The translations under genes were made by a program, and so were the position numbers. The notes beneath the pieces were generated by a model. It made no database searches. It had not been told where the DNA came from and was given only the letters and a program-made list of their open reading frames with translations. From assembly GCA_963717145.1 (NCBI GenBank), contig OY970325.1, positions 1,024,001-1,088,000 on the forward strand: a DNA stretch of 64,000 nucleotides, read 5' to 3'. The stretch comes from an uncultured Armatimonadetes bacterium (lineage in GTDB: Bacteria > Armatimonadota > UBA5829 > DTJY01). The first letter of the stretch is position 1, and each line of letters opens with the position of its first letter. Positions 1-64,000 of the stretch are shown in pieces.

Positions 1-796
1 ACACGTTGCCGCCCTGATCGAACGTGCCATAAGGGCTGTCGGAGTTCTGGAACTCGCCGGCGATCGTGGTGTACTTGCCGGAGTCGATGGGGTAGGCGCC
101 ATTGCCCGTCCAATAGTTGGCGTTGTTGCCGGAGGCGTCGGCCATGTCCCGACCCGGGGCCGTGTCGCTGCTCGTGGGAAACTCCCAGTATCCCGCGTTG
201 GTACTGCCGCCCTTGTAGTATGCAGCCTTATACCACTCGTCCTCGCTGGTGATCGCCCACGTCCAGCCTGCCTTGCGCGTTACGGCATTCAGTGCGGCAC
301 TGGTCGTTGCGCCATTGAGGTAGTACGCCCCGTCCTCGGTGGTCGCCAGGCCCTGTGCGCCCGTCGGCTGGCCGTTGTGCAGCCAGTTGGCGAACCGCGC
401 AGAGTCGCCCCAGGAGACGTAGTTGACCGGGCGGTTGACGAAGTCAGTCGCCACCGAGTAGGTGTAGCTGCCGGAAGAGCCACCCCGCGTGATCCCGCTC
501 CCATAGTCGGTACGCGACATGTCCGCGTTGTAGAGCGCGTACGTGTCGGTGGCTGCTACGGCATTGAGGAACGCTGTGTACTGCCCGGCGGTTACTTCAT
601 ACTTGCCGATGTTGTAGCTGTAGCTCACGGAGCCGCAGATTCTGTCCGGGCCATATCCCCCGGCCCCTGCGCCGGACAGCTCCCCTGCGTTTCCCGCGTT
701 GCCGACGGGAACGGTCTCGATCGTGATGTCCGCCTGGGCGGACAATCCCATACCCAGCAGCACGAGCGCCGCCGTTACGGCAAAGACCTTATTCAT
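1..796 (-). CDS. Secreted FGE-sulfatase (SUMF1/EgtB/PvdO) domain protein, probably PEP-CTERM type; 3' end runs off the window
   Basis: Own translation from ATG 796: signal peptide MNKVFAVTAALVLLGMGLSAQA, then YNIGKYEVTAGQYTAFLNAV, RPVNYVSWGDSARFANWL, SEDEWYKAAYY and SPYGTFDQGGNV. Not in the ORF track because it has no stop in the window. Confidence 0.85.
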   Translation of the reverse strand, partial: MNKVFAVTAALVLLGMGLSAQADITIETVPVGNAGNAGELSGAGAGGYGPDRICGSVSYSYNIGKYEVTAGQYTAFLNAVAATDTYALYNADMSRTDYGSGITRGGSSGSYTYSVATDFVNRPVNYVSWGDSARFANWLHNGQPTGAQGLATTEDGAYYLNGATTSAALNAVTRKAGWTWAITSEDEWYKAAYYKGGSTNAGYWEFPTSSDTAPGRDMADASGNNANYWTGNGAYPIDSGKYTTIAGEFQNSDSPYGTFDQGGNV

Positions 797-866
797 CCTT
801 TTCCTCCATTGCGCTGTAGCGGGCGGCTGCTCTTACGGCGGCCTGCCATCAGTCATAGTCTGTACT

Positions 867-894
867 ATTTTACACAGCCACCCAAATGTGTCAA
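867..894 (-). promoter_or_regulatory. Sigma70-type promoter for the FGE-domain gene
   Basis: Minus strand TTGACA-16 nt-TAAAAT. Confidence 0.6.
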
Positions 895-1093
895 GAAGAA
901 ACATGCGCGTAATCCGGAAACTGAGCGTGGCGACGCTCAAAAACTGGTACTATTACCTGGTTACCGTGTTCAACTCCAGACAGACTCAGGCTCTCGGTTC
1001 CGGTCCCCGAACACCCAGCACCCTCCGCCGCTCCCGCCGGTTGCGGATCACCCATCGGTGTGATATAATCGGCGAAACTGGAGTTCGCTCAGC

Positions 1094-1759
1094 ATGGATC
1101 GAATTGCGGATATATGCGCCTTGCTCGATGGGGAGTACGGGCGGCCTGATACCAAACCGAGGTATGGGCCGCTTGACGAGTTTATACTGACCATTCTCTC
1201 GCAGAACACATCCGCGGCGAACTACACCACAGCGTTCGATCGGCTTCGCGAGCAGTTCCCCGAATGGGAAACCGCCAGGACGGCTCAGGTCGATCAGATC
1301 GAGGCTGCAATCCGTCCCGGCGGCCTGGCGAGGATCAAAGCGCCGAGGATTAAGCAGGCGCTGAACGATATCATGGAGCGCACCGGAGCGCTGAGCCTCG
1401 ACTTCCTGGCCGAGATGCCGGATAACGATGCGCGAGAGTATCTCATGCGGTTCGATGGAGTCGGCATCAAGACCGCGTCGTGCGTGCTGATGTTCTCGCT
1501 CAACAGGCCGGTACTGCCGGTGGATACGCACGTGCATCGGATATCCCAGCGCCTGGGGCTGATCGGGAAGCGTGAATCAGCGGAGTCAGCGCACCACACT
1601 CTGCAGGCGATGGTTCCGGACGATCTGGTATACTCGTTCCACGTGAATGTCGTGACTCATGGCCGCAGAGTCTGTAAGGCGCAGAGCCCATTGTGCGATG
1701 CATGCGTGCTGCTTCACATCTGCGGTCACGGGCAAATGCTGCTGTCGGGAAGTACATGA
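1094..1759 (+). CDS. nth: Endonuclease III (HhH-GPD, 4Fe-4S)
   Basis: ILSQNT, GVGIKTASCVL, PVDTHVHR, Cx6Cx2Cx5C. Confidence 0.9.
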   Translation: MDRIADICALLDGEYGRPDTKPRYGPLDEFILTILSQNTSAANYTTAFDRLREQFPEWETARTAQVDQIEAAIRPGGLARIKAPRIKQALNDIMERTGALSLDFLAEMPDNDAREYLMRFDGVGIKTASCVLMFSLNRPVLPVDTHVHRISQRLGLIGKRESAESAHHTLQAMVPDDLVYSFHVNVVTHGRRVCKAQSPLCDACVLLHICGHGQMLLSGST

Positions 1760-1785
1760 ATACCTCGGGTTAAGGAGCAGACGTA

Positions 1786-2043
1786 ATGAACGAAAAGACT
1801 CAGGAGCCACAGGAAGATTTCATCGCCGTTTTCGCTGCGACGGATGAAACCACAGCGAACATAGTGAGTGCGGCGCTCGAGGCTGAGGGCATATCGGTAG
1901 TCGTGCGCCCAATGCACACATCCTGGCTTGACGGCATGATGGTCCCCGCTGAGGGACTGTGGGGCGAACTGCTCGTGCCGGAAGCCGATGCGGAACGCGC
2001 TGCCGCGGTCCTGGCCGAGTACGGCGACGGTATCAAGCCATAG
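1786..2043 (+). CDS. Small DUF2007-like putative signal-transducing protein
   Basis: ANIVSAALEAEGI...ELLVPEADAERAAAVL; AAGGAG RBS. Confidence 0.7.
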   Translation: MNEKTQEPQEDFIAVFAATDETTANIVSAALEAEGISVVVRPMHTSWLDGMMVPAEGLWGELLVPEADAERAAAVLAEYGDGIKP

Positions 2044-2100
2044 TTTGGATCCGCCGCGCATGCCGGCTGAACAATGCCATGTAGAGGGTTGGTGTAACAA

Positions 2101-3531
2101 ATGCCTAAGGAGATCGCGCCTCGTGAGGAGATGCCTCGTCAGTCGCCTCAGGAACGCGCTCGCAATTTCGATGAAGTAGCTCTCGGTTACGACGAAGACC
2201 AGGTCGTGCGCGAGGCAAAGCGGTGTCTCGGATGCAAGAAGAGTCCATGCGTGGCGGGGTGTCCCGTCGGAGTCGACATTCCGGGGATAGTTCGGTTGGT
2301 CGCCGAGGAGAAGTTCCCTGAGGCCGCCGCACTCCTCAAGATGACGAATGCCCTTCCCGCTATCTGCGGACGAGTGTGTCCCCAGGAGGAGCAGTGTGAG
2401 AAGCTCTGCCTGGTCGGCAAGCTCGGTGAACCGGTCGCCATCGGGCGGATCGAGCGGTTCATCGCCGACTGGGAAGCCGCACACAAGGAGCTTGCCGGGT
2501 TGTGTGAAGTGACGCGCGAGCCGCCGCCCGCCTATCATCTCGCGAAAGTTGCCGTGATCGGCGCCGGGCCTGCGGGACTGACCGCCGCGGGGGAGCTTGC
2601 TTGCCTCGGTTATGACGTCACTGTGTTCGAGGCTTTACATGAACCAGGCGGAGTGCTCACATACGGCATCCCGAATTTCCGTCTGCCCAGAGACATTTTG
2701 CGCAGAGAAGTCGAGTACGTCGAATCGCTCGGCGTCGAACTCCAGTCCAACGTTGTCATCGGCAAGACGCTCACTCTGCAGGACCTCTTCGATACGGGCT
2801 ACAGCGCCGTGTTCATCGGCACGGGCGCGGGCTTGCCCCAGTTCCTCAACATTCCGGGCGAAAACCTGAATGGTGTCTACTCCGCGAACGAGTTCCTGAC
2901 ACGAGTCAACCTGATGCACGCGCGGCACTTCCCGGACCATCCCACGCCTGTCCGACTCGGGAAGAAGGTCGCGGTGTTCGGCGCGGGCAATGTCGCGATG
3001 GATGGAGCGAGATGCTCCCTTCGCCTGGGAGCAGAGGAAGTCACGATCATCTATCGGCGGTCCCGCACCGAGATGCCCGCCCGCGAGGAGGAGATCGAGA
3101 ACGCCGAGGAAGAGGGTGTCAAGTTCCAGTTGCTCACCGCTCCCGTGCGCTTTATCGGGGATGAGGACGGATGGCTCAAGGGCGTCGAGTGCATCCGGAT
3201 GGAACTCGGGGAGCCGGACGACTCCGGGCGCAGGAGACCGGTACCCGTCGAGGGGTCGGAGTTCACCATCGAGATCGACACCGCCATAATCGCGATCGGA
3301 CAGAGCCCGAACCCGATGGTCCGCAACAGCGCGCCCGATCTGCAGACCACCAAGTGGGGCGGGATCGTGACCGATGAGGAGACCTGCGCCACGTCGATCC
3401 CCGGCGTCTATGCCGGCGGGGACGCGGTCACCGGGGCGGCCACAGTCATCACCGCGATGGGCGCGGGCAAGACGGCTGCCAAAGCGATCGACGAGTACAT
3501 CCACACCAAGATGGAGAGAGAGAAACCATAA
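2101..3531 (+). CDS. gltA: NADPH-dependent glutamate synthase small-subunit-like flavoprotein (GltA/SudA/NfnB type)
   Basis: RCLGCKKSPCVAGCP, CGRVCPQEEQCE, GAGPAG, GAGNVAMD, AGGDAVTG. Confidence 0.9.
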   Translation: MPKEIAPREEMPRQSPQERARNFDEVALGYDEDQVVREAKRCLGCKKSPCVAGCPVGVDIPGIVRLVAEEKFPEAAALLKMTNALPAICGRVCPQEEQCEKLCLVGKLGEPVAIGRIERFIADWEAAHKELAGLCEVTREPPPAYHLAKVAVIGAGPAGLTAAGELACLGYDVTVFEALHEPGGVLTYGIPNFRLPRDILRREVEYVESLGVELQSNVVIGKTLTLQDLFDTGYSAVFIGTGAGLPQFLNIPGENLNGVYSANEFLTRVNLMHARHFPDHPTPVRLGKKVAVFGAGNVAMDGARCSLRLGAEEVTIIYRRSRTEMPAREEEIENAEEEGVKFQLLTAPVRFIGDEDGWLKGVECIRMELGEPDDSGRRRPVPVEGSEFTIEIDTAIIAIGQSPNPMVRNSAPDLQTTKWGGIVTDEETCATSIPGVYAGGDAVTGAATVITAMGAGKTAAKAIDEYIHTKMEREKP

Positions 3532-3550
3532 GCTACCAGGAGGCCCAGCT

Positions 3551-4630
3551 ATGCCAAAGCTTTACGCTCAATCCTATACAAAGGAACAGATTCTTCAGAG
3601 GGTAGGAGATATCTCCCAGATCGGGGGAGTCCGACTCCAAACGCGCGCGGACGGAGTCGAACGCGGTGTCCGGACGGCGGATTTTCGGACCGGCACAGGA
3701 TTGGATTTCTCTGTACTGATCGACCGTGGACTCGATATCTCGACCGCTGAGTACTGCGGGCAGGCGCTCGCGTGGAGATCGGCTACGGCGGACCGGTCGC
3801 CGGCATACTTCGAGGAGCCGGGGCTCGGATGGTTGAGGAGCTTCTACGGCGGGCTGGTCGTGACGTGCGGACTGACATACGCGGGCGCTCCGACGACCGA
3901 TCAGGGCAAGCCGCTCGGCCTCCACGGGCGAGTCTCCAACACGCCGGCGACCAACGTCTATGCGGACGGGGAGTGGCAGGGCGACGACTACGTCATGTGG
4001 GTACAGGGCAAGGTCCGCGAGGCGATCGTCTTCGGCGAGAACATCGAGATGACCCGCAGGATCACCGCAAAGCTCGGCGAGTCCAGGATATGGATTCACG
4101 ATAAGGTCACGAACATGGGCCACAAGGATACCGAGCACATGATCCTGTACCACATCAACATCGGCTTCCCGGTGATCGACGAGGGCGGGCGGCTGATCGG
4201 CCCCATCAAGGGGTATCAGCCCAGGGACGATGACGCCATGATCGAAAAGGAGAAGTACGCCGATTTCCCCGCGCCGACTGTCGGCTTTCGGGAGAGGGTC
4301 TACTACCTCGACATGGTTGCCGACAAGAATGGCGATGTCTCGGCGGCACTCGTGAATCCCAACTTCCGAGGCGGCCAGGGGTTCGGCGTCTACATCAAGT
4401 ACCCGAAGAAGGAACTCCCCGAGTTCACCGAGTGGAAGATGAACGACGCCGGCACGTATGTCGTCGGTATGGAGCCCGCGAATTGCCGGGTCGAAGGACG
4501 GGACAAGGAGCGCGCGCGCGGGGCGCTTCAGTTCCTCAAGCCGGGAGAGACCCGGGAATACCACCTCGAGATCGGGCTGCTGAACTCGCCGGAGGACGTA
4601 AAGGCCTTCGAGGCTCAGGTCGCCGTTTGA
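3551..4630 (+). CDS. Aldose 1-epimerase family protein (DUF4432-like)
   Basis: DRGLDI, TCGL, GLHGR, LYHINIG, GMEP; AGGAGG RBS before ATG 3551. Confidence 0.8.
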   Translation: MPKLYAQSYTKEQILQRVGDISQIGGVRLQTRADGVERGVRTADFRTGTGLDFSVLIDRGLDISTAEYCGQALAWRSATADRSPAYFEEPGLGWLRSFYGGLVVTCGLTYAGAPTTDQGKPLGLHGRVSNTPATNVYADGEWQGDDYVMWVQGKVREAIVFGENIEMTRRITAKLGESRIWIHDKVTNMGHKDTEHMILYHINIGFPVIDEGGRLIGPIKGYQPRDDDAMIEKEKYADFPAPTVGFRERVYYLDMVADKNGDVSAALVNPNFRGGQGFGVYIKYPKKELPEFTEWKMNDAGTYVVGMEPANCRVEGRDKERARGALQFLKPGETREYHLEIGLLNSPEDVKAFEAQVAV

Positions 4631-4670
4631 CACCAATTCGGGTGCAGTGCTAGACTGACTTCAGCCTCGA

Positions 4671-4753
4671 TGGTGCTCCGTAGGGGCGATCCTTCAACGG
4701 TCGCCCGGTTCGTCGCTGGGCGACCGTTGAAGGATCGCCCCTACGGAGCACCA
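4671..4753. repeat. REP/REPIN doublet, family A (GTAGGGGCGATCCTTCAACGGTCGCCC)
   Basis: Inverted pair of GTAG-led REP units; identical core at 6222-6301. Confidence 0.85.
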
Positions 4754-4770
4754 ACAAGGCTGAAGGTGAT

Positions 4771-6213
4771 ATGGCATACAAAGATCTACACGACTTCATA
4801 GCGCACCTGGACAAGGCCGGGCAGCTCAAACGCATCGGCATGGAACTCAGTCCCGTCCTCGAGATCCCTGAGGTCGCCGACCGCGTCATGCGCGACATCG
4901 GCCCCGCGCTCCTCTTCGAGCATCCGACCGGCTCGGACATCCCCGTGCTGATCAACGCCATGGGTTCGACCGAGCGCATGGCGATGGCGCTTGGGGTCGA
5001 TTCCGTCGAGGAGATCGCCAGGGAGATCGAGGCGCTCCTGCATATCGAACCGCCGCAAACCGTCATCGGCAAGTTGGCGATGATTCCGAAGTACGGCAAG
5101 CTCGCCTCCTATATGCCGAAGACGGTCAGGTCTGCCCATTGCCAGGAGGTCGTCAAGACCGACGATGCCTCGCTCGACGAGCTTCCCATCCTGCACTGCT
5201 GGCCAGGCGATGGTGGCAGGTTCATCACGCTGCCAATGGTTTTCTCCAAGGATCCTCATACCCGAGCGCGCAATGTCGGAATGTATCGCATGCACGTGTA
5301 CGACGAGAAGACAACCGGCATGCACTGGCATCCGAACAAGGTCGGCGCGCGGCACTACGCCGAGTTCGAGCGCCTCGGTCGGCGGATGGAGGTCGCCGTT
5401 GCGCTCGGTGGCGACCCTGCGATCACCTATTCGGCGACCGCACCGCTCCCTGAGGATTTCGACGAGATGATATTCGCCGGATTCCTGCGGAAATCCCCGG
5501 TCGAACTCGTGAAGTGCAAGACCGTCGACATTGAGGTCCCTGCCGACTCTGAGATCGTAATCGAGGGATACGTCGATCCGTGCGAACGGCGGACGGAAGG
5601 CCCATTCGGCGATCATACAGGTTACTACTCGCTCGCTGATCAGTTCCCCGTGTTCCACGTGACCTGCATCACGCGCAGGAAGAACGCGATCTATCCGGCG
5701 ACGATCGTCGGCAGGCCGCCCAAGGAAGACTGCTTCATGGCGAAGGCCACCGAGCGGATCTTCCTGCCGCTCATCCGCATGCAGTTGCCTGAGATGGTGG
5801 ATATCAACCTCCCTATCGAGGGCGTATTTCACAATATCGCAATCGTCAGCATCCGGAAGCGGTACCCCGGTCATGCCCGCAAAGTCATGCATGCCCTCTG
5901 GGGAATGGGCCAGATGGCCTTTACCAAGATCATCATCGTCGTCGATGAGCACGTCGATGTTCAGGACATGAAACAGGTGATCTGGCGGGTAGGAAACAAT
6001 GTCAGCCCGAAGCGTGACATAGAGTTCGTCCAGGGGCCGCTCGACATTCTGGATCACGCGTCCATCAAGTCCGGGTACGGTAGCAAGATGGGGATCGATG
6101 CCACGAAGAAGGTGCCGATCGAGGGGCATACGCGCGAATGGCCGGATGAGATCGTCATGAGCCCGGATGTCGTCCGCAAGATCGACTCCATCTGGGATGA
6201 ACTGATGAAATGA
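4771..6213 (+). CDS. ubiD: UbiD-family menaquinone biosynthesis decarboxylase (MqnL type)
   Basis: NVGMYR, EGPFGDHTGYY, GSKMGIDAT; mqn context. Confidence 0.92.
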   Translation: MAYKDLHDFIAHLDKAGQLKRIGMELSPVLEIPEVADRVMRDIGPALLFEHPTGSDIPVLINAMGSTERMAMALGVDSVEEIAREIEALLHIEPPQTVIGKLAMIPKYGKLASYMPKTVRSAHCQEVVKTDDASLDELPILHCWPGDGGRFITLPMVFSKDPHTRARNVGMYRMHVYDEKTTGMHWHPNKVGARHYAEFERLGRRMEVAVALGGDPAITYSATAPLPEDFDEMIFAGFLRKSPVELVKCKTVDIEVPADSEIVIEGYVDPCERRTEGPFGDHTGYYSLADQFPVFHVTCITRRKNAIYPATIVGRPPKEDCFMAKATERIFLPLIRMQLPEMVDINLPIEGVFHNIAIVSIRKRYPGHARKVMHALWGMGQMAFTKIIIVVDEHVDVQDMKQVIWRVGNNVSPKRDIEFVQGPLDILDHASIKSGYGSKMGIDATKKVPIEGHTREWPDEIVMSPDVVRKIDSIWDELMK

Positions 6214-6221
6214 AGCAGGTC

Positions 6222-6301
6222 CCATTCCCGTAGGGGCGATCCTTCAACGGTCGCCCCAGATCTGTCGGGCGACCGTTGAAGGATCGCCCCTACGGGAATG
6301 G
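6222..6301. repeat. REP/REPIN doublet, family A
   Basis: Same 27-nt core as 4671-4753, as an inverted pair. Confidence 0.85.
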
Positions 6302-6323
6302 TGGCAGGTTATGGATATTCCAT

Positions 6324-6929
6324 ATGAGTATGAACCGAAGTCTGATAGTCGCGATCACCGGTGCGAGCGGCAGTATCTATGCCGTTCGATTTCTCGAGAG
6401 TATTCTGGAGCACTACGATCGCATCTATCTGACCGTCTCAGAGAATGCGGCGCCCGTCATCCGCACTGAGTTGGGAATCGACCTCCTCGGCGATGCCATC
6501 GACGCTCGGACATTCCTCGGGCGGGACTGCGACAAGATCGAGATGTGCTCCCCGCGTGACCTGTGTGCTCCTCCAGCCAGCGGATCGGTCCGATCTGATG
6601 GCATGGTGATTATCCCCTGCTCGATGGGCACTGCCGGTCGGATCGCCTCGGGCATATCGAACGACCTGACGACTCGCGCCGCCAACGTCTGCCTCAAGGA
6701 GCGCAGAAAGCTCATCATGGTGGTCCGCGAGACTCCCCTGAACCTCATCCACTTGCGCAACCTGACCCAACTGGCGGAGGCCGGTGCGACCATCCTGCCG
6801 GCATCGCCCGCGTTCTACACGAATCCCAAGACGATCGAGGATATGGTCGAGTTCGTAGTCGCCAGAGTGATGCAGCAACTCGGACTCAGGCATCCCCACG
6901 CGCCTGAGTGGCATGGGATCGAGGAGTAG
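6324..6929 (+). CDS. ubiX: Flavin prenyltransferase UbiX
   Basis: AITGASGS, ASGS, PCSMGT, RETPL. Confidence 0.92.
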   Translation: MSMNRSLIVAITGASGSIYAVRFLESILEHYDRIYLTVSENAAPVIRTELGIDLLGDAIDARTFLGRDCDKIEMCSPRDLCAPPASGSVRSDGMVIIPCSMGTAGRIASGISNDLTTRAANVCLKERRKLIMVVRETPLNLIHLRNLTQLAEAGATILPASPAFYTNPKTIEDMVEFVVARVMQQLGLRHPHAPEWHGIEE

Positions 6930-6933
6930 CGGA

Positions 6934-7789
6934 ATGGCATCCAAGGTTCTGACCATCCTCGAGATGATCAAGTTCGAGCATACCGTTTTCGCGCTCCCGT
7001 TCGCACTCACGAGCGCGCTGCTTGCGGCCAACGGTATCCCTTCCGGTCGGGTCCTCTTGTGGATCCTGGTAGCGATGGTTGGCGCGCGAAGCTCGGCGAT
7101 GGCGTTCAACCGGATAGCCGATCTGCACTACGATCGCCTGAATCCAAGAACCGCACAGCGCGCGCTGCCGAAGGGGATTCTGAGAGTCGGTGATGTCTGG
7201 CTCTTTACGATGGCATCCGCGACGGTGTTCGTCTTCGCCTCGAAAGATGCTGAACACTCTGGCATTCGCTCTGTCACCAGTCGCGCTGCTCGTCATCCTT
7301 GGCTATTCTTACACGAAGCGGTTCACGTCGCTCTCTCATCTCGTGCTCGGACTGGCGCTCGGGATCGCTCCCGTCGGCGCATGGATCGCCGTCACCGGGC
7401 GGCTCGATTTCGCGCCGATGGTGTTGTCGGCGGCGGTGATGTTCTGGACAGCGGGCTTCGATGTCATCTATGCCCTCCAGGACCTGGAGTTTGATCGCGA
7501 GCATGGCTTGTTCTCGATCCCCAAGGCGCTCGGACCGGCAAGGGCGCTGCAGATGTCCCGTGTCTTCCACCTGGCGACCGTCGGCCTGCTGGCCTGGTTC
7601 GGGGTGGTGATTGGATTGGGAACGACCTATTGGATCGGCATCGCGTTCGTCGGCGTTCTGCTCGCCTACGAGCAGAGCCTGGTCAAGCCGGATGATTTCA
7701 GTAAGGTCAACGTGGCATTCTTCAATACGAATGGACTGGTCAGCATCGGGTTCCTCGGATTCACGATACTAGATATCATTGCGCGCTAA
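6934..7789 (+). CDS. mqnP: UbiA-like polyprenyltransferase (MqnP), with a +1 frameshift near 7243
   Basis: MIKFEHTVFALPF and NRIADLHYDRLNPRT in one frame; YSYTKRFT and DVIYALQD in the next; junction TCGAAAGATG has one extra A. Confidence 0.85.
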
Positions 7790-7842
7790 AAGAGATGCGG
7801 AAGACGACCAGACCACAGGCAAAGGGAGAAGGTAGACACCAC

Positions 7843-8265
7843 ATGGCGCTGTTTGGGAAGAGCAAGACGGACGAGTTGATGACGAGAACATATGTTTTGG
7901 TTGCTAATGCTAGGGCGCGGCTGTTGCAAGCGGACGCCCTCCGCCAGTACCGAAGCCAAGTCGTAGCTCGGGCTACTTGGCTGAAGGCCGACGAGCTCAC
8001 GGAGATGGAGGAAGCTCTCCGAAAGTATGCGTTTTCACTGATCTCTGCTGTATCAAGAGAGGTAGGCGAGCTTCTGTCGGTCAGCAGTCGCCCATTTCTG
8101 AACATGGCCATACAGCCGAAAGAGGAGATGGGTATGCTATCTAGCACGTATGGTAAGGCAGCCTCTCAGATAGCGCGTGCTGTTCGCGACTTCGATGATA
8201 CGGACTCAGGCGTCCCATCTGCCGCGGAGGTGCTTAGCTGGTTACTTCCGGAGACGAAGCGTTAA
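7843..8265 (+). CDS. Hypothetical 140-aa protein inserted in the mqn operon
   Basis: Fills the mqnP-mqnE gap; purine-rich RBS-like region; visibly more A/T-ending codons than neighbours. Confidence 0.6.
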   Translation: MALFGKSKTDELMTRTYVLVANARARLLQADALRQYRSQVVARATWLKADELTEMEEALRKYAFSLISAVSREVGELLSVSSRPFLNMAIQPKEEMGMLSSTYGKAASQIARAVRDFDDTDSGVPSAAEVLSWLLPETKR

Positions 8266-8298
8266 GCTATATGCGAGCAAGGGACCACAGGTGTTTAG

Positions 8299-9393
8299 AT
8301 GACATTCCTAGCTGCTGGGTCAGACATTGGTGACATAGTAGCCAAGGTAGAGCGCGGCGAGCGACTCTCCTTCAAAGATGGCGTCCGGCTCTTAGCCTCC
8401 AACGATCTGCTCGCGATCGGGTGGGCGGCCAACCTCGTGCGCCGACGGCTGAACGGCGACCGCACCTACTACATCGTCAACCGGCATATCAACTACACCA
8501 ACGTTTGCCGGAACCGATGCCGCTTCTGCGCGTTCTCGGCGAGTGACGGTGAGCCCGGCGCATACACGATGAGCATCGAGGAGGTTGTCCGGAAGGCCGA
8601 GGACGCCCGACAGGACACCGACTTCACCGAATTGCATATCGTCGGCGGCCTGCACCCCGATCTGCCGTTCAGCTACTACACCCAGATGCTCTCTGAACTG
8701 AAGCGCCGGATGCCGGACGTTCATCTCCAGGCGTTCACCGCGGTGGAGATCGATCATCTCGCGCGGATCGCCGGTCTGAGCATCACGGAAACGCTGACGC
8801 AACTCCGAGATGCCGGCCTCGGATCGCTTCCCGGCGGCGGCGCGGAGGTGTTCGCTCCCAGGATTCGGCAGGAGCTGTGCGCCGAGAAACTTTCGTCGGA
8901 GGGCTGGCTCGACGTCATGAGGGCGGCCCACGAGCTTGGCATCAGATCGAACGCCACGATGCTCTACGGGCACATCGAGACGGCCGAGGAGCGCGTCGAT
9001 CACCTCCTCAGGCTGCGGCAACTGCAGGATGAGACAGGCGGCTTCCTGACGTTCATCCCGCTCGCGTTCCATCCCAAGGGTACCGACCTCGAGGGAATTC
9101 GCAAGCCATCGGGGATCGACGACCTGAAGATGATCGCCGTCAGCCGCCTGATGCTCGATAACTTCCCGCACGTGAAGGTCTTCTGGATCATGCTCGGGGT
9201 CAAGCTCGCGCAGGTCGCCCTCCACTTCGGCGCCGATGATTTCGATGGCACGGTCGTCGAGGAAAAGATCACCCACGCGGCGGGCGCCGAGACGCCCGAG
9301 GGGCTATCGGTGACCGAGATCCTGCGTCTGATCTCCGAGACCGGCACCGTTCCCGTCGAGCGGGATACGCTTTACAATGAGGTGAAGAGATGA
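8299..9393 (+). CDS. mqnE: Aminofutalosine synthase (radical SAM)
   Basis: NYTNVCRNRCRFCAF, ELHIVGG, SNATMLYGH, RLMLDNFPHVK, FDGTVVEEKI. Confidence 0.92.
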   Translation: MTFLAAGSDIGDIVAKVERGERLSFKDGVRLLASNDLLAIGWAANLVRRRLNGDRTYYIVNRHINYTNVCRNRCRFCAFSASDGEPGAYTMSIEEVVRKAEDARQDTDFTELHIVGGLHPDLPFSYYTQMLSELKRRMPDVHLQAFTAVEIDHLARIAGLSITETLTQLRDAGLGSLPGGGAEVFAPRIRQELCAEKLSSEGWLDVMRAAHELGIRSNATMLYGHIETAEERVDHLLRLRQLQDETGGFLTFIPLAFHPKGTDLEGIRKPSGIDDLKMIAVSRLMLDNFPHVKVFWIMLGVKLAQVALHFGADDFDGTVVEEKITHAAGAETPEGLSVTEILRLISETGTVPVERDTLYNEVKR

Positions 9394-10190
9394 AGATCGG
9401 CGCGGTTCCATATCTGAACGGCAAACCCCTGGTACACGGGCTGGATCGCGAGCCGGGCATCGAGTTGATCACCGATGTCCCGTCGAAGCTGGCCTATATG
9501 CTCAGGAATCGGGAGATCGCCGCCGGGTTGGTCTCGGTCTTCGCGTGTTTCGACAATCCCTCGCTGGAGATGGTCCCGGGGATCAGCATCTCGTGCGACG
9601 GCCCGGCTGACAGCGTCCGGATCTTCCTGAACAAGCCCATCGGGGATGTCCGCACGGTGGCGCTCGACACCAGCTCACTGACCTCAGTGATGCTGGCTCA
9701 GATCATCCTTCGCGAGTGCTATCGGCTTGCGCCGGAGTTCGTTTCGATGCCGCCTGACCTCGACCTCATGCTGGATCGATGTGATGCGGCCGTCGTCATC
9801 GGGGACACGACGATGACCGCACCGCTCGACAAGTGGCCGACCCTCGATCTCGGCGAGGAGTGGCGGAACCTCACAGGGCTGCCGTTCGTCTTTGCCGTTT
9901 GGGCGGTGAACCCCGAGATGGCGACCCCAGGGCTCGTTGACACACTCACACGGGCCAAGCAGCACGGGATGCGGTCGCTCCATGAGATCAGCGAATCCGA
10001 GTCGAAGCGGCTCGATCTGCCCCGTGAGGTCTGCCACAGGTATCTGAGTGAGATCATGAGCTACGACCTCACAGAGAGGCATCTGGAGGCGCTCGAGCTG
10101 TTCAGGCGGAAGTCGCTAACGTTGAGACCGGGACTCCGCACGGACCCGGTGCCGGTATTTGGCATGCGGAACGGGATCGGGCCGGGATGA
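9390..10190 (+). CDS. mqnA: Chorismate dehydratase
   Basis: VPYLNGKPL, SSLTSV, IGD, DLGEEW..LTGLPFVFAVW. Confidence 0.9.
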   Translation: MKIGAVPYLNGKPLVHGLDREPGIELITDVPSKLAYMLRNREIAAGLVSVFACFDNPSLEMVPGISISCDGPADSVRIFLNKPIGDVRTVALDTSSLTSVMLAQIILRECYRLAPEFVSMPPDLDLMLDRCDAAVVIGDTTMTAPLDKWPTLDLGEEWRNLTGLPFVFAVWAVNPEMATPGLVDTLTRAKQHGMRSLHEISESESKRLDLPREVCHRYLSEIMSYDLTERHLEALELFRRKSLTLRPGLRTDPVPVFGMRNGIGPG

Positions 10191-11260
10191 GAGAATGCAC
10201 TCCTATACTGGAACGGACTCTCTCAGGCGAGCGTCTCACTGATGGGGATGCCCTGGCACTCTTTGAATCCGGCGAACTGCTCGAACTCGGTCTCGCAGCA
10301 GATGCCGTCTGCCGACGCATGCACCCCGAGCCGTACCGAACATACGTAGTCGATCGGAATATCAACTACACGAACATCTGCACATCGAAGTGCCGGTTCT
10401 GCGCCTTCTGGAGGGATGCGGATTCGTGTGAGGCATATCTGCTCCCCGATGAGGAGATACACCGCAAGATCGATGAAGCTGTCAGCCTCGGTGCGACTCA
10501 GATTCTCATGCAGGGCGGCTTGCATCCCGATCTCAGCATCGAATGGTACGAGCGGCTGGTCAGCGGCATCAAGGAGGGGTTCGAGATCGACCTGCACTCG
10601 TTCTCACCGCCGGAGATCGTTCACATCGCCGGGTTGTCCGGTCTGAGCATCGAGGACGTCATCGTTCGTCTGAGGGATGCCGGTCTCGACTCGATACCGG
10701 GGGGTGGGGCGGAGATTCTGACCGATTCGAGCCGAGGGAACATGAGCCCCGGCAAGTGTACCGCGCATGAATGGCTCTATGTCATGGAGGCCGCGCATGG
10801 CCTCGGAATGCGGACGACCGCCACCATGATGTTCGGTCAGACCGAGACCCTTGCCGATCGAGTGGAGCACCTGACCAGAATCCGCGCGCTTCAGGACCGA
10901 ACCGGCGGATTCACCGCTTTCATCCCGTGGACGTTCCAGCCGGCGAATACCGACCTCGGCGGGCACGCGATCGGTGGGTACGAGTACCTCCGCACACTGG
11001 CGATATCGAGGCTCTTCCTCGACAACGTTGCGAACGTGCAGGCATCGTGGGTAACACAGGGAGCGAAGATCGGGCAGATCGCGCTCAAGTTCGGCGCGAA
11101 TGACCTCGGCAGCACGATGATCGAGGAGAATGTCGTCGCGGCGGCCGGAGTCTGTTTCCGCATGAGCGAAGAGGAGCTTCGAGAGGCAATATCAGGCGCG
11201 GGCTTCATCCCATGCCGGCGTGACACGTACTACAATCTGATGGATGGTGGACGAATGTAG
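10187..11260 (+). CDS. mqnC: Cyclic dehypoxanthinyl futalosine synthase (radical SAM)
   Basis: DRNINYTNICTSKCRFCAF, LMQGG, FIPWTFQP, QASWVTQG, GSTMIEENV. Confidence 0.92.
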   Translation: MRECTPILERTLSGERLTDGDALALFESGELLELGLAADAVCRRMHPEPYRTYVVDRNINYTNICTSKCRFCAFWRDADSCEAYLLPDEEIHRKIDEAVSLGATQILMQGGLHPDLSIEWYERLVSGIKEGFEIDLHSFSPPEIVHIAGLSGLSIEDVIVRLRDAGLDSIPGGGAEILTDSSRGNMSPGKCTAHEWLYVMEAAHGLGMRTTATMMFGQTETLADRVEHLTRIRALQDRTGGFTAFIPWTFQPANTDLGGHAIGGYEYLRTLAISRLFLDNVANVQASWVTQGAKIGQIALKFGANDLGSTMIEENVVAAAGVCFRMSEEELREAISGAGFIPCRRDTYYNLMDGGRM

Positions 11261-11330
11261 TGGCCGTGCCTCTGTGCCGGCCATGCCACGCCGATGGCCG
11301 GCACAGAGGCACGGCCACTACATTTCGTCC
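11249..11330. repeat. REP/REPIN doublet, family B (GTAGTGGCCGTGCCTC)
   Basis: Inverted pair; relatives at 30711-30809, 56497-56522 and 60242-60308. Confidence 0.8.
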
Positions 11331-11353
11331 GTTAGGCAAGCGAGGTTTGCATT

Positions 11354-12226
11354 ATGTCTGACACAATCGCAATCATCGGCGGGAGCGGCGCATATGGCCT
11401 GCTGCAGAGCGGCGGCTTCGCCGGCGAGCGAATCGGTCCCGTGGCGACTCCCTTCGGCGACTCACAGGCGGTATACAGGTGCGCGGCGTCCGACGCCGAG
11501 TTCCTGTTCCTCTCCCGCCACGGTGAGACGGGTTACACAGTCTCCGCTCCATTCGTGAACTACCGCGCCAACATATGGGCGCTCAAGGAACTCGGTACGG
11601 CTCGCATCATCGCCTGGTCAGGTCCGGGCGCCATCGACGAGTCGCTCGTCATCGGCCAGTACGTCCTCCCTGATGACTTGCTCGACGAGACGAAGCACCG
11701 CACGTACACTTTTTTTGAAGGCCTCGGCATCGGGTTCGTGAGGCAGAATCCGGTGTTCTGTCCTCAACTGCGTACATTCGCCTCGGAAATCTTCTCAGAA
11801 TTGGGTACACATTATCGCCACACGGGTATATACACTTGTACTGAAGGCCCACGACTCGAGACGCCGGCCGAGATTCGCAAGTTCAAGATGCTCGGCGGCG
11901 ACTTGGTGGGCATGACTCTGGTTCCGGAGGTGTTCCTGGCCAAGGAACTCGAGATGTGCTACATGCCGGTGTGTTATGTGACGAACTACGCGGAAGGCAT
12001 CAGGCCGAGCCTGTTCGTGCCGGGAGTGCTCTTCGAGGGCCTGCTCAGCGACGAAGAGAAACATGCGGTCGATGCCGCAGTTTCTCGGTTCCCTGAGATT
12101 GTGCATGCGTTAGTCGTAGCGGTTTCCGGGGAAGAAAGAGTTTGCGCGTGCGGGAGACTCATGGAGCGTTACCGCCGCCGAGGCGATATCGGCTCGGACT
12201 GGCGGACTTGGATCGAGCACAAATAG
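11354..12226 (+). CDS. MTAP-family purine nucleoside phosphorylase
   Basis: IIGGSG, TPFG, SRHG, VNYRANIWAL, EGPRLETPAEI, VGMT..PEVFLAKELE. Confidence 0.88.
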   Translation: MSDTIAIIGGSGAYGLLQSGGFAGERIGPVATPFGDSQAVYRCAASDAEFLFLSRHGETGYTVSAPFVNYRANIWALKELGTARIIAWSGPGAIDESLVIGQYVLPDDLLDETKHRTYTFFEGLGIGFVRQNPVFCPQLRTFASEIFSELGTHYRHTGIYTCTEGPRLETPAEIRKFKMLGGDLVGMTLVPEVFLAKELEMCYMPVCYVTNYAEGIRPSLFVPGVLFEGLLSDEEKHAVDAAVSRFPEIVHALVVAVSGEERVCACGRLMERYRRRGDIGSDWRTWIEHK

Positions 12227-12245
12227 GTGCGGGAAGGTCGTTCCT

Positions 12246-15200
12246 ATGTTTATCCGACATATGAGAATTGTTCTGCTTCTTCTGACACTGATAGCCGCCA
12301 TTGGATGCGCCAATGGCGCTGGTTATACCGATACTATCGATCTTGCAGGCGATTGGCAGGTTCAGGCGCTGGACAGCAACTGGCGCGACCTGAAGGTTCC
12401 CGGCTCTCTGGAGTCGCAGATCGCCGATCTTCGCTCGTACTCCGGACAGGCCATCTACCGCAAGGAGTTACCGATCCCCGAATCATGGAGGGGCAAGCAG
12501 GTGCTCCTGAAGTTCGGCGCGGTAGACTGGTTGGCCGACGTGAGCGTCAACGGTGAGCACGTTGGCGCGCACGAGGGCGGCTACACGCCGTTCGAGTTCG
12601 ACATCACAGACCAAGTGAAGTTCGCTGAATGGAACGACCTGCAGGTGACCGTTACCGACGCCACGCCGGATCACCCGTTCGGCAACATCGTATTCGACGA
12701 GATTCCTCACGGGAGACAGGGCTGGCACGGCGTTCAGAAGCGGGATCTGGCAGAGTGTGACACTCGAGGCCGTCGAGCCGGTCAGTGTCGCCAGGATTCG
12801 CGTGACGCCGCTCACCGAGTACTCGGCCGTCTCCGCGAGCGTCTCCCTGAGCCGGCCTTCCGCTTCCGGGGAGCTGCGCCTGATCGTTCTCGGCGAAGGA
12901 GCGGCTCTTCGCACTACGGTGATCCCACTCCAAGCCGATCAGACGGACTATGAAACGGAGATCAAGCTGGATGCCCCGAAGTCCTGGACGCCGGACAGCC
13001 CTTACCTGTACAGACTTCAGGCCAGGGTGAAGATCGGGGACTACCAGATGGATCCTGAGGTCGTCGAGTTCGGGATGCGCAAGATCGAGGTGAAGGACAA
13101 CCGAATCTATCTCAACAACGAGCCGATCTTCGTGAGCGGAGTGGTCGATCAGGACTACTATCCGCTGAGCGAGTACACTGCGCCATCCGACGAGTTCCTG
13201 CGGGCCCAGTTCCAGCGCGCGAAGCACATGGGCATCAACCTGATCCGATGCCAGGCCAAGATACCCGATCCGCGATATCTCGCATGGGCCGACAGGGTGG
13301 GGCTGATCGTGTGGTACGAGATGCCGGGCTTCGGCAAGCTGACCGAGCGATCGCAGTCCCGATCGAAGGCACTGCTGACCGAGGCACTGCATCGTGACTA
13401 CAACCACGCGTCGCTCTGCATCGTCAGCCTGTCGGGCGATGGGGGAGGAATCGACTCGGGCAACGCTGAGCACCGAACGTGGCAGCGCGTGATGTACGAG
13501 AAGGCGAAGGAACTCGATCCGACGCGCTTGATCATCGACAACTCGTCGAGCGACAGCTACCACATCAAGACAGACATAGAGGACCGTGAGGACAGCACCC
13601 TGATCTCAGGAAGCCCGAAGGAGTTCGCCGGTTGGATCTCCAATCTGGTAGATCACCCGGGGGCATCGTTCTCACCGCTGGGCGACTCCGCGAGACGAGG
13701 CTGGGAGCCGCTCCTGGTCTCGAGCACCGGCAACTGGGGACTGCCCAAGATCAGCGACATCAAAAAGACTTACAGAGGCGATCCCTGGTGGTCGAGTCGG
13801 GCAGCGGCTCAGCGAAGGCCGGTGGCGTCGAACAGCGGTTCAAGGAGCAGGGGCTCGACCGCGTGTTCGGCTCGATGGATGCACTCTCCGAGGCCTGTCA
13901 GTGGCGACAGTGGGAGAGCCTGAAGTCCCGCATCGAGGAGATGCGCAGGCATCCGCAGATCGGCGGATATGTCCTCAGCGAGTTCTGCGACGTGAACTGG
14001 GAGGCCGACGGTCTGCTCGATGCCAACCGCAGCCCCAAGGTGTTCTACGACAAAGTGAGGTACGTCCAGGGCGCCGATGTCATCATCCCCGACTGGCAGA
14101 CTGTGAACTACTGGTCGGGCGCGCCGTTCTCCCTCGATGTCCTGGTCTCGCACATGTCCGGGGAGGAGTTGAAGGACTGCCGGCTCACATGGCGGCTGGA
14201 GGGATTCACTCCCGCCGGCGAGATCACGGCATCTCCGTCCTGATCTGGACGTGTCGAAGGTCGGCGCAATTAGTTTCACGTCCCATCGGTTGACAAGGCG
14301 ACGAAGGCCCGGCTGATGATGACACTCGCCTCTTCGTCGGGCCAGGTTATCGCCGAGAACTACCACGACATACTGTCTTCCCGGCTACCAGGCCCGCCTC
14401 GGGGACATCCGTTACCGTTTGGGACCCGGACGGCACGCTGAAGGACCTCCGCTCGCATCTCTCGATCTGCGGGCTACGCGGTGTTCGACGCGATGAACCA
14501 GGGGAGCAGAGTGGCGCTGACCACCGAATTCGACGACGAGGTGCGCGAACTTCGCGCTCAACGGAGGCCGCGTGATCCTCGTGGCGAACAGCGCTGACAG
14601 CATTCCCGATCTGACGAACAGCGACCTTGCCGTCATGCCCAGCGACGTTGCGGGCCCGTGGGCGGACTGGTCGAGATGCGTCATGTGGACACGCGGGGCG
14701 GGGCCGATGCGCGGGCTTTCCCTCGATGCGGTTCCCGGTTTCGAGCTTTCCGACATACGGCCGACTACCGTCTTGACCGGACTGGATGCCGCGATGAGAG
14801 GTGATGATGTATTCGCGGGCATGTTCGTCGGATGGCTGCACAGTCCGGTGGCGATCGCGGCGCAATTCAAGGCGGGTGACGGCAAGGTGCTCGCCACGAC
14901 TCTCGATCTGCTTCCCTCCTATGGAAGCGATCCGGCGGCAACGACTCTCCTCGGCGACATGATCGCTCACGCGGCCGGCAAGGATTTCAACCCGTCGCTC
15001 AAGATCGACCTGTCGCAGGTCGATGCAGTCAGTCCCGCCAGGGAGTTCGGCTCGCAGGGGCTGGCGGTTCACCACGGAGTCCCCCGATCAGGCATGGATA
15101 GAGGTCGACTTCAAGGACGATGGATGGAAGACGCACCGCCGGCGTCATCGGCACGAGCGCGAGGCCCGGGGCTCTGGTCCGAGCGGTCTGGGTGCCATCG

Positions 15201-15458
15201 GGGCTCTGGATGAGGAAGGCTGATGAGATCCAGGGCAAGGTCACGAAGGGGCGGGTGATCTACGTGAGCGACGAGCCGTTCGAGCTGTACCTGAACGGGA
15301 CGCGCATCCTCAAGGTTGGCGCGGCATCTCGACCCCAGACCTTCGATCTGGATGCGGAGACCCTCAAGCTCTTCAAGCCCGGGAACAACGTCCTGGCGGT
15401 CTCATCCCATCAGAAGCCCGGCGGCCGCAACCCCGAGATCAGCCTCAAGTACGACTGA
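12246..15458 (+). pseudogene. Secreted glycoside hydrolase family 2 homolog with many frameshifts (pseudogene or assembly error)
   Basis: FGAVDW, HEGGYTPF, WTPDSPYLY, FGMRKI, DQDYYP and IEEMRRHPQIGGYVLSEFCD spread over at least 6 overlapping reading-frame segments. Confidence 0.75.
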
Positions 15459-15597
15459 GTCCAGGAATCTTCCCGAATGGATCGGAAGTCATAGGGAGGG
15501 TGGGGCGCGAGGCTATATGTCTGTCCTCTCCGCCCCTTTCTCTTTCCTTACCTGGTAAAAACACCTGAAGAATCCCGCGCGGCGTCCGATAATAAGT

Positions 15598-15687
15598 GTT
15601 GAACCGTTCGTAGGCAAGTAGTCGACCATGGAAGTACCTCCTTTCAACTGGGCCCGATCCGCTTCTGCGGACCGGGCCGCTCTTTTT
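15598..15687 (+). ncRNA. Candidate ~90-nt sRNA with anti-SD motif and intrinsic terminator
   Basis: CTGAA-16-CCGATAA upstream, ACCTCCTTTC internal, hairpin GGCCCGATCCGC/GCGGACCGGGCC followed closely by T5. Confidence 0.4.
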
Positions 15688-15702
15688 GCCACCAAGCCCC
15701 GC

Positions 15703-15761
15703 TCCGGAGACCCCTCCGCAGCCCTCTCCGTTGCGGGGAGGGTTGGGGAGGGGTCTCCGGA
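15703..15761. repeat. Palindrome family D (CCCTC-CCC-CCCTCTCC)
   Basis: Imperfect inverted repeat related to 16713-16781. Confidence 0.7.
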
Positions 15762-15775
15762 CTCTCTTCCGAGCG

Positions 15776-16684
15776 TCACTTCGCGAAACGGCGGAGACCT
15801 TCTTCGAGGGCGATCCGACGGGCGTCGGCGTATTCCTCGGGGGTGATCGGGCGGGCGATGTCGGGATGGTCGGACGACTTGAACGCGGGATGGTATTGGT
15901 CCATGATGTTGACGTATGTGTCGCGGCTGATCTCCCTCGCGAGGAAGCGCATGACCTCGTGTGTGCCGGCGAGGTCGTTCGGCAGGACCAGATGCCGCAC
16001 GAGCAGGCCATACTCCGCGATCCCGCGTTCATCCACGTGGAGGTCGCCGACCTGACGGTGCATCTCCCGAAGCGCCTCCCTGTTGCGATCCCAGTAGTCC
16101 GGGACGCCCGACAGCTCCATGCCGATCTCGTTGCTCCCGTACTTGGCGTCCGGCATGTAGATATCCACGATGCCGTCGAGGATTGCGAGCGCCTCGACCG
16201 GCTCGTATCCGCCGCAGTTGTAGACGATCGGGATGTCGAGGCCGGCGATGGCGGCGATCTCCAGTGCGGCGAGGATCATCGGGAGCTGGTGAGTCGGGGT
16301 GACGAGGTTGATGTTGTGGCAGCCCTGTCGTGCGTATTCGAGCATCATATCGGCGAGGTCCTCGATGCCGACCTCCTTGGCGGCGTCCCCGTGGCTGATG
16401 TCGTAGTTCTGGCAGAATACGCACCCGAGGTTGCATCCGCCGAAGAAGAGCGTGCCCGAGCCGTGGATCCCGACGAGCGGCGGCTCCTCCCCGAAGTGCG
16501 CTCCATAGCAGGCGACGATCGGATTCGGACCTGTGCGGCATGCGCCCGTCTTGCCGGCAAATCGGTCGATCCCACACTCGCGCGGACAGAGCCGACAGTA
16601 GGGCGACATCATCTGGTATGCCGCTTCCACGCGTTCGTGGAACTCGCCTGTTCGGTGAAGCTCTCGGTACGATGGCTCGATCAT
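15776..16684 (-). CDS. Radical SAM protein, PflX-like
   Basis: CRLCPREC, HFGEEPPL, GCNLGCVFCQNYDIS, DIYMPDAKY, LLVRHLVLP. Confidence 0.88.
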   Translation of the reverse strand: MIEPSYRELHRTGEFHERVEAAYQMMSPYCRLCPRECGIDRFAGKTGACRTGPNPIVACYGAHFGEEPPLVGIHGSGTLFFGGCNLGCVFCQNYDISHGDAAKEVGIEDLADMMLEYARQGCHNINLVTPTHQLPMILAALEIAAIAGLDIPIVYNCGGYEPVEALAILDGIVDIYMPDAKYGSNEIGMELSGVPDYWDRNREALREMHRQVGDLHVDERGIAEYGLLVRHLVLPNDLAGTHEVMRFLAREISRDTYVNIMDQYHPAFKSSDHPDIARPITPEEYADARRIALEEGLRRFAK

Positions 16685-16712
16685 GTGACTAACACCGCAT
16701 ATCCCCTGGGCG

Positions 16713-16781
16713 CAGAGGAATGACCCTCACCCCAACCCTCTCCCTTTGAGGGAGAGGGTTGGGGTGAGGGTCATTCCTCTG
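16713..16781. repeat. Palindrome family D
   Basis: Perfect IR CAGAGGAATGACCCTCACCCCAACCCTCTCCCT with a 3-nt loop. Confidence 0.85.
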
Positions 16782-16790
16782 GGGCAGCCT

Positions 16791-17864
16791 TCATTCATCG
16801 ACCCCGGCGCCGGTGTCGATGGTGAGCCTGTATGCCTTCCCGCCGGCGCGCTCAAGTGCTTCCGCTACTTCCTCTTCGGAGCCGGGCGCGTAGACGAACA
16901 TGCATCCTCCGCCGCCCGAGCCGTTGATCTTCCCACCGAGGGCGCCTGCATCCATCGCGGCTTCGAGCATGGCATCGACCCTCGGGGTCGAGACGCCGAT
17001 ACCATCGCGCAACTGCTCGTGATGCTTGTAGAGGAGGCTGCCGAGTTCGGGCGGGTTGATGCTGCCCGACCGGAGCATCTTCATCGCCTCGACGGTGATG
17101 TCGCGGTTGATGAGGTTCGCCCGCACCTTGCGCCGAACGTTCTCCGGCGTGCGGTCGAGAAGCTCCCAGACCGCCTCCTTCGGAGTCGTGTGGAGATCGA
17201 AGCCGGGGAATGCCTTAGACAGGAACTCGATGCCCTGCTGGACGTCACCGTGCGAGCTGCCGAGGATGCCGAGAGTCTCCTTCGTCTGGAGCGAGTCGCC
17301 GAGTACGAAGCCGTCGAGCTTGATCGGCAGGTGCTCGGCATTGAACGGCGGCCGGCAGTCGACGTGGATGAACCCGCCGAGCGCGGCCGCGAAGTGGTCC
17401 ATCATCCCGCCCGGCTCGCCGAACTCGACGACCTCCGCCTGGTGTGCGAGTCGGGCCAGGTCTTCGGCATCCCCAACATCGGGGGTTCTCCGGCGAGCCT
17501 CCGATAGCCAGAGAATCCACGCCACGATCATCGCCGAGGAACTGGAGACTCCGGCTTTGATCGGGATCGTGCTGTGGAACGTGCAGTCCCATCCGTGGGT
17601 CATACTCCAGCCGGACCGGCGCAGGACGTTGATGCTCGATCGAAGGTAGTCGCGCTCCTTGGCGTACGTCAGGTCGCCCGCGAGGTCGATGGTATCGTGC
17701 TCGCCGATGTCCGGCATCTCGATCTCGATCAGTGAGTCATCGCGGGGAGTGCCCTCGATATGGAATCGGAGGTCGATTGCCGCCGCGACGACGGGCAGCC
17801 CGAGGAAGTCCTGATGCTCGCCAAACAAGCATATGCGTCCGGGAGCTGAGACATGCAGGATCAT
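16791..17864 (-). CDS. Galactokinase-family GHMP kinase
   Basis: APGRICLFGEHQD, IPIKAGVSSSSA, GMMDH, KINGSGGGGC. Confidence 0.88.
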   Translation of the reverse strand: MILHVSAPGRICLFGEHQDFLGLPVVAAAIDLRFHIEGTPRDDSLIEIEMPDIGEHDTIDLAGDLTYAKERDYLRSSINVLRRSGWSMTHGWDCTFHSTIPIKAGVSSSSAMIVAWILWLSEARRRTPDVGDAEDLARLAHQAEVVEFGEPGGMMDHFAAALGGFIHVDCRPPFNAEHLPIKLDGFVLGDSLQTKETLGILGSSHGDVQQGIEFLSKAFPGFDLHTTPKEAVWELLDRTPENVRRKVRANLINRDITVEAMKMLRSGSINPPELGSLLYKHHEQLRDGIGVSTPRVDAMLEAAMDAGALGGKINGSGGGGCMFVYAPGSEEEVAEALERAGGKAYRLTIDTGAGVDE

Positions 17865-19792
17865 TGGTTACTTGTCCCCCCGGAGAAGACGATCCTCCCG
17901 AAGCGAATCGGTGTATGGAATGAGCCGTAGGTTGGCGACCAGCATGCGTTCTCCGGCTTGGGCAGCGTGACCACTCTGTTCCGGCAGAAGTTCGCCCGCC
18001 ACACGGTCCCCATCGCGGGGGCAGATATCTTCAGTTCAGACCATGGAATCGCCATCTCTGCCTTCCAGAAACCCTTCTCCCTGGACATCACCGCCTGCCA
18101 CTGAGGATTGAAATCGAGATCGTAGACCAGCGCCTCGTACTTCACGCCACTGGTATTCAGCGCGAAGTGATAGTAGTCGCCGCTGTCCTTGCGCGGCTGC
18201 AGGAATACCTCTACAGAATCATCATTGAACACCGGTCCGTCGTGTTCCGTGACCGTCGTCTTCAGTTCATCCATATGTGGCTCGAAGCACTGAAAGCCGA
18301 TGTAGATATTCTGCTCGTCAGAGGCCAGGAATGCCTCCGTCGGCTGCCCAGCAGACCCGCCGACGTTGTTGTAGAGCAGGGAGATCCTCACGGCCTGGTC
18401 CCACATCGGGTCGTCGAGCTTGCTATCGATGACCGGCGCGGACGACACGCGCGGCACTTCCACCTCAGGAAGCGGTACCAGCTCAGCGGGGATGAAGATC
18501 GGTGGGGGAGTCGGGGTCGACCGCCCCATTCCGAGCTTGCGGTAGGATGTCCAGTCCATCAGCTTCTTCGCGGTCTCGGTCTCCGTCTGAGCCTGAAGCA
18601 GCGGGTCGAAATCGATCCCCTCCCTGAGCTTGCTCCCCGCGGACGACAGCAGGACCTTCGCCTTCTCGAGAGGGGAGCGGAACGGCAGTGCCGCCTTCTT
18701 TCGGAACGGGCCGTTCCTCAACGCCTCCAGCCGGGACTTGTCGAGGTATGCCGTGGCGAAGAGGATCACCCCGTCTACGGGATGCATGCGGGCGATCTGT
18801 ATCTGATCGAGCATCGGCTTCGATTCCTTCTGCGCAAGGAGGCCGATGCCGGGAGCGACAAGCGCTTCGAAGTGGATGCGGTCGGTCGTCGCCTCCTGCC
18901 GGGTCATAAAACTCAGGAGGTCCGTTGTATAATCCATCGGGGCGAGGAAATCGACCCAGGTGTTGAGCGCCCAGTGCTCCCAATCCTGGAGGTAGTTCAG
19001 CCTCGCCTGATCGGGGTACGACGCGACTGCCGCCGATATCTGAAGGCTTGGGCGGATCGATTTTATCTCCTGCGAGACCTCGCGCACGAAGCTGTTGATC
19101 TGCTCCTCCCGCCAGAGATGCCAATCGACAGCTTCCTTTGTGAACGGCTCGATGCCGATCGGATCGATGCCTCTCTCCCGCTGATACATGGCGCGGGCGA
19201 TGGGATTGTAGTCATGGCTAGCGCTCGGATAGCGAATGTAGTCGAGCTGGACGCCGTCGATAGGGTATTTCTCGACGAGTTCCTTAAGCGCGCTCAGGAG
19301 CAGGCGCCGGACTCCCGGAACGGACGGTGACAGCCAATAGGCGCCGCTCTCGGTCACGTCCCTGCCATTCTGATCGAGCATGGCCCAGTTTGGATGGAGC
19401 GGGAGTATGCCCCCCTTGTCCTTGGTGTATCCGGCACGGAACACGCTGACCAGGGGATGGACCTCGATCCCGTTCTTGTGTGCCTCGTCGATCAGAATCC
19501 TGAGCATGTCGATGCCGGGAAACAGGTCCTTCTGCACGAGGTAATCGCTCTTGTAGCAGGAATAGCCGTTGAAGATGGCATCGGGCAGCACGAGGTTGAT
19601 CCCGGCCCTTGCGTAGGATCGGATCAGGTCGCGGATGCCCTTCTCGGTCTTCGGGATGCTGTTCTTGTCCATCCAGACGCCGCGGATCTCAACGGGACGT
19701 GAGTACGTTTCCTCCGCAGCCAGCAATGGCGTGACCATCAGGACCAGAAGCGCGAGTAACGAGTAACAACTGAACGGTGAACGGTGTGTCAT
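17861..19792 (-). CDS. GHL10 (family 10-like) glycosyl hydrolase with C-terminal CBM9-like domain
   Basis: EIRGVW, EAHKNGIEVHP, DGVQLDYIRYP, APVIDSKLDD, DDSVEVF, EMAIPW, WRANFCR. Confidence 0.82.
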   Translation of the reverse strand: MTHRSPFSCYSLLALLVLMVTPLLAAEETYSRPVEIRGVWMDKNSIPKTEKGIRDLIRSYARAGINLVLPDAIFNGYSCYKSDYLVQKDLFPGIDMLRILIDEAHKNGIEVHPLVSVFRAGYTKDKGGILPLHPNWAMLDQNGRDVTESGAYWLSPSVPGVRRLLLSALKELVEKYPIDGVQLDYIRYPSASHDYNPIARAMYQRERGIDPIGIEPFTKEAVDWHLWREEQINSFVREVSQEIKSIRPSLQISAAVASYPDQARLNYLQDWEHWALNTWVDFLAPMDYTTDLLSFMTRQEATTDRIHFEALVAPGIGLLAQKESKPMLDQIQIARMHPVDGVILFATAYLDKSRLEALRNGPFRKKAALPFRSPLEKAKVLLSSAGSKLREGIDFDPLLQAQTETETAKKLMDWTSYRKLGMGRSTPTPPPIFIPAELVPLPEVEVPRVSSAPVIDSKLDDPMWDQAVRISLLYNNVGGSAGQPTEAFLASDEQNIYIGFQCFEPHMDELKTTVTEHDGPVFNDDSVEVFLQPRKDSGDYYHFALNTSGVKYEALVYDLDFNPQWQAVMSREKGFWKAEMAIPWSELKISAPAMGTVWRANFCRNRVVTLPKPENACWSPTYGSFHTPIRFGRIVFSGGTSNQ

Positions 19793-19919
19793 CTGTACAT
19801 CCCCTCATCAACGGGTGTTGGTGCGGATTGGTAATCCGGCACCCAGGGGCAAATCGGCATCTGTGATGCCATGCCAGGGTCGCGGGATCACAGATCCCCA
19901 TCTGCCGGAGCGGGTCGGA

Positions 19920-20690
19920 TTACAAATCCGCCCGAACAGCGCTGCATACGGATTCAACTGCCTGGCGCGCCACGTCCGGCTTGTTGCTGATGATGCCGTC
20001 GACGCCGCCCAGGACGCATTCGCGTGCTCTCTCGAAATCGTCGACCGTCCAGACCCAGACGCTCAGTCCTCGGCGTTTGGCGGCGTCCACCAGGTCGGGA
20101 CTCAGGAGGTCGTGCGCAATGCCGACGATATCCGCGTGATACATCATTGCATCATCGATGATCTTCGGCGCCCGAGCGACCTTGTCCTCGGCAGGTCCGC
20201 CGACGAGATACAGGAATGACAGCAGCGGATTGGCAGCCTTCACGATCGGCCCGTTCGAGCCGTCGAACGCGAAGATGACGGTCCGACCGACGTGCCCCGC
20301 CTTCTCGACGATGCGCACGACATCCTCTGCGAGGCCGGGAACCTTCAGCTCGATGCAGTACCCGACGTTCGCCGGAACCGCATTGAGTGCTTCTTCGAGA
20401 GTTGGAATCTTCTCGCCCTTATACTCGGGGCCGAACTTGGCGCCCGCACTGGCAGCCTTGACCTCGTCCAGCGTCAGGTCCGCGATCTGGCCGCTGCCGT
20501 CCGTGCACCGATCGAGCGATCCGTCGTGCGACACGACGATCACGCCGTCCTTCGTGCGTCGGACGTCGTTCTCGATCAGGTTGAACCCCATCTCGACTGC
20601 CTTCTTGAACGCCGCAATCGTATTTTCCGGCGCGTAGCCCGATGCACCGCGATGGGCGATCACAATCGGCGCGCGTGGATCATTCTGCAT
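19920..20690 (-). CDS. Glycerophosphodiester phosphodiesterase
   Basis: IAHRGASGYAPENT, ENDVRRTKDG, SHD, WTVDD, DGIISNKPD. Confidence 0.92.
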   Translation of the reverse strand: MQNDPRAPIVIAHRGASGYAPENTIAAFKKAVEMGFNLIENDVRRTKDGVIVVSHDGSLDRCTDGSGQIADLTLDEVKAASAGAKFGPEYKGEKIPTLEEALNAVPANVGYCIELKVPGLAEDVVRIVEKAGHVGRTVIFAFDGSNGPIVKAANPLLSFLYLVGGPAEDKVARAPKIIDDAMMYHADIVGIAHDLLSPDLVDAAKRRGLSVWVWTVDDFERARECVLGGVDGIISNKPDVARQAVESVCSAVRADL

Positions 20691-20807
20691 GCCATGCCCT
20701 CCCTTGAACAGGATGGGTTTACTATAGCAGCGAGCCGATTTGGGTGTCAAACTGGAGTGAAGGGGACGGTGGGATGGGGGAGTCTGCGGGCGTCTGGGCT
20801 CTGGGCA

Positions 20808-21662
20808 TCAGGTCCTCGTGCCCTTGCCCTCTCTGGATTCCTCGCGCGTGCGGTAGACGGATGCGACCTCAGAACCGATGACCGTGATCAGCGAGACGTA
20901 GTAGATCCAGAGCATCAAGACGACGGCGCCGCCGATTGAGCCGTAGACCGCCGTGAACCCTGAGAAGTGGGTCGCATACAGGCCGAAGAGCCACTTCGCA
21001 AGCTCAAAGAGTATACCGGCGCTGATTCCCGCGATGAGAGGCCCCATGGTCCCCATATCAACGGTGGGCAGGTACTTATATATGATCAGGAACATCACCA
21101 CGGAGAGGACAACCGGCACGAGGGTTCCCAGCAGGTTCCATATCGGATCGAGACCGTTCGTTGCGCCGGGGATCCCGATGTCGAAGGCTCTGACTGCGGC
21201 GATCGACCAGGTTATGCCGATCGACAGGACGAAGAGAACGCCGGCTACGAGTACGAGTGCAATCGCCCGCAGTCTGGTCTTCAGGAGGCTCATCTGCCAC
21301 TTGACCCCCAGCGGGATGTTCATGGCCTTCTGAAGTATGACGAAGATCTGGCTCCCAGTCCAAAGCAGGCCAAGCAGTCCGAGGCCGCTCACCACACCCG
21401 GCGAGTTGCGAATGGCAGCCAGGTTCACGCGCAACTCCTCGGTTCCAACCGGGAAGTAGTCTGCGATCCGCCCCTCGACGACCGTGAATGCGCGATCCGA
21501 GCCGATGACATATCCCAGCGCTCCGATAGCCAGAAGCAGGAGTGGAATGAGAGACAGCAGCCCGAAGAACGCGGTCGCCGCCGCCACGAGACTGCCGTTG
21601 TCCCGAGAGAACTCGGCAAAGACGTCGCGAAGGAACCGGTAGACCCCTCTCAAGCTGCGCAT
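20808..21662 (-). CDS. YihY/virulence factor BrkB family membrane protein
   Basis: AAATAFFGLLSLIPLLL, IYKYLP, VYGSIGG..LMLWIYY. Confidence 0.88.
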   Translation of the reverse strand: MRSLRGVYRFLRDVFAEFSRDNGSLVAAATAFFGLLSLIPLLLLAIGALGYVIGSDRAFTVVEGRIADYFPVGTEELRVNLAAIRNSPGVVSGLGLLGLLWTGSQIFVILQKAMNIPLGVKWQMSLLKTRLRAIALVLVAGVLFVLSIGITWSIAAVRAFDIGIPGATNGLDPIWNLLGTLVPVVLSVVMFLIIYKYLPTVDMGTMGPLIAGISAGILFELAKWLFGLYATHFSGFTAVYGSIGGAVVLMLWIYYVSLITVIGSEVASVYRTREESREGKGTRT

Positions 21663-21698
21663 AGGCTGCGTGCCCTCCCATTGCGAAGTACGAAGGTT

Positions 21699-21779
21699 GG
21701 CAGGCGATGGAAACCATCGCCCAGTTGTTGGGGCGGGAGTTGAACTCCCGCCCCAACAACTGGCGGACATCGCCTGCCA
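21699..21779. repeat. Nested palindrome with a perfect 43-bp core
   Basis: CCAGTTGTTGGGGCGGGAGTT-G-AACTCCCGCCCCAACAACTGG (21721-21763), flanked by TGCAGGCGATG...CATCGCCTGCCA. Confidence 0.75.
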
Positions 21780-21818
21780 GGCTGCTATACTATCCTGCGC
21801 AACAGGAGATTACTCCTG

Positions 21819-23453
21819 CTAGAGGCCGGTATTTACGCCGCGACCCGCCCGCACTTCGACGGAATAGGAGGAACCGGCGGCCCCGCTCGCAGCGATCTCG
21901 GTTGCGGTGATGATAAACGTCGTCGGATCCTCAGTGAGCTTGTACTGATTCCGAAGCTCACCGAAGCCGTAGGGGAACTCAGTCGTGACATCATGGAACG
22001 GCGCCGTGGCTGCCAACGGTTCAGTTTTCCAGATACCGTCGGCGCCCGCCTTGACCGTCTTCATGTCACTCAACCCCTCGATCGGCATCAAGCCCAGGAT
22101 GTTGCGTCGGAATTCCACCGTGACCCGCACCTCAGCGCCCGGGGTGGCGACGCCGGTCACTGCGACCGGGCTGGCGATATCCTCGCCCGCCCTCGGTGAG
22201 ATAATCCTCGGCAGGTACGAGGAGTCTGTGATGATCGTCAGTGACCTGGCAGTCAGAACCTGGAGCCGATTGCCTTCGGGGGTGACGAGCGTGATCTTGA
22301 CCGGCTGCCCGGGCAGGTCATCTCCAGGCTTGATCGCATACCGGCCGTCATACACACCCGGCGCAGATTCGGTCATACGGACGTCATTGGCGATGCCGGG
22401 AATGGTAAAGGATACCTTCGCCCCGGGCGATGCCTTGAGCGTGACTCGGAGGATGTCCCCGACATTCATCGGGCCGTAGGTATTGAGGGTTATGTTTGCC
22501 TGCTGTCCGGACGGCTGTGTAGCCGGCTGAACTGCGATCAGATACGTGTCACCGCTCATGGGGCCGATGCTGGCGATCACCTGGTCGCCGATCGACAGAT
22601 GCTTCAGGTTGCTTCCGACATTGCCCGGAAGTACCACCTCCGTCTCCTGGGATACGCTCAGTTTCCTCCCGCTGTCCAGCGTCACACTATCCTGGGAGAT
22701 TGAGTCCACCGCGCCTCGTACCTCCTGGTACTGCGCCCGCATGGCGTACACGATGCCCGCGTCGTTCAGTTGAAGTGTGACTCGATCGCCGGGCCGAACT
22801 TCTGCGAGCGGCACTTCCGTTGCCCGACCGCTCATCCCACCGCGCAGGATCGTCGCATCGCGGGCCACGGAGTAGTAAAGAAAACGGTTGCTGATCGCGG
22901 CAGCTATCGTCGAAGCATCGGGATTCACGCTGACTACCTCAGCGACAAGCCTCTGAGCCGTGGACTTAGTGCTCTGACTTCCGGGGCCGTATATGACTTG
23001 CGGAGTCTGATACGGGTCCGGGGGCAGTATCCAGATCCACCTGTACGCCTGCAGGGCCGGGTCCCACTGAAGGCCGGTGTAGAAGAAATCGTTGTAGAAT
23101 CTCAGCGGCGCGTAGAACCTGCCGAGGTGCATGAATGGCGCGACCGGGTAGGACACTCTCCTGCCGTTGATAGTCACGCCTTTGTCGCCGAGTCGTAATA
23201 ACGCCGTGCCGTGCTTGCCGGAGACGGTCAATACGCCCGATTTGACATCCCAGGAGACTCCTCCTCCCATTGCCTCAGCTACCTGGCGAACGGGAAGACA
23301 GGTCTCTCCCGAGACGATAGTAGTCTTTGTGTTCTTCAGGTCAAACTGGTCGTTGACCTTTACAGCTTTTGGTTTCGCGCAGATTGCGCTTCCTGCGATC
23401 AAGGCGGTCAGTGCCATCGCGAGGGAACATATCAGTAACAATCTGGTCTTCAT
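21819..23453 (-). CDS. Secreted protein with copper-amine-oxidase N-terminal (stalk) domain and Ig-like regions
   Basis: Signal peptide; LPVRQVAEAMGGGVSWD, INGR..PVAPF..GRFYAPLRF; MTESAPGVYDGRY. Confidence 0.7.
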   Translation of the reverse strand: MKTRLLLICSLAMALTALIAGSAICAKPKAVKVNDQFDLKNTKTTIVSGETCLPVRQVAEAMGGGVSWDVKSGVLTVSGKHGTALLRLGDKGVTINGRRVSYPVAPFMHLGRFYAPLRFYNDFFYTGLQWDPALQAYRWIWILPPDPYQTPQVIYGPGSQSTKSTAQRLVAEVVSVNPDASTIAAAISNRFLYYSVARDATILRGGMSGRATEVPLAEVRPGDRVTLQLNDAGIVYAMRAQYQEVRGAVDSISQDSVTLDSGRKLSVSQETEVVLPGNVGSNLKHLSIGDQVIASIGPMSGDTYLIAVQPATQPSGQQANITLNTYGPMNVGDILRVTLKASPGAKVSFTIPGIANDVRMTESAPGVYDGRYAIKPGDDLPGQPVKITLVTPEGNRLQVLTARSLTIITDSSYLPRIISPRAGEDIASPVAVTGVATPGAEVRVTVEFRRNILGLMPIEGLSDMKTVKAGADGIWKTEPLAATAPFHDVTTEFPYGFGELRNQYKLTEDPTTFIITATEIAASGAAGSSYSVEVRAGRGVNTGL

Positions 23454-23689
23454 GGTATACACCCCCTGGATGTTGTCCGCTGCTGCGTCGTCAGCGGTTG
23501 AGACGACTAGCGTCCTCTAGGGCGTATTTACCCGTGCTTCGGATGCCTGAACCGCGCTGGATCGAATCTCTGGCGCTTGGTAACAAATGCGACACCCCCG
23601 CTGTCAAGGTGTCTGGCGAGAAACGTGAAGTCCCTCCCAAACCACCTCGACAACGGGGGTGTCGAATCAACGGTATGACAAGCGCTCTA

Positions 23690-24373
23690 TTAGAAACGAG
23701 TCGTGAACGTCGCGCCGAACGCCAGGTCCTGGAAGTCGATGGTCGCGAGGTCCAGACGAATGTTATCCGACGCAGCGAACCGCAGGCCGGCGTTTACCTG
23801 GCTGTCATTGTCAAACCCCACGTCCACGAACTCCGCCATCAGGCTCAGGTTGCTCTGCAGGGTCCAGTCGAAACCTGCGAAGAGGCCATCGAAGACGCCG
23901 GAGCCGAACCCAGCCGTCAGCCGCAAGGGCCTGGAGGGCTGATCAGCGACATCGGAAGCGAATGCGGTGATGTTCTTACTAACCGCGAGGTAGAAGCTGG
24001 CGTCATTACTGAGCCAGTCTGCGGTTCCTCCCAGATCGAAGACGCCGACAAGAACAGCGGGCATATCAGCGGTCTCGGAAACAACCTGGTACTTGCCACT
24101 GAAGACTGCATCGCTCTGGCCGTCGTTCAGGAAACTCACCCCGACCTCGAGCTTGTCCGCGGCTCCGTACAGCACACCAAACGACGAGAGATCCTCACCG
24201 CCCAATACGTCAATGAACTGGTGATAGGATAGCTCCCACGTTCCCGGAGGGGCTACGGTAGCGTCAGGAGTCAGGATGTTCCCGCTGTAGCTACCAAGAA
24301 AGCTCTGCGCTCCGATAACCGGAAGCGCCAGTGCGAGCAACACAAGCGTTACTCCAACGATCCTCAAATACAT
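23690..24373 (-). CDS. Outer-membrane beta-barrel-like protein (YjbH-like)
   Basis: Signal peptide, SGNILTPDA, amphipathic strands, terminal Phe; AGGAGG RBS. Confidence 0.6.
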   Translation of the reverse strand: MYLRIVGVTLVLLALALPVIGAQSFLGSYSGNILTPDATVAPPGTWELSYHQFIDVLGGEDLSSFGVLYGAADKLEVGVSFLNDGQSDAVFSGKYQVVSETADMPAVLVGVFDLGGTADWLSNDASFYLAVSKNITAFASDVADQPSRPLRLTAGFGSGVFDGLFAGFDWTLQSNLSLMAEFVDVGFDNDSQVNAGLRFAASDNIRLDLATIDFQDLAFGATFTTRF

Positions 24374-24743
24374 CAAAAAGTACCTCCTGTACCGTGGTTG
24401 GATACCCTGGGTCATTCTTCGGCCTACTGGAATTCGTGCGGTGCAACTCCGTGAGCCCGATAGATGCCCAAAGTCCACCAATGATTATACACCTTTCGGC
24501 GCGAAAGTAAACAGCTAGACTTGCATGCATGGCTTCCTTTCCCGTGCTTAGTTACATGATCGGCCTTGTGTATCCGACTATACATACGGGAATGGGCCGA
24601 TACGCCAGGATGCATTCGTGCAGAATTGGGTAAGAACAGGATTGCCGGGGAGTTGACGCTCAAGGGCTGATTCAGGTATCGTGGACCCGCCTCAATTCCC
24701 TTCGCCGAATGGCGAGTCACGGGTTTGACAAAGGAGAGCAGAA

Positions 24744-24983
24744 ATGCCGGATAAAGAGATCAAAGTGTACTCCACTCCCACGTGCCCATGGTGCAGAAAG
24801 GCCAAGGAGTACCTGGATTCCAAAGGAATCAGCTACGAGAACTACGACGTCGCCGAGCAGAAAGACAAACTCCAGGAAATGGTGGAGCTGTCCGGGCAGC
24901 GCGGAGTGCCCGTGCTTAAGATCGGAGACGAGGTAATTATTGGCTTCAATCAGCCGAAGATAGACCAGGCGCTGGGCGCATGA
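24744..24983 (+). CDS. Glutaredoxin-like protein (YruB/NrdH type)
   Basis: YSTPTCPWC, SGQRGVPV, IIGFN. Confidence 0.9.
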   Translation: MPDKEIKVYSTPTCPWCRKAKEYLDSKGISYENYDVAEQKDKLQEMVELSGQRGVPVLKIGDEVIIGFNQPKIDQALGA

Positions 24984-25004
24984 CGGGCCACGAGGACCTT
25001 CCTG

Positions 25005-26630
25005 ATGGCTGATATGCCTGTTTCACGAACTGTGGCGGACGCCTTCGTCGACCAACTGGCCGCGTGGGGCGTCCGCTTTATCTATGGCATTCCCGGCGGC
25101 TCGATACTGGCATTCGCGGAAGCAGTGGCGGAGTCCGACAAGATCAAGCTGATCCTCGTCCGACAGGAGTCCACGGCCTCTTTCATGGCTTCGGCCTACG
25201 GGAAACTTACCGGAAAGCTCGGCGTGTGTTTCGCGATCACCGGCGCAGGGGCCACAAACCTGATCACGGGTCTCGCCGACGCCGCCTGGGACCGTTCGCC
25301 GGTGCTGGCGGTGACCGGCCAGGTGCGGCATGATATAGTCGGCACCGATGCGTTCCAGGAGATCGATCAGTATGAGCTGTTCTCGTCCCTGACGGTGTAC
25401 AACGAGATGCTCCAGTCCGCCGAGCAGACGCCCGAGGTGCTCCTGCGGGCCATGCGCAGTGCCCTCGTCCGGCGGGGAGTCGCTCATATCGGTCTGCCGC
25501 GGGATTTGCAGTCTCAGGAATGCCGGACAGCCGCACGATCGGTCGACGAACTGATACCGCAACTCGGTCCTGCGCCTCCGGATGCGATACACCGGGCGAC
25601 CGAGGCGATCGGACGCGCGTCGAAGCCGGTGATACTCGCCGGCCGGGATGCCTGGACAGCGCGGGAGGAATTGGCGCGGCTCTCACACCTCATAGGTGCT
25701 CCGGTCGCAACCACACCTGCGGCCAAGGGAGTCTACGATGAGCACGATCCGCACGCCCTCGGAGTGCTCGGCAGGCAGGGTCTCCCATGTTCGGCGGAGA
25801 TCTTCGGACAGGCGGACATCGCCCTGCTGCTCGGCGCGGACATCGCCGAGCAGCGCCTCATACCTGATGTCCCAACCATACAGATCACGCCGAATCCCCT
25901 GGGCCTGGCGGAAGACCTGCGGATCGTGGTGTCACTGGAGGGAGATATTGCACTGACACTGCAGGCTATGATGGCACATATCCCGCAAGCCGATCGGCCG
26001 GACTGGGTGAGAGTGGCCGAGATGCAGCGCGCGGCATGTCATGTGCATTTCGCAGACGTGGTGGCCTCCTCGACAGGATGCGTTCACCCACGGGACGCGA
26101 TCGTGGCGCTCCAGAAGGTACTGGCGGACGATGCGATTGTGGCGGTGGACACCGGCGATATTACGTATTGGTACATGCAGTACTTCCGGGCGCGCCAACA
26201 GCACACACTGATGTCCGCCCATCTTGCCAGCATGGGCATCGCACTCCCGGGGGCGCTCGCGGCTCAGTTGGAGTATCCCCAGCGTCAGTGCCTGGCTATC
26301 TGCGGCGACGGCGGCTTCGGGATGATGATGGCCGACTTCACGACCGCCGTCAAGTACGACTTGCCGATCACCGTCCTGGTGCTCAACAACAGCGCCTATC
26401 TGCGCGTCACCAGCGAGGCCCTCGAGGCCGATCTTCCGCCCACGGTGCATACTCTGGTCAACCCCGATTTCGCCGCGTTTGCGGAGTGCTGCGGCGGATA
26501 TGGGCTCAGGGTGACCGAATCCGGCGATCTCGAACAAGCGCTGCGCGACGCTCTGACCTCCGACCGCCCTTCGCTCGTCGAAGTCGTCACGGACCCTAAT
26601 GTACTCGCAGTCCCGATGCTCGGGGCGTAG
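25005..26630 (+). CDS. Thiamine-diphosphate enzyme, pyruvate oxidase-like
   Basis: YGIPGG, RQES, GATNL, FQEID, GDGGFGM...LNN. Confidence 0.85.
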   Translation: MADMPVSRTVADAFVDQLAAWGVRFIYGIPGGSILAFAEAVAESDKIKLILVRQESTASFMASAYGKLTGKLGVCFAITGAGATNLITGLADAAWDRSPVLAVTGQVRHDIVGTDAFQEIDQYELFSSLTVYNEMLQSAEQTPEVLLRAMRSALVRRGVAHIGLPRDLQSQECRTAARSVDELIPQLGPAPPDAIHRATEAIGRASKPVILAGRDAWTAREELARLSHLIGAPVATTPAAKGVYDEHDPHALGVLGRQGLPCSAEIFGQADIALLLGADIAEQRLIPDVPTIQITPNPLGLAEDLRIVVSLEGDIALTLQAMMAHIPQADRPDWVRVAEMQRAACHVHFADVVASSTGCVHPRDAIVALQKVLADDAIVAVDTGDITYWYMQYFRARQQHTLMSAHLASMGIALPGALAAQLEYPQRQCLAICGDGGFGMMMADFTTAVKYDLPITVLVLNNSAYLRVTSEALEADLPPTVHTLVNPDFAAFAECCGGYGLRVTESGDLEQALRDALTSDRPSLVEVVTDPNVLAVPMLGA

Positions 26631-26639
26631 GAGCACTGG

Positions 26640-26668
26640 TTGACATGGACCTCATGGAATGATATAGT
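26640..26668 (+). promoter_or_regulatory. Sigma70 promoter for tRNA-Arg
   Basis: TTGACA-17-TATAGT. Confidence 0.75.
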
Positions 26669-26683
26669 ATTGGCGTGTGATTC

Positions 26684-26759
26684 GCGGCTGTAGCTCAATG
26701 GATAGAGCATCAGTCTTCGGAACTGAGGGTTGGGGGTTCGAGTCCCTCCAGCCGCGCCA
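26684..26759 (+). tRNA. tRNA-Arg (TCG)
   Basis: Cloverleaf; anticodon arm TCAGT-CTTCGGA-ACTGA; encoded CCA. Confidence 0.92.
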
Positions 26760-26779
26760 AGCTATGCGGCAGTGGTACC

Positions 26780-26847
26780 GCACTGTCATTCTGAGCAGAG
26801 CGAAGAATCTTGTCTCAGATTCTTCGCTTCGCTCAGAATGACAGTGC
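26780..26847. repeat. Palindrome family C (GTCATTCTGAGC..AGCGAAGAATCT)
   Basis: Inverted repeat; relatives at 58489-58553 and 62496-62561. Confidence 0.8.
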
Positions 26848-26852
26848 AAGGG

Positions 26853-26881
26853 TTGACAAACGGCTGCAGAGCAGCTATAAT
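26853..26881 (+). promoter_or_regulatory. Consensus sigma70 promoter for tRNA-Lys/Leu/Gly and possibly tig
   Basis: TTGACA-17-TATAAT. Confidence 0.85.
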
Positions 26882-26910
26882 CTGCGTGTTTTACGGACAG
26901 TCGAGGTTCT

Positions 26911-26986
<76 letters not shown>

Positions 26987-27052
26987 TCCCATAACATATA
27001 CGAGTCAGCGTCGTAGAAGCCGGCACTGCGCTCGCAGGCGGAACGCGATCAC

Positions 27053-27136
27053 GGGCGAGTGGTGGAATGGCAGACACGCTAGATTTAGGATCTAGTGCCG
27101 CAAGGCGTAGGAGTTCAACTCTCCTCTCGCCCACCA
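27053..27136 (+). tRNA. tRNA-Leu (TAG)
   Basis: CTAGA-TTTAGGA-TCTAG; long variable arm; CCA. Confidence 0.95.
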
Positions 27137-27172
27137 GGGAAGTACGAGTACCGGGACGCAGTCGAGACACGT

Positions 27173-27247
27173 GCGGGAGTGGTTCAGTGGTAGAACGCCA
27201 CCTTGCCAAGGTGGATGTCGCGGGTTCGAATCCCGTCTCCCGCTCCA
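27173..27247 (+). tRNA. tRNA-Gly (GCC)
   Basis: CCACC-TTGCCAA-GGTGG; TCCA end. Confidence 0.95.
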
Positions 27248-27257
27248 TGAAAGAACA

Positions 27258-27340
27258 AAGTATCAAGTACAAAGTACGAAGACAGGACCGGGCCTCCTGG
27301 CTCGCGGTTCTTTGCACTTTCGTACTTGATACTTTGTACA
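27258..27340. repeat. Inverted 7-mer periodic repeat (AAGTAYM)
   Basis: AAGTATC AAGTACA AAGTACG ... CGTACTT GATACTT TGTAC. Confidence 0.7.
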
Positions 27341-27419
27341 TGATCGTTTCGCCTCGCCGCCTAAGTATACAGCGGCGGGGCGTTTCTATGAGAACCGGGC
27401 ATAAGAGGAGTCACTAATC

Positions 27420-28727
27420 ATGCAAGTGAAAGTTGAGCAACAAGGCCCTTGCGAGGTCGAATTGAACATCGAGGTGCCGGCCGAGCAGGTCACCAGCACC
27501 AGAGACAAGGTCTTCAAGGAGATGGGGCAGCACGCCACAGTTCCGGGTTTCCGGAGGGGAAAGGCGCCTCGAGCGCTCCTGGAGAGACACCTCTCTCCGG
27601 AGTCGATTCGCAGCCACCTACTCGATGAACTTCTCCCGGATGCCTATGCGGAGGCGCTCGAGGAGGCCAAGATCGAGCCATATACGGACCCCGAGATCGA
27701 CATCGTCCAGTTGGAGCAGGAACAGCCGTTCATCTTCAAGGCCAAGGTCCCGCTCCCGCCGAAAGTCGAACTTGGCGAGTACAAGGGCATCGAGGTCGAG
27801 CGCCCCGAGGTCACCGTCACCGATGAGGACATCGATTCCGAACTCGAGTACCTTCAGCAGAACAAGGCCTCGATCGAGCCGATAGAGGACCGGCCGGTCG
27901 AGTCGGGTGACCTCGTGACCGCGGAGTTGAAGGTCGTCCCCGAGGGGGAAGAGCCCCAGGAACCGGGACGGGCGCGCATTCGGGTCGGATCGAACATTCC
28001 CGAGTTCGACGCGAACATCGTGGGAATGAAGCTCGACGAGGAGAAGAGCTTCACGATCGACTATGCTTCCGACTTCGCCGACGAGGAACTGGCCGGCAAG
28101 AAGATCGACTACACCGTGAAGATCGAGAAGATATACCAGGTCAAGCTCCCCGAGCTTGACGATGAGTTCGTGCAGGGCCTTCCCGGGAATATGGAGACGC
28201 TCGATGCATTGAAGGACAGTATCCGCAGCAGGCTCACTGAGGCCCGCAACAGGTCAGCCGACAGCGAGGTCGAGAACAAGATCATCGAGGCGATCGTCTC
28301 GCGCTCGACGGTCTGTTTCCCCGATGTCATCGTGAAGTCGCGTGTCGCTCACGAGTTGGAGCATCTGCGGGAGGACCTTGAGAAAGAGAATAGAACGTTC
28401 AAGCAGTATCTGGAGCAGATCGGCAGGACCCGAGAGCAGTTCATGGACGAGCTGAACCAGGCTATTTCGCACCGAGTAACCGTCGGATTGGTCCTGGGCG
28501 AGTTGGCGTCGGCTGAGAAGCTCGAGGTCACGGATGAAGAAATAGAGGCCAGGATCGATAGCATGGTCGAGGAATCGAAGGCGACCCGTGAGGCCGTGGA
28601 AGCATATCTGGAACCCCGGGGAGGACGTGAGAGCCTGGGAAATGCTATGCTCGACCAGAAGATCACAGATTTTATCAAGTCAGTTTCGACGATCAAGAGT
28701 GGAGAAAGCGTCCCGCAAAGCACATAA
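27420..28727 (+). CDS. tig: Trigger factor
   Basis: VPGFRRGKAP signature, FKBP-like core, position before clpP. Confidence 0.95.
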   Translation: MQVKVEQQGPCEVELNIEVPAEQVTSTRDKVFKEMGQHATVPGFRRGKAPRALLERHLSPESIRSHLLDELLPDAYAEALEEAKIEPYTDPEIDIVQLEQEQPFIFKAKVPLPPKVELGEYKGIEVERPEVTVTDEDIDSELEYLQQNKASIEPIEDRPVESGDLVTAELKVVPEGEEPQEPGRARIRVGSNIPEFDANIVGMKLDEEKSFTIDYASDFADEELAGKKIDYTVKIEKIYQVKLPELDDEFVQGLPGNMETLDALKDSIRSRLTEARNRSADSEVENKIIEAIVSRSTVCFPDVIVKSRVAHELEHLREDLEKENRTFKQYLEQIGRTREQFMDELNQAISHRVTVGLVLGELASAEKLEVTDEEIEARIDSMVEESKATREAVEAYLEPRGGRESLGNAMLDQKITDFIKSVSTIKSGESVPQST

Positions 28728-28789
28728 TATAGGTGATGCGTGCTGCGGAAGCGCTTTCCAGTCCGCTTAGAAAAGGAGAATACCAGCGC

Positions 28790-29377
28790 ATGGCACTGAT
28801 ACCAATGGTTGTTGAGCAGTCCGCCAGAGGAGAGCGAGCGTACGATATCTACTCCCGTCTGCTCAAAGAGCGCATCATATTCCTCGGCACGCCGGTGGAC
28901 GATGACATCGCGAACCTCATCATCGCGCAGTTGCTTTTCCTGGAGAAGGAAGACCCGGATAAGGACATCGAGTTCTACGTCAACACGCCTGGCGGGCTGG
29001 TGACAGCCGGCCTGGCGATCTACGACACCATGCAGATCATCAAGCCGGATATAGCTACGACCTGCGTGGGACAGGCGGCCAGCATGGGTGCGGTGATCCT
29101 GGCCGGCGGCGCTAAGGGCAAGAGACAAGCATTGCCGAACGCGCGGATGATGATCCATCAGGGCAGCGCAGGTTTCTCGGGCACTCCGTCGGATATCGAT
29201 ATCCAGGCGAGAGAAGTCCTGCGATACAGAGTGCTGCTCAACGAGATTCTCTCCAAACACACAGGACAAACCGTCGAGCAGGTGGAAAAAGATACCGACA
29301 GGGATTACTTCATGTCGGCAAAGGAAGCCTGCGAATACGGCTTGATCGATGAAGTCATCGAGAGAGAACACAGATAA
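28790..29377 (+). CDS. clpP: ClpP protease proteolytic subunit
   Basis: [27 protein letters not shown]. Confidence 0.97.
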
Positions 29378-29407
29378 TCCAGAGCATAAACTTGGGGGGC
29401 TAAACAC

Positions 29408-30673
29408 TTGGCGAGGGTCGGATTCGATCGCAACGATCAGCGCTGCGCCTTGTGCGGCAGAAGCAGAGAACAGGTAAAGAAGCTGATAGTCGGCGTATAC
29501 GGTGGTATATGTCTCGACTGTCTCCAGCTATGCAACGACACGATCAAGGGTGAGGCGGCGAAGGTCGGTGACGACTTCTCGCCGCTCAACTCCGTGCCGA
29601 AGCCCAAGGAGATATACCGCATACTAAGTCAGTACGTCGTTGGCCAGGAAAAGGCCAAACGAACACTGAGCGTCGCGGTATATAACCACTTCAAGCGGAT
29701 CAACACGCCTTGCCACGACGTCGAGTTGCAGAAGAGCAACATCATGCTCATCGGCCCGACCGGCTGCGGCAAGACACTCCTCGCCCAGACACTGGCGAAG
29801 ATCCTGAACGTTCCATTTGCAATAGCCGACGCCACTTCGCTTACAGAGGCAGGATACGTCGGCGAAGATGTCGAAAACATCCTCCTGAAGCTGTTGCAGG
29901 CGGCTGATACCGGTGAGAACATCCAGGCGACCGTCCGGAATGCTCAGCGCGGGATCGTCTACATCGATGAGATCGATAAGATCACTCGGAAGTCCGAGAA
30001 CCCGTCTATCACGAGAGACGTCTCCGGCGAAGGTGTTCAGCAGGCTCTGCTGAAGATACTCGAGGGCACGACGGCGAACGTTCCGCCTCAGGGCGGACGG
30101 AAGCACCCGCAGCAGGAGTACGTACAGATCGACACAACGAACGTGCTCTTTATCTGCGGAGGCGCCTTCGACGGCCTGGAGAGTATCATCGAGCGCAGAG
30201 TGAGCACGCAGACCATGGGATTCCGGGCTAAGGTCGAGAGCAAGGCCGATCGGCGCCCGGGAGATCTGCTCTGCGAGGTCATGCCGGAGGACCTGCTGAA
30301 GTTCGGGTTTATCCCCGAGTTCATCGGCCGGTTGCCCGTGATCGGCACACTCGAGTCACTCGACCAGGAGTCGCTTGTGCGGATTCTCGTCGAGCCGAGG
30401 AACGCTCTGGTGAAGCAGTACCAGAAGTTCTTCGAGTACGACGGCGTCGAACTGATTGTAACGGACGATGCTCTCGAAGAGATTGCGACTGAGGCGATGA
30501 AGCGGACGATTGGGGCACGAGCGCTCAGGGCGATCATCGAGGAAGTCATGATGAACATCATGTACGAGATTCCCTCGACGCCCGGGGTCAGCAAATGCAC
30601 CATCGACGCCGACGTTGTCCGAGGCGGCAAGGAGCCTATGCTGGTTGTCGACGAATTGAAGGCCGCATCGTGA
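29408..30673 (+). CDS. clpX: ClpX ATPase
   Basis: C4 zinc finger, [32 protein letters not shown]. Confidence 0.97.
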
Positions 30674-30710
30674 TGGGCTGATTAGCTCTACCGGGGCGGC
30701 GACATCTCTT

Positions 30711-30809
30711 GTGGCCGTGCCTCCGAGCGGCCATGCATTAGAATGGCCTGCTCGGAGGCACGGCCATTATATCGTCAGAACGATGTGGCCGGCACAGATG
30801 CCCGGCCAC
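30711..30809. repeat. Degenerate REP family B cluster
   Basis: GTGGCCGTGCCTCCGAGC...GCTCGGAGGCACGGCCAT plus a third unit. Confidence 0.65.
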
Positions 30810-30835
30810 GATATTGCAGAAAGGTGACATAGCGC

Positions 30836-33247
30836 ATGGCGAAGGCTCAGACCAAAGTGCGGAAGCCCGCGCCCGAGCCGGATATCGAGACTACCATTGA
30901 CGGGTTGATCAACGAACTGCCGGAGGAGATACCTCTTCTTCCGATCCGCGACGCAGTCTACTTCCCGCACATGGTCTTTCCCCTTTTCGTCGGTCGCGAG
31001 AAGTCGGTTCGCGCGCTCGATGAGGCGATGGCTCAGCAGAGACTGATCCTCCTTGTGGCCCAAAAACAGGTCACAACCGACGACCCTGAGCCGGACGATA
31101 TATACTCGGTCGGTCTCGTGGCCGAGGTGATGCAGATCATGAAGGTCCCGGACGGAACGGTGCGGGTCGTCCTGGAGGGCCTCGATAGAGTGCGAGTCGT
31201 CGGCTACAAGCAGACGGATCCGTGCTTTGTCGTCAAGATCGAGACAATCCCGTCCGGAGAGGAATCCGGCATCGAGGTCGAGGCCCTGATGCGAAGCGTC
31301 GTGGCGCAGTTCGAACAGACCGTAAACATCGGCCGAACGATCCCGCCGGAAGCTCTGGTCAACGTCATCAATATCGGCGAACCCGGACGCTTGGCAGACA
31401 GTATTACGCCATATCTTCCCCTGCGAGTTGAATCCAAGCAGGACATTCTGGAGACCATCTCCGCCAAGGAGCGACTCGAGAAGCTGAGCGTCCTCCTGAA
31501 GAAAGAGATCGACATTCTCGAGATCCAGAGGAGCATCCGCAACCGGGTCGAGAAGGAGATGGGCGACACCCAGCGCGAGTTCATCCTGCGGGAACAGATG
31601 AAAGCGATCCAGCAGGAACTCGGCGAGCGTGACGAGCGCTACGGAGAGATCGAGGACTACAAGGGTCGAATCGAACAGGCATGTATGCCCGAGGAGGTTC
31701 AGGAGCGCGCCATCAAGGAGTTGGATCGGCTGGAGAAGATGCCGTATGCCGCACCCGAAGGCGTCGTCGTGCGCAACTACCTCGACTGGCTCGTCGCTCT
31801 TCCCTGGAACGTCTGCACGGAGGAGTGCATCGACATCCAGGAGGCGGCCGAGGTTCTCGACGCCGATCACTACGGTCTGGCAAAGGCGAAGGAGCGAATC
31901 CTCGAATTCCTCGCGGTTAAGCAGCTTTCCGGACAGATGAAGGGCCCGATCCTTTGCTTCGTCGGCCCTCCCGGAGTGGGCAAGACCTCGATCGGGCGTT
32001 CGATTGCGAAGGCCCTCGGACGGAAGTTCATCCGCGTATCGTTAGGCGGCATCCGGGACGAGGCGGAGATCAGAGGCCACCGCCGGACGTACATCGGCTC
32101 GATGCCCGGGCGCATCCTCCAGGGCCTCAAGCAGAGCGGATCCAACAATCCGGTCTTCATGCTCGACGAGATCGACAAGGTCGGCACTGATTTTCGCGGT
32201 GACCCCTCAGCGGCGCTGCTCGAGGCGCTCGATCCCGAGCAGAACAACGCATTCAGCGATCACTATCTCGAAGTTCCATTCAACCTGTCCGACGTCATGT
32301 TCATCACGACCGCGAATCTGCTCGATCCTGTTCCGCCGGCGCTGAAGGACCGCATGGAGGTCATCCCGTTCACCGGCTATATCGAGGATGAGAAGCTGAA
32401 GATCGCGGAGTTGTTCCTCGTTCCGAAACAGACGAAAGACCACGGGCTCACGCTTGGCCGCATTAAGTTTGACGAGGGCGCGATACGCCTGGTGATCCGC
32501 GAGTACACGCGCGAGGCCGGCGTGCGGAACCTCGAACGGGAGATCGCCAACATCTGCCGCAAGGTCGCCAAGAAGGTCGCGGAGGGCAAGAAGGGCGTCA
32601 CAAGAATCAACGCCAGGAAGGTCAAGGAGTTCCTCGGTCAGCCGAAGTACCATTACGGCATGGCTGAGGAAAAGGATGAGGTCGGCGCCGCCACCGGATT
32701 GGTCTATACCGAGTTCGGCGGCGACATCGTGACCATCGAGGTCGGCCTCATGCGCGCCGATAAGGGCCAGCTCCTTCTCACTGGCCAGCTTGGCGACGTG
32801 ATGAAGGAATCGGCTCAGGCGGCGCTCACCTACGTCCGATCCAAGGCCCAGGCGCTCAAGATCGACGAGGAATTCTCGAACAAAATGGATATACATATCC
32901 ACGTCCCGGCCGGCGCAGTGCCTAAAGACGGTCCATCGGCGGGTATAACCATCGCGGCCGCGCTCGCATCGGCTCTCACCAAGCGCGCGGTCAAGCGCGA
33001 TGTGGCGATGACGGGCGAGATTACCCTGCGCGGGAAGGTATTACCGATCGGCGGGTTGAAAGAGAAGGTACTGGCGGCGCATCGGGCCGGCATCCGGACG
33101 ATCATCATGCCGAAGGAGAACCTCAAGGACCTGGAGGAGATCCCGGCATACGTTCGCGAGGAATTGACGTTCAAGCCGGTCGAGCATGCAGACGAAGTGC
33201 TGAAGATCGCGCTCCTGAACGGCTCGAACGGAGTCAAGAAGAAGTGA
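30836..33247 (+). CDS. lon: Lon protease
   Basis: [33 protein letters not shown]. Confidence 0.97.
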
Positions 33248-33253
33248 AAACCG

Positions 33254-33312
33254 GTGTGGGGGTGTGGGAGTATGGGAGTGATAGAAACTCCCATACCCCC
33301 ACACTCCCATAC
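33254..33312. repeat. Inverted 8-mer periodic repeat (GGGAGTRT), family E
   Basis: GTGTGGGG GTGTGGGA GTATGGGA GT ... ACTCCCAT ACCCCCAC ACTCCCAT; relatives at 33553-33618 and 46571-46640. Confidence 0.75.
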
Positions 33313-33317
33313 GAAAT

Positions 33318-33550
33318 GCGAAGACTGGGAAGAGTAGGGGATACCGACCCTTCAGAGAGGGTGGCATATGGTGCGAGCCACCCGGGTACGGACCTCCGAA
33401 TGTCGCCCATGAGCCACTGCGCTGAACGGGAGTAAGCGCGGTCGGGATGGCCCGTTACAGCCACTTGAGGTCCGCCTTCGGGCGGGCGAATTAAGGTGGT
33501 ACCACGAAAGGCTCCTTTCGTCCTTAGCGGATGAGAGGAGCTTGTTTCTT
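33318..33550 (+). promoter_or_regulatory. T-box riboswitch (Val) with terminator
   Basis: AGAGA, GGTGCGA and GCTGAA stem I motifs; GTA specifier; AAGGTGGTACCACG T-box; GCTCCTTTCGTCC/GGATGAGAGGAGC hairpin plus U-rich tail upstream of valS. Confidence 0.9.
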
Positions 33551-33633
33551 GGGAGTACTGGAGTGGTGGAGTGTTGGAGTGCTGGGAGCCCAATACTCCA
33601 TCACTCCAACACTCCAGTTCCGGGAGGAGAACC

Positions 33634-36285
33634 ATGGACCAATACGACACATTGCCGAAAGTGTACGACCCGCAGGCCGTCGAGCCGAAATGGTATGACT
33701 ACTGGATGAGCAAGGGCTACTTCCACGCGGAGGTTGACCCATCGAAGCCGACGTACTCGATCACCATCCCCCCGCCGAACATCACCGGGTCGCTCCACAT
33801 CGGGCACGCGCTCTGTTACACGATCCAGGACGTGCTGGGCCGCTGGAAACGGATGCAGGGGTTCAATACCCTCATCCTGCCCGGCACCGATCACGCCGGG
33901 ATCGCGACGCAGAACAAGGTCGAGCAGCAACTCGCCAAGGAGGGACTCACACGACATGACCTCGGCCGCGAGAAGTTCGTGGAGCGCGTCTGGCAGTGGC
34001 GCGAGGAATACGGCGGCACGATCCTCAGCCAGTTCAAGCGCATGGGCTACGCTTTCGACTGGGACCGCCTGCGGTTCACGATGGACGAGGGATACGCCGA
34101 TGCCGTCCTCGAGGAGTTCGTGCGCTGGTTCGACGCGGGGCTGATCTACCGCGGCGTGCGTGTCATCAACTGGTGTCCGCGATGCCAGACCGCCATCTCC
34201 GACATCGAGGTCGAATACGAGGAGGTCGCCGGCCACCTGTGGCATATCGACTACCCGCTCGAGGACGGATCCGGCGTCATCACGGTGGCGACGACTCGTC
34301 CCGAGACGATGCTCGGTGACACTGCCGTTGCCGTCAATCCGGACGACCAGCGCTACACCGGCATGATCGGGAAGAACGCGATCCTCCCGATCATGGGCCG
34401 CTCGATCCCGATCATCGCCGATATGCACGTCGACCCCGAATTCGGCACCGGCGCGGTCAAGGTGACGCCCGCTCACGACCCGAACGACTTCGAGATCGGC
34501 GTGAGGCACAAGCTCCCGAGCGTGATCGTCATCGCCACGGACGGCTCGATGACCGAGGAAGCCGGACGGTTCGCCGGAATGGACCGCTATGCCGCGCGCG
34601 AGGCGGTCGTCGAGGAGCTTCGGGCGAACGATCTGCTTATCCGCGAGGAGGAGTACGTCCACTCGGTGGGCACGTGCGCCCGATGCGGGTCCACGATCGA
34701 GCCGCTCCTGTCCGAGCAGTGGTTCGCCCGCATGAAGGATATCGCCCAGCCCGCGATCGACGTCGTGAAGGAGGGCAGGGTCCGCATCGTCCCCGAGCGC
34801 TACGCCGGGACGTACACTGAGTGGATGGAGAACATACGCGACTGGTGCATCTCCCGCCAGCTCTGGTGGGGGCATCGTATCCCGGTCTGGAAGTGCCTCG
34901 ATTGTGGAGAATACACCGCCGCGAAGACTGAGGTCGAGGCGTGCAAGGTCTGCGGATCGAAGAACGTCGAGCAGGACCCGGACGTGCTCGACACCTGGTT
35001 CTCGTCGGCGCTGTGGCCGTTTGCGACGATGGGCTGGCCGAAAGACACGCCCGAACTCGAAGGGTTCTACCCGACCTCCGTCCTTGTGACGGCCCGCGAC
35101 ATCATCTATCTCTGGGTCTCCAGGATGATCATGACGAGTCTGTACTTCCTGGATGAAATCCCGTTCAAGGATGTATACATCTACGCCACAGTCTTGAACG
35201 AAGAGGGCCAACGGATGAGCAAGTCGCTCGGCACCGGTATCGATCCCGTCGAAGTCATCGACAAGTACGGGGCGGATGCGCTCCGGTTCGCACTCATCCA
35301 GCAGACCGGCAAGAACCAGGACATGCGTTTCTCCGAAGGCCGAGTCGAGGCGATCCGCAACTTCAGCAACAAGATATGGAACATCTCTCGGTTCGTCCTG
35401 CTCAGCCTCGACCTGGAGGCAGGAATCCCGACCGCTCCACCGGCGGAGAAGCTCCGGCTCGAGGACAGATGGATCCTCAGCCGCTTGCAGGACACGATTG
35501 GAGCGGTCAACACCGGCCTGGGGAACTACGACATGGACACCGCCGCCCGCGCGCTCTATGAGTTCCTGTGGAACGAGTACGCCGACTGGTACATCGAGAT
35601 GGCGAAACCTCAACTCCGGGGCGATGAGTCGTCCGTCGTGAAGTACGTCCTGTACACGGTGCTGGAAACCTCGATGCGACTGATGCACCCGATCATGCCA
35701 TTCATCACGGAGCAGATCTGGCAGTCGATCCCACACGTGGGCGAGAGCATCATGACGGTGAAGTACCCCGAGGCCGATGAGTCGCTCCGTGACGCATCCG
35801 CAGAGTCGCAGGTCGGCGCTATCATGGAGATCGTCCGCGCCATCCGCAACCTGCGCGCCGAGAGCGGCATCACGCCGGACAAGAAGGTCGAATGCGCGAT
35901 CGTGCCGAAGACGGGTGAGGCGAAGGAAGCTGTCACAAGCGGAGCGGAGAGCATCCGTATCCTCGCCAAGGCGAGCAAGCTCGACGTCGCGACGGAATCT
36001 CCCGCAACGGGCGAGACGAAGTACGTCTCCGCGCATCTCCCTTCGGCGGATATCTACATCCCACTCGCCGGGCTGGTCGATGTCGACAAGGAGATCGAGC
36101 GCATAACGAACGAACTGGCGAGCGTCGAGAAGGATCTCGCCCGGAGCGCCGGGAAGCTCTCAAATGAGCAGTTCCTCTCGAAGGCGGCCGCACCGATCGT
36201 CGAGAAGGAGCAGCGCATCGTAAGGGAACTCACCGAGAAGCGCGAAAAGCTCCAGGAGCGGCTCGCCATCCTGCGGGGAGCGTGA
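33634..36285 (+). CDS. valS: Valine-tRNA ligase
   Basis: PPPNITGSLHIGH, DWCISRQLWWGH, RMSKS, C-terminal coiled coil. Confidence 0.97.
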   Translation: MDQYDTLPKVYDPQAVEPKWYDYWMSKGYFHAEVDPSKPTYSITIPPPNITGSLHIGHALCYTIQDVLGRWKRMQGFNTLILPGTDHAGIATQNKVEQQLAKEGLTRHDLGREKFVERVWQWREEYGGTILSQFKRMGYAFDWDRLRFTMDEGYADAVLEEFVRWFDAGLIYRGVRVINWCPRCQTAISDIEVEYEEVAGHLWHIDYPLEDGSGVITVATTRPETMLGDTAVAVNPDDQRYTGMIGKNAILPIMGRSIPIIADMHVDPEFGTGAVKVTPAHDPNDFEIGVRHKLPSVIVIATDGSMTEEAGRFAGMDRYAAREAVVEELRANDLLIREEEYVHSVGTCARCGSTIEPLLSEQWFARMKDIAQPAIDVVKEGRVRIVPERYAGTYTEWMENIRDWCISRQLWWGHRIPVWKCLDCGEYTAAKTEVEACKVCGSKNVEQDPDVLDTWFSSALWPFATMGWPKDTPELEGFYPTSVLVTARDIIYLWVSRMIMTSLYFLDEIPFKDVYIYATVLNEEGQRMSKSLGTGIDPVEVIDKYGADALRFALIQQTGKNQDMRFSEGRVEAIRNFSNKIWNISRFVLLSLDLEAGIPTAPPAEKLRLEDRWILSRLQDTIGAVNTGLGNYDMDTAARALYEFLWNEYADWYIEMAKPQLRGDESSVVKYVLYTVLETSMRLMHPIMPFITEQIWQSIPHVGESIMTVKYPEADESLRDASAESQVGAIMEIVRAIRNLRAESGITPDKKVECAIVPKTGEAKEAVTSGAESIRILAKASKLDVATESPATGETKYVSAHLPSADIYIPLAGLVDVDKEIERITNELASVEKDLARSAGKLSNEQFLSKAAAPIVEKEQRIVRELTEKREKLQERLAILRGA

Positions 36286-36390
36286 GAGAACACAGAAGCA
36301 CGGAAGGGATGCGGAAACACAGAACCGGCTTTCATGTCCGTGCATCCCTCCGTGCCCTCTGTGCCTCTGTGGTTCCATTTGAGGTGTGGT

Positions 36391-37647
36391 TTGTTCAAGA
36401 AGCTCGGTGTGTTGGCAATGCTGATCGTTGCGATCCTCTCCGGATGCGGCCGGCAGAAGGGCGCGGGTGGGGTGACGGAGATCGTCTACCTCGTGCGCGC
36501 GACTCCCGATCAACTCGAGGTCTGGCAGCGCGCCACCAAGGAGTTCATGCGCCTGAACCCCGATGTCCGCGTCCGATTCGAGAACCTCCCCTATGCCCAG
36601 TATTGGGACAAGTTCCAGACGATGACCGCCGCCGGTGTCGCGCCGGACGTCATCTTCATGGAGTCGGGCCGATTCCCCAAGTTCGCGGAGAGCGGGTCAC
36701 TGGAGAACCTCGAAGCATACATCAAGCGGGACGGCGACCTCGAACTCGACGACTTCTATCCACGCGCGCTCGATTCCTACCGCTGGAAGGGTGACATCTA
36801 CGGCCTGCCGAACGACATCGCGATCGGCGTCGTCTTCTTCAACAAGGACCTCTTCGACGAGGCGGGCGTCCCATACCCGAAGCAGGGTTGGACCTGGGAC
36901 GACTACCTCGCCGCCGCGAAGGCGCTCACCTTCGACTTCGATGAGGACGGGCGGCTCGATCAATACGGTACGCTGACCGGCGACTGGCGGCATTTCGTCT
37001 GGCAGAACGGCGGCGACCTGGTGGATGATCCCCGCCATCCGACGCGCAGCACGATGAACACGCCCGAGGTGATCGAGGCGCTCCAATGGCTTGTGGACCT
37101 GAGGTTCAAGCACCACGTAACCACGCGGCCCGGCGAACTGGCAGACATGGGCGGCTACGAGATGTTCATGACGGGCAAAGTAGCGATGGTCTTCGGCGGC
37201 CACTGGGACGTGCCGACGTACTCGAAGCTGACGCGCTTCCGCTGGGATGTCGCGGCGCTCCCGAAGGGGCGGTTCAGGGCGAACAATGCCTACGGGTCGG
37301 CGCTCTGCATCCCATCGAAGAGCCGGAACAAGCAGGCGGCCTGGCGGTACATCAAGTTCCTGACCGGCAGGGCTGGGCAGGCGATCATGGTCGGCTCGGA
37401 CTTCTCCACGCCCGCGCGGAAGTCGGTCGCCCGCTCGAAGGAATACCTCACGCCGCCGCCCGATGGTGAGCAGGTCTTCGTGAACGAGATCCCCTTCGGC
37501 CACCCGCTCCCGTTCACGCCGAAATACCTCGAGATGGGCAACGTCGCGGAGGAGGTCATGGATCTCATGTGGCTAGGCAAGCAGTCCGTCCCCGACACCT
37601 GCAAGGAACTCGACAAGCGGATAGATAAAGTATTGATCAGGGACTGA
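36391..37647 (+). CDS. Sugar ABC transporter substrate-binding lipoprotein (no permeases adjacent)
   Basis: Lipobox ILSGC, APDV, YGLP, FNKDLFDEAG, WTWDDY; TTG start after GAGGTG. Confidence 0.88.
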   Translation: MFKKLGVLAMLIVAILSGCGRQKGAGGVTEIVYLVRATPDQLEVWQRATKEFMRLNPDVRVRFENLPYAQYWDKFQTMTAAGVAPDVIFMESGRFPKFAESGSLENLEAYIKRDGDLELDDFYPRALDSYRWKGDIYGLPNDIAIGVVFFNKDLFDEAGVPYPKQGWTWDDYLAAAKALTFDFDEDGRLDQYGTLTGDWRHFVWQNGGDLVDDPRHPTRSTMNTPEVIEALQWLVDLRFKHHVTTRPGELADMGGYEMFMTGKVAMVFGGHWDVPTYSKLTRFRWDVAALPKGRFRANNAYGSALCIPSKSRNKQAAWRYIKFLTGRAGQAIMVGSDFSTPARKSVARSKEYLTPPPDGEQVFVNEIPFGHPLPFTPKYLEMGNVAEEVMDLMWLGKQSVPDTCKELDKRIDKVLIRD

Positions 37648-37731
37648 CGAGCAAACGCGCCGAGAAGATACGCAAGCGCGGTGGAGTGGCTTGCCAACAG
37701 CGAATGATCGACGGACTGTGAGGGGAGACGA

Positions 37732-39324
37732 ATGGCATACGACCCAAGATCGACATACAGGCAGTTCATGGCTCACGAGTCCCTCCGATGTATACCCACT
37801 GATAAGGCGATCATGTACGTGGGAGCGCTTGTTGATACATCACACGACTTGAGAGAGGAAGCTGGACTGGAACGCGCAATAACTTGGGCGTCCGAACTAT
37901 GGCCAACCGGCCTTAGCGACAGACAGAGACTCCTGCTGGACTATTTCACATCCAACGCATGGGCGGATCTCCTGGAGTTGCGTACAAAGGGCACAGACAA
38001 GCGTTTCGACTGGAATCAGGAGGAATCGGAGAGGCAGGTCTTCCATCTGCGCCGGGCGTACGCCAACAAGGCGTTCGAGGGATCCGAGCAGATGAGGCAG
38101 TGCCAGATACTGACGAACCTTGGCAACTCCCTAAGCCACATCGGCAGATTCGTCGAAGCAGTAGAATACTGGGACAGGGCCCTGGCGATCGACCCAGATT
38201 TCGGAATGGCGGTTGGGAATCGTGGCCACGGTCTTACCTACTACGCCTCCGCATTATACGATGATGGCCATCAGTTCCTGCTCTTGAAGCAAGCCAGATC
38301 GGCATTGTCCAGGGCTCTATCCTTGGCGCTGGAACCAGGAGCACAACCACGGTTCGAGAAGCGGTTGGCGGAGATCGACCGTTCGCTAGGCACGAAAGGT
38401 CTTGCAGCCACAGTGGATATGGATGTTTTTTCGCTCGGCCGTTCAAAGGCTGAGTCCGGCTACAGGCGGTGGTGTCTGCAGAACCGGCTATTCCTCAACC
38501 CGCTGAATGACTTGGGAGTCCATTCAATTGCGGCGACCGATGTTCTTTCCACCCCTTCCATAGTCACGCCACTGGATCATGGCTGTGGATACCAGGGGTT
38601 CTTCAACCAAATGAAGCAGGAGTTTGTGTCAGCTCGGTATCTGTACTATGAAGGGATCAGCCTCGGCCGGCCACATTACTCAGACAAGGATGTTCTTCTC
38701 CTGGACACGCTGGACTATCCTGAGTATTCTGTCTCGGTCGAGAAAGGGAAGGCTGCATTTCGCATGGCCTATTCGCTTCTTGACAAGATCGCGTGGTTCC
38801 TTGTCGTTTACCTGGACATCAAGAGCAAGCTCAAAGCTGGAGAGCTCAGGAGAGTAAGCTTCCGCAACATCTGGTACAAGGGCCTTTCAAGGTCTGGCGG
38901 CTTGTGGAGTGACCTGCAGCAATGCCAGAACTGGCCGATGAGGGGCCTGTTCTGGCTAAGTAAGGACTTGTATGAGGAAAGACCGGAGTTTCGGGATTCC
39001 ATGGAACCCGATGCAAAGCAGCTTGCCGATGTGCGCAATCATCTGGAGCACAAGTACCTAAAGCTGCACGACTGTATGTGGATCGGAGAGGCATTCCTTG
39101 ATGATCCCACATGGCGGGCCTGCACCGATGACCTAGCGTTCTCCCTTTACCGCTCTGATTTCGAGGCGAAGACACTACGAATGTTAAAGATGGCCCGCGG
39201 TGCATTGATATACCTATCGTTGGCTATCCACCGCGAAGAACAGCGACGCAGCCAGGCAAGGGATGGCAAAGGTATCAGTGTACCGATGTTTCTCGATGCC
39301 TACGACGATAAGTGGAAGCGCTGA
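37732..39324 (+). CDS. TPR + LA2681-like HEPN domain protein (putative defence RNase)
   Basis: TPR TNLGNSL..GRFVEAVEYWDRALAIDP; FLNPLNDL, FNQMKQEFVSARY, YSLLDKIA; Rx4H motif RNHLEH. Confidence 0.8.
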   Translation: MAYDPRSTYRQFMAHESLRCIPTDKAIMYVGALVDTSHDLREEAGLERAITWASELWPTGLSDRQRLLLDYFTSNAWADLLELRTKGTDKRFDWNQEESERQVFHLRRAYANKAFEGSEQMRQCQILTNLGNSLSHIGRFVEAVEYWDRALAIDPDFGMAVGNRGHGLTYYASALYDDGHQFLLLKQARSALSRALSLALEPGAQPRFEKRLAEIDRSLGTKGLAATVDMDVFSLGRSKAESGYRRWCLQNRLFLNPLNDLGVHSIAATDVLSTPSIVTPLDHGCGYQGFFNQMKQEFVSARYLYYEGISLGRPHYSDKDVLLLDTLDYPEYSVSVEKGKAAFRMAYSLLDKIAWFLVVYLDIKSKLKAGELRRVSFRNIWYKGLSRSGGLWSDLQQCQNWPMRGLFWLSKDLYEERPEFRDSMEPDAKQLADVRNHLEHKYLKLHDCMWIGEAFLDDPTWRACTDDLAFSLYRSDFEAKTLRMLKMARGALIYLSLAIHREEQRRSQARDGKGISVPMFLDAYDDKWKR

Positions 39325-39368
39325 CCTGACTTGCCTGGAGACGGTAAGGCGAATCTGCCGGAAAGCGC

Positions 39369-40967
39369 CTAGAGCCCCAACTCCGTCTGTTCCCCGTCGC
39401 GGACGAGCTTCTTGCCGCCGCTGCGGAGTGACCAGCCGCGCGGGAAATCGAACTCCTTGCCCTCCAGCAACTCCTTGATCGTGCGAATCTGGAACTTGGG
39501 GATCTTCCGCCCGCTTGGGGAATCGAAGAAGCCAAGCTCCTCCGCGCGCTGATACATCCCCTTCGTCGGCGTGTCCAGGCAGATGAAGAAGCCCATCGCC
39601 GCCTTCTCACGCTCGATCACGTGGGCGAAGGCGTCGATATCTCCCGTCTTGAGATGGCCGCCCTTGACCTGGCAGACCGCATAGCGGTGTTCCCGGTTCT
39701 CATCGCCGAAGTAGACTTTGCCGTCTACGCCCTTGTCGCCGCTCTTTTCCGGCTGCGGAACGCCCGCGACTAGGCCGACCGCCCATATCTCGAACTGCTT
39801 CGGGCTCTGGTCGAAGAGCTGGTACGCAGAGTATTCGTCCTTCGGGTCGCCAATGATGTCGTAGTCCTTCTCGCGCTTGAGGCCGAAGTCCTTGGCAAGG
39901 CGGCTCATCATCAGGTCGATGGCGATGAAGGTGATGTCTATGCCGATCCACTTCCGACCAAGCTTCTCCGCCGCCACAACCGCGGTTCCGCACCCACAGA
40001 AGGGGTCGAACACGATATCGCCAGGGTTCGAGGATGCATTGATCATCCGTTCCAAGAGCGCCAGAGGCTTTTGGGTTGGGTAGCCCATACGTTCCTGCGC
40101 CATGGAGTTGATGGGAGAAATGTCCGTCCAGACGTTACCCATAAGCGTTCCCGGCATCTCGTCTAGATAGCGCTTGAACTGAATCCTGCCCTCGGGTTTC
40201 TTGGGGAAGGACAACCGCCCTTCTTGGTCCAACTGCTCCATCTTCTCACGGCTGACGGCCCAACCGTTAGGGTGTGGCTTGTACCCTTTGTAGTCGTAGG
40301 TCAGGTTTGGCCTTGGGTTGGGGCTTCTCAGGTCGCTTAGCCGATATCGCCGCCCGCCCTCATCCTGGTAGCGATATTTCGATTCCAGGTAGGCATCTGA
40401 ATGGGGAACGTACTGCGGGCAGAACATGTGCTGGTCAGTCTTGGTGAAGAGCAAGATAGTATCGGCAATGTCCGCGAACTTCTTCTTGGCATCACTGTGT
40501 GCGGTCGTGCGCTTCCAGGTCAACTCGTTCACGAAGTTCGTCGGCCCGAAGACCACGTCCAGTATGATCTTGAGGTAGTGGCTTGCCACCGGGTCGCAGT
40601 GCAGATAGAGGCTGCCCGTCGGTCTGAGGACGCGGTGGAGTTCCAGGAGGCGGGGGGCCATCATCACGAGATATGCCATCATCTCGCTTGTCCCGAGGAT
40701 GTCGTGCAGTGAGTTCATGAGCGGGAATAGCCGTGCATTCTTGGGCTCGTCAAAGAACTCATCGTAATGGCGCTTGCTCCACTGCCAGGTGTCGGTGAAG
40801 GCGGTGATCTGCGCCTGGTTCTCGTCCTTCTTCGCCTGCTTGAAGAGGACGTTGTAGTCCCGCGCGGAGTTGAACGGCGGGTCGAGGTAGACGAGATCAA
40901 CCGATTCGTCCGCGATGTGCTCGCGCATGATCTCCAGGTTGTCACCGTAGTAGAGCGTGTTCCTCAT
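39369..40967 (-). CDS. N6/N4 DNA methyltransferase fused to Mrr-like endonuclease domain
   Basis: YLDPPFNS, YPTQKP, DPFCGCGT (beta order); C-terminal QFEIWAV, GDKGVDG, QVKGG. Confidence 0.88.
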   Translation of the reverse strand: MRNTLYYGDNLEIMREHIADESVDLVYLDPPFNSARDYNVLFKQAKKDENQAQITAFTDTWQWSKRHYDEFFDEPKNARLFPLMNSLHDILGTSEMMAYLVMMAPRLLELHRVLRPTGSLYLHCDPVASHYLKIILDVVFGPTNFVNELTWKRTTAHSDAKKKFADIADTILLFTKTDQHMFCPQYVPHSDAYLESKYRYQDEGGRRYRLSDLRSPNPRPNLTYDYKGYKPHPNGWAVSREKMEQLDQEGRLSFPKKPEGRIQFKRYLDEMPGTLMGNVWTDISPINSMAQERMGYPTQKPLALLERMINASSNPGDIVFDPFCGCGTAVVAAEKLGRKWIGIDITFIAIDLMMSRLAKDFGLKREKDYDIIGDPKDEYSAYQLFDQSPKQFEIWAVGLVAGVPQPEKSGDKGVDGKVYFGDENREHRYAVCQVKGGHLKTGDIDAFAHVIEREKAAMGFFICLDTPTKGMYQRAEELGFFDSPSGRKIPKFQIRTIKELLEGKEFDFPRGWSLRSGGKKLVRDGEQTELGL

Positions 40968-41028
40968 ATAGAGGACAATACGTCGGCGGGCGGCTGCTTT
41001 CCTTCATGCCATGCTGAGGAAGAGAGGT

Positions 41029-41056
41029 GAGGGGCGCTCCAGTGGGAACGCCCCTC
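41029..41056 (-). terminator. Hairpin downstream of the 221-aa gene
   Basis: GAGGGGCGTTCC-CACT-GGAGCGCCCCTC followed by a pyrimidine run. Confidence 0.5.
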
Positions 41057-41067
41057 GGTGGTGCGGG

Positions 41068-41733
41068 TTAGGCGGCAATTGTCGCGGAGACGGTCTCGGA
41101 CCAGGGGCCGGCCTCGCCACGACTGCCCATCCATCTGAGCATGTAGTGGGCCTTCTTCCCGCCGTCCGCTCCGTCGTGAACCACCGTGAACGGACTCCGA
41201 GTCGCCATTCCGACGAACGATACTTCCGTGCCGTCGACCGGCGGAGGGCCGTCGATCTTCACCCAGACCTCACAGCCGATCACACCGTCGGGCTTTGCGT
41301 TGCCCATGGTTCCGCTGTTGTTGCGGAACCCAACGCTGTGACGCAGCCGCTCGCTCGTGTCTACCCATCCGAGCGGATGAGTCGCAGGCGTCGAAGCGGT
41401 GGTCTGCCTAGGCGCGCGAACGGTTATCCCCATCGCCTGCCGCTTCGTGTCGTCTACAAGCGGACTGGCCTGCAGCCTGGCAACCAGCGCCCGGAGGCTT
41501 GCCGTAAGGATGTCGCGCTGCTCAACCTTCTGCTCACGCTTGCTCCTCGCGTTTGCCTGGGCCGTGGTATGCTGCCCATATGCGAAGTCCCAGTTCGTCT
41601 GCTCCTGCACGATGAAATCGACGTCCGTCGCCTCGAGTCCGAGTTCAATCAGGTGGGCGCTAACATAAGTGAGGAAGTTCGCTACCCAGGGAGTGAACTC
41701 CCCATCGGCAGACGGAATATAATCGTGTCCCAT
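41068..41733 (-). CDS. Uncharacterised protein: N-terminal helical region plus C-terminal FN3-like beta domain
   Basis: AAGGAGGTG RBS; DYIP..DGEF..W..NF start; HYMLRWMGSRGEAGPWSETVSATI end. Confidence 0.8.
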   Translation of the reverse strand: MGHDYIPSADGEFTPWVANFLTYVSAHLIELGLEATDVDFIVQEQTNWDFAYGQHTTAQANARSKREQKVEQRDILTASLRALVARLQASPLVDDTKRQAMGITVRAPRQTTASTPATHPLGWVDTSERLRHSVGFRNNSGTMGNAKPDGVIGCEVWVKIDGPPPVDGTEVSFVGMATRSPFTVVHDGADGGKKAHYMLRWMGSRGEAGPWSETVSATIAA

Positions 41734-41820
41734 ACTGTCACCTCCTTCCGACTGCTAGAGTAACCATATTATCGGCGAATCCATGGGGGATCCATAGAGG
41801 ATTCTCTGCTGTGCATGCAG

Positions 41821-42093
41821 ATGCGTCCGGGCGCGGGCGTTGACCGACCGGGGCAACGAGCGGGGTCTCCGGCGAAGGACTCCGGACGTCCGGCGAAGCT
41901 CCGCCTCCGGGCGGCGCGCCTTCCGGGACGTCCGGAGAGGTCTCCGGCCCGTATGGCGAGGTTCGCGGGACGTCCGGGGAGGTCTCCGGCCCGTATGGCG
42001 AGGTTCGCGGGACGTCCGGGGGAGTTCGCCGGGTCTCCGGGGAAGTGTGCCGCCTGTATGGCGACCTTCCGCTTCCGGGCGGGGAAGTTCGGC
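41821..42093. repeat. 13 x 21-bp periodic array containing two near-identical 42-bp dimers
   Basis: Units such as GGACGTCCGGAGAGGTCTCCG and GCCCGTATGGCGAGGTTCGCG; YGG at positions 8-10 in every unit; no indels. Confidence 0.85.
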
Positions 42094-42154
42094 GGAAGGC
42101 GGGTGGGGCGGGATCCACGCTCGGAGAGGGGCGAACGGCGGCCCTTGCCACGTC

Positions 42155-43996
42155 CTACATGGGTTTGGCCCACCACTGCGGGTCCACATCCGCGAAGAGG
42201 CAGTCGCGCTCTTCGAGGACCTTGTAGGCGTCCCAGTCCTTCTGGTCGATGGGGACGCCGGACGCCTTCTTGCGGATGAGTGAGGCCAGCTTCTGGAAGC
42301 TCTTGTAGTGATCGGTGAGCCGCGACTCGCCGTAGTCCTTCGACGCCCTGGTCGAGATGCTGAACTGCCAGTCGGAGGATTGGAGGAGGAGCAGCTCCCT
42401 CGCCGCCTGCTTGAGGATCGGGAGCACCTCGGGGTTGTCGCCGAACTTCGCCACGAGATCCTGCATCTCCAACTCGGCATCGTAGACGCACGGCCACGTC
42501 CACTCGGTCTCCTGATTGAGCCACATGTAGTGGAAGCCGCCCTCGCCCCACGATCCCTCAGGGAGCGCTATGCTCGCGGTCGGGGGATTCGCCTCCAGGT
42601 ACTCCGAGCAGGTCACGAGTTGCACGTCGGGCGAGTCGGCCATCCCCTTGAGGACGTGGTAGAGCCAGCGAGTCCCCTCGAACCACCAGTGGCCGAACAA
42701 CTCCGAGTCGTATGGCGCGCAGATGACTCCCGGAGTGCCCTTCACCTCCGCGTAGGCGTCCAGGATATCGCCAGAGAGTTGTACAAAGTGTTCCGCGTGG
42801 GCGCGGATTCTCTCGTCGGCCTTCTCGGGATCGTAGCACTCCTTGTCGCCGAGATCGGCATTCGGACCGGTCACCCGCCAGTACTTCAAGCCGCCCGGTG
42901 TGTGCTTCTTGTGGAATTCGAGATACCATTCGTCGCCGGGGTAGCCGGTCGCGCGGCTCCAGACCTGCTGCCCGGTAGCGTCGTCGCGGAAGAAGACGGC
43001 GATGGGGGGACTCGAGGCGTCCGCATCAGATCCCACGGCTGTAGGGGCGCGCCTTGTGCCGCCCGGCGGGTCACCCACGGCGTCCTCGGGCGGCACAAGG
43101 CGCGCCCCTACAGCCGTGGGCGGCGCTGCCGAAGCATCCGCGTGCGCGGATTCCACGAGGTACGCAGCGTAGGGAGTCTTGCCCGCTGGGAAATCGGTCG
43201 TGACCGCATATTCCTTCCACGTGTCCTCCAGCGCGCCGAAGCGGTCGATATAGACGCCCCTCGTCTCGCCGCCGTGGAGGAGATGCGATTCGGCGAGAAA
43301 GAACTTCAAGCCGCTCTCCGCGAGGAACTCCTCGACCCCCCGGCGATCACACGGATCGATGGTGCGCCCCTTCGGCTGAACGGGCGGCGACCACCGGTAT
43401 CCCGGGCGGTATGCGCACTCGGGCAGCCAGTATCCCTGAGGCGCGCGGCCGAAATGCTTCCGGTAGGTGGCGACCCCCTGCCGAACCTGCGCCTGAATGC
43501 TCGCGTCCTGGGAGAGGAGCGGGGAGTAGCCGTGCGTCGCAGAACTCGTGATGATCTCGATGTGCCCGGCATCCTGGAGCGCGGCAAATGCGCCGATGAG
43601 CGACTTCTGGTAGCGCTTCTTGAAGCGGTCCATGATGCCCGAGTACAACTCATGCCAGAAGTCCGCCTGCCGGGCGCAGGACTCGTTGTTCAGTCGGGCG
43701 AAGGTCCGCTTGTCGTTCGCGGCGGCCTTGATCTGCTCGCGGAGGTAGGCCTGGAACTCGTACTTGAAGCTGGTATCGGCGAGCTGCTCCGCGAGTACGG
43801 GGGTGATGCCGATCGTGATCCTCGGGGAGTATCCCTCCTCGACTAGGTCGTACAGCGCATCGAGGAGCGGGACGTAGGACGACGCGGCAACCTCGTGCAG
43901 CCAACTCGTGCCGTGGGGCCACCGTCCGTGCGAGAGCACGTATGGTATATGCGAGTGCAGCACAAATGCGAATGATCCGGGCATGGCAGCGGGCAA
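42155..43996 (-). CDS. GH57 1,4-alpha-glucan branching enzyme (DUF1957)
   Basis: VLHSHIPYV, ATHGYSPL, YWLPECAY, YDSELFGHWWFEG, RELLLLQSSDW; TTG start after AAGGAG (alternative ATG 43984). Confidence 0.92.
   Translation of the reverse strand: MPAAMPGSFAFVLHSHIPYVLSHGRWPHGTSWLHEVAASSYVPLLDALYDLVEEGYSPRITIGITPVLAEQLADTSFKYEFQAYLREQIKAAANDKRTFARLNNESCARQADFWHELYSGIMDRFKKRYQKSLIGAFAALQDAGHIEIITSSATHGYSPLLSQDASIQAQVRQGVATYRKHFGRAPQGYWLPECAYRPGYRWSPPVQPKGRTIDPCDRRGVEEFLAESGLKFFLAESHLLHGGETRGVYIDRFGALEDTWKEYAVTTDFPAGKTPYAAYLVESAHADASAAPPTAVGARLVPPEDAVGDPPGGTRRAPTAVGSDADASSPPIAVFFRDDATGQQVWSRATGYPGDEWYLEFHKKHTPGGLKYWRVTGPNADLGDKECYDPEKADERIRAHAEHFVQLSGDILDAYAEVKGTPGVICAPYDSELFGHWWFEGTRWLYHVLKGMADSPDVQLVTCSEYLEANPPTASIALPEGSWGEGGFHYMWLNQETEWTWPCVYDAELEMQDLVAKFGDNPEVLPILKQAARELLLLQSSDWQFSISTRASKDYGESRLTDHYKSFQKLASLIRKKASGVPIDQKDWDAYKVLEERDCLFADVDPQWWAKPM
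43032..43120. repeat. REPIN (GTAGGGGCGYGCCTTGTGCCGCCCG) inside the GH57 coding sequence
   Basis: Perfect 34-bp IR with a 21-nt spacer; same family at 44068-44174. Confidence 0.9.
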
Positions 43997-44067
43997 GGTG
44001 GGACGCTCCTTTCGACTATTCGAGGATAACATATGCACCCCGACCTGTCAACGCGGAGACGGCAGAG

Positions 44068-44174
44068 GTCTGTAGGGGCGTGCCTTGTGCCGCCCGGTGC
44101 GGGGTTCGCGGGCGGCACAAGGCACGCCCCTACAGACGGCTTGTCGTTCCGGGCGGCACGAGGCACGCCCCTAC
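44068..44174. repeat. REPIN plus an extra REP unit, same family as 43032-43120
   Basis: GTCTGTAGGGGCGTGCCTTGTGCCGCCCG ... CGGGCGGCACAAGGCACGCCCCTACAGAC, then a third copy. Confidence 0.85.
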
Positions 44175-44231
44175 CCGGGCGCTGCTTGCCCGGACTCACC
44201 GCCTGCTGGTACAATGAGCGGGGTTACGGTT

Positions 44232-45098
44232 ATGGAACAAGAGACGAAGAGCCCGGGACGGGCGGACCTTCACGTTCACAGTACCGCATCGGACGGCATG
44301 CTTACACCGGAGCAGGTCGTCCGTGAGGCGGCGAAGATCGGCCTGTACGCGGTCGGGATCGCAGACCACGACACGATCGAGGGGATCGAGCCGGCATTGG
44401 CGGCCGGGGAGGATGCGGGCGTCGTCGTCGTGCCGGGGATCGAGATCAACACGGACGTCGAGAAGGACGAGGTACACGTCCTCGGCTACTATGTGGACCA
44501 TCGCTCGGCACCGTTCAGGAAGCAGATCGACATCCTGCGCACCGGGCGTTACGAGCGCGGGAAGCGGATGGTCGAGCAGTTGAACGCGGTTGGGATCGCG
44601 ATCACCTTCGACCGGGTCAAGAAGATCGCCGGGGACGCCTCTATCGGGAGGCCCCACGTGGCGCGGGCGATCGTGGAGGCGGGATACGTCCGGAGCATCA
44701 ACGGCGCGTTCGGCAAGTTCCTCGTCCGGGGCGCGCCGGGATACGTCGCGCGGTACAAGCTCACGCCCGTCGAGGCGGTCGGACTCATCCTCAGGGCGGG
44801 CGGTGTGCCGGTGCTCGCACATCCCGGCCACGGGAAGATGTCGGAGTCGATGATCCCCGAGTTGGTACGTGCCGGGCTTCGCGGCATCGAGGTCTATCAC
44901 ACCGATCACACGGCGGCTCAGAGCAAATGGTTTCGCCGGATCGCCGAGAAGACCGGGATGATAATCACCGGCGGGTCGGATTCGCACGGGCCGGGGATGA
45001 TGAAGAACACCGTGATCGGAAACGTGACGATCGACGGGGCCGTGGTGGAGCAGCTCCGCGCGGCGTCGGACGAGATTCGAGCCTCCGGATCCTCGTGA
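44232..45098 (+). CDS. PHP-domain phosphoesterase (TrpH/YciV-like)
   Basis: DLHVHSTASDG, ADHDT, GIEIN, GRPHVA, LAHP, TGGSDSHG. Confidence 0.9.
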   Translation: MEQETKSPGRADLHVHSTASDGMLTPEQVVREAAKIGLYAVGIADHDTIEGIEPALAAGEDAGVVVVPGIEINTDVEKDEVHVLGYYVDHRSAPFRKQIDILRTGRYERGKRMVEQLNAVGIAITFDRVKKIAGDASIGRPHVARAIVEAGYVRSINGAFGKFLVRGAPGYVARYKLTPVEAVGLILRAGGVPVLAHPGHGKMSESMIPELVRAGLRGIEVYHTDHTAAQSKWFRRIAEKTGMIITGGSDSHGPGMMKNTVIGNVTIDGAVVEQLRAASDEIRASGSS

Positions 45099-45193
45099 TT
45101 CCATTCCACATTCTGCATTCCCACTTCCGCATTCAGCGCGTTTGCTTCTGAGAGCCTTCATGAGGTATAATGATTGGACTGGAAGGCGGCCAA

Positions 45194-46573
45194 ATGCTTA
45201 GGACAGACAAACCCGAGATCCACATTCCCCAATCCGAATTGACGTTCTCCGTCCTCACCTGGGGCTGCCAGATGAACGAGGACGACTCGCGCCAGATCGC
45301 CAATCTCATCGAGCATATGGGCTATCGGCCTGCCGAGAGCGCCTCGGACGCCGACATCATCATGCTGAACACGTGCTCGGTGCGCGAGAAGCCCGAGCAG
45401 AAGGTCCGAAGCAAACTCGGCGAGCTGCGCCTTCTGAAGCTCGAGAAGCCGAACCTGATCATCGGGGTGTGCGGTTGCATGGCGCAGAGGGACGGCCTGG
45501 CGCTCCGGAAGTCGATGCCGTTCATAGACATCGTCGTGGGCACAGCGAGTATCCCCGAGCTTCCGATGCTTATCGAGCAGGTGCTCCAGACCCGCAAGTT
45601 CACTTCCGCACTCAAGCTGCCGAACCGCAACGGCAGGCTCGGGCCGACTTCGGTGACTCGAGTGGTCGGCAAGGTCGGGCGCAAGATGTTCGTGCCCGTC
45701 ATGTACGGGTGCGACAACTTCTGCGCGTACTGCGTCGTGCCTCAGGTCCGAGGCCCGGAACGGAGTCGGCCTTCCGCCGAGATCATCGCCGAGATCGAGC
45801 AGTTGGTGGCGAAGGGCTGCAAGGAAGTCACCCTCGTCGGCCAGAATGTCAACAGCTATCGTGGGGAGAGTGGGGGAGACGGAGTCGCCCCCTCGGACTT
45901 CGCTGAGCTTCTCGACAGGATCGACGATATCGCCGGGCTGGAGAGGATCCGGTTCACCACGTCTCACCCGAAGGACCTGAGCGGTCGGCTGATTGCGGCC
46001 ATTGCGGAATTCCCCAAGGTGTGCGAGCATCTCCATCTTCCGCTGCAATCGGGGGATAACGACGTGCTTCGGAGAATGGGTCGCGGATACACGATCGAGC
46101 ACTACGTCGATCTGGTGGACAGGCTGCGGATTCGCGTCCCCGGTATCACCATCACCACAGACATTATGATCGGCTTCCCCGGAGAGACCGGCACACAGTT
46201 CCGGAACACGCTCGATGCGATGGAGGCGATCCGATTCGACGGTGCATTCATGTTTGCCTTCAACCCGAGGCCCGGCACCGCCGCGGCCGAGATGGACGGC
46301 CAGATCGAGAACAAGACCAAGACAAGGCGGCTCGTGGAACTGATCGCGGTCCAGAACGAGATCACTTTGGAGTCTAACCAGGAGCGCGTCGGACAGGTCT
46401 TCGAAGTCCTGGCGGAAGGACCGAGCGAGCGCGATCCGTCTCGGATGACCGGCTACACCAGGCACAACAAGACCGTGAACTTCAAGGCCGACGCCCGGGT
46501 TGCCGGGAAGCTCGTGATGGTCCGAGCGGAGAAGGCCCATCCGTGGGGGTTCTCGGGCGAGATCGTTAGCTGA
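45194..46573 (+). CDS. miaB: tRNA ms2i6A37 methylthiotransferase
   Basis: TWGCQMNEDDS, NTCSVRE, GCDNFCAYCVVP, RFTTSHP, TRAM-like tail. Confidence 0.95.
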   Translation: MLRTDKPEIHIPQSELTFSVLTWGCQMNEDDSRQIANLIEHMGYRPAESASDADIIMLNTCSVREKPEQKVRSKLGELRLLKLEKPNLIIGVCGCMAQRDGLALRKSMPFIDIVVGTASIPELPMLIEQVLQTRKFTSALKLPNRNGRLGPTSVTRVVGKVGRKMFVPVMYGCDNFCAYCVVPQVRGPERSRPSAEIIAEIEQLVAKGCKEVTLVGQNVNSYRGESGGDGVAPSDFAELLDRIDDIAGLERIRFTTSHPKDLSGRLIAAIAEFPKVCEHLHLPLQSGDNDVLRRMGRGYTIEHYVDLVDRLRIRVPGITITTDIMIGFPGETGTQFRNTLDAMEAIRFDGAFMFAFNPRPGTAAAEMDGQIENKTKTRRLVELIAVQNEITLESNQERVGQVFEVLAEGPSERDPSRMTGYTRHNKTVNFKADARVAGKLVMVRAEKAHPWGFSGEIVS

Positions 46574-46640
46574 GTATGGGAGTGTGGGAGTACGGGAGTG
46601 ATTCTTCCCCCACACCCCCACACTCCCATACTCCCACACT
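46571..46640. repeat. Inverted 8-mer periodic repeat, family E
   Basis: GAGTATGG GAGTGTGG GAGTACGG GAGT ... CCCACACT CCCATACT CCCACACT. Confidence 0.75.
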
Positions 46641-46655
46641 TCAGCTGGTGAACAG

Positions 46656-49244
46656 ATGACCGCGAAACTGACCCCCATGCTCCGGCAGTATATGGCGATC
46701 AAGCAGGAGCATCCGGACGTGATCCTCATGTGCCGCCTGGGCGACTTCTACGAGATCTTCGGCGATGACGCCAAGATCGCCGCCCAGGAGTTGGAGATCA
46801 CGCTTACCTCCCGTGACGCCGGACGCGCCGGCCGGATGCCGATGTGCGGCGTGCCCTACCACTCGGTCGATCGCTATGTCGCGCGCCTCATCAGCAAGGG
46901 ATACCGGGTCGCCATTTGCGATCAGATGGAGAACCCGAAGCTCGCGAAGGGACTCGTCAAGCGTGAGGTCACCCGCGTCGTCACACCGGGCACGATCCTC
47001 GAGGACTCGATGCTCCAGGCCGGCAGCAACAACTACCTCGTCGCTCCTTCTCGCAGACAGGAGACATTCGGTCTGGCGGTGATCGACATCTCGACCGGCG
47101 AATTCCTCGTGACCGAGATGGTTTCCGAGCAGGGGTTCCTCGATGAGATCGGTAGACTCTCGCCCGCGGAGGTACTCCTCCCCGAGGAAAGCGACGATCT
47201 CACGGCTCGGATCAGGGAGGCATGCAGCGCCCGGTTCACAGTTTTCTCACTCGACGGGTTCATGTCGTCGAGGGATATCCTCCTCAAGCATTTCGGCACA
47301 TCGTCGCTCAGGGGTTTCGACTGCGAGGACTTCACCTCGGGGATCGACTCCGCCGCATCGGTCATCAAGTACCTCGAGGCGACCCAACCCGCCGTGCTCA
47401 ATCACATTCGCTCGCTTGCAACGTACTCTACCTCAGGTTTCATGGTGCTCGATTCCGCGAGCCGGCGCAACCTCGAACTCACGCAGTCGATGTTCGACGG
47501 CTCGAAGAACAAGAGCCTGCTTCAGGTACTCGACATGACTGTGACTCCTATGGGCGGACGGCTGATGCGGAAGTGGATCGAGCAGCCGCTGCTCGACGTC
47601 GAGGGCATCAGGACGCGTCTCGATGCAGTCGAAGGCCTGCACGGCGATCTGCTGATAAGAAGCGGCCTCCGGGAGACGCTCCAACGCATCGCCGACCTGG
47701 AGCGCCTGATATCGCGGACGGTCGCCAAGACCGCCAACGCGCGCGACTTGATCGGCCTGCGGGATTCGCTTCTTGCGCTTCCAGAGGTCGGAAACGCGCT
47801 GTCGGCCTCGGAGAATACACTGCTTCAAGACCTTGCGGACGCGACCGTCGGATTGGATCCAGTGGCTGAGATCATCACCGCAGCGATCGCCGAGGAGCCG
47901 CCGGTGATCCTGCGCGACGGGGGGATGATCAAGCCGGGGTTCAGTGCCGACCTCGACACACTTCGGAAGGCCGGCAAGGACGGCAAGTCGTGGATCGCGA
48001 GCCTTGAAACCGATGAGCGGAATCGGACCGGCATCAAGTCGCTCAAGGTCGGCTACAACTCGGTCTTCGGCTACTACATCGAGGTCAGCAAGTCGAACCA
48101 GGCGCTCGTGCCGGAGGACTATATCCGCAAGCAGACGACCGTCAGCGGAGAGCGCTACATCACCCCGCAGCTCAAGGAATACGAGGCGACGGTTCTCGGC
48201 GCCGAGGAACGGGCGGTCCAACTCGAATACGACCTCTTCTGCGCGGTCCGGGATCAGGTCGCGGAAGAGGCCGAGCACGTGCTGAATGCCGGGAGAGCCA
48301 TCGCGCAGGTGGATGTCCTCTGCTCGCTTGCGGAGGTCGCGGCGGTCAATCGGTACTGCAAGCCGGAGATCGACGGCGGCGCGGAGATCGTCATCCGGAA
48401 CGGTCGGCATCCGGTCGTCGAGCGTCTCCAACAGGACGAGCTTTTTGTCCCGAACGACTGCCTGCTCGACTGTGGGGAGAATCAGCTTCTGATCATCACA
48501 GGCCCGAACATGGCCGGCAAGTCCACATATCTTCGACAGGTCGCGCTGATCGCGCTCCTGGCACAGATCGGCAGCTTCGTGCCCGCTGATTCCGCGAGGA
48601 TCGGGATCGTCGATCGGATATTCACTAGGGTAGGGGCGCACGATGAGCTTTCCTCCGGGCAGAGCACATTCATGGTGGAGATGAACGAGACGGCCAATAT
48701 TTTGAACAACGCAACCGACCGCAGCCTGATCATCCTCGACGAGATCGGACGCGGGACGAGCACCTTCGACGGCCTCTCGATCGCATGGGCGGTCGCGGAG
48801 TACATCAAGGGGATCGGCTCGAAGACGCTCTTCGCGACGCACTATCACCATCTCAACGACCTCGAGAAGACGATGCCGGGAGTCAAGAACTACCGGATCG
48901 CCGTAAAGGAAGATGACGAGCGCGTGATCTGGCTGCGGAAGATCGTTCCCGGCGGCACCGACCGAAGCTACGGCATCCAGGTCGCGAGACTCGCGGGCCT
49001 TCCGAAGGAGGTCATCGAGCGCGCCAAGGAGGTTCTCTGGACACTCGAGAGCAACGGTACCTCGAAGGGTCAACTCGGCCGCGAGACGAAGGTCCAGGCG
49101 AAGACGGAGCGGCTCCAGCTAACCCTATTCGAGGCCGAGCCGCACCCCGTGCTCGAGGAACTCCAGCGTCTCGACACGAGCGTGATGACCCCGATCGAGG
49201 CGCTCACAGCACTGTACGATCTGCAGAGGAAGCTCAAGAGCTAG
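46656..49244 (+). CDS. mutS: DNA mismatch repair protein MutS
   Basis: TPMLRQY, GDFYEIF, TGPNMAGKST, STFMVEM, DEIGRGTSTFDG, SYGIQVA. Confidence 0.97.
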   Translation: MTAKLTPMLRQYMAIKQEHPDVILMCRLGDFYEIFGDDAKIAAQELEITLTSRDAGRAGRMPMCGVPYHSVDRYVARLISKGYRVAICDQMENPKLAKGLVKREVTRVVTPGTILEDSMLQAGSNNYLVAPSRRQETFGLAVIDISTGEFLVTEMVSEQGFLDEIGRLSPAEVLLPEESDDLTARIREACSARFTVFSLDGFMSSRDILLKHFGTSSLRGFDCEDFTSGIDSAASVIKYLEATQPAVLNHIRSLATYSTSGFMVLDSASRRNLELTQSMFDGSKNKSLLQVLDMTVTPMGGRLMRKWIEQPLLDVEGIRTRLDAVEGLHGDLLIRSGLRETLQRIADLERLISRTVAKTANARDLIGLRDSLLALPEVGNALSASENTLLQDLADATVGLDPVAEIITAAIAEEPPVILRDGGMIKPGFSADLDTLRKAGKDGKSWIASLETDERNRTGIKSLKVGYNSVFGYYIEVSKSNQALVPEDYIRKQTTVSGERYITPQLKEYEATVLGAEERAVQLEYDLFCAVRDQVAEEAEHVLNAGRAIAQVDVLCSLAEVAAVNRYCKPEIDGGAEIVIRNGRHPVVERLQQDELFVPNDCLLDCGENQLLIITGPNMAGKSTYLRQVALIALLAQIGSFVPADSARIGIVDRIFTRVGAHDELSSGQSTFMVEMNETANILNNATDRSLIILDEIGRGTSTFDGLSIAWAVAEYIKGIGSKTLFATHYHHLNDLEKTMPGVKNYRIAVKEDDERVIWLRKIVPGGTDRSYGIQVARLAGLPKEVIERAKEVLWTLESNGTSKGQLGRETKVQAKTERLQLTLFEAEPHPVLEELQRLDTSVMTPIEALTALYDLQRKLKS

Positions 49245-49293
49245 CCGGAGGTCCGACCAGTCCGATGAGTCAGACCTGTCGGACAGAGACAAT

Positions 49294-51105
49294 ATGAACG
49301 AACAACGTCCTGACCGAATCATAACAGTCTTGGACGACGTCACCGCGAACAAGATCGCGGCCGGCGAGGTCATCGAACGCCCGGCGTCTGTCGTGAAGGA
49401 GCTTGTCGAGAACGCGCTCGACGCACGGGCCAACGAGATCCGCATCGAACTCCAGGACGGCGGTAAGCGGCTGATCCGGGTGACCGACAACGGGATCGGC
49501 ATGTCGCGCGAGGACGCCATCCTCTGCCTGAGGAGGCACGCGACCTCGAAGCTCCATTCCGCCGACGACCTCTTCAACATCAGAACGCTCGGCTTCCGGG
49601 GCGAGGCGCTCCCGAGCATCGCATCGGTCTCGCGGACGGAGATCGTCACCCGCCGCGAGGGCGACGACTGCGGCACCCAGGTGATCGTTCAGGGCGGTGA
49701 GGTCATCGAGGTCAGTGACGCCGGTTCGCCGGTGGGCACATCGGTTACCGTACACGAATTGTTCTACAACTTGCCCGCGCGCCAGAAGTTTCTCAAGACC
49801 GCTCAGACCGAGTTGAGCCACACCAGCGAACTCGTCGGGCGGTTCGCCGTCTCGCACAATGAGGCCGACATCACGCTGATCCACAACGGCAAGACGATCT
49901 TCCGGGCGGCCGGCTCGACTCATCCCGTCGATGCAATCCTGAGCGTCTTCGGTCGCGACGCGGCGGAGGCGGTCGTGCCGATATTCGGCGAGGCAGGCGC
50001 GTACACGATCACTGGGCTCGTCTCGAAGCCGTCGTACTCGAAGGCAAACCGGTCGGCGCAGCTTTTTTTCGTCAACAGGCGGTGTGTGCGGAATCGCAAC
50101 CTGATCCATGCGCTCGATGAGGCGTACAGGGGCATCCTCCCTCAGGGCCGATTCCCGCTGCTCATGGCATTCGTCGAGGTAGATCCCGAACTGGTCGATG
50201 TCAACGTCCATCCGACCAAGATGGAGGTCAAGTTCACCAAGGAGTGGGAGGTCCACAACCTCCTCGCGATCAGCATCAGGGACGCGCTCTCGTCGAGCAC
50301 CATAGCGCCCGATGGAATGGACATCATCCCGGTGGCGGCAACCTCGGTCCAGAGGCCGACGTTCACGCCATCGTATACACCTCCTCCTCGGCTACCGGTT
50401 TCCTCGAGCCTTGATCTCGACTCGTTCCGTCAGGCGCTCCAGAACAGGATCGATCATCCTGTCGCAGTCGATGCGCCGGCGCCGATGCCGGTCGAAGAGC
50501 AGGACTTGGTCCCAGCAAACCCGAATGACTTCCTGTTGGGGGCCGTCGTCATCGGGCAGGCGAGAAACATGTACATTGTCGCGCAAGGCCCCGCGGGAGT
50601 GCTTCTGATCGACCAGCACGTCGCCCATGAGCGGATCATCCACGATCAGCTCTCGGGCATGACCGGCCGCATGAGCATGCAGCGACTGATGATGCCTTTG
50701 ACGATGATGTTCAGTCACCGGGAGGCGCTCGTCCTGGAGAACAAGCTCGACGAGTTGAGGTCGCTCGGCTTCGAAATCGAGCCGTTCGGGCGGGACACCT
50801 TCGTCGTTCGGACGATTCCGGCTCTGATCGCCGAGAAGAATTACGAGCAGATTCTGCGAGATACGGTCGAGGAACTCGCGGAGTTGACGGTTTCGAGGCG
50901 CTTGATCGTGCAACGCGATGCGATCATCACGACAACCGCGTGCAAGATGGCGGTCAAGGCCGGCGACCGACTTGCGCCGGAGGAGATGATACGGCTCGTC
51001 GAGGATCTCCGGCGCACGAGCAATCCGTACCTATGCCCTCACGGCAGGCCGATAGTCATATGTTTCACCAATCGTGATCTGGACAAGCTATTCGGGAGGA
51101 TGTAA
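49294..51105 (+). CDS. mutL: DNA mismatch repair endonuclease MutL
   Basis: IAAGEVIERP, GFRGEALPSI, DVNVHP, DQHVAHER, ACK, CPHGRP. Confidence 0.97.
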   Translation: MNEQRPDRIITVLDDVTANKIAAGEVIERPASVVKELVENALDARANEIRIELQDGGKRLIRVTDNGIGMSREDAILCLRRHATSKLHSADDLFNIRTLGFRGEALPSIASVSRTEIVTRREGDDCGTQVIVQGGEVIEVSDAGSPVGTSVTVHELFYNLPARQKFLKTAQTELSHTSELVGRFAVSHNEADITLIHNGKTIFRAAGSTHPVDAILSVFGRDAAEAVVPIFGEAGAYTITGLVSKPSYSKANRSAQLFFVNRRCVRNRNLIHALDEAYRGILPQGRFPLLMAFVEVDPELVDVNVHPTKMEVKFTKEWEVHNLLAISIRDALSSSTIAPDGMDIIPVAATSVQRPTFTPSYTPPPRLPVSSSLDLDSFRQALQNRIDHPVAVDAPAPMPVEEQDLVPANPNDFLLGAVVIGQARNMYIVAQGPAGVLLIDQHVAHERIIHDQLSGMTGRMSMQRLMMPLTMMFSHREALVLENKLDELRSLGFEIEPFGRDTFVVRTIPALIAEKNYEQILRDTVEELAELTVSRRLIVQRDAIITTTACKMAVKAGDRLAPEEMIRLVEDLRRTSNPYLCPHGRPIVICFTNRDLDKLFGRM

Positions 51106-51119
51106 CACTGATAACCTAT

Positions 51120-52946
51120 TTGCGTACAATTCTGCTGACGGCCACGGCGCTTATGCTTCTGGGTAGCCTGTCGGCCGCCGGGCAACCCCAGTTCACCGCC
51201 GTCCTGAGCGTGGAGAAAGCCCAGGACGGCACGGCGTATGTCGTCCTGAATGGCAGGAAGGCCATCCAGCTCCAGAAGTCGAACGGCTCGCTGGGACCGG
51301 CGGAACGGGCCGGGATCATCGCCCAGCGACTGTCTGCGCTGCTTCCGAGGCTCACGGACATGAAGGCGATCGAGAGCAAGGATTCAGGAAAGGATGGTCA
51401 TCTCATCGTCAGCGGGGTGCTGGTCGCCATCGCCACGCCGGAGGAGGCGAAGGCAAGAGGAATGACCACCTCGAAGCTCGCCGCGATGTGGGCCGAGAAC
51501 CTGCGCAAGCTGCTCTCCGAGCCGCCGATCACCGTTGAGCCCGCGAGCTTGCTCATCCCTCTCGGAGAGAAGCGCGTGCTCTCCGTCAAGGCGTTCATAC
51601 CCGGCGACATCAGCGCCGAGGTCTCGAATGGCGCCGTCATCAGCGCCGATTCCTCCGTCAAGGTGGGCTCGCTCGTGGTACAGGGACTGGCGGTCGGCGA
51701 CGCAGCGATCAGGATCCGATGCGCCGGACGTGACGTGTCCGTGCCCGTGTCTGTCAAGAAGTATGCGGCTACCGTATGCGGCATCGCGAAGGCGGCGATC
51801 ACAGGCCGGAACGCGCCGATCAGCCTGTTGAACAAGGCCGTGCGGGACGTCGTCAGCTCGATCGTCACGACCGAGCCGGGAGCCTGCATAGGGCGGATCG
51901 AAGTACCGAAGTCAGCCCACGTTCCGTCGCCGGGATTCACCTCTCAGGTCACGATGATGGTCGAGGCGGCGGGTCAGGGCTACATCCCTGCGCGGCTCCC
52001 GGCACAGGTGGAGGTAGAGAATCGGCGTATGCCCGCGGTTGATTCGGGCGAGATCTGGTTCAGCAACTCCCCGGAAACCGTCAGGAAGTACGCTGTGCTC
52101 TTCACCGGGAGGCTGGCGACCTCCGAGGAATCTACTCGGCTCCTCTACCATCATTACAACGACATGTCCGAGTGCATGGGTTTCGTGATCGACGTGATCA
52201 ACCCATCGACGCAGCCCGCGGAACTCCACGTGATCGAGGGCCTCTCAGCGCCTATGGCCGACGTCGTGATCGTCGGGTACGTCGCAGGCAAGGAGTTCAT
52301 CAACAGCCACCAGGCGAACATCGGGCGGATATTCACTCTTCCGCCGGGAACGCGGCGGGTGCTCGTCAGCCAGGCGGTTCAGCATCCGAAGACTGCGAGC
52401 GGCATCATGGAGTTCCGACAGCTCTCAGGCGAGCCGCTCATAGTAAGGCTGGTCGCAAAGCCCGAGCATCAGCGGCTCTCGGACGACCCGCCGGACGTGG
52501 ATATGCCACTGATGAGCTTCGATGAGACGCGTATTATCAGCTCGGACGGTGTCTTCCCGCGACCCAAAGAGACCATGGAGGCCACCTACACCGTTGGAAA
52601 GCAGTGGGCTTTCATACGACTCGGCAAGACTCCGATCAAGCATGCCACGCTCGACAAGTCACTGTTCGCGTTCGGGATTACCTACGATGTCAACGTAACC
52701 CTCGTGAATCCCAGTGAGCAGGACCGCACGGTCGAGGTGCTTTTCGAGGCGACCGCGGGACCCGCGGCGGGCGTCTTTCTGCTCGACGGCAAGTATGCCG
52801 AGGTGAAGCGACTCGGCCCGCCGGACGAGCGCCTGATCGGGAGCTACCTCGTTCGTGCGGGGAAGACGAGGACGGTGGACATCCGCACGATTCCGCTTTC
52901 CGGCTCGGCATACCCGGCAACCATCATCATCCGTGCGGCGAAGTAG
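51120..52946 (+). CDS. Secreted hypothetical protein (Ig-like segment; FSNSPE motif)
   Basis: 608-aa ORF with signal peptide and host-like codon usage. Confidence 0.7.
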   Translation: MRTILLTATALMLLGSLSAAGQPQFTAVLSVEKAQDGTAYVVLNGRKAIQLQKSNGSLGPAERAGIIAQRLSALLPRLTDMKAIESKDSGKDGHLIVSGVLVAIATPEEAKARGMTTSKLAAMWAENLRKLLSEPPITVEPASLLIPLGEKRVLSVKAFIPGDISAEVSNGAVISADSSVKVGSLVVQGLAVGDAAIRIRCAGRDVSVPVSVKKYAATVCGIAKAAITGRNAPISLLNKAVRDVVSSIVTTEPGACIGRIEVPKSAHVPSPGFTSQVTMMVEAAGQGYIPARLPAQVEVENRRMPAVDSGEIWFSNSPETVRKYAVLFTGRLATSEESTRLLYHHYNDMSECMGFVIDVINPSTQPAELHVIEGLSAPMADVVIVGYVAGKEFINSHQANIGRIFTLPPGTRRVLVSQAVQHPKTASGIMEFRQLSGEPLIVRLVAKPEHQRLSDDPPDVDMPLMSFDETRIISSDGVFPRPKETMEATYTVGKQWAFIRLGKTPIKHATLDKSLFAFGITYDVNVTLVNPSEQDRTVEVLFEATAGPAAGVFLLDGKYAEVKRLGPPDERLIGSYLVRAGKTRTVDIRTIPLSGSAYPATIIIRAAK

Positions 52947-52949
52947 ACA

Positions 52950-54158
52950 ATGACACTCGAGCAGGGAAGAGTCCTGTGGTGCGACGCCGAGGCGAACTGC
53001 CACCGTCTGGCCGACCGGGAAGGTGTCGTGCGAATGGTCGAGAAGGCCAGGCGCGCGCGGATCAACACGCTGGTCGTTGACGTGAAGCCGCTCATCGGGG
53101 AGGTTCTCTACAAGAGCAAGATCGCGCCCCGACTCGGCGAAGTTAAGGGCTTCACATACCCCGCGGATTTCGATCTCCTGCAGGCGATGGTCGAGGAGGG
53201 GCACGCCGCCGGGCTCAAGGTCCATGCGAACATCAACGTCTTTTCCGAGGGACACCGCCAGTTCATGCGCGGACCCGGGTTCGCAAAGCCCGACTGGCAA
53301 GTCGTTCTCCAGGAGCCGGACGATTCGGGCAACCCGGTCTTTCGGCGAATGGCCGACTCGAAGACGGCATCTTTCGGCCTGCTCGTGAACCCGATCGGAC
53401 CGGCGCGCGAGTACGAACTGTCGATCATCCGCGAGATCATGGAGGGCTACGAAGTAGACGGCATCATCTTCGACCGAATGCGCTATCCGAACCTCCAGGG
53501 CGACTTCAGCGATCTGAGCCGCGAGCGGTTCACTACCTGGCTCGGGGTCGATCATGTCACCTGGCCAGACGACGTGTTCCGAGCCGGAGAACGGATCATC
53601 GAGGGCAGGTACTACCACGAGTGGCTCGAATGGCGCGCTCTGCAGATCAAGGACTTCGCCACGGAGGCCGCCGCGCTCAGTCGATCGATCCGGCCTAATG
53701 CCAAGGTGTCGGTCTACGTCGGCTCGTGGTACGAGGGCTACTACCACGAAGGCGTGAACTGGGGCAGCGTTCAGTATCATGCGGGATCCTCCTGGATGAC
53801 TTCGACGTATAATCAGACGGGGATCGCCGAGCTGTTCGATTTCATGTGTACAGGGTGCTACTACCCGATCGCAACCCGCGAGGAGGCTCGTCGGCTCGGT
53901 AAGCCCCAGGGAGCGACCGTCGAGGCGGCGTGCGATCAGTCTCGCAGGGCGATCATGGACGCATGCCCGTTCTATGGCAGCCTCTACCTGCGAGACTACG
54001 CCGCGAATCCCGAGGGATTTGCGGGGGCGATCAGGGCCTCGACGGAGAATAGCGATGGGGTGATGCTCTTCGACCTGGTCTACCTCGAGGACTACGAGTG
54101 GTGGCCTCTCATCGAAGGAATCTTCTCGGAGGATGCGGTAGCTCCACATGACACGTAA
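52950..54158 (+). CDS. GHL10-family glycosyl hydrolase
   Basis: INTLVVDVKP, EGHAAGLKVHA, YEVDGIIFDRMRY. Confidence 0.8.
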   Translation: MTLEQGRVLWCDAEANCHRLADREGVVRMVEKARRARINTLVVDVKPLIGEVLYKSKIAPRLGEVKGFTYPADFDLLQAMVEEGHAAGLKVHANINVFSEGHRQFMRGPGFAKPDWQVVLQEPDDSGNPVFRRMADSKTASFGLLVNPIGPAREYELSIIREIMEGYEVDGIIFDRMRYPNLQGDFSDLSRERFTTWLGVDHVTWPDDVFRAGERIIEGRYYHEWLEWRALQIKDFATEAAALSRSIRPNAKVSVYVGSWYEGYYHEGVNWGSVQYHAGSSWMTSTYNQTGIAELFDFMCTGCYYPIATREEARRLGKPQGATVEAACDQSRRAIMDACPFYGSLYLRDYAANPEGFAGAIRASTENSDGVMLFDLVYLEDYEWWPLIEGIFSEDAVAPHDT

Positions 54159-55539
54159 CCTGAGAAACCTGATTCCGCTGGTCGCCGTTCTCGCAATCGC
54201 GAGCTTCTCCTCCGCAGACGACCTCACGGAGACGTGCCGCATACGCGTCACCAACAGCGTGGACGGCACCGTGCAGGTCAGCGTCGACAAGGGCAAGACA
54301 TACTCCACGGTGGGCCGAGTCACGCGCCCGGCTTCACGCTGTACCCAGGGTTTCGCCGCGAGCGGGTATGCCGAGGCCGGAAGGATAACGGCCACCGCCG
54401 TTCACGCCATCCGCATCAAGTCGCCCAGTTCGGACAGCATCCCTCAGGTGTTCAGCATCATCCCGCGCGAATTCGCCGTTCCGGGAGTCGGATTCGGCAC
54501 CGGCGAGGTCGCGGGCGCGTCCGGTATATACACGGACATCCCCGCCGGAACCGCCATCTTCCGTAACCTCTCACCTCTCGTCGGCAATCCGGTCCTACTG
54601 GAGAAAGAAGCGGCACTTCGCGTACTCCCGGTGAACTACAGCCCGTCTCCCGGCGACACGCTGGTCATACTGGCCCAGGTTCACGACGATCAGCCCGATG
54701 AGCTGGTCATCGAGAACCGCAGAGGTGGAAGTGTCGTGGCAGTTTACCCCGACCACACAGACATCATCGCCACTGTGGAACACCCTGTGCGCGGGATCGG
54801 TCGGTTCGACGCCACCGAATTCACCGGGGTGGGGTGCATCAACACGAATCATCCCGGCTGCATCACCGTGTCAACCGCGCCTGTGCTCAGGAATGGGAAA
54901 GGGAGCATTGAGCCGCGAGGAGGATTCCAGATTCTCCCGTCCAAACACGCATATCGGATCGGCTTCATACCGCAGTACATGGTCGTCGGTCCCGCCACGA
55001 CGGATTCACCCGCTCTTGAGGGATCGCCGCTCCTCTTCTCGGAGTATATCGGACTGGCGTTCGATCCGATCTCACCGGCGAACTCGTTTCGGGTTGACGT
55101 GCGGGTTGGCGGCGGGGACTGGCGGCCTCTGCCGACCTTGATCGGCAAGGATGACGACGCCCTGACTGATCTCGATGGCAGCGGCGTCACGCACATCCGC
55201 CTCCGGTTCCCCAAGAGGTCGGAGCAGTGGATCCAGCGCCAACTCGGAGCTGCGTCCGATGATTACATAAGGCGCAGGTATGAGGGCAGACCGCCGGCGT
55301 CCGGAATCCTGCGTTTCTCTCTCGAGGGAGGCGACCTCACCGAAGTGCGTCTGGCGTCACTCTACGTGGACGGCCAGTTTCGGGGACTGAGCACCTCCTG
55401 GCCTTACGCCTTCAACGTTGACACCGGGAAGCTCCCTCCAGGCGAGCATTCGGTGGAGATCCGTGGCGCAGACGAGACCGGCTTCGTGGCGAAAACCTCG
55501 AAGAAGCTATTCTACACGATCAGACTCATTTGTGATTGA
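54148..55539 (+). CDS. Secreted hypothetical protein with C-terminal Ig-like domain
   Basis: Signal peptide; ATAVHAIRI, GIGRFDA, INTNHPG; YVDG...PYAFNVDT.KL..GEH. Confidence 0.7.
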   Translation: MTRNLRNLIPLVAVLAIASFSSADDLTETCRIRVTNSVDGTVQVSVDKGKTYSTVGRVTRPASRCTQGFAASGYAEAGRITATAVHAIRIKSPSSDSIPQVFSIIPREFAVPGVGFGTGEVAGASGIYTDIPAGTAIFRNLSPLVGNPVLLEKEAALRVLPVNYSPSPGDTLVILAQVHDDQPDELVIENRRGGSVVAVYPDHTDIIATVEHPVRGIGRFDATEFTGVGCINTNHPGCITVSTAPVLRNGKGSIEPRGGFQILPSKHAYRIGFIPQYMVVGPATTDSPALEGSPLLFSEYIGLAFDPISPANSFRVDVRVGGGDWRPLPTLIGKDDDALTDLDGSGVTHIRLRFPKRSEQWIQRQLGAASDDYIRRRYEGRPPASGILRFSLEGGDLTEVRLASLYVDGQFRGLSTSWPYAFNVDTGKLPPGEHSVEIRGADETGFVAKTSKKLFYTIRLICD

Positions 55540-55573
55540 CCTGTGACCGATCGGCAGTTATAATGGAGCCATT

Positions 55574-56464
55574 ATGGACAGACGATCAGCTTTCATCTCA
55601 GTCGTTCTTATCGTTGCCGCCGCCCTGTTGCCGGCGGCGTCGGGCTTTGCTCAGGGTAGCCAGTCGAACGGGTTTGTGCTGGCACATGTGATGAACCAGC
55701 GCGACACCGTCACGTATAAGATCACACAGCAGTTGGCCGGCTCACGAACGCTCCCCGGGGCGTCGCAGGCTGTTCCGATGGACTGCACGCTCACCTCGAC
55801 GGTGCGCCTGCGTCTCGTCAAGGCGCTCGGCGATGGCAATATCGAAGTTGCCGCCGAGACCCAGTCCGCGACTCTCAAGCTTGCCGGCAAAGATCCGCGC
55901 AATATTCCGGCCTCCAAGGAAGTCCGGATCTATCGGATCACCCCCTCGGGCAAGCCCGTCGAGACCACCAAGGGCGACAAGGTCGAGGCCAAGCCAGTAA
56001 CGCGGTCTCTGCTCGACTCAGCGTGGATCGAGCCCCTCGTCCTCCTGGCGGTCTTCCCCGACACGGCGGTCTCCAAGGGTTCCGACTGGACACTCGAGAT
56101 CGCCAATCCGCTCAAGACCGACGACAAGTCAAAGATCTCCGCCAAGCTTGAGGACGTGAAGCAGGCCAAGGAGGGCTGGATCGCTACCATCAAGGAGACG
56201 CTAGCCCTGCCCACGGGTCAGACCTCGGACGACAATCCAATCGTGCCGGGCAGCCGGATACAAGGGGAGTTAACCCTGAAGTACCTCTCCGAAGCAGGCC
56301 GGCTCTTCGCGGCTGAGGGTGCTGTGACAGCGTATGCACGGACACAGATGGGAGTGCCGGGTCTGCCAAAGGGAGACCTCCCGATGGGGTCCGCCACAGG
56401 CATGAAGGTGGAAGAGCTAAGCAGCAAGTTCACGGTCGAGACCGTCCCGCCTGCCCAGAAGTAG
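55574..56464 (+). CDS. Secreted hypothetical protein
   Basis: GGAG RBS, signal peptide, FPDTAVSKGSDW. Confidence 0.65.
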   Translation: MDRRSAFISVVLIVAAALLPAASGFAQGSQSNGFVLAHVMNQRDTVTYKITQQLAGSRTLPGASQAVPMDCTLTSTVRLRLVKALGDGNIEVAAETQSATLKLAGKDPRNIPASKEVRIYRITPSGKPVETTKGDKVEAKPVTRSLLDSAWIEPLVLLAVFPDTAVSKGSDWTLEIANPLKTDDKSKISAKLEDVKQAKEGWIATIKETLALPTGQTSDDNPIVPGSRIQGELTLKYLSEAGRLFAAEGAVTAYARTQMGVPGLPKGDLPMGSATGMKVEELSSKFTVETVPPAQK

Positions 56465-56547
56465 GGGGCTGCGGATCTGTCACATCTTGCGCAACGTAGT
56501 GGCCGTGGCTCAGTCCCGGCCATTTTCTTGAATGGGGGAAGACACCT

Positions 56548-57315
56548 ATGCCTGGCGAAGCCGTGGCGATTGCATTCGGCGCAGCCCTTGGCGGCGCATT
56601 GTTCGGAATACTCATCGGCATCGTCTTCCACCGCATCGTCGGCGCCTACATCGAAGGCGGAATCGGTCCATACGGATGCATCGTGGTGGGGGGGCTATTC
56701 CTCGTCCTGGCAGGCGCGGTCGTCGTGTTCCATTCGTGGCCGCTACTCGTCCTTATGGTGCTGCTTGTCGCTCTGAGCCCTCTGCTCCGGCGCCGTGTCG
56801 AGAAGCTCGAGGATCGCAGATACTACGACGAGCGCATCAGAGAATGCGTCGAGGCTCTCGATGCCGACCCGAAGAACCTCGCGGCTCGGAGCCGTCTTGC
56901 GGAATCCCTTCACAGGGAGGGACGGCTCGACGAGGCCATCGAGCAGTACTCCGACCTCTTGCGCATCTCCCCAGGCGATCGCGAAGAGGCCTACAAGCTC
57001 AAGCAGCTCATCCAAGAGCGTGACGAGCGACGCGACCCTCTCATCACGTGCCCGAGATGTGGGCGAAGGAACCCCAAGAGCCGGCTCTACTGCGTCGGTT
57101 GTGAGGCAAGCCTCGCGACCGGCGACAGGATGAAGCAATGGCTGGAGGGAGCATCCGGCAAGCAGCTTATCCGATTGGCCTCGATTGCAGCCGGATGCAC
57201 TGTGGTCATCCTCTTCCTGGGCAGCCTGCTCTCTCCGACGGGAAAGCTCATCGCCATGTTGATCACGCTGGCGATCCTCGGCATTGCCTTCATTGTCAAC
57301 ACCTACATGAACTGA
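56548..57315 (+). CDS. Membrane protein with TPR and zinc ribbon
   Basis: TM helices, DPKNLAARSRLAESL TPR, CPRC-x10-CVGC. Confidence 0.75.
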   Translation: MPGEAVAIAFGAALGGALFGILIGIVFHRIVGAYIEGGIGPYGCIVVGGLFLVLAGAVVVFHSWPLLVLMVLLVALSPLLRRRVEKLEDRRYYDERIRECVEALDADPKNLAARSRLAESLHREGRLDEAIEQYSDLLRISPGDREEAYKLKQLIQERDERRDPLITCPRCGRRNPKSRLYCVGCEASLATGDRMKQWLEGASGKQLIRLASIAAGCTVVILFLGSLLSPTGKLIAMLITLAILGIAFIVNTYMN

Positions 57316-57323
57316 TGCGCTGA

Positions 57324-57398
57324 CGCCCTTTGGAGTGCGGTGGCTTGACACCGCTTTTCCCTCGAGAGCGGTGTCAAGCCACCGCACTCCAAAGGGCG
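57324..57398. repeat. GGAG-type REPIN palindrome
   Basis: CGCCCTTTGGAGTGCGGTGGCTTGACACCGCT ... AGCGGTGTCAAGCCACCGCACTCCAAAGGGCG. Confidence 0.8.
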
Positions 57399-57569
57399 CG
57401 ACGCATCAGTCTGTTTATGCGATCTGCATTGCGGGTACACAGGAACCGTGAACAGAACCATCAGAACAATCGCGTCGATCCTTGCGCAAGTCATACCGGA
57501 TTCCCTCAGGTACCCTCACGCGTCCATGCTGCGATCCCATACTTGGTTACCGCTGAAAGGAGAGAAGCC

Positions 57570-58097
57570 ATGAGTCGCATCAATGAAAGGGAGAAGGAAA
57601 AGGATAAGGTCGTTCCCATCAGAAACCACGTTGCCAACTACGGCGACCCGTATCTGCTTCAGATGAAGCCCGAGGAAGCCGCAATGTGCCGCGAGTGCAA
57701 GGCCGTCTTCGTGTGCGGAAGGTGGCAGCTTCACGAGCAGGCGACCGATGATCTAAAGAAGGCTAACAAGGTCATCGAGACGCTGTGCCCCGCATGTCAG
57801 AAGACACGCGACCGCCAGCCGGGAGGGATCGTCACTCTCACCGGCGGGTTCATCAAGGAGCATGAGACCGAGATAATCAACCTCATCGATCACGAGAATC
57901 GCGAGGCCATGGGAATCAACCCTCTCGAACGGATCATGGACATCGAGCGGTCGGATTCCGGCCTCACGATATATACCACAAACGAGAAGCTGGCTCAGAA
58001 GATCGGGCGTTCGATCCACAAGGCATACGCAGGAGAGGTTGAGTACAAGTGGTCGGAGGACACGAAGCTCGTACGGGTCAACTGGCACAGAGAATAG
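57570..58097 (+). CDS. BCAM0308-like protein
   Basis: DPY, CREC.AV...GRW, CPAC, NPLERIM, TT.EKLA..IG, VNW.R. Confidence 0.75.
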   Translation: MSRINEREKEKDKVVPIRNHVANYGDPYLLQMKPEEAAMCRECKAVFVCGRWQLHEQATDDLKKANKVIETLCPACQKTRDRQPGGIVTLTGGFIKEHETEIINLIDHENREAMGINPLERIMDIERSDSGLTIYTTNEKLAQKIGRSIHKAYAGEVEYKWSEDTKLVRVNWHRE

Positions 58098-58113
58098 CCG
58101 AGGAGGTGCTGAT

Positions 58114-58476
58114 ATGTTCGAGACACTTCGCAAACTGATGTACATCGGTCTGGGGGCAGCCATGATGTCCCGCGACAAGGTTCAACAGGCGATTGATGAT
58201 ATGGTCAATCAGGGCGAGGTTTCCGCTGATGAAGGCCGCAAGCTCTATGAGGACATCATCAATCGTGCCGAGGAAGAAACCCGCGGCATGAACGATCGAA
58301 TCAAGAGTCAGATTCGCCAGTACCTGACCGAAGTCGGCGTGGCGGATCGCAGCCAGATCGAAGCACTGGGTCGCAGGATCGATGCTCTTGAAACTCGCAT
58401 AGATCAGCTCAGGGCCACCATGGATACGGAGGCCTGCTGCGTTGGGGCTGCGGAGTCAGAGGATAAGAACACCTAG
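58114..58476 (+). CDS. Phasin/PHA-regulator-like protein
   Basis: LRKLMYIGLGA...IDDMVNQGEVSADEGRK; coiled coil; GGAGG RBS. Confidence 0.75.
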   Translation: MFETLRKLMYIGLGAAMMSRDKVQQAIDDMVNQGEVSADEGRKLYEDIINRAEEETRGMNDRIKSQIRQYLTEVGVADRSQIEALGRRIDALETRIDQLRATMDTEACCVGAAESEDKNT

Positions 58477-58569
58477 CTCCACCAATCATGCCATTCTGAG
58501 CAGGATAGGCCCCACCGTCAGTCCTGAGTGCGCAGTGACCGCTCAGAATGACAACACTTCGGAGAACAC

Positions 58570-60226
58570 GTGGTATTTGCGAGACAGAGAAGGCATCTCG
58601 AGCGGTACATACAGATCGGCGGGGTGCTGGCCGCGCACGGCTGGCAGAACCTCGTCGCAAGAGTAGGCCTTGCCCGCCTCTTCGGCCTGCACGCGCACGG
58701 CACCGGCGCCGCGCCCGGTCCGGTTCAAGTCCGCCTTGCCCTGGAGGAACTGGGGCCGACGTTCATCAAGCTCGGCCAACTCCTTTCCACCAGGTCCGAT
58801 ATCATCCCCAAGGAGTACATCGAGGAACTCGAGAAGCTCCAGGAATCAGCGCCCCCGATGCCCATCGCTGCTGTCCACCAAGTCATCGAGGAGGAATTCG
58901 GGGAGCCTGCCCACGACCTTTTCGCCCATTTCGATTCAGTGCCACTCGGGTCGGCCTCGCTCGGGGAGACACACTCCGCTATCCTGCACGATGGACGATC
59001 GGTCGTCGTGAAGGTTCAGCGCCCGGGGATCCGAGGTGTCATCGACAACGACTTGGAGATCGTCGGCGGACTCGCTCGCTTCCTTGACAGCCACGTCGAG
59101 CAGCTTCGTGTGTTCGGGCTGCCGGATCTGGTGGAGGAATTCACTATCAGCCTTCACCACGAACTCGACTACACGCGTGAGGGGAGAAATGGCGATACCC
59201 TTCGCAAGAACTTACAGCAGCTCCACTGTGCCCGAGTGGCCGCGACTATCTGGGAGTTCACGACACCTCGCGTCCTCACGATGGATTGCATCTCCGGCAT
59301 CAAGATCACCGACACACAGCGACTGGACGTCGACGGCCATGACCGTCACGAGATTGCCGCGAATTTCGACGCGGATATTCTTCACGATGGTGTTGGTGGA
59401 CGGTTTCTTCCATGCGGACCCACATCCGGGCAACCTGGTGGTCGTCGAGGACAGCGTGATCGGCCTTCTCGACTACGGTATGGTCGGACGGCTGGACAGC
59501 CACCTGAAGGCCAGCGTGTTGATGCTGCTGGCCAACTACGTGCGGCAGGACGCCTACGGATTCAGTGAAGTGTTCCTGGACATCGGGACCGTCCCGTCGG
59601 ACCTGGACCGCAAGGAATACACTCAAGCGATGGATCGATTTCTCAGGCAGTACTACGATGCTCCTCTTCGCGAAGTTCAGATCGGGCAGATGCTGCAAAA
59701 TGCACTTCACATCAGCGCGAGATTCGGGGTCCGCCTGCCTTCGAGCCTGGCGCTGCTGGTGAAGGTCATCGTTCAGGCCGAGGGCATCACCAAGCAGCTC
59801 GAGGCGGAGTTCGACTTCACACAGGCGGCGCGGGAGTTTGTCACTCGAGCGCTCCGGGACGAGCTGAACCCTCACTCGATGGGGGCCAAGCTCATCGAGT
59901 CGATTCTGTCGTGGAAGAACCTGATCCTCGAACTCCCGCATCGAGCCTCTGATGTGCTGGAGCGAATGTCAAACGGAACCTTCCGAATAGCCTTTAAGCA
60001 CGAGGGTCTCGAGAATGCCATTCGTGACATCGACAAGTCGGCCAACCGCTTATCGTTTGCGCTGATGGTCTCAGCGATGATCATCGGTTCCTCTCTGATA
60101 CTTGCGGCGGGGATCGGTCCGGCGTATCGGGGGCTTCCGGTCATAGGCTTGATCGGTTTTGGGATTTCCTTCCTTTTCGCCGCCTGGTTGATGATTTCGA
60201 TTCTGCGCGCCGGCAAACTGTGGTAA
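58570..60226 (+). CDS. AarF/ABC1/UbiB kinase with a frameshift near 59365
   Basis: LGPTFIKLGQLLSTR, VVKVQRP, ELDY..E in frame 1; FFHADPHPGN and DYGMVG in the next frame. Confidence 0.88.
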
Positions 60227-60241
60227 TATGTAGGGGAAGTC

Positions 60242-60308
60242 TGTAGTGGCCGTGCCTCAGGGCCGGCCACGAGCGTTCCCAGGCCGGCGCTGAGGCACGG
60301 CCACTACA
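60242..60308. repeat. REPIN family B
   Basis: TGTAGTGGCCGTGCCTCAG...CTGAGGCACGGCCACTACA. Confidence 0.8.
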
Positions 60309-60319
60309 TCAGGTGACCA

Positions 60320-61729
60320 ATGACCGATTCAGCACAGGACACTCTGCGCCGTTTGCCGGCGGTCGATAAGCTGCTTAACGAGCCCTCGCTCATATCTCTG
60401 CAGGAGTCAGTCCCGAGAGCACTCGTCGTCCAGGCGGCTCGGACGGTGCTCGATGTTCTGCGTGAAGAGGTCAGAGCCGGCGGCGTCCTCGATGAAGCGG
60501 AGTTCTTGCCCGACCGTATCGTTGACGACGTCACGGATCTTGCTCGCAAGCTTGCCACACCCTCACTGCGCCGGGGCGTCAACGCGACCGGCATCATTCT
60601 GCACACGGGTCTGGGACGCGCGGTGCTCCCGGAGGCAGCTCGGTTCGCGATCGGGGAAGTGGCCGCCGGTCACTCGACGCTCGAAATCGATGTTGAGACG
60701 GGGGCAAGGGGCTCTCGGTCCGCGCACTACCGGCGGCTCCTGTGCGATCTGTGCGGCTCAGAGTCGGCGTTTGCGGTGAACAACAACGCCGGCGGGGTAC
60801 TGCTGGCGCTGAATACCCTGGCGGCGGGCCGGGAAGTGATCGTCTCGCGCGGCCAACTCGTCGAGATCGGCGGATCGTTCCGCATGCCGGACATCATGAC
60901 CCGAGCCGGGGTGCGCCTCGTCGAGGTCGGCACGACGAATCGCACGCGCATATCCGACTTCGAACAGGCCGTCACCGATGACACCGCCCTCCTGCTTCGA
61001 GTCCACCCCAGCAACTACCGGATACTGGGCTTCACCGAGGAGGCATCCCTGGAGCAGATGGTCGAACTCGGACAGCGATTCGGCATCCCCGTGATGGACG
61101 ACGTAGGCAGCGGCGCACTGATCGACTTGGCGCAGTACGGCCTCCAAAGTGAGCCATTGGTCCAGGAGAGCGTTCGTGCCGGGGCGGATATCGTCACCTT
61201 CAGTGGTGATAAGCTCCTCGGTGGACCTCAGGCGGGGCTGGTGGTCGGCAAACGGGAACCTGTGGACGCGATGTCGGGCAATCCGCTCGCACGGGCGTTG
61301 AGGCTCGACAAGCTCGCGCTCGCGGGACTCGAGGCGACGCTCAGGCTCTACCTTGATCCGGAGTCCGCCGTGCGGGAGATACCTGCTCTGCGAGCCATCA
61401 CGCGGCCACTCGCCGAGATCCAGGCCGCCGCCCTGGAACTGGCCCGGCGAATCGACGCCCTTGGGTTGGAAGGCGTCACAGCGCAGGTCGTAGATGGCAT
61501 GTCTCAGGTGGGAGGCGGCTCGCTCCCCGGCGAGGAGCTTCCATCCAGGCTGGTGGCGCTCACCTCACCGTCGTTACGCCCCGACGAGATCGCCCGGGGA
61601 TTCAGGCGCAGTTCCCCGCCGATCTTCGGTAGAGTGGGGGATGATCGGTTTCTCCTCGACCTCAGAACGGTGGGAGACGAAGAGATCGATGCGATAACCT
61701 CAGCCGCCGAATGTTTTTTCCGTCGCTGA
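60320..61729 (+). CDS. selA: L-seryl-tRNA(Sec) selenium transferase
   Basis: NATGIILHTGLGRA, VNNNA, SRGQLVEIGGSFR, EVGTTNRT, FSGDKLLGGPQAG. Confidence 0.96.
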   Translation: MTDSAQDTLRRLPAVDKLLNEPSLISLQESVPRALVVQAARTVLDVLREEVRAGGVLDEAEFLPDRIVDDVTDLARKLATPSLRRGVNATGIILHTGLGRAVLPEAARFAIGEVAAGHSTLEIDVETGARGSRSAHYRRLLCDLCGSESAFAVNNNAGGVLLALNTLAAGREVIVSRGQLVEIGGSFRMPDIMTRAGVRLVEVGTTNRTRISDFEQAVTDDTALLLRVHPSNYRILGFTEEASLEQMVELGQRFGIPVMDDVGSGALIDLAQYGLQSEPLVQESVRAGADIVTFSGDKLLGGPQAGLVVGKREPVDAMSGNPLARALRLDKLALAGLEATLRLYLDPESAVREIPALRAITRPLAEIQAAALELARRIDALGLEGVTAQVVDGMSQVGGGSLPGEELPSRLVALTSPSLRPDEIARGFRRSSPPIFGRVGDDRFLLDLRTVGDEEIDAITSAAECFFRR

Positions 61730-61806
61730 CCTTCTGCTCCGCACGCCTCAAGCCGATAATCAGAGTTGTATAACCTGGTCGTTGACCCCGGCAAGGAGGA
61801 TTTGCG

Positions 61807-62484
61807 TTGAACGAAAGCTTATCGGAAGAACTCCCTCAGAAGCCCGCAGCACGAGAACCCGAGTCCTCGACCGACGGCGTGTTGGGTATGTTGAATCTCC
61901 GTTCAGCCAAGCTCGGCGCCCCGGACGGGCATAGCGAGCGTGTAGCCGTCTACGCGACGGCGATCGGGAAACAGCTCGACCTCTGCGAGAAGACTCTGAA
62001 GGACCTCCAGAGCGCCGCTGTTCTCCACGATATCGGCAAAGTGGGTATCTCACCGTCGATCGTGGAGAAGCTCGGACGCCTCTCGGACCGCGAGTTCGAG
62101 ATCATGCGCCTGCACTCGACGATCGCTATCCGGATGCTGGAGCAGGTCAAGGGCCTCGAGGATTCGCTCCCAATGATCAAGCACCATCACGAGCGGTTTG
62201 ACGGCAAAGGGTACCCGGATGGACTCGGCGGCCGTGACATTCCTCTCGGCGCGAGGGTGATCGCCGTTGCAGAGACCTTCGACATCCTAGTGTCCAACGT
62301 TCCCTGGCGTGAGGCGCTGCCGATCGACCGTGCGATCGAGGAGATGAAGGACAGCTCAGGCACGCAGTTCGATCCGATCGTAGTAGAGGCGTTCCTCTCG
62401 GCATACGAGAGCAATCTGCTCATGTTGCCGGAAGAGATCATCGGCGACCGCAGAGATTCCGAACCACACACCAAGCCAAACTAG
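61807..62484 (+). CDS. HD-GYP domain phosphodiesterase
   Basis: HSERV, LHDIGK, HHERFDGKGYPDGL, GTQFDP. Confidence 0.9.
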   Translation: MNESLSEELPQKPAAREPESSTDGVLGMLNLRSAKLGAPDGHSERVAVYATAIGKQLDLCEKTLKDLQSAAVLHDIGKVGISPSIVEKLGRLSDREFEIMRLHSTIAIRMLEQVKGLEDSLPMIKHHHERFDGKGYPDGLGGRDIPLGARVIAVAETFDILVSNVPWREALPIDRAIEEMKDSSGTQFDPIVVEAFLSAYESNLLMLPEEIIGDRRDSEPHTKPN

Positions 62485-62568
62485 TGTCAAGACACGTCAT
62501 AACTAGCAGAGCGAAGAAACTGTCCCGACGGGACGGATTCTTCGCTCTGCTCATTAATGACCCCGCGC

Positions 62569-62597
62569 TTGACAGGCCCTCCGTCGTGACGTATACT
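62569..62597 (+). promoter_or_regulatory. Sigma70 promoter for selC
   Basis: TTGACA-17-TATACT. Confidence 0.75.
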
Positions 62598-62614
62598 GCC
62601 GACACCAGCCGCGT

Positions 62615-62711
62615 GGGGGCGGATTGGGCCTGGTGGCTTGCCTGGTCTTCAAAATCAGTGCGAGGCCTGAAGAGGGTCTCGGGTGGGTTCGATTCCCACA
62701 CGCTCCCGCCA
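62615..62711 (+). tRNA. selC: tRNA-Sec (TCA)
   Basis: Anticodon loop CTTCAAA, long variable arm, GTGGG-TTCGATT-CCCAC, GCCA end, selA nearby. Confidence 0.92.
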
Positions 62712-62718
62712 GATTCTG

Positions 62719-63670
62719 CTATCGTGTTCGACGATGACGCCTCCGCACTAACCCCGCGAGCGCTCCCATGCCTCCGAGAAGCGCCACTACTGAGGACGGC
62801 TCGGGTACGATCCTGAGGGCCATGTATGCCGGACGATTCAGCCCGCAGACGGTGAACCAATCGGTGTACCGACCCGTGTTTCCGTCATAGCGAAGGATGC
62901 GGTCAGTGCCGGCGCTGGCGACATACAGATTTCCATCCGGGCCGAACAGAATCCCTGTCGGCCTGTTCACACCCGCGCCCGATGAGAATATCCTGCGGTA
63001 CGCGCCTGTCGAACCGTTGTATCTCAGTATCTGATTGCTGCCGAGGCTGCTGACATACAGGTCACCATCGGGACCAAACGTCAGGCCGGACGGGGCACGC
63101 AGTGGACTTCCGGACGCGAATGCTCCCATTGGCAAGCCCGTGTCGCCGTCATAGCGCATTACTTTGTCGGAGCCGGAACTGCTCACATACAGATTGCCGT
63201 CGGGTCCGGCAATGATTCCATCCGGACTTTTCAGTCCGTCAGCCTGATGCAAAGACCCCCGCGAAGGCCCCCGTCGAACCATCATAGCTGAGCACCTGGT
63301 CAGAGCCGTAGCTGTTGACGTACAGATTGCCGTCCGGTCCAAACGTGAGCCCGGATGGCTTGTTCAGTCCACCACCGGACGCGAAGATTCCCATGTAGGC
63401 GCCTGTGAAGCCGTTGTACCGCAGCACCTGGTTGCCGTTGTATGAGCTGACGTAGAGGTGATGATCCGGGCCGAACGCGATGCCTCGCGGCTGATCGGGC
63501 AGAATGCCTGTCAGGAAGGAGTCGATCTGAGTGCCGGTCACTCCGTTGTAGCGGGTGACTTGATTGCTCCACTGATTGCTGACGAAGAACTCATAGGTCG
63601 ATGCACTGCCCACCGCTGCTCCCACGAGGGAAAGTGCACAGAGAAGCAGGAAAAGAAGCCGAGTACGCAC
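62719..63670 (-). CDS. PEP-CTERM protein with NHL/Vgb-like beta-propeller repeats; frameshift near 63245
   Basis: Signal peptide; repeated P.G..FGPDGNLYVSS....V.RY.G.TG; C-terminal VPEPSS-TM-RRRHRR. Confidence 0.85.
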
Positions 63671-63719
63671 GTGTTACCTCCTCCGCCACTTCCTATGGCG
63701 GAATGCCAAGAGGCTTCTA

Positions 63720-63736
63720 TGCACGAATCGTGCCAA
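63720..63736 (-). promoter_or_regulatory. Sigma54 (-24/-12) promoter candidate
   Basis: TTGGCACG-ATTC-GTGCA about 50 nt upstream of the GTG start. Confidence 0.65.
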
Positions 63737-64000
63737 ACTCAGCCGTTGTCACATATGTGACGAAGAATTCATACATGTAGTAGGTGTTGGGGTCACATTC
63801 GATAGTTGCGCTGTCCTTGATCGCGAACTCCTACGCAGGGAAAAACAGTGCGTGTTGCCTCATTTAACTTTGTTACCGAAACGCCATTCGTTGCGTCATT
63901 GATAATGTTACCAAGTAGTGTGTTCAAGTATGTCAGATCGGCTCTTGATCGCCGCTCAGGGCCGCGCCTTGCTCGCTTTCGATCTGTCTTTGTTCGGCAT

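Follow-up and report, generated by a model that had tools for sequence, protein, structure and literature searches.

Tandem 21-bp repeats upstream of a gene family with a predicted FN3 domain: a recurrent gene-plus-array module in bacteria

Does a tandem-repeat array lying directly upstream of a gene belong to that gene and, if so, what does it do? The question is raised by a locus in a 64,000-nucleotide stretch of DNA (the window) from an uncultured Armatimonadetes bacterium. Here, a gene for a 221-aa acidic protein, delineated from the ORF list, homologs, and a structure model, occupies positions 41068-41733 of the minus strand. Next to it, at positions 41821-42093, thirteen 21-bp units form a non-coding tandem array, found by in-register cutting and autocorrelation and assigned to neither strand.

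When 41821-42093 is cut every 21 nt, exactly 13 units result and no indels are needed. Positions 8-10 of the unit read CGG or TGG in 13/13 units, and the 7-nt heads of the units are reused: GGACGTC four times, GGGTCTC twice, GCCYGTA three times, and YTCCGGG twice. A 42-bp dimer is duplicated at 41926-42009, and Tandem Repeats Finder reports 41924-42021 with a period of 42, 2.3 copies, and 98% matches. The original prediction, made from the letters of the sequence, had described 13 indel-free 21-nt units with an invariant YGG, shuffled 7-nt sub-blocks, and one duplicated 42-bp dimer, all of which is confirmed by these counts. Autocorrelation over 41740-42155 gives values of 0.458, 0.489, and 0.479 at lags 21, 42, and 63, against 0.22-0.36 at every other lag from 1 to 70. 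The outer units are degenerate, and a 60%-match detector accepts only the central, best-conserved core (about 41898-42068).

Unlike CRISPR arrays, the units are arranged head to tail without spacers, and no cas family occurs among the neighbours scanned. Unlike REP, BIME, or REPIN elements, the array sequence has a single occurrence in the 5.37-Mb genome, remaining matches being to itself or at E >= 0.8. The array had been supposed from the outset to be neither CRISPR nor REP, and so it proved. Rfam gave no match on the array; its only hits were weak ones to microRNA models, on a REP-like palindrome within the adjacent GH57 gene. The true REP-like element of this genome is another sequence, found in 106 places.

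A ribosome-binding site for the gene, GGAGG (41741-41745, minus strand), lies 8 nt before the ATG in the spacer that separates array and gene (41734-41820, minus strand, read from the sequence). About 12 nt past the stop codon is a G+C-rich hairpin with an 8-bp stem (41029-41056, minus strand, likewise read off), the arms of which are GAGGGGCG and CGCCCCTC. It is possibly a terminator without a T-tract; a consensus terminator scan did not call it because a T run is absent. The N-terminus of the protein, as read off the sequence, is not hydrophobic. A strong Shine-Dalgarno sequence, a hairpin of the gene's own, and the lack of a signal peptide had all been predicted, as had a “helical/FN3-like” protein, and this description agrees with the structure model (pLDDT 87). 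In the model, an N-terminal helical hairpin (helices 10-26 and 35-89) is joined by a linker to a C-terminal half (about 112-221) that is a canonical, seven-stranded FN3 beta-sandwich. VIA-align superposes this half on 4yfe_B with a Z of 12.4 and an rmsd of 2.2 Å over 99 residues; among the matches listed, 50/50 entries are FN3 or FN3-like (Z 10.5-12.4), and Foldseek FN3 matches have E values from 1.2e-4 (about 1e-4) to 1e-3.

At the level of sequence, the Pfam fn3 model does not match the protein, and the 221-aa ORF has no match in Pfam, PHROG, NCBIfam, or PADLOC. The best hit in a PDB sequence search is not below E 0.76. The ESM Atlas offers unnamed clusters only, one with fn3 on 18% of its members, and the search for longer fused forms of the family, a weak line of evidence, found none. 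Homologs number 289 of 622 candidates at E <= 0.001. They belong to an unannotated and very large family (3030 representatives, as representative clusters) that ranges over Planctomycetota, Acidobacteriota, Armatimonadota, cyanobacteria, Ignavibacteria, and others. The module is also present in an isolate, Oscillatoria sp. PCC 10802. The family is absent from the 72,556 plasmid records (PLSDB) and 50,697 phage records searched; IMG/VR holds five loci.

That array and gene form a single module, as the original prediction held, is strongly supported. An array with a lag of 21 is found in the 1 kb upstream of 51/73 homologous loci and in the 1 kb downstream of 1/73, while the other lags from 12 to 30 occur at 1-3 of the 73 loci. 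In other flank windows, lag-21 arrays appear at 0-4 of 54-65 loci, and the enrichment in homolog flanks is confined to lags 21 and 42. The host genome itself carries 25 paralogs, 23 of which have an upstream array: 24 arrays lie <= 700 nt upstream of 23/25 paralogs, where 0.28 would be expected by chance. These arrays have periods of 21, 22, 42, 43, or 44, each paralog has a different unit, and paralogs with arrays reach down to about 26% protein identity. Across the family's arrays, the number of units varies from 4.0 to 18.4, with a median of 7.7. In the closest relative (locus L009; 70% identical protein, GH57 upstream), an array is kept at the syntenic site. The original prediction had named as refuting it a lack of enriched periodic arrays in homolog flanks together with loss or unlinking of the array in close relatives; these results do not refute it. 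A repeat array of fixed spacing and free sequence before almost every family copy is strong evidence for function. The 43-bp unit array of one paralog (number 13) is reused, irrespective of orientation, at two further sites beside unrelated genes. No second protein family was found at the gene-less arrays of this genome, where 117 flanking ORFs of 32 arrays yielded three chance pairs. No description of such a gene-plus-array module was found in the literature searched.

Other neighbours are not shared. In the window, the unit is flanked on one side by a HEPN_LA2681+TPR gene (37732-39324) and an N6_N4 methylase with a Mrr-like tail (39369-40967), and on the other by a GH57 branching enzyme (42155-44038). 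The gene had been placed at the edge of a HEPN/methyltransferase block; the neighbours are as described, but the block is incidental, since L009 lies outside the methylase ORF cluster and no conserved neighbour or operon partner exists over 81 loci, where any ORF cluster besides the family itself occurs in <= 9/81. A Pfam scan of 136 of 144 flanking ORFs, the 8 longest being left out, returned varied families.

Paralog pairs show what is duplicated together. Three of them (L025/L027, L034/L040, and L053/L063) retain 88-98% identity over array, spacer, and coding sequence; identity in the flanks falls to 73-78% in the first pair and only to 86-93% in the other two. The unit of duplication is the module made up of the array, the spacer with its putative promoter, and the FN3 gene. 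Over the family at large, the period of the array is conserved while its sequence is not. The periods of 21, 22, 42, 43, and 44 bp correspond to two or four helical turns.

Many arrays are also symmetric. Units are dyad-symmetric at p <= 0.05 in 28/57 arrays and at p <= 0.01 in 12/57, the unit of the window array among them at the former level (p = 0.023). Mismatches between the arms are G:T in 276 cases and A:C in 333 with no strand bias, and compensatory covariation is nearly nil (709 pairs vs 684 +/- 12 expected; individually significant in 1/38 arrays). Since wobble pairs show no strand bias and covariation is almost lacking, two-fold protein sites fit these units better than hairpins do. 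A motif common to the arrays of all lineages was sought as well. Rotation alignment of 57 arrays gives 6.6 bits, vs 3.7-3.9 in controls, with a CCGCTG..CAGCGG-like consensus. When each 60%-identity protein cluster contributes a single array (14 clusters), the value is 5.66 vs 5.15-5.54; because the signal nearly vanishes, the motif was rejected as reflecting related loci and not the family as a whole.

A promoter probably lies between array and gene. Within the spacer are a -10-like hexamer, GATAAT (41768-41773, minus strand), and, at 41779-41802, an 11-nt direct repeat. Several paralogs have a CCGATAAT-like -10 motif at the same spacer position. In the window, the promoter is presumed rather than called, since a strict sigma-70 consensus scan of 40900-42400 returned none. 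Over the loci, the best sigma-70-like matches fall between array and gene on the gene strand in 10 cases vs 3 just upstream of arrays, consensus calls being weak in these phyla. Sigma-54 enhancers resemble the arrays in that dyad sites lie upstream of a promoter and act at a distance, but the -24/-12 motif (GG-N10-GC) is not enriched between the sites and the gene. At least 9/12 positions match <= 200 nt upstream on the gene strand in 3/78 loci vs 1-2 of 74-78 in controls, 8/12 match in 10 loci vs 11-14 in controls, and 10/12 in none; among the paralogs of the host genome the motif is found in 0/25. A sigma-54 promoter was thus set aside.

In the preferred, though tentative, explanation, the array would serve in cis as a DNA control platform, phased with the helix and placed before the gene's promoter. 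Its units would be short, often dyad-symmetric sites placed every 21 bp, and all would lie on one face of the DNA because 21 bp is two helix turns. The module of array, promoter-bearing spacer, and FN3 gene would be inherited and duplicated together. Most likely, proteins would bind along this extended platform, and it would set how strongly the FN3-family gene is transcribed, much as an operator or enhancer does. Presumably, it acts as DNA rather than RNA, is bound by protein, and controls transcription.

Such a platform might be read by a general architectural protein that senses how its sites are spaced and how symmetric they are, or else by the product of the cognate gene. The evidence leans against the latter, and with 25 different arrays in one genome it is difficult to picture any sequence-specific reader besides the cognate product. 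Several observations count against a platform. At one locus (L048), a near-consensus promoter lies just upstream of the array. Half of the arrays have no significant symmetry (p > 0.5 in 8/57, mostly cyanobacterial). Units of 10-11 or 31-32 bp, which would also be compatible with pure helical phasing, were not seen, and a half-unit (10-11 bp) rhythm is absent from the mean autocorrelation of 43 arrays. Predicted static curvature is slight only: an approximate wedge model gives an end-to-end/contour ratio of 0.957, where column-permuted arrays reach 0.967 and a phased A-tract control 0.494. Finally, the module has a single conserved gene, and its product is an acidic FN3 protein without a known DNA-binding fold.

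Alternatively, the array might have no reader at all and be a mutable, promoter-proximal minisatellite, an explanation that is unlikely. In one version it would be a contingency element through which a gene family with many copies is tuned or switched in expression by changes in repeat number; in the other, a satellite homogenized by unequal exchange and kept by descent, in which the period persists while the sequence drifts. Contingency loci, e.g., the 7-bp repeats upstream of the hmw genes of Haemophilus, include multi-copy families with repeat-controlled expression; in the known cases, the tracts have units of 1-7 bp and are a single-species feature. As in those loci, the arrays lie near the promoter of multi-copy family members and vary in copy number by locus (4-18 units). 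Array turnover, moreover, is faster than that of the spacer or coding sequence. For example, identities in L020/L061 are 95% for the coding sequence, 89% for the spacer, and 76% for the array, and in L022/L088 they are 92%, 81%, and 71%. L034 and L035 represent one locus as found in two assemblies; identity between them is 100% in the flanks and 94.7% in the array. In contrast to contingency repeats, the unit measures 21 bp, different phyla keep this length, and units are often dyad-symmetric, an excess beyond drift alone. Units of 21 bp at about 70-95% identity also slip far less than 1-7-bp tracts, and deletion-prone genomes should shed neutral repeats, yet arrays persist at most loci in several phyla and at 23/25 paralogs.

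Rather unlikely is an RNA partnership in which the array is transcribed and its 21-22-nt units partner the protein, in the manner of type III toxin-antitoxin (TA) systems (toxIN, cptIN, tenpIN) or of some other RNA-protein module, with one orthogonal pair per paralog. Type III loci are chromosomal, often in several copies, and located in variable regions, the repeat being specific to each homolog; the unit is 31-62 nt in 1.9-5.6 copies in the three known families (PMC3401426, Table 2). The module resembles the loci described there in having tandem direct repeats immediately upstream of a stand-alone gene (51/73; 23/25), with homolog-specific repeats and 25 paralogs in one genome. The genes around homologs differ from locus to locus and often recall defence systems (SIR2-STAND, methylases, Vsr, MamI, PLD, SLATT, TIR, caspase, Fic), and predicted folding of the arrays is stronger than that of shuffled sequences (median z -2.3 sense, -3.2 antisense). 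On the gene strand, G slightly exceeds C (51 vs 25 of 80 arrays, 4 ties; p 0.03, arrays not being independent), which points the same way. So does L048, where the promoter before the array would transcribe it and hairpins follow the array. Against this, the units measure 21-22 nt (dimers 42-44) in 4.0-18.4 copies, unlike those of the tabulated families. The protein, an acidic helical hairpin plus FN3 without a Pfam or PADLOC match, is not a ToxN/AbiQ/CptN/TenpN endoribonuclease. The promoter-like sites mostly follow the array, subject to the same weakness of scans in these phyla. Terminator-like sites between array and gene are inconsistent (8/56 loci on the gene strand vs 6/56 on the other), the same scan finding only 8/54 at the genes' own 3′ ends. 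Neither folding (35 arrays favour sense vs 21 antisense, no preference) nor wobble pairing favours a strand, covariation is almost nil, and the window array is not significantly structured relative to shuffles (z -1.0 and -1.7). Near-identical proteins, in addition, can have unrelated arrays.

This last observation also bears on whether the protein binds its own array sequence-specifically, for autoregulation or in a partition- or iteron-like assembly, with 25 cognate pairs in the genome; this is quite improbable. No gene but the FN3 gene invariably accompanies the array, the unit differs from one paralog to the next, and the long helix 35-89 might, by inference from the model, dimerize to fit dyad units. 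The more alike two proteins are, the more alike their arrays (r 0.49 over 1596 pairs), a correlation that is a little stronger when N-terminal halves are compared (0.52) than with C-terminal halves (0.44), and some paralogs with near-identical C-terminal halves differ in both N-terminal halves and arrays. Common descent alone, however, would yield such a correlation. The proteins of L045 and L064 are 92% identical, with 17 scattered and mostly conservative differences, yet their arrays and spacers are unrelated; those of L031 and L076 are 88% identical with an array similarity of 0.52. The pI is 5.96 for the 221-aa protein and 4.65-6.07 in 20 homologs, the net charge of the N-terminal half is 0 to -10, and fold searches (Foldseek, VIA-align) found no nucleic-acid-binding fold. 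The suggestion in the original prediction that the protein reads the array as DNA or RNA is thus not supported by pI, fold, or the L045/L064 pair.

Plasmid and phage systems provide precedents for self-binding. Iterons (R6K, pSC101, P1, F, RK2) are direct repeats of ~17-22 bp, replicon-specific in sequence, beside the gene for the Rep protein that reads them. The module likewise has repeats about two helical turns apart beside a gene, with a locus-specific sequence; it differs in its 25 chromosomal copies, the lack of plasmid or phage matches, the lack of a winged-helix Rep fold, and its many more, and more degenerate, units. Partition centromeres, such as F sopC (12 x 43 bp with inverted repeats) and R1 parC (10 x 11 bp), are arrays that double as operators. 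They too are long arrays of short dyad sites beside a small-protein gene, and some module units measure 42-44 bp. The module is, however, chromosomal and multi-copy, has no ParA/ParM/TubZ-type NTPase neighbour over 81 loci, and encodes a protein that fold searches place in neither the ribbon-helix-helix nor the ParB type. None of the known repeat-plus-gene systems fits the module.

In a broader form, pairing would mean that the array and the gene product belong together as nucleic acid and cognate protein, in a pair of a kind not seen before, each FN3 paralog recognizing, or being checked by, its own 21-nt-unit repeat, whether DNA or RNA. This lies on the unlikely side. If true, a genome would hold some two dozen orthogonal pairs, and these would be addiction, self-recognition, or conflict modules of a new class, with a logic like that of type III TA and unrelated parts. 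The module would be one of three things: a bacterial control element read by its geometry and not its sequence, a new protein/nucleic-acid partnership, or a new mutable expression switch.

The remaining alternative, a coding array that yields a peptide or protein of heptad repeats or else the first part of the FN3 protein, can be dismissed as very improbable indeed: 21 nt is 7 codons and the window array is open in all six reading frames, but a register-anchored frame is open in at best 36/57 arrays (none on the gene strand in 10, none at all in 4), array variability has no 3-nt rhythm, five paralogs have periods of 22, 43, or 44 nt, which are not multiples of 3, and the putative peptides have nothing in common between loci. 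The arrays of the family are non-coding. They can nevertheless mislead annotation, as gene callers turn them into false heptad-repeat N-termini. For instance, ORFs were run through the arrays in P0141, P0222, and P0249, giving each protein such an N-terminus, and the array of L069 can be read as SEAKPKM repeats.

The array of the window spans positions 41821–42093, between the stop codon of a GH57 branching-enzyme gene (42155–44038, minus strand) and a 221-aa ORF (41068–41733, minus strand) that is preceded by a GGAGG ribosome-binding site and followed by a G+C-rich hairpin. Unit cutting yields 13 units of 21 nt without an indel, all 13 with YGG at unit positions 8–10, and 7-nt heads recur among them. 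Tandem Repeats Finder reports a 42-nt dimer (2.3 copies, 98%), and autocorrelation in the intergenic region is 0.46, 0.49 and 0.48 at lags of 21, 42 and 63 versus 0.22–0.36 at other lags. The in-register units with invariant YGG, the reused 7-nt sub-blocks, the duplicated 42-bp dimer and the gene with its own SD and hairpin were thus all correctly described in the original prediction, as was the array's unlikeness to CRISPR or REP sequences: its units have no spacers, and its sequence occurs once in its own genome, which is not the pattern of a dispersed REP. No Rfam family matches the array. An 11-nt direct repeat (2.2 copies) is located at 41779–41802, between the array and a −10-like hexamer of the gene.

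The array is non-coding. No register-anchored frame stays open across more than 36 of the 57 arrays, and in four of them no frame on either strand is open. Variability lacks a 3-nt rhythm, and five paralogs in the window's own genome have arrays with periods of 22, 43 or 44 nt. Three publicly predicted homologs (P0141, P0222 and P0249) have N-termini of 7- or 14-residue repeats, which are annotation artefacts generated when gene callers extended ORFs upstream through arrays.

Linkage of gene and array is real and wide. A relative of the 221-aa protein is encoded in 266 of 297 candidate stretches from species-representative genomes. The best 80 of these 266 loci were analyzed; many are mutually related, so that counts overstate independence. 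They represent Planctomycetota, Acidobacteriota (Pyrinomonadaceae), Armatimonadota, Ignavibacteria, cyanobacteria (including Hormoscilla, with six loci, and Oscillatoria PCC 10802) and others. Of the 78 loci with sufficient upstream DNA, 59 have 21, 42 or 63 as the top autocorrelation lag in the 500 nt upstream of the gene. With a detector requiring ≥60% identity at the lag in 42-nt windows and a span of ≥84 nt, lag-21 arrays were found within 1 kb upstream at 51 of 73 loci versus one of 73 downstream, and in 0–4 of 54–65 for other flank windows; control lags (12, 15, 18, 19, 20, 22, 23, 24, 27 and 30) gave 1–3 of 73. The upstream enrichment at lag 21 in homolog flanks, which the original prediction had proposed to examine, strongly supports its idea that gene and array form one unit. 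An array is also present in the closest relative, L009, whose protein is 70% identical and whose locus is syntenic, GH57 again lying upstream: this site has about six perfectly palindromic units unrelated in sequence to those of the window.

The window's own genome, probably of Armatimonadota judging by the best matches (50–59%) of a MiaB-like protein, encodes 25 paralogs of the family. Of these, 23 have arrays in the 700 nt upstream of them, 24 arrays in all compared with a chance expectation of 0.28. Array periods are 21, 22, 42, 43 or 44, and unit sequence differs from paralog to paralog. In total, 80 arrays exist at these periods, 25 of them short-period simple repeats, while about 30 non-simple arrays do not adjoin a family gene. 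Some of the latter adjoin GH99-like, beta-helix, LarA, TIR-NB-ARC-TPR and Kelch-transporter genes; ORFs flanking the gene-less arrays formed no second protein family. The 43-bp-unit array of paralog 13 is found at three sites on C1, outside the window (459576–459943, 546363–547014 and 1805350–1805683), sharing 88–96% identity in the array only. The two non-family sites adjoin GHL10/NPCBM and Mrr-like/KdpD genes, and at one of them the sole gene that the array precedes is on the opposite strand. Five paralogs (C1:460280, 1436737, 2876930, 4663789 and 5282019) are alike only in their C-terminal (FN3) halves, with 77–87% nucleotide identity and differing N-terminal halves and arrays. All five have arrays of period 22, 43 or 44, a pattern pointing to gene conversion or to a young subfamily whose period has shifted.

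Within-genome paralog pairs are 88–98% identical from array through gene. Flank identity falls to 73–78% for L025/L027 and only to 86–93% for L034/L040 and L053/L063. Since the array-to-gene span is more alike than its flanks, the module is the unit of duplication. L034 and L035 represent one locus as assembled twice; they agree fully in the spacer and the 200-nt flanks but only to 98.6% in the coding sequence and 94.7% in the array, reflecting either fast local change or assembly mixing of near-identical paralogs.

The best-supported reading, a tentative one, is that the array would serve as a phased protein-binding DNA platform. It is favored by the two-turn spacing, which includes periods incompatible with any reading frame, by two-fold symmetry in many arrays, by the lack of RNA-type signals and by the position upstream of a likely promoter. 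Static curvature alone and a one-turn rhythm were not supported. Period is the only universal trait, and distant loci have no common unit sequence; an apparent family-wide consensus was lost on reduction to 14 independent protein clusters. A mutable minisatellite without any reader is a rather unlikely alternative. Array turnover does exceed that of spacer or coding sequence. Within units, about 10 of 21 positions are conserved, mainly in the two arms, with variable spacers. Two related Pirellulales loci carry a second, different 21-nt repeat of the TTGAYTT...GCTAA type directly upstream of the main array (L031:2262–2387 and L050:5563–5730), with TTGACT/TTTACT hexamers 21 nt apart.

Dyad-symmetric units occur in 28 of 57 arrays at p ≤ 0.05 and in 12 at p ≤ 0.01 (p 0.023 for the window array); eight arrays, mostly cyanobacterial, have p above 0.5. 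Arm positions pair in common register in 1462 of 2926 cases versus 732–864 with the partner slid by 1–3 nt. Arm mismatches (G:T 276, A:C 333) show no strand bias. The sense strand folds better in 35 arrays and the antisense in 21, with neither strand better overall (median z −2.3 sense and −3.2 antisense; −1.0 and −1.7 for the window array). Units show hardly any compensatory covariation (709 pairs versus 684 ± 12 expected), with one of 38 arrays individually significant. Together, the mismatch, folding and covariation data favor two-fold DNA sites over selected hairpins, with RNA the less likely alternative. On the gene strand, G slightly outnumbers C (in 51 arrays, versus the reverse in 25 and four ties), although the arrays are not independent. 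A transcribed repeat partner following type III toxin–antitoxin logic is among the unlikely readings. Type III loci, like iterons and centromere arrays, have a similar layout, but the module fails a defining feature of each. No description of the module was found in the papers or preprints searched.

Consensus scans gave 10 sigma-70-like matches between array and gene, on the gene strand, versus three just before arrays. In L048, exceptionally, the array directly follows a near-consensus promoter. A strict sigma-70 scan gave no match in 40900–42400 of the window, and a CCGATAAT-like motif 35–100 nt before the start is common to several paralogs, including the window's. Neither terminator-like sites between array and gene nor sigma-54 motifs were enriched in these scans.

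The 221-aa ORF matched no Pfam, PHROG, NCBIfam or PADLOC family, and nothing below E 0.76 among PDB sequences. Of 622 candidates, 289 proteins have E ≤ 0.001; these are mostly 219–231 aa, 45–69% identical and annotated only as "hypothetical protein". At E ≤ 0.001 the family numbers 3030 representative clusters, and at 1e-10 it numbers 1203. An AlphaFold model built on 20 aligned homologs (pLDDT 87, pTM 0.48) predicts helices at 10–26 and 35–89 and a seven-strand sandwich, with an ill-defined linker between them. By structure comparison this sandwich is an FN3 domain of the canonical kind (Z 12.4, rmsd 2.2 Å over 99 residues; Foldseek E about 1e-4), and viral matches are FN3 domains of tail proteins; fold searches gave no informative match for the helical half. 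A search for longer fused forms gave none, a weak negative. With a pI of 4.65–6.07 in 20 homologs, the protein is acidic, and its N-terminal half has a net charge of 0 to −10. Binding of the encoded protein to its own cognate array, as DNA or RNA, had been proposed originally and is improbable: the L045 and L064 proteins share 92% identity and differ at 17 scattered positions, mostly conservatively, yet similarity between the two loci in array and spacer is at background (71–72%), and this one clear case, the acidity and the fold argue against sequence-specific reading by the encoded protein. Array similarity correlates with protein identity (r 0.49), as descent alone would produce.

No neighbor is conserved: apart from the family itself and its antisense shadows, no large ORF cluster emerged across 81 loci, and the next in size is a DNA methylase (9/81). 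Flanking genes are varied, as is typical of flexible genome regions, and include defense-like genes (SIR2-STAND, methylases, Vsr, MamI, PLD, SLATT, TIR, caspases, Fic and AbiEii-like), polysaccharide synthesis genes, transposases, phage tail-collar proteins and C39 peptidases. None of 50,697 phage or 72,556 plasmid records contains the family, and in IMG/VR it is rare (five loci). At 37732–40967 of the window, a HEPN_LA2681+TPR protein is encoded next to a convergent gene for an N6_N4 DNA methylase that carries a fused Mrr/NA-iREase-like domain, in what looks like a defense-type block. The HEPN/MTase block at whose edge the module was said to lie is present, but is not conserved beside the module in the closest relative.

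Within the GH57 ORF, a palindrome of approximately 82 nt with a GTAG head lies in frame at 43035–43116; its fold energy is −80 kcal/mol. A second copy is located at 44070–44135, and similar copies are found in 106 places in the genome. This palindrome accounts for weak Rfam microRNA matches on both strands. It interrupts the GH57 Pfam match, which covers only profile positions 1–174 in the window's GH57 protein, against 1–291 in the L009 ortholog.
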